Shown in pieces: positions 1 to 28,048 of a stretch of 28,048 nucleotides of DNA. The DNA is taken from the NCBI GenBank assembly GCA_964035545.1, contig CAXIUT010000057.1, positions 75,183 through 103,230 of the forward strand, given 5' to 3'. The notes under the pieces were generated by a model. The model was not told the origin of the DNA. It did not search any database and saw only the letters and a program-made list of their open reading frames with translations. A program made the translations under genes and the position numbers. The DNA is from Bugula neritina (Eukaryota; Animalia; Bryozoa). The stretch's first letter is position 1, and every line of letters begins with the position of its first letter.

Positions 1-75
1 CCCAACCCCACCCCAACCCCAACCCCAACCCCAACCCCAACCCCAACCCCAACCCCAACCCCAACCCCAACCCCA
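1..75. repeat. Left telomere, (CCCCAA)n
   Basis: Tandem C4A2 hexamers from base 1 to about 75 (one CCCCA variant), then unique sequence. C4A2 is the Tetrahymena-type ciliate telomere repeat. Confidence 0.98.
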
Positions 76-372
76 TTCAGATTCAATAAAGGGCAGGTGG
101 TATAATCGCCTGTTTATTATGTTAATAATAGTAGTGAGGAGATAGAGGCAAAGTAGATGTGGAAATGCGAGGGATCTTGTAATTATTTTTTTGCTGGCTG
201 GGATGCAGCGTTGATGATTGAAGGGTAGTATGGCAATGGAGATTGTGAATCAGTAAAAGTGACTGTGAAAAAGATAATGGATCCGAAATAAATAAGTTTG
301 CATTTTCTTTTGGAAGTAAATTAAGATTTTGATGATGATTTGCTTCAAGATGCAATTGATTTGCTGCATTGA
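76..372 (+). CDS. 3' fragment of an unknown gene, open from the telomere junction (5'-truncated); about 98 codons
   Basis: With UAR=Glu, frame +1 is open from base 76 to TGA 370-372: FRFNKGQVVESPVYYVNNSSEEIEAKEMWKCEGSCNYFFAGWDAALMIEGEYGNGDCESVKVTVKKIMDPKEISLHFLLEVNEDFDDDLLQDAIDLLH. Coding-like GC content runs right to the telomere and an AT-rich spacer follows the stop. An internal ATG at 157 is an alternative start. Confidence 0.55.
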
Positions 373-467
373 TCAATTTCTATAAAATTATTTAGGTTTA
401 AAATTACTACTAATATCATAATTAATAATTTCTATTTTTATAATTTTTATTGTAATAAAGAGATCTT

Positions 468-3400
468 ATGTAGTTATCAAATGAAAAAATGTTCAAATCG
501 ATTATATCTATAATAGATGAAGATAGCTATCACGAAAGAACAAAAAACCATGGCAATCATTAAAATTATATAAAGAATGGAGAGGAAATATTATTATCAT
601 TATTCAGAAAAAATCATTTTCCTCTTCTTCATCAAATTAATACTAAACTACTAAACAAACAATCACAAAAGACAATCTTGAAACAATCGACAACACTAAT
701 TCTGATGATTAATAAATATAAAGTGATAGATGCAACTATAACAACCATTTCAAAAGAATAAGCGATAAGCCTTCACCATAGATACACTTGATATCTAAAG
801 AATCAAAACAGGAATTAGATAGAAAATGGAAATAATAAAGCTATTCATCGATAGTATAATTTTTAGATCATATCAAAAGTTAAATTCAAAATAATTCCAT
901 CTATAATTAACTAATTAGTTCTTAATTGATATTGGATATTATTAATTATGATAATCAAAGTTTTTTGAATCATAATTAAATTGTAGATCTAATTAGAATA
1001 GTTCTAGAATATATGGTTTTTTGTAAAAATCAATATTTATCGGAATAGAATAAAATAAAATCTTAGTTATTGATGGAATCTTTTACTTAAGTTATTGGTA
1101 AAAAATGGGCTAAATTGTAAAATTAAATATATTTTGAGAATCATGATGTTCTATTGATATTAGTATATATTGTTAAAAATGTTAAAGGAAAAAAATAATG
1201 TTTCCTTGATCTTAATTTTGATTTTTCAGAATAATAAGTCATCAAAATGTCTAATTAAGTTAAAAGATTATGCAGATATGATTTAAGAATAAGAAGCTTT
1301 TGCTTTTTATCGAATTATTTACATTATTGTTGCCTTAAAATGGATTAAAAGGGAGTTAAACTAATTAAATAGAATAAAAATTAAAATAAGTAATAAAAAT
1401 ATTGTCAAAACAACATCCAGCTGCTCCAGCTCTTGAAGGATAAGATTCATTGTTGTTAAAATTTTAATCTTTTGCTGTTGATTATTCAAATTAAATGCCT
1501 ATCCTTGATTTTTAAAACAACTAAACATGTAGAAATTAAATTTTAGAAGAGTTTATATCAAAAAGAGTCGAAGAAGCAAAGTCAAGATTTTAATAATTTA
1601 ATCATTTCATAGAGAAAGCATGTACAAAGTATGGATATCATTATAAATCTGGCTTAAAAGTTAAAAACATGGAGCATCTTAGAGCAGTTAGTCGAGTAAA
1701 ATAAAAAATGTTCAAAAAGCTTTTTAAAAAAGTAGATTTATCTGATTTCTTATAAAAGAATCCTAAAGCTAGAATCCACTAATTTTTATAATATGAGACT
1801 AAAGAATATAAATCAACACTAATTAACATGCTTGACTTGATAAATGAACCTATTATATGGTAAATCGATGATCTCCTAAGAGCTAAGTGTATGTTTTCTA
1901 GTGTTTCAAAGATAAATGAATGTTGTTAATAATTGATAAAATAAATTAAAATAAGAAACTATCGATTAGTTGGAATTAAAAATCGATTAAAAGGCAAAAC
2001 ATCTGATCTTAAACTTACTATTCTTATAGGTAATACAATATGTTAATTACAGTTGGGAATCGATTTTACTGCAATAGATAATGAGTTTAATCATAAGTTA
2101 TACTAATTATTGAGATCTAAATTTTTTAGTCCTTTATTGATGCTTTAGAGATTAAATTAAGCTATAACTAAAGAATTTGTGCAAGATTGTTATTCTAGAA
2201 TCATAGCTCATTAAAAATCTAATATAGACTATTGTTTTCTCATTAAATTTGAAGATACTAATAAACCTTTTCATATATTATTATAATTCTTGAAAAAACA
2301 TACAATCGTTCAGTAAAATATAGATTAATTTCATCCTGATTATAGAAATATAAATCTTTTGACCCAATAAAGATAAATATTTAGAAAACTTTTAGAACTA
2401 CCTGAAATATAAAATAACAATAAAAAAGATTAACTAATAAAGTACAAAAACAATGCTGATTTTTTATTGAATTCAAATTACAAAGAAGCAGGTAAGGCTT
2501 TACGTCAATATCAGTAATATTTTGAGCATAAAAATTATGAATGTTTTTCAGGAACATAAATAATAAGTGAATATAATTAAAATTAAAAGAGTATGCTGAA
2601 ATACAGGTAAAAGTAATGAATTATTATAAAAAATTATCAGCATTTAATAAAGTTATATAGCATTATTATTCAAATAAGAAGTTATTTTAAAAATATCTAT
2701 CTCAAATAAATAGAGCTAAAATATAAAAATGTGTTGGCTCGTCTTACTAACTGATGGGATAACTGTAAAAAGCGCTTCTTCATTATTAAAAAGCATTATC
2801 TTTTGTTGATAATTCTGATCTCAATCTTATCTATTTTTATAGTTTGTCTGGTCAAATTTAAGTGAGAAAAGGAAACTGTTAAAAATCTTTAGAATTATGT
2901 TAGAAAGCGCTAAAACTATGTGAAAATAACATAAGTGATAAAAGAGTGGCATTTTTGAAAGGACAGTGTCTGGTGGTGATGGGTCGAGCATATTTATCAA
3001 GGAAGAGATATTCAGAAGCGATGTAGAATTTTAAAAAGGGATTAGAGTTGATATAAAGAATAAAAGGAAAATACAATATAAATATAATAGCAGTTAATAA
3101 GTCGATTACTAATATTTATATTCAGCAGAATAAATATGAATAAGCTCTTGAGAAATGTTGGAGAAATATTGATATAATATAAAAGAAAAAAGGATATAAC
3201 AGTTTGGCTTGTGTACCTTATTTGAGCAACTTAGCTGTGGTATTGATTTTTTTGTTGAGAAGATAAGAAGCTCTTAGTAAATTAAACATTTGCTATGAGA
3301 TATAATCTCAGCATAATGGTAAAAATTGTTTTGGATGTGGTGATACTTTGACCAATATAAGTTAAATTTAGCATCAAATGATGAAATACAAGAGTTGTCT

Positions 3401-4163
3401 CAGACATCGTATTGAAGCTTTATCGATTAAGGAGTAAATTATCAAAAGAGATAATAGTAAAGGTAAATTTTCATTATGTTTGCCTCTTTAAAATATCGGA
3501 TAAGTATTGAAAGATATGGGATACTGCTAAGAAGCATTTTACTACTTCTTTAAATCTTTTACCATCCTCAATGAGTTGTATGGAGACAATACGATGAAGG
3601 TAGAGTTGATTACTCGCTTTATAGGTCAAAATTTCTTCTAATGGAGAAAATACTCATAAGCCTTACTATGTTTAAATAAATGTTTATAATTAATATAGAA
3701 AAATGTTAACGTTGAGGATAGATCTTCATTGGCAGAGTAATATATAATTATCTATAATACCATCTCTTTAACTTATTCTAGGAAGTGGTAACTGGCAAAT
3801 GCTAAAGTATATGTTGAGAAATCTTTGGAGATCATGAATAAAAGTACGACATTATCGTCTTATTCTCTTTACTATGCTATGAGTATAAATATCAAGGCAA
3901 AGATCCAAACTCAAGAAGGTAATTTATAAGAAGCTTAAAAATATTTTATGTAATCTTGTCATCACTGTTAAAAAAGTAATAACAAATATTTGGAATTCGG
4001 GTATGCGCAACTAGGATTGGCATAAATATAAGAACTAAGAAACAATAACGTGAAAGCTATCAAATATTTCAAAATAGCTTTATAACTATTTGAAGAAGCA
4101 CCCTCAATGAAAAAATATATCTAATAAAAAATAAAATAACTAAAGTTCTCAATCGAACAATGA
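468..4163 (+). CDS. RelA/SpoT-like (NT_Rel-Spo-like) nucleotidyltransferase domain plus C-terminal TPR array (about 10-11 repeats); frame broken at about 610, 1283 and 2580
   Basis: Frame +1 (about 1282-2580) gives GLKVKN..RAVSRVKEK (about 1651-1707), IDDLLRAKCMF (1864-1896), IKNRL (1975-1989), SDLKLTI, ICELQL (2038-2055) and NHKLYELLR (2089-2115). Frame +3 (about 2583-4163) gives TPR repeats such as KCVGSSYELMGELEKALLHYEKALSF and YLSNLAVVLIFLLRREEALSKLNICYEI, with TGA at 4161-4163. The N-terminal part reads in frames +3 (ATG 468) then +2, so the 5' end is uncertain. Confidence 0.72.
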
Positions 4164-4280
4164 TAGTTCTTGAATAAATAATTTTTATATTATAGTAAAT
4201 AGTTATCATGATTGAAATATTTATAAAATACAGAATACTACATTCTTATAAATAATTTCTAAAATCAAATTTAAATAGAA

Positions 4281-6516
4281 ATGGGTCAGAACCAACCGAA
4301 TCCTTTCGAGAAGGGAAGCAACTTCATGTCACAGTACATCATTAATAAAAAATAACAATAGAATATGCAAGTCTATCTAACACATATCAAAACCTAGCAC
4401 TAACATCTACTCAAATAATTAAATTTCAATGAGCTGAGATAGTTTTCGATTGCATGCTAAAAACTTAAAATCAGAAAATCTATCAAAAATAATCATCTGA
4501 CTACATTGGATAGTAAATATATTGTTAGATAGGTTATGAAGAGAGGATAGAAGATACTATGTGTTCGAATTTTTATAAAATTTATAGTTTATGGAATTAT
4601 CCGCATAAATCACTTCAAGATGATCTTTCCTCAAGATCATTGATCAAAAAACAATTTTCTGCTAGCTAGCTCAGAAACCTTCTAACGGCAGTTATCGATG
4701 GAATGAATGCCATGCAGTAAAGATAGTTAAAACATGAATGTTTGAGCACTTAATCTATAAGAAGAGATAGAGATGGAGGTTGGAAGGTGGCTGATCCTAT
4801 GACTGGTTTGACTACTAATATGGATATAGTTTTGAATTAGAGAGCTAAATAAAATTTATATTTGTCGCCTTAGCAATGTCAATCGCTTTTTGAATAAAAA
4901 CCTATTAAGTTTAAAAATTCTTATAAAAATGATGTTTTTACTACTGGTATGATTATTCTTGAATGTGGTTTGATTTAAAATCAAAGGAATTGCTATGATT
5001 AGGGTTATTATGAGATCAAAAAAGATGTCTTGCAATCTCATCTCAATAAATTTCATAGAAAATATGATGATTAAGGACTAAATAAAGTTGTTTAGATCAT
5101 GCTAAGTGAAGATTACTCGAAAAGACCAGATTGGCATCAATTAAGCAAAATAATTGCGAATAACAAAGAAATATCTGTCAAGAGAAATCCAGTTATTAAT
5201 GAGCAAGTATAAAAATAAGAATAAAATTCAAAAATTATGACTAATATACCAGCAGTTCGCACTTCAAAGCCAGAAAATAGTGTTCCCACTCTTCGATCCT
5301 CTCAACCTTAAAACTATATGCCAACTATTCAACCATCTAGACCATAAAATCTTCCTCCTCTTCCTTATAGAACCTCAAGGTTATAAACGAGTCAAGTTCC
5401 TATAAATACAAGATTATTTAACAAATAGAAATCGATCATTGAACCCAAAACATAAAAATTATCAAATAGCAAAGTCAATCCTATAACAAGAATAAATTTT
5501 ATTTCACCAGCTAAGTCACCAAACATTCAGTCGTAAGTGAAGCAAACATCTATAATTCAAAAATAAATCAACCAAAATTCAATCGTACAAGGATAGAGCA
5601 ATAGAGTATCAACAGTCTATGCTAATGCTTCAGTTAAGGCCCAATAGCCAGTATCTCCAAGGTCACCTAGATCTCCAGGACAAAGAAACGTCAGTTTCAA
5701 TATAGTTCCAAGTGCTAATAACAACAAATCAACTCTCAATCCAGTAAGAAGCAACGTTTCTGAAAACATATCATACCAAAATAGCGTTCATTCAGTGGCG
5801 TATCAGCAAAATCCAATTAAAATATCTGAACCTATGATAGTTAAAAAGTAGAGCTAGCCTTTCCAGTAGATATTCAAGGCTCCTTAAAACTATCAGCATG
5901 TAACTTAGTTGAAAACCTATTATCATTCATCTGGCAAATAAAAATAAAATGTAATGATGACTCCTAAATAAAATCATATCAATATTGAGAAAACAAATGA
6001 ATAGGCTCAATATGTTCAATAGTTTTTCCAAAGAGGAAGTAAGTACGAGGGGTACAAGTTGAATGGAGTGAGGCATGGAAAGGGAAGATTTTACTATCAA
6101 GATGGAGGCAGCTATGATGGCGAGTGGAAAGACAACAAAATGAATGGATTTGGTGTTCTATACTATCAGTCAAACATCAAAGCCTATGAAGGGGAGTGGC
6201 TCAATGACTAGTTCAATGGTTTTGGTAAGTTGTACAACTAGAATCCAACTACTATGCATAATAGTTTCAATTATAACAACTTTGATGAGATGGAAGATGA
6301 CTGGGTCAGTTACTAAGGTATTTGATAGATAATATAGGTAATTTTAAGAAAGATGCTAAGGATGGGGAAGGTTTGATGGTTTTTTCTAATGGTTAGTAGT
6401 TCAAGGGATGGTTCAGAGATGATTTAGTTGAAGGTCAAGGAGTATTTGTCACCAAAAATAAATAAATTATTAAAGGAATTTGGCGTTAAAATCAACTTAT
6501 TCAACTTCTCAATTGA
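4281..6516 (+). CDS. Pseudokinase (N-terminal) + S/P/Q/N-rich linker + MORN-repeat protein; exons 4281-4512, 4533-6317, 6338-6516
   Basis: Starts MGQNQ (possible Gly2 myristoylation). Kinase-fold motifs are HLLKEL, LKHECLSTESI (HRD lost), WKVADP, YLSPE, KNDVFTTG and KRPDW. MORN repeats include YEGYKLNGVRHGKGRFYYQDGGSYDGEWKDNKMNGFG. Two 20-nt introns restore the frame, and TGA is at 6514-6516. Confidence 0.88.
4513..4532 (+). other. 20-nt spliceosomal intron
   Basis: gtaaatatattgttagatag; its removal joins frame +3 to the kinase-like frame +2. Confidence 0.85.
6318..6337 (+). other. 20-nt spliceosomal intron
   Basis: gtatttgatagataatatag; its removal restores the MORN motif SYEGNFKKDAKDGEG. 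Confidence 0.9.
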
Positions 6517-6576
6517 TTTCTATTATTAACACAATAAACTCTATAATTTACAAATAATTATTTATACAATATTCAA

Positions 6577-8757
6577 ATGTAGCCATCAAAAGATAACAAC
6601 AACCTCTTCTAGGTCCTATAAAGAGGAGACAGACATATTCTCAAAGCCCATACGAAAGCAATAGTTCTTGTGGGTCTGACAAGAGCAGGAAAATCAACTA
6701 CATTCAACTGGATGCTGAACAAGCCAATGCTCGGCCAAGGCAAATTAATGACATATTACACTAACCTGATAAATGATGACAGTGTTGCTTAGTTGGGGAC
6801 ATACTATACATCTGTGACTTTGGCACCGAATATTTATGTCTAATTTGGGTAGAGTTAAAGTTTGATAGATATGGCGGGTTATTGCGATTCTAGAGATTAT
6901 GTTGGTGTGATAGGAGTGTCGTATTTTCTTAAAGCTATATTTTAGAAAGTTAGGTTTGTTAAATTTATATTGGTTTTTGATTAGCATAGATTTATTGAGG
7001 AAACTGGTGAAGGCATCATAAAAACATTTAACAATTTTATCAATATGTTCAAAATCAATAAAATGACTACAAATATGAAATAAAAACTGAAGCAGTCGAT
7101 GGGCATAGTGGTAACTCGTTCGAAACGAGGACAGGATCATTATTAGTATATGGGTTAGGTGGCTGATCGACTGAGACATCCATCTCTTCATGTATAAAAC
7201 AAATAATTTGTTGTATAATTGATTGAATCCCTCAGAGATTCGGGTCGGATGTAGGATTTCAGAGCTGCTGTTAAGGATACTAATCCTGAGCAATGTAGAT
7301 TTGTTAAGAGGTTTAATGATAAGCTAAAATGGAGTTATTTTGATTTGAATCAGATCTAGAAGTAACTGGGTTAGTCTATAATTGAGTTACCAATATAGAA
7401 ATAATTTAATTTGTTAAAATAATAGCAAAAATATTAGTTTATTAGTGCAATTGATAACAAGATGCAATCGTATACTTAGTTTTCTTAATTGGTGGGTTCT
7501 TTTGCGTAGATGTTCAGGTAGAATTGGTCAAATTTTATAAATAACTACAAATAAAACAATACAATCAAGTTGTAGATATTTGATATGAGGAAAGGATTCA
7601 AATAGATAGATCGATATATAAGTAAAAATTATGTGTATCAATAAGAATAGTAAAAATCAATCAAAGTGTCATATTAATCTATGAGCATAATAAAATCAAT
7701 ATAGAAAATAATGAAAATCTATGATATTGTTCTCAGCATGGGCGAGCATAATGGGACGTAGACATTTGATTGGATGATGTAAAAATTTACAACAGAATAT
7801 ATCCAAATAGTTGATAACATCAAATATTTCATAACAGATAAACAAGAATAATAAAATCTAAATAAACTAAAATATCTACTAACTCGAGGCTGCAGATAGT
7901 TTTCAAAATTATACCAACTTCAGCCATAAAGCATCCATGAAGTTAAGTGTAGGATACCGGATAGTATGAATACTATTTTTAATTATAGTAAAAAATAATT
8001 TATATCGTTTTTTGTTGATTAGTTTACAGGTGATTTAGTTGGTTTGTTGTTTCAATCGGTGGAGCAGATAGAGGAGTATTAGGGTTTTATTCATTGGTAT
8101 TAGAATTAGTTTGGAGAGGAGAGGGATCCTTTGTTTATGTGCTAGAAGCGGTCGGATATTTAGATTTGTAAGGCTGGTGTTATGAATAGAGAGGGGAAAA
8201 AGTATAAGGCTTTTCATTGTTATTTGCAATTATTTAGAATCTATTTTCAGATATAAAAATATATAAATCATAATGATACTTAAAATAAATAAAGATAAAT
8301 GCAGTAGTTGTATCTAAAAAAGGTGAGGTTAGTTCGCAAGATGGTTCCTATCTTAAAAACAATGCCCTAGACATAATTTTTACCCAAAATATATGCGTTG
8401 CAATTATGCCAGCATCTAAAGATGGTTGATGATGCCTGCTAGATATATTAAACTATTATAAATTCTAGTAGTATACATGTAAGTTAGCGACATAGAATAT
8501 GCAGGGACTATTCGGATTATTGTTGTTAGTGGGGGAGAATAGACTATGCTATCAGATTGTATTAAAAAATGATGATAGAAGTTGATGATTTTGAGAAACA
8601 AACGTAGATAGTCAATATTCTTATCGATATCAAAAAAGATTATAAGAATATAGTTGCTAATTCGATTAAGAAATGGAATGATTGGAGCAAAATGGAAGAT
8701 AGTCAATATTTATAGCAAAAAATAGATTAATTGGAATTATTGGCACCCAAAGAATGA
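6577..8757 (+). CDS. TRAFAC P-loop GTPase (AIG1/GIMAP/MMR_HSR1-like G domain) with long helical C-terminus ending in TPR-like helices; 726 aa, intronless
   Basis: Uninterrupted frame from ATG 6577 to TGA 8755-8757. G1 is GLTRAGKS (6673-6696), G2 is TSVT, G3 is LIDMAGYCDSR (DMAG at 6868-6879) and a G4-like IVVTR lies near 7105-7119. Confidence 0.85.
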
Positions 8758-8803
8758 TTATTCGTAATATTATCTTTTATTTTATAAATTATTATTGTAT
8801 TTA

Positions 8804-11800
8804 TCAGTAATCTAGTTATCTGACTTTTGGCATGAAATAAAATTTAGCTGCTGCTAGAAATCTCATTGCATACTAATTCGGAGGTAGTACAGTGGGTTAA
8901 TGTCCATATTTTAGCTATTTGAATTTCTTTTAGACCATTTATTTGAAGTGATATGGTCGCATGAAATCGATCACTCCCATCCTCAAAGTCTATCCATACT
9001 AAATCACCAATAAAGAGTAGTCTATAACTTCATGTTTGCTTAGAAAATGTATATCTTCTTGAAGGGTATCATAGAAATGTTTGAAGATGGGTTATTATAG
9101 CAGATATGGTTGACTATTCTTATCTATTTTTAAATTAATATCAAGTCCTGTAAATTTTTATCTAACTGAAGGTATTTTAGTCCGATTTATCTATGAACCC
9201 TTGAGATCGTAGACTTTGAATATGCCTTAATCTAAATTAAAAAATAAATTTTGCATTACTATGCATTTATATGAATTACCTCTTATTGTTAATTAGTATA
9301 ATCCATATATTTTAGTTAATATGCTATTTCTGCCACTGCTTTTAGCTTATTTCATATGATTCAAATATCCACAAGCAAATTTTTGAAACTAAATAAACTA
9401 TGATTCCTTTATAGTTTTAATCACTAAAAGAGAATCTCTAGATTTGGCAAATAAAGAATTACTTTTCCCTCCAGAAACTTACCATCTCTCGACACTTGCA
9501 AAACTACGGACATACATTTCATAAGATATCCCTTCTCCCTTGCGAATCTATTCGAATTACTGATGGTAATAAGCTACCATTTCATAGCTCTATCTTGTTA
9601 TCTAGTCCTAGTTCATGTCTTAATATTTAAGTTAGTCTATTTCTCTCTTGATGTCCCAGTTAGTTGAAAGATGTTTGCTTATGACAATATTGATTCTCAT
9701 GGAATCAGTGTTCTGGTTATTGCTTTTATCGAGTTGATCACCAAATTCAATAGAATTAAGTCCATAAGCTAGGATGGAGATGTGGTCTTTGTAGTTGAGG
9801 TCGTTGAAGTAGAGGTAGAGTCCTTTTTTTAGTTGATATCTCTTTTTTTTCATTTAATCTAAAAATGGTTTCATTGCTGAACTTTTATATTCAATATTTT
9901 TTAAAGAAAAACTTATGCTATTTTGTCTCTTAGGGTATCTAGATTATGTATCTTCACTGGCATCTTTTGATAGTTATTTTTACATTACGATTTATTATAT
10001 TTAAATAGGTGCAAATTCTTATTTCTTTTATTCTTTATGATCATTACTGATCTTAAAAAATAACTTCTAGATAATATTCATTTCTCCAACATCATTGCTT
10101 TTCTTTCTAAATAACTTATCTAAATCTGGAACAAGTTGATCATTGGATTTTCCTTCATATTATTATTCTTCACTAATTTTCATTTAAATATCAGGTATAT
10201 TGACTTTCTTTTTATCAATTTTATTTTAAATATAATTCAATATCTATACAGCAGTTTTGATGATATAATCTATTTTAGCAAATTATCTGATAAAATATGT
10301 CCAATCAGTATGTTAAGTAACTTACTTGTTCTTAGATCTCTAATTTAATTCTTTTAAATGTTAGTCTACTTTTTATATTATTTTTGATAACTTTTTAATA
10401 CGATCATATCTATCATTAAATTTATTATCGTTTTAGGTTGTTAGTTTTACCTGTTAGAAGTAATTCAAAGTATTGAAGATCCAGTTGCTGAGAATATTCA
10501 GATAGTTGTTTCTTATTGTACTAGATCTCTAATAAAATTATAAAATATACTAAATTATTTTTAACTATATATATTTTAGTGATTTTTTATCGAATATATT
10601 GATGTTCTATATTTTGTATGTTTTCAGGTTGAAAATTTATAATTTGAATTACATGTTTGATGTTTATAGGTATCTTTAGACTGCACTATGTTTGCATTCT
10701 TAGATATCTTGGCTTATTGAAGAACTTTTTCTATAGTTTATTTTTGTTTATTACTAGTTGACGTAATGAGCTGATGAGATTAATTTTAGAAAGTAGTGGA
10801 AACTGTGTTTGAGATAATTTTTTCCTATTTTTGATTTATTTGTTACTATCTATCCGCATTACTAGCATTTGAAATAGCTGAATATATTTGAATTTTATTT
10901 ATATTTTTTAAGAAAATTTCTCATATGTTATCTAGTGAGATCTCTTTAGTTCCAAATCAAGGGCTAGGATTGTTAGTTTAGTCGCCTTGCGCTGATTTAT
11001 ACTCCTCGAGAGTTGAAGTAGTAGCGTTATCGATGACAAAATTTACAATTTCTACAATTTTTTAGTAAATTAGCTGACATACTTAATAGAAAATGGCCTA
11101 TTGTAATATCTTGATGAGAATAGGGTTTTATTTTATAGTATGTACTTTATCCACAAAGATCAAGGATAGATTAACGACCCATCAAATGACAATATTCTTA
11201 TTATTTTTTATCCAAATCAACGCTTTTCATTTCTTTTAGAGCCATTTTATAAAAAACAATTGAAAAAGATTTCAAAGTATCTACAATAAAACTATATTCC
11301 ATATTAAGTCTATTCAACCTTGATGATAAAATATAGGTCCTATCATTCCACATCTAAGCATCGACATAGATAAGATATTTCTATAGATGGATTTGTCTGA
11401 TAAGTATTAGAAGTAGATGTAGCATTTTCGTTAGTTGTTTTTGACTTTATTGGTCTTTTTAGCTGAGTACTAAAGTGTAGATTCCTTTATCTTTTTATAA
11501 GTAGATCAGAGATTCTTTGATGGTTGGTTTGCTATAGGTTGTCATTGAATTTAGTTGTCCAACGAATCGTTATTTTTAGTATTTATGGACAGTTAATATA
11601 TTTTTGATTGTATTTTTGATGCCTGATAATTATGCTATTTTTTGCATTTATTTTTTGCTTAATCCATTAATAACACATATTTTTTGTTGATTAAAATAAT
11701 TCAATATCTCCCTATTGATATTCTTTTCCACAAATATGATATCAGGATTCAATCTCATAATCTTCTCCTCTAACAACTGATAAATACTATTCTATTTCTA

Positions 11801-12598
11801 TATTAATTCTTAGAACTTAAACTTGAAAATAGATTAATCTAGTGAATTTTAAATGATGATGACAATGGGTCGATAAAAAGCAGATTACATACTTTTGATT
11901 GATATATTTTTATCTATAACCATTCCTTAAACTAACTATATTATCTATCCTGGCTATCCTGTTACTATTTTGGTGTCGATGTAGTCACTGGGGTCCATGT
12001 AGTTGTCAGAAGAGTCGATATCTGTTGGTAAAATATTTAGTTTGCTATCTAGGAGGGCTCTTGTTATTTTTTATAATAATTTATTTCCTTAAAATTAGGT
12101 ACTTATTTTTCCCATTTAGATGAATTGTTTATATATTTTTTTTGATAAATTTCTGACCTAATTTTATAATTATTAAGCTATGATTTATTTGTTATCTCGT
12201 TATATTGATCCAAAGATATGTTTGATAGAAAAGAAACCATTTTACTCATCAGAAGATGACTAACTTTATGACTACTATTTTTATCTGATCATATCTTGTT
12301 ATTCTTAGACCATATATGCTAATCTATTTAGATCTTTTTTTATTTTTTATATATCTTTTTTGCAAAATTAGCAATACCTCACATACTTTTATGATAAACC
12401 TAGATAAGTGCCATTAATGTATAGATCTGAACAGTGAGAACAGTATATTTTGCCACAAAATCTGCAATGATGTTTTCGACGAATGCAGTGAAAGTTTTTA
12501 CAGCAGCATTGACATCGATTGCTACTTTAGTCTTTACGCCAGTTTTAACGAGGACATAAACGAGATTTCAACTATTTCCAGAACTTTTATTTCATCAT
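8804..12598 (-). CDS. FAB1: Fab1/PIKfyve-like phosphatidylinositol-3-phosphate 5-kinase (FYVE - CCT/TCP1-like - PIPK), about 1264 aa
   Basis: FYVE: WRKDESSNRCQCCCKNFHCIRRKHHCRFCGKIYCSHC. CCT-like: YMDPSDYIDTKIVTG...VEGMVIDKNI. PIPK: CIVMQNLF...YDLKGSEINR, VIDYSLLV, MGVIDFMRPY and PTVLPPNEYAMRF. Start, spot-checked internal segments and TGA (8804-8806) share one frame, but the middle was not checked codon by codon. Confidence 0.92.
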
Positions 12599-12676
12599 CT
12601 TTTGTTATTAATGAATATTAGTTGTAAAATATTATAAATTCTCTTTTAATGATAGTTTATATTATTGTTAAAATCA

Positions 12677-15054
12677 TCATAAATCTTCATTATCTTAACT
12701 TTCCAAGGGTATCAATCGATTGTTCATAAATATCTTCCACTGATCATCATAATGATCTATATAATAACATAGTTACAAGATAAAAAGTTTTAGCTGATGC
12801 CTGAATCGAGCACCCACCAACTAGGTCCTCCAAAATCCCAAATATGTCTGTAGTTTGCTCTATGAGAAGTTCCATAATTTCCCAATTCCATCTTATTGCA
12901 TTTACCTACATTAGCAGTATGCAAGTTTCCCCAGCCAGCAGCTTACCGATTGAACAACTTGCCGAGAAGAGGGTGGGCACCTAGAGGCAAGTGAACCATG
13001 ATATCTCGATGGAATTATCCCCAAATCCACTTGCTACTATCTTTTGTTTTGAAATGAGTCGTCAAAGTGGATTCCATATTTTTCCAGGCAGTATTCATTG
13101 TTTTTTGTTGTTTTTTGTTTCCTTTGAAAGCTTGATGGATGTAGTTGTATATATATTGCTGGGTATTGTGGACATTAAAGATACTGAAGTTCAAGTTGTA
13201 GGTAGGTCTGATTTCTTTCCATAATTAAAACATAAAGATTTCATACATAGTAGCTTGATAAGAAGTAGACGTGAAGTTGCAACTGAAATCAGCATGACTT
13301 CTTTCTGCGCGATCGACTACCTTTCTTATTTCTGGTAATATTTGTTGGCAATATGCATCTACTGTATCATGTAGAAGTTCTAGAGCAAATTGGTTGTTAA
13401 TTTTTCTATTTGATTTGATTTAGTTACTAATCAGATATTCTAGACGATCAGCTCTAGCAGTAAAAATAGAATATTTGAAATATCCGTCATGAACTTTTTC
13501 ACTTGCAACTTGGTTGTTGCTAACAACTATGAATCCATTTTTAGGATCAAATATCTCCAATCTATCTTCTGCTGGCATAAAACCTAACCAATCATTTTAA
13601 GATGTAGTTCCATCTTTTAAATAGCAACCTGATTAATAATTTTTTCTTATTGGATTTACTCCCAATTGTTTGTACATGATGTGGTTGTCAGCAGTTGCTC
13701 CTACTAAGCTGATACTGGGAGCGTATGAGGTACCTTTGGCAAAAAATTATTTTATTTATTTTATGTTTGTTGCTTCAATATGTCTAGAACTGACCAAAAG
13801 GGAGGTGTAGTCTTGGTTATAACCAGTCCAGCTAAGTGATATTGTTTCGTGGGTTAGATCGAAAATGCCAAGTCCACTGACTAGATAGTTCATAATTGGT
13901 CCTCTGTGGGTAGTTCTAACAGTGTGTTTATATTATTTTAATCCTTTATCTGTTTTGATTATGATCGTTTATTAGCGTTTTCCCATTTCTTTCCATTATC
14001 CGTCAATCAAATATTTATCTCCTTTTATTTTTTATTTGTAGAGATCTTGGGTATCAGTATAGATAGTAGTCAGTGATAAGGCAAGATAGTCTGTTTTTCC
14101 ATAGGCGAAAGTAATGCCAGGTATTGCTACTCCAGCAAAGTTGATTTATTTTCCATTGTGTTGATAAGTAGCTTTCAGCTGATACCAACTAGAAGGATAG
14201 GGATTGTCCAAGTGAGGATCTCCTGATATAATTGGTTTGCCTGATTATGTGTGTTATCCAGAGACAACCCAGCCATTGCTACCTTAAGAAGAAATAAAAT
14301 AATCTGGGAGTCCTAGGTTGACTATCTTTGATATTTCAAGTGGATCAAGTATTGCTGATTGGACATAGTTGCTTTTGGTAAACTTTTAGGGAAGGTCTTA
14401 GTCTTTGATAACATTGGCAGAATCGAAAGCCCATCCTTATTTTGTACTTGGAAAGAATTTATTGATTTAATCGATAGTATGATTGGCCAAGAAGCTACTT
14501 CGAGTGTATTCTTAAAGGATAGCAAAGGAAGTTCCCCAATCCATCAATTTAAACAGAACAAATATTTTTTTAACACTCCATTCTTACCATTTAATCCCCA
14601 AAATATAAAACTAAAGTGGCATAAATAACCTTCTCTTTACTTCATCATTAATTCCTTGAGAAAAAGCTTCAAAATCAGCATACCCTTCTGGATCTGATTT
14701 CTTCATGTGATCAACTACATGATCAGCTACCTGAGAAAACCCTAGATCTCTCATCATGATATCTACTTGAAGTGTTCTTTATCCTAGATATTTTGAAAGT
14801 TGTCCTGTTGCATAGATATATCTGAAAGTACATTGGAAGAGTCTGTCTTCAGATATGACGTTGCCCCAGGCATAGAGGAAACTCCTGCGGTTGGGAGCAT
14901 GGATTTTAGGAATACCATTTTCATCTCGATCTATTCGGATTTTATTTGATTTGTAGTTAAGAGAAGAGACATATGATGGTGAGAAAGTGAAGTAGAATGC
15001 TACGATTGAGATCAATGCTAAGAGTATTATTGAAGTAAATATCTTTTTGATCAT
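12677..15054 (-). CDS. Penicillin acylase / acyl-homoserine-lactone acylase family Ntn-hydrolase (peptidase S45) with N-terminal signal/anchor; about 785 aa; one intron
   Basis: Hydrophobic N-terminus MIKKIFTSIILLALISIVAFYF. Alpha-chain motifs are IRIDRDENGIPKIHA, EDRLFQ and PLEFYILGIKWEEWS. The beta-chain starts G|SNGWVVSGEHTESGKPIISGDPHL (Ser at 14278-14280). The C-terminus has SGISENFLSYHYDDQW and ends in tandem TGA TGA. Confidence 0.92.
12757..12776 (-). other. 20-nt spliceosomal intron
   Basis: gtaactatgttattatatag on the minus strand; its removal restores FLSYHYDDQW. Confidence 0.88.
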
Positions 15055-15278
15055 TGTTGTAACAATATTTTTAATTGAATTAAAAAATATATATTTATTG
15101 AAATTTATTTCAATAGCTGTTTAAGAGATTTAAAATTTATTTTTATGTTGATTTTATCGTCTATTTATTTAAAATCATTAAATATTTATTTTATTTATCT
15201 ATTTCTGGCTGTATAATTTCAGAAATGATCAGAAATATATTTTTTATCAAAGAATATTTCCATTAATTGATATATCTT

Positions 15279-17831
<2,553 letters not shown>

Positions 17832-17851
17832 TTAGAATAATTTATTAATTT

Positions 17852-17896
17852 AATCTTCTAAAATCTTCTAAAAATATTCTAAAAGTCTTCTAAAAA
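17852..17896. repeat. Short imperfect tandem repeat (10-11 bp unit x4, core TTCTAAAA)
   Basis: aatcttctaa aatcttctaa aaatattctaa aagtcttctaa in the 95-bp intergenic spacer. Confidence 0.7.
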
Positions 17897-17926
17897 ATTT
17901 CTTATATTCATTAGATTTCTTCTATC

Positions 17927-18667
17927 ATGAAAATTAATTACATGAAGAACCAAGTATCAAACCTTGAAGAGGATAGAATTCAATAGATAAACCTCAAATA
18001 CCCTGAAAAGAAAAGCAACCTCCCAGTTGCATAACTTGAATGTCGTATTTGTTTATAACCTCAAGATGAAGAAAATATGTTGATTTCCCCTTGTGATTGT
18101 ACTGGTAGTGTGAGATGGCTTCACGTCAAATGCTTTAGTAGTTGGATCATTAAGAAGTGCTAGAACAAAAAAGCAAAAGAATAGATTTTTGGAGAGAAAG
18201 GAGTGAAATGCTAGATATGTAAAGAAAAATATGAGTTCGATTATGAGATGAATAAAAAATGTGGAGATTGTTCTTTTATTCATCAACAATTCAAAAGAAA
18301 TAGATGTTTCGGAATATCTACTATTCTAATGATAATAATCGAAGTAATTATGCTTTCCTTTTTATCTTATCTGGCTATTTCTGATACGAATAAAGAATCT
18401 TTCGATATTTCTAAACCTCGATATTTTGCTGTATATATCAGTTTGACTTTTGTTGTTGGTAGTTCAATATACATTCTGATTGAATTTGGAAGTTTCTTTA
18501 TTTTTGATAAAGAGTATAAAATTTATCCAATAAATAAAAGAAGAAATGTAAAGGTAAAAATGGAAATGAGGGATAGTGGGATTAGTTTGATAAGTAAAAA
18601 GTAAAAACAAAGTCACTAAACTGATATGGCTTTTGCAAGTGATTATAGAAGATCATCATTCATTTGA
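17927..18667 (+). CDS. MARCH-type RING-CH (RINGv) membrane E3 ubiquitin ligase, 246 aa
   Basis: C4HC3 motif CRICLE...LISPCDCTGSVRWLHVKCFSSWI...KCEICK followed by two hydrophobic TM segments; TGA at 18665-18667. Confidence 0.92.
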
Positions 18668-18704
18668 TTTTTATTCTTCATTATATATTTATCATTATCA
18701 TCAA

Positions 18705-20243
18705 ATGACTAAATAGTTGAAAAAACAGATTGACTTTAAATTCAATCGATACTAAATAATCTTCCATACCTCAGTGATAGCACTACATCTCTACCTGGCT
18801 GTAACTTTGCTAAAAAAATAAGCAGACACAACTGATGACAAAACTATGACTACATCTTTTCTTACTCCTTTTATTGGTCGAGCAAGAGATAGTCATGATT
18901 TGCAGTGGTAAACATTTAGAAAGAATATTCCTATTCTTGTAGTTTGTATAATATTTTGGCATTTTTTGAGTAAAATAATTTAGAAAGTAAGAAATGATAA
19001 AATATGGATTTTAGGGATAATGATGCTAGGTTTTTGCTATCGATCTGATTTGTTGTTATTTTTAATGTTAATTTGGTTGTGGTATGTTTTTACTATGAAA
19101 TTTTATCAATTTAGATATTTTGTGTCGATTTGTTGGTTTCTGACTATTGGTGTTTTCTTTATTAACTAGCAAACTAATCATTTTGCTTGGCTTTCATAAA
19201 GAGTCGGAGGATTGATGCCTTTCGATTGGATGAGTGGGCAATGGAAACAGTTGAGTTTTGGACAAAATTTGAATCTTGTCTTCTTGAATCTGTTATCTTT
19301 TTCAATTGATTACAAAAGAGGAGATTAAACATAACAACTTAATATGCACCTATCAAAATGCAAAGAATGTACATCTAAACTATACTGTCTTAAAGGAAGA
19401 AACTATATTCAACCTGATAACTATTATTTTATCAATTATATCAACTATATTCTCTTCATACCAACCTTCTTAGCAGGCCCCCCTGTTTCCTTTAAAAATT
19501 ATATCTCATTCAAGAAGCAACCTTCGTCTAAATCACCAGAAATAACAAGAACTATCCTCCTCTTCATTTCTTTTTAACTATACCAACACTATCTACCAGT
19601 TCTCTCACTAAACCACTAACAGTCTTTAGTCACTGCAGAACTAATAAGTCTATTTCACTTGGTATTTATCTGGTATAAATTTCTTATTATATGGAGAATA
19701 AACAGAGTATGGGCTCAATTGTGTGGAGTAGAAGTGATTGACAACTTGAGCAGATGTATCTTTAACAACTATAGTTTTGAAGGATTTTGGAGAATGTGGC
19801 ATAGAGGTTTCAACCAATGGCTCATCCGTTACCTCTATATTCCTCTTGGAGGGTCTAACAATGTCATATCAGTGATCGTGACAGTCATGTTTGTTGCGTT
19901 CTGGCATGATCATTCAATAAACATTATCTTCTGGGCTCTAGTTATCTTAGTATTTATTTTACCTTAAATTTTAATAAAAAGATATATAAACAAATACTAT
20001 AGTCATCTTTACTGTTAGCATTGGTTTAAATATTTATGTGCTTTATTTGCAGCTATTTATATATATTTTTTAGTATTTGCTAATATAATTGGATTTGGTT
20101 ATGGAATCAATAATATGCTTATTTTATGGAATAAAATTCTAAATTAATGGATATCACTTATTTGGAGTATTTTAGTTGTTGCTAGCTGTGTTATTCTTAT
20201 GTTCTATAAGAGAAGTATCGAAGAGCAACCAGTCAACTATTGA
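18705..20243 (+). CDS. MBOAT family O-acyltransferase, GUP1/HHAT-like, 512 aa
   Basis: Motifs GRARDSHDLQWETFRKN, YILFIPTFLAGPPVSF, FWRMWHRGFNQWLIRYLYIPLGG and FVAFWHD (catalytic His); many TM segments; TGA at 20241-20243. Confidence 0.92.
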
Positions 20244-20337
20244 TATCTAAGTTGTATTTTGATGAAATCTTTATTATTCAATAAGAATGACAGTTATGAT
20301 TGATATGATATAAATTATATATATTTTAAGAGTAAAG

Positions 20338-22905
20338 TCAAATGGGTAAGATAGTCAACTGTCTTCGGGCTTTGGTTATTTTGAGTCGTTCATGTTTTTA
20401 TATTATTTCATCTATCAATGATTTGGCTTCAATTGGACTCATGTTTCCGTTTCTACCCAATAAAGGCAACACTGGATTATTTGTCTACATTTTCTAGTCT
20501 ATTGTCAATCTCATCTTTTTCTTTTTATCATGGACATTTAAATCTCTTCTATGAATCTCTTTTGTATGAGGTTTACTCTTCTCTCTAGCTTTTGATTTTT
20601 ATTGTTCTTTTTTGGATCCGATAAAAGGTTTGTAAGGGTTGCTGACTACTATATGTGAGGAATTAAAGTTGTCAGGACTGACAGAAGTGCCATGTTTATT
20701 TATTTCTCTTTACTAAGTATTATCTTTGATCGTTTGAGCTGTTTATTCTACATTACTACTTGAATGTTTGTAGTGAATTTTATTATGATCTATATTTTGT
20801 GAAACGAAGATAGAAGAATATTTTGTCTTTCCGAATAGTTTTCGATTTAAGAATGGTTAAACACAAGGCATCTCTTTGTAAATTCTTAATTTTAGAGGTC
20901 TGTTTGTGTCTTTATTCGGTCTATTTGTCTCTTTTGAAATGCTCTTTTCTAAAGATGAGTCAGCTGCACTTTTTTATGTTAAAACTTTATTTGTTTTTAT
21001 TTGTGACTTTTTTGGTATTTTGATAGCTAATTTTAATCTTTTTTAAGGCTATTCTTTATATATCTGTTTAAGTTCCATATCAGTATAATCTTCTCCTTAT
21101 TAAAAATCTGACTTCTAAGAATGAACTTAAAATCGATGATCTTAAGCAGATTCATTTACTATTTCCCTCATCAATTCTTTAGTATCATTATCTATAATAG
21201 TCATTTCTTATTCTATTATTTTTATTTTCTTATCTTCTTTTATTATTTTTTACTTACTACCTTTACTATTCTTCACCTAGAAATGTTTAATCTGTAATCT
21301 TTTAGGTAAAACAAAGATCGTTCTGATAAACTAGTTAAATCCTTCACACATATCATGTCCAGCTTTGATAAATTCACTTCTATTGAATAATTTTTCATTG
21401 CTTTTAGAACCAAATCCAAAAATAGAGGTCTAAATTGTATAAGAATAAATTATAGAAAATTCCTTAAGCATTACAGCTCTGGCTGTATTGACTCTTTATT
21501 AACTTATTTTGAAAGAACATGAAAAATATCTAAAGGCCTAAGAATATTTTTCCATCAGTTTTGTGAGTAATCTGCTTTGTATATAATATCGATGATCAAT
21601 GGAGTAGTTGGGACCATAGGTGAAGATATTCTTTTTAGAAGAGTGACCATGGAAATCAAGAAAAATAAAAGGTTTACATTGTGAAGCTATCGATCTAATC
21701 AATATAACTTCCTTTGATATAGAAGTATTGTTGAATATTCTATTAAGATCTCTACCCATAATGCCTGTTCTAAAGTTTCCAAGGACCACTCCATCAATAT
21801 TGACCATAGGGACTATCTTGAAAATTATCGCTTATCTTAGATAATAAGCACTTGGAGAACATAGATAATGCAAAAATCCATGAAGAACCCAGTTAGCTTG
21901 ACTTTCTCCTGGATGCAAACGACCAATAATCAAACAAGTTGGTTTAGATTGATTTCTTTTGTACTAGGAATATTTCAGATTATCAGTTTATTTACTAGTT
22001 ATAGTTAAGACAGGTAGTGGAAGTCCTCCTGTGGTTCTGTTGGTCATATCCACATCAAGAAACTGTTTGCATTATTTTTGTAATTTATCAATAGTATGGA
22101 GTAAGAAAGAATAGGTGTAGGGAAGACTGCAGGCAAAGTAGACACTATCGTCTTAAGGATCAAATTTGTATTCAAAAGAGAGGCAATAAGCATTGTTTCT
22201 TGCAAAATGGCACTGTTTTCCTTATTAATCTTCATATTTTACTCTTGAAGGTCTGTTGAATTTTATAATTTATCCTTCTTGTTTCCATGATTTCTTTGAT
22301 GATCGATAGACTGATATTTTTAATCCAGATCCATACATTAGATCTGTTTTTGAAAAGTTGTGGATGTTAAATTTTACTTTGCTTTTCTTTTTAATTGATG
22401 AAACTTTGAAGAAAAACCAACAAGTATGTCCTTTAGTATTGCTATCCACTCTCATAAAGAGATCATAGTCATTTTCGCTTATTTTAACAGCTAAATCCAA
22501 GTTTCCTGATTAAAAATTAGAATCAAAGTGTAACTAATTTTTATTTATAGTTGGATTAGTGCCTCGAAAAAGTCGATATTCCTCTGCTCTAATAGGCACT
22601 ATTTTCTATCTATACTTGGAATACTCATAGCCATATTTACAAAAAAGTTAACCTGAAAACAGCTATGACTGCTAGTATATATCATTTTAGTTAAAGTTGT
22701 TATTTTACTCTTAATTTTTAGAGTAAGCTCTGAAAGCCTGGTGATTGTTAGTATATCTATGACCCATATAGACAATTCTTTGAGGGTATGTGCTGCCGAA
22801 AGAGGTGAGGTGTTTTGATATTCTGTCTGTTTAGGGAGTGGAGAAGTAGAGGGGATGATCAGATTATGAAGGGAGAGGACGGGATGATTATGGTAAGGTT
22901 GACAT
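20338..22905 (-). CDS. Cytosolic carboxypeptidase (M14D, CCP/AGBL/Nna1-like tubulin deglutamylase) with low-complexity C-tail, about 855 aa
   Basis: Motifs FDSNFESGNL, HTCWFFFKV, GRLHPGES, MVNIDGVVLGNFR...DLNR, FLDFHGHS and SYTIETSIFG (catalytic Glu = TAG at 21430-21432). TGA at 20338-20340 is in the same frame as the start; the C-tail was not checked codon by codon. Confidence 0.92.
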
Positions 22906-23026
22906 TTTGGTTGGAATTATTAATATTTATTTAGGATGATGACTAAATTATGATAAAGTTATATTATAGTTAAAGAATATTTCCATTATTGACTAATCAT
23001 ATTGATAATATTTTTTTTTTTTTGAA

Positions 23027-25802
23027 TCATTTTTAGAGATACTTTTTGGCTTTATTGAGGATTAAACTGATTTCATTTTTATCTTAATAATTTTTTTCAA
23101 GATAATCAATCATTACTGCTGTCATTGCTTTTCTTTAATCTTTAAATTATGTTAGTTTATCTTTGAATATATTTTCAAGACTAAATTCTTTTAAAAGTTT
23201 TGAATTGTATTCCCAATACCCTTACGCTTTCATTAGTCTAATAAAAACTTAACATGGCCTTAAATTACCTTGATTTGGAATATATTAGGAAAATCCTCCA
23301 CCTCTCATCCTAATAATAACGGTCATAATTTAGTTATCTTCAATTATGCCTTAATCATCTAAAGTTAAATTTAATATAATAACTAGAAGACGGTAATATT
23401 TTAGAATAAATAAAATAACTACTCATTTGGTATAATTTTCCTCTTAAATTTTTTTAAAATTTGATGGATCTAAATATATCAGAATTTAAATATTTTATAT
23501 TCTGCTAAGAAGGAAAAAGTTATTTTCCATGGTGCAATAATCTAATGCTTTCTTATGGAAGTTTTCCACCAGAAGCATTATTAACCAGATTGTATATTTA
23601 TTTTATCGTTGTAGAAGAAGAATTGGTTCGAATTGCAAAAGAATCGAATAAAGAATGTATTATTATTTGTATTTTTTATCTTTTTTGTATTTTTTATCTT
23701 TTTTATTATCCGTTTAATTGTATATTTTATTTTACTTTTAACAGTTTAAGAACAATAAATAAAGTTGATTGATCTATTATATTTAAATCTTTTAAAGAAT
23801 AATTTTAATATTTAGAAATATTTTTTCCTTCATGTATTAACCTAATGCAATCTTGACGACATTTTCCGCCTGATGCACTATCAATCAAACTATACATTTT
23901 ATTCACAGTTGTTTCAGGATTTGTACGAATTGTATAACGATCACCAGTCAAAGTATTTAATTTAATAGTTATTTTTTAAGATTATTAGATTTCTGATTTA
24001 TATTATTCTAGTTATTTTAGTTCATTTTTTGAAATAACAGGAATGTTTTATTTAGTATTTCTCCAAATAAATGCAGTATATTTACTTAAAACTTGATTTT
24101 GTATACTCTTTTATATAATTATCTATTTATTTGGATATTATTCTTTCTCCATTTCTCCTATTTCTTCATAAATTATATATTTTCTCAAACTGTTGATGCA
24201 AGAATCATTGTTTATCTTTAATTTTATCTTCTAATGTTTAGAAGATTCTTGATCAAAATAAGATATTTATAGCTATTATTATTCATCTGAGTCCTATTCA
24301 TTGAGAGGAGCATTTGATAGAAGGAAAAATGAATTTTATTTTCCTTTCTTTATTATTTTTGGGATTGGAGGATATGATTATTGGTATTTTTTATTGTTAT
24401 ATTTGATACTAAATTGTTTTATTTCAGTTGAAATAAGAATATCCAATAGTTGAATAATTTGTTTTTTCATTTATTAATTATTCATAATAAAAATATGTTA
24501 TCCACCTCCTTCATTTGCTCCTCTTCGAATCATATCGAAACTAACTCCATTTCCAACCCCTATAACACTAGTAAATCCAATACGACTAATTCTTATATCT
24601 TAAATAATCTTGATTACTTACTCTACGTTGGACACTTGACCATCAGTTAGTAAAATTATATGTCGAATATATTCATTCATTTACTTACATTCTTTCCTTA
24701 TTTATAAAAGAGGAGAAGCGATTTATGTTTTGCCATAATTTGCCTCAAATTTTGTTATTTTTTCTATAGCTTATTCGACATTTATTTCATTGTAAATTAT
24801 ACTTGTTTTAAACATCTTTTTAAATTGGCTGCCAAAGCTGATTATGTTGAAAAAAGAGTTTATTGGAAGAGATTTCAAGAAGAGAATCAAGGATTCTTTT
24901 GCTTTTATTATTCTTTAGTCACTCATTGATCCTGATCTATCAAGTAGAAAGATATATTAACCTTTATATGAGTTACTGTTAGATCTATTTGATTTTGGAG
25001 GAATCCATGTTACGTTGAGGCAAGAAGGTCCTGAAGTACATGTAACTTAATTGAATTTATTGAGTTCAAAGGTAAATTATAAATCTTTTTCTGGGAGTTT
25101 AGCTTCATCAAGAGTATAAGTTCTTAAAGTTTTATTGAAAATATTTTCTGATAGTTTATGACTGGAAGAGCTTACTTTTTTAATTTTTTTATCTGAAAAT
25201 AAATTTATCTTGAAATCCCACTAACTAGCTTTATCAATAGTAGTTATCTTTTAAGGATATTTTGATAAATATTTTTAAAATGATCTATTGATGGCTTTAA
25301 TTTGTGTTTAGTATCTAGGACCAATATGTGAAGGAATTCTCAAAGTCCAACTATTAGGTAGTTAGTTTGATAGTTTTCCAATCATTTAAAATTCAATTTT
25401 AATGCTTTCATTTCCTGGAAGATTTCCAAGTTGTACCTTTAGTATTGATTTTTCTTGTAAAGAGTTAGAAGTCATCATTACTACTTATCCTTGTTCTTTT
25501 GCATATTAGTATTATGCAACTACTTATTTTCTTTCTTTTATAATTCCTTCAATAGTTTTGTTTTTGTAAATTCCAATGACTTTAGTAATACAAAAATTGG
25601 GATCAGTTGGAATCGAGTAGTGAATTTCTAAAGTTTTTTTCAATGGATTTGTGTAAACTTGAGATGATTTTATTTCAGCAAAGTTGTTTTTGATATCAAC
25701 TAAATACTTATTAGAAACTATAGGAACCATTAGTTTCTCTTTGTTGTCTAAAAATGAGTAACACATGCCTGCTAGAGAAGAAGGAGCGGCTTACTCTTAC
25801 AT
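23027..25802 (-). CDS. Second VIT-vWA (VWA5A-like) paralogue with two divergent UBLs, the second ending RMRGG; frame interrupted at about 23360-23500
   Basis: Colinear with the 15279-17831 gene (FAEIKSSQVY, HYSIPTDPNFCIT, WTLRIPSHIGPRY, GEYIFLLDRSGSM, ILLTDGQV, GYWEYN, KAKKYL). UBL-a spans about 23972-23742. UBL-b spans about 23674-23297 and ends TVIIRMRGG. Removing 3n+1 nt is needed to reach the C-terminal frame. Confidence 0.85.
23667..23702. repeat. Perfect 18-bp tandem duplication inside the CDS (KREKIQ x2)
   Basis: ttgtattttttatctttt x2, at the junction between the two UBLs. Confidence 0.85.
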
Positions 25803-26590
25803 TGTGTGATAAAAAGTATTAAAAATCAAAATCCAGATCGTAATTAATACTTTTTATTTAAGCTTTATATCAACCTCTTATATATTTTAAAGAGTGATAT
25901 ATCTCATTTTAAATATATAAAATAATAATTTTTTTTGATATTTTTTAAAAGAATAATAAACATACTTATTCTGAGATCTTATTTGTTTAATAATATTTTT
26001 TCAAAGAATAAAGAAGATTAAAAATAACTAACTAAAGATAAAGAATGCTGATATTTTATCAGTATGGAAAATATAGACATATCATGTTGATTATTGAAAT
26101 TAGACTCAATTTATTATTCCATTGAATGTTTCTTAATTATTAATATTATTTTCTTAATATCATTAAATCAAAAAGATTGGCCTCTAAAAACAAAAAGAAT
26201 TATTTTTTGTTGATTAAAGAATAAATTATCTTTTTTCATTATTTTATATATATTAGAATTTTAATAAATCAATAAATATCAATCTACTTTTTAATTTTTT
26301 TGTCTTTTTCTACGATTCGTATATAAATAAAATACTTATTTTCATTTTAATAATCAATAGATTTATCAAGTAAAAAGTAATTTAGATAAGATATAACAAA
26401 ATAAAACTACAAATAAAAATATCGATAAAAAATCAATACTCCATTCCATAACCCATACAATATTGTCTACCTTATTCATTTAAATCAGATAAATCCTTTA
26501 ATTTCTTTATAAAAATACCTTTATTAGATGTTTAGTTTTCTAAACTTCCATTTTTTAAATAATTAATTCAAGTCATAAAGAAAAAACACA

Positions 26591-27857
26591 ATGAACGACT
26601 ACTTTTCTTCATCATAGACCTTCCATTACAACAAAATCATTTTCACTGTTCGAAAAAAAGTAAAATACGGACAAGGACTCTACGTTTGTGGCAATATTCC
26701 ATAGTTAGGATGTTGGAAACCTGACCTTGCCTTCAAACTTAAATGGTGTTAAGTACTTTTGATATGATTTAGGGTGATGTTTGGACAGGAATACTCATTC
26801 TTTCATAGAACATACTTAAATAATTTGAGTTTAAATATGTTGTTATGGACTGGGATCATCCATCTTCCATGAAATGTAGTTGGTAGGTAGGTCAGACTAA
26901 TAGAAAATTAGAACTTAGCTAAGCCAGAAAAACTATAATACTTGGTATAATTGGACATATGTAGATGACAGATGGAATTTAGATAAAATAACTCTCAATC
27001 TCTATTCTAGGAAAACAGAAATAAGCGACTAACGGTTTTATGTTGTGGGAGATATTTTTGAATTGGGGCAATGGAAAGAAGCTAGACCTCTAAAACGACA
27101 AAACTTAGTGCATAGTAAAGAAAATAAAGGTTTTTCTAAACAAAATTAAGAATAAACAGAAATTTACTCATATACTTTCTATACTTATAGATAAAAATAA
27201 TAATTCAGATATTATTACATCAAAAAAGGATGTACTACATAAAGCTAGAGAAAACCTTATAGAATATTTAAATTTAAAAACAATAATATTCCTCATCCTC
27301 AAAGAAGATCGATTACTCATTCCAGAGGATAAATAAATATTAATGACGACTTCAGTCTAAACTAGCTTAAGTTTTCAAAAGTGACCTAAAGAATGTTTGT
27401 CGGAGCATATCCTAAAAGCAGAAGCAATATTTAGATGTTAAAACAAAAAAGTATAGCTGTTATCTTTTCAATTCAAAGCTAAAAAGATTTCAAGTCACAT
27501 GGACTTTCACCTTAATACATAGATTTGCTTTGTCAATAAGAAGGAATTATCTTCAAAAGTTACTCAATATAAGATATGAACAACGAAGATTTCATTGTTA
27601 GAGCTGAAGGTGGCCTGAAAGTATTAGGCGAGTTGATGAAAGAAAGTGAAAAAGTTTATATTCACTGTTCGGCTGGTATATACAGATCTCCTCAGATGAT
27701 AGTGCTTTATCTAAATCTTATTGAAGGTTATTCAATTGAACAAGCTCTTGAGATGGTTCGATCAACTCATCCCTTTGCTAAACCTAACAGCAAAGTTATT
27801 CGGTAGACTATCAATAACATCAGAACTCAAAAAGGATAGCACAAACTGTATGCATGA
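26591..27857 (+). CDS. Tandem CBM20 + dual-specificity phosphatase (laforin-like glucan phosphatase); exons 26591-26752, 26773-26944, 26965-27857; about 408 aa
   Basis: CBM20-1: YGQGLYVCGNIPELGCW...LKWCEGDVW...FEFKYVV...WEVGQTNR. CBM20-2: FYVVGDIFELGQWK. DSP loop: VYIHCSAGIYRS. TGA at 27855-27857. Confidence 0.92.
26753..26772 (+). other. 20-nt spliceosomal intron
   Basis: gtacttttgatatgatttag; its removal restores WCEGDVW. Confidence 0.9.
26945..26964 (+). other. 20-nt spliceosomal intron
   Basis: gtataattggacatatgtag; its removal gives ILDDRWN and the frame of the phosphatase domain. Confidence 0.85.
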
Positions 27858-27937
27858 ACTATTTAATGATTTTACTTTACTTATATATATAGTATTTTTA
27901 ATTAAATGAAATAATATCATTCTTTATATTTTCTTCA

Positions 27938-28048
27938 GGGGTTGGGGTTGGGGTTGGGGTTGGGGTTGGGGTTGGGGTTGGGGTTGGGGTTGGGGTTGGG
28001 GTTGGGGTTGGGGTTGGGGTTGGGGTTGGGGGTTGGGGTTGGGGTTGG
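27938..28048. repeat. Right telomere, (TTGGGG)n
   Basis: Tandem G4T2 hexamers to the last base (one G5 variant), in the orientation complementary to the left end. Confidence 0.98.

Follow-up and report, generated by a model that had tools for sequence, protein, structure and literature searches.

The question raised by this locus is whether a ciliate gene encodes a RelA/SpoT-like (RSH) alarmone synthetase joined to a tetratricopeptide repeat (TPR) array, as was proposed in an earlier note made from the sequence. To our knowledge, hardly any RelA/SpoT synthetase is known from a non-photosynthetic eukaryote, and a true RSH domain joined to a TPR sensor would be noteworthy as a bacterial-type module of nucleotide signalling or defence in a protist. 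The 2011 survey of the RelA/SpoT superfamily lists no ciliate (PMC3153485). The DNA analysed is a stretch of 28,048 nucleotides, referred to as the window, and all coordinates are positions in it.

Source of the DNA and genetic code

The window comes from an assembly of the animal Bugula neritina, and its DNA is that of a peritrich ciliate present there as a contaminant. C4A2 telomere repeats, read directly from the sequence, occupy positions 1-75 (no strand assigned) and represent the end of a ciliate macronuclear chromosome; the gene under study lies about 1.4 kb away and is thus subtelomeric. In the map of open reading frames built with TGA as the only terminator, frames of 445 to 1289 codons stay open only if TAA and TAG are taken as sense codons. 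The sole stop codon is TGA and the other two are read as Glu, this being the peritrich nuclear code (NCBI table 30), with which the window agrees in full and without any difference. The residues found opposite TAA or TAG in the paralogue pair 15102-17828 (+ strand) and 23358-26000 (- strand) were Glu in 12 cases, Lys in 10, Asp in 6 and Gln in 5. Variants between strains inside the gene include TAA to GAA at 2374, GAG to TAG at 3828 and two exchanges between TAA and TAG, and no exchange between TAR and CAR was identified among them. No suppressor tRNA gene was found within the window. The reading of TAA and TAG as Glu in peritrichs is attributed to Sanchez-Silva et al. (2003), as cited in PMC4967479; the code used here is an already known one and no new discovery. 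The earlier note was right in that the standard code hides the gene, the correct reading being the one with Glu at TAA and TAG.

Gene structure and selection

Under table 30 the gene runs on the + strand from the ATG at 1495 to the TGA at 4163 and encodes 889 residues, in the version with five A discussed below. Its first part (1495-2578, + strand) was delimited on the TGA-only map and comprises codons 1 to 361 and the first base of codon 362, with codon starts at 3n+1; the ATG at 1495 is the first one in this frame, and strain differences along the part fall mostly in third codon positions. The second part (2579-4163, + strand) has its codon starts at 3n and closes with the stop codon (TGA, 4161-4163). 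Within the window the frame changes near 2578-2616, the N-terminal part being in 3n+1 and the TPR part in 3n, next to a run of four A at 2579-2582 (+ strand). With these four A the first frame stops at the TGA at 2617-2619. The contigs of runs X1 and X2, two related samples whose contigs covering the site look genomic, both span the junction and contain an extra A behind 2578, for a run of five. Because of this additional A, the globular N-terminal part and the TPR array form one uninterrupted frame of 889 codons in X1 and X2, so that the fusion proposed earlier holds in those samples, while in the window the two parts stand in different frames, a point absent from the earlier note. The window differs from X1 and X2 by 0.8-1.8%, hence it represents another strain or allele. 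We also considered whether a short intron (GTA...AG, about 20 nt) might account for the frame change, and one 23-nt candidate, 2591-2613, is compatible with the frames. This was rejected, since the X1 and X2 contigs have the extra A at 2579-2582 without any joint.

Strain differences across the gene are 34 synonymous and 4 non-synonymous, against a chance expectation of 20% synonymous (P = 5e-20), which shows purifying selection on the gene. The TAR/GAR polymorphisms sit in a gene with this 34:4 excess. In the N-terminal domain alone, about 8 codon changes are synonymous and 2 are non-synonymous. This domain (residues 1-212, 1495-2130, + strand) is the stretch that had been read as RelA/SpoT-like, and no relatives of it were found. 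It is followed by a linker of about 190 residues (2131-2705, + strand), which in translation abounds in Lys and Glu, resembles TPRs in part, and includes the site of the frame change.

The N-terminal domain compared with RSH motifs

The motif strings listed in the earlier note are all present in the places given there and in a single frame: GLKVKN at 1651-1668, RAVSRVKEK at 1681-1707 (its E encoded by TAA), DDLLRA at 1867-1884, KNRL at 1978-1989, SDLKL at 2002-2016, ELQL at 2044-2055 and HKLYE at 2092-2106 (E again TAA). The Glu of ELQL is indeed a TAA (2044-2046), and Glu-Leu-Gln, written TAA-TTA-CAG at 2044-2052 (+ strand), is the only RSH-like motif matched literally. Apart from E-x-Q, the strings depart from the RSH motifs to which they had been assigned: DDLLRA presents D-x3-R instead of D-x4-R, HKLY presents H-x2-Y instead of H-x3-Y, and the Syn1 region lacks the Ser and the last Lys. 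The five blocks were scored in the register of the earlier note against 19 comparison domains (PF04607). In RSH enzymes Syn1 binds the ATP phosphates, Syn2 is on a strand and its Asp binds metal, Syn3 is the acceptor loop with the stacking Tyr, the Glu of Syn4 is catalytic, and Syn5 is on the helix that follows.

The Syn1 signature (G-R-x-K-x3-S-I-x2-K) has R, K, S and K in 19 of 19 comparison domains and I in 18 of 19. The candidate reads K-V-K-N-M-E-H-L-R-A-V at this place, with one Lys kept, Lys for Arg, and neither the invariant Ser nor the last Lys (-7.3 bits in the better of two registers; family minimum +23.9). For Syn2 (D-x4-R) the sequence D-D-L-L-R offers D-x3-R or D-x2-R (-8.4 bits; family minimum +19.3). 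Syn3 (D-[YFW]-[IV]..PK..[GN]-Y-x-S-x-H) contains D, K, Y and H in all 19 domains and S in 18; here only the Lys is kept (-7.7 to -22 bits; family minimum +47.9), and the guanine-stacking Tyr is absent, as had been noticed earlier. Syn4 (E-x-Q-x-R-T) retains E and Q with G-I in place of the R-T that follows E-x-Q in 19/19 comparison domains (-12.7 bits; family minimum +34.7). For Syn5 (H-x3-Y-K), a block weakly conserved in the family itself, the candidate has H-K-L-Y, that is H-x2-Y (-0.3 bits; family minimum +4.4). In this register the five blocks score from -0.3 to -12.7 bits; when every position of the same protein is ranked, they come only 9th to 102nd, thus no better than chance. At most 4 of 17 near-invariant positions are kept. 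The ordered chain of five blocks reaches -0.3 bits (z 2.2, p 0.02 before correction for scanning the 28-kb window), compared with 92 bits for the control L020, a divergent RSH from a phage contig.

Compared with RelQ, RelP and the synthetase domains of long RSH enzymes (PF04607), the candidate is alike in size (about 200 residues), in its literal E-x-Q and, roughly, in the spacing of one Asp, the E-x-Q and the following His-x-x-Tyr. It differs by some 40 extra residues that separate the presumed Syn1 from Syn2, by the lack of profile similarity (0-5 bits), and by the loss of the Syn1 Arg/Lys/Ser/Lys, of D-Y..PK..G-Y-x-S-x-H in Syn3 including its stacking Tyr, and of R-T after E-x-Q. With the toxic SAS and CapRel proteins of bacteria and phages it shares the idea of a synthetase-fold effector with a sensing C-terminal part; unlike the candidate, the CapRel-like family sampled, made up of L002 from a Psychrobacter plasmid and 120 relatives (all PF04607), has the full set of RSH motifs.

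Searches for relatives of the N-terminal domain

Profiles (HMMs) were built from bona fide PF04607 domains collected by searches that started from E. coli RelA, L002 and L020. They hold 19 to about 45 domains (tens, not thousands) and are narrower than those of Pfam, because the collecting searches gave mostly close relatives; the query was one sequence. Against them the N-terminal domain obtained 0.2, 1.9 and 4.8 bits, the 1.9 bits with the profile that includes the L002 family, and a further HMM of such domains gave -2.8 bits. Where shuffled copies were scored as well, the domain came at best within their top 1-5%. The left-out control L020 obtained 46.8 bits. Probabilities from hhalign against RSH profiles were 0.1-0.7%, and hmmalign left the whole Syn3-Syn5 half of the RSH model unaligned on this domain. 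Two weak local alignments to the profiles lie in the regions read earlier as Syn1 and Syn2.

The stop-free pieces of the domain, of 35 residues at most and too short for remote homology, had no match in Pfam (even at E = 10), NCBIfam, PADLOC or PDB, and none in the ESM Atlas or by tblastn on plasmids. An exhaustive representative search with a 35-residue piece gave 0 matches, two metagenome scans with one-piece alignments gave no confirmed relative, and no paralogue of the domain was identified within the window. The profile match to RSH that had been set beforehand as the test of the proposal was thus obtained neither with our PF04607 HMMs, nor with hhalign, nor in the family searches of stop-free pieces. 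With at most 4.8 bits against 46.8 for the control, hhalign values below 1% and at most 4 of 17 conserved residues, the assignment of the N-terminal part as a RelA/SpoT-like synthetase is not supported: judged by its sequence, the domain is not a member of that family.

The TPR array

The long TPR array announced in the earlier note is present and comprises eleven tandem TPR-type repeats of 42 residues (residues 405-866, 2706-4091, + strand), identified by self-similarity and by alignment of the units. Autocorrelation of the protein gives a peak at lag 42 only (z 4.6), and the eleven aligned units have the TPR-like consensus h..h.N.IG.I......hEEAL..h.K.LEIhE...G. These are tandem helix-pair repeats within the 34-42 residues of TPRs and with their packing pattern. 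The array resembles those of TPR_12 and kinesin light chain in its 42-residue helix-pair units, in the small or hydrophobic residues at the TPR packing positions and in the recurrent E-E-A-L...K-x-L-E-I; it differs in that, searched as 40-residue pieces, it gave only weak Pfam matches, to TPR_1, TPR_2 and TPR_11 (E 0.045-0.22, on one piece at 2904-3023). A PDB sequence search with the TPR pieces returned nothing beyond a chance match of NIKAKIQ to ubiquitin.

Discussion

The explanation we prefer, with about an even chance of being right, is that of a single peritrich gene for a TPR scaffold or adaptor with a lineage-specific N-terminal module that does not belong to the RelA/SpoT family by sequence. 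The protein would have three parts, namely an N-terminal domain of about 210 residues without detectable relatives, the linker of about 190 residues and the eleven 42-residue TPRs, whose solenoid would bind partner proteins or peptides, while the N-terminal module would be particular to the lineage. The role of scaffold is a generic one, and is suggested by the repeats alone. Canonical (p)ppGpp synthesis by the N-terminal domain would not be possible, because the domain lacks most of the residues that these enzymes all have in common. A sensor-effector or immune role of the gene, also put forward in the earlier note, is purely conjectural.

The single-gene reading depends on the five-A version, and the gene might instead be truly frameshifted in the strain of the window, either as a young pseudogene or as a 374-residue N-terminal protein ending at the TGA at 2617-2619, with the TPR part untranslated. 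The four A at 2579-2582 against five in two other samples would agree with this, as would the fact that the window is another strain or allele than both. However, the downstream TPR frame extends for 1.5 kb without TGA, and the other frames of the window seldom stay open for so long; moreover, all three single-base differences between the window and the other samples (at 1362, 2578 and 4260) consist of one A fewer in a stretch of A in the window, as is typical when homopolymers are under-called. The shorter run is probably an assembly error, and a true frameshift seems quite improbable. A different alternative regards VGIKNRLKGKTSDLKL (residues 159-174) as a degenerate nucleotide-binding signature, either the minimal motif of a Pol-beta-type nucleotidyltransferase (NTase) or a STAND-like P-loop preceding the TPRs. 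NTPase-TPR is a common architecture (STAND proteins), and the segment has G160 followed ten residues on by D171-L-K173-L, together with G-K-T at 167-169 behind a hydrophobic strand. The Pol-beta motif (hG[GS]-x9-13-D-h-[DE]-h) is nevertheless departed from in V-G-I-x9-D-L-K-L, with Ile for G/S and Lys for the second acidic residue; of the Walker A motif (G-x4-G-K-[ST]) there is only the G-K-T, preceded by G-x6; and the piece holding the segment (1945-2043) had no Pfam, NCBIfam, PADLOC or PDB match even at E = 10. We regard such a signature as highly improbable.

The remaining alternative is a highly diverged RelA/SpoT-like domain of NTase fold, with a non-canonical active site and fused to a TPR sensor. 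Such a domain could pass a group derived from a nucleotide to some acceptor that is not GDP/GTP, or it could be a copy that has lost its activity and serves in regulation. By our own reading of the translation, its hydrophobic and polar pattern would fit the order strand-helix-strand-helix-strand-strand-strand-helix. The spacing Asp125 (of DDLLRA), Lys173, Glu184-x-Gln, His200 comes near to that of D, H, ExQ and H in the RSH alignment (our own count, chosen post hoc), the E-x-Q is literal, and the two weak local alignments coincide with the presumed Syn2 and Syn1. Against this stand profile and profile-profile scores that are all at noise level, a five-block chain whose p value is uncorrected for the 28-kb scan, a Syn3-Syn5 half left unaligned, and the absence of the Syn1 R and K-x3-S-x3-K, the Syn3 D-Y..PK..Y.S.H and the Syn4 R-T. 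L020 has similarly long insertions and yet obtains about 47 bits. A diverged NTase fold keeps some probability because of the similar spacing and the two weak alignments, and because the family and PDB comparisons were made on pieces of 35 residues at most and the profiles were small, with a single query; on balance we consider it doubtful. Somewhat less likely still is the stronger claim that the domain is a true RelA/SpoT-fold nucleotidyltransferase, unrecognisable by sequence and founding a ciliate family in which this effector-like module is joined to different repeat sensors, here to TPRs. If so, it would be a eukaryotic analogue of the toxic alarmone synthetases that bacteria couple to sensors, and its acceptor would not be a guanine nucleotide.

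As a practical lesson, when an animal assembly contains peritrich contaminants, pipelines that apply the standard code miss their genes. What remains at this locus is a subtelomeric gene, conserved and under selection, whose product is a TPR protein with an N-terminal orphan domain.

Gene structure and TPR array

The studied gene extends on the forward strand from the first in-frame ATG at 1495 to a TGA at 4161-4163 and comprises an N-terminal domain (residues 1-212, 1495-2130), a linker and a TPR array. In the window it is divided between two forward frames: the N-terminal frame (codon starts 3n+1) ends at a TGA at 2617-2619, and the TPR frame (codon starts 3n) opens at 2571 and is intact for 1.5 kb downstream. 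Contigs of four public runs (X1 to X4) were compared over 1300-4400. The junction is spanned by one contig of X1 (2777 nt, 1621-4396) and one of X2 (1718 nt, 1684-3400), which diverge from the window by 0.8-1.8%. Both contain an extra A after 2578, five in place of the window's four at 2579-2582, and with it the gene is a single ORF of 889 codons. A small intron at the frame change was considered and dropped, the two contigs having no joints but one more A instead.

The other single-base length differences from these contigs, at 1362 and 4260, also consist each of an A missing from an A-run. Because of these two losses and the intact downstream frame, the four-A run is taken as a homopolymer error of the assembly rather than as a real, young frameshift in the window's allele. 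The three sites suggest a systematic under-calling of homopolymers in this assembly, and therefore other apparent frameshifts of this genome may be artefacts. None of the runs carrying the locus is on record as RNA, so that a single transcript for domain and array is only inferred.

Among the listed substitutions, 34 of 38 are synonymous under table 30, the peritrich nuclear code (2047 and 2049 counted as one Leu to Leu change), where chance would give 20% (P = 5e-20); therefore both halves of the gene are coding, in these frames, and under purifying selection.

In the C-terminal half, self-similarity has a single peak, at a lag of 42 residues (z 4.6). Self-similarity and aligned units delimit eleven 42-residue units on the forward strand (residues 405-866, 2706-4091) with a TPR-like consensus, h..h.N.IG.I......hEEAL..h.K.LEIhE...G, and the one searchable piece of the array, of 40 residues, gave weak matches to TPR_1, TPR_2 and TPR_11. 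The fusion to TPRs proposed in the earlier note is thus borne out, since domain and array share one ORF given the extra A of X1 and X2. X3 (organism B) and X4 also yielded short contigs that match the TPR part at 98-99% identity. As these runs add another organism label and another study, the ciliate must be present in material from more than one host or source.

Chromosome end, genetic code and neighbouring genes

The C4A2 repeats at 1-75 are a ciliate macronuclear telomere, its first two units irregular (CCCAA CCCCA) and the following ones regular CCCCAA. Counted from this end, the studied gene comes first or second, a possible small gene with a protein-like table-30 translation being found between it and the telomere at 521-1300 (+). 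The GC content of the window is 23-35%.

ORFs of 445-1289 codons open only with TGA as sole stop, and TAA and TAG occur in frame dozens of times within them. The longest, at 8807-12673 (-), has 124 of these codons in 1289 (9.6%), and its table-30 product would be about 12% Glu. In a pair of VIT-vWA paralogues with ubiquitin-like domains, at 15102-17828 (+) and 23358-26000 (-), with 391 identities in 725 aligned positions, TAA or TAG stands opposite E 12 times, K 10, D 6 and Q 5. Pfam places VIT at 15339-15554 and ubiquitin, ending in LRLRGG, at 17193-17471; in the ubiquitin-like domain before 17193, compared with the known ubiquitin sequence, a TAA and a TAG occupy the positions of Glu16 and Glu24. 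Strain variants of the studied gene, nearly all synonymous, include TAA to GAA, GAG to TAG and two exchanges between TAA and TAG, and no change between TAR and CAR. The paralogues, the ubiquitin positions and the strain variants show that TAA and TAG encode Glu; no tRNA genes were found in the window. The code is the known peritrich code and not a new one, UAA having been assigned to Glu in peritrichs by Sanchez-Silva et al. (2003), as cited in PMC4967479. The gene is genuine, and so are its code and its fusion to TPRs.

The neighbouring genes are ordinary eukaryotic ones and encode MORN repeats, an AIG1-like GTPase, a penicillin amidase, VIT-vWA-ubiquitin, MBOAT, a cytosolic carboxypeptidase and a dual-specificity phosphatase. 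None of them suggests a defence island. The MORN-repeat gene (6023-6208) adjoins a long ORF at 6517-8754 (+), whose N-terminal piece (6622-6789) contains a P-loop and weak AIG1 and MMR_HSR1 GTPase matches. The penicillin-amidase-family gene is located at 12727-15174 (-), with PF01804 on two pieces; this family, here in a ciliate, is best known from bacteria.

The N-terminal domain

The earlier note had read the N-terminal domain as a RelA/SpoT-like synthetase (RSH, PF04607) with motifs Syn1 to Syn5. Its motif strings are all present in the sequence and the Glu of ELQL is the TAA at 2044-2046; the assignment itself found no support in any of the sequence tests run. Stop-free pieces of up to 35 residues had no match in Pfam, NCBIfam, PADLOC, PDB, the ESM Atlas or plasmid tblastn. 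The table-30 translation was tested against HMMs built from bona fide RSH members: E. coli RelA and SpoT, long RSHs of six phyla, eight small alarmone synthetases of plasmids and phages, a CapRel-like plasmid protein with its family, and a divergent RSH of a phage contig (L020) with its family. All database proteins of this set (P0001-P0360) carry PF04607, and the locus-derived members either bear an annotation as RelA/SpoT or GTP pyrophosphokinase proteins or have a tblastn match to the RelA synthetase region.

Residues 1-260 scored -2.8, 0.2 and 1.9 bits against HMMs of growing breadth and 4.8 bits against the L020-family HMM, only about the 95th-99th percentile of shuffled copies where measured; the control L020, excluded when the model was built and with long insertions of its own, scored 46.8 bits. 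The hhalign probabilities were 0.1% and 0.7%. When the five motif blocks were chained by dynamic programming with generous gaps, the domain reached -0.3 bits (z 2.2, uncorrected p 0.02) and L020 92 bits. In the register of the earlier note all blocks score below zero, from -0.3 to -12.7 bits, whereas the lowest family scores lie between +4 and +48; compared with the other positions of this protein, the blocks rank 9th to 102nd. Of 17 near-invariant columns the domain retains no more than 4 (Arg of Syn2, Lys of Syn3, Glu and Gln of Syn4), and hmmalign did not align the Syn3-Syn5 half of the model, which is the family's hallmark. Because invariant residues are missing from the sequence, canonical (p)ppGpp synthesis by this domain is unlikely.

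A diverged NTase or RSH fold is a less likely reading. The spacing of Asp125, Lys173, Glu184-x-Gln and His200 is, by our own count, similar to the RSH alignment, the translation can be read in a plausible strand and helix order, and two weak alignments fall on the proposed Syn1 and Syn2 regions; however, all three points were chosen afterwards and are below significance. The element VGIKNRLKGKTSDLKL is similar to a Pol-beta NTase signature or to a P-loop and fails both consensuses. Another nucleotide-binding fold and a frameshifted allele share between them what probability the diverged fold and the favoured reading below leave. No relatives came to light: 1.84 billion representatives, searched exhaustively with a 35-residue piece, gave 0 matches, neither of two metagenome scans produced a confirmed one, and the window contains no paralogue of the gene. 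The reading we favour, at about even confidence, is that of a TPR scaffold with an N-terminal domain specific to this lineage.
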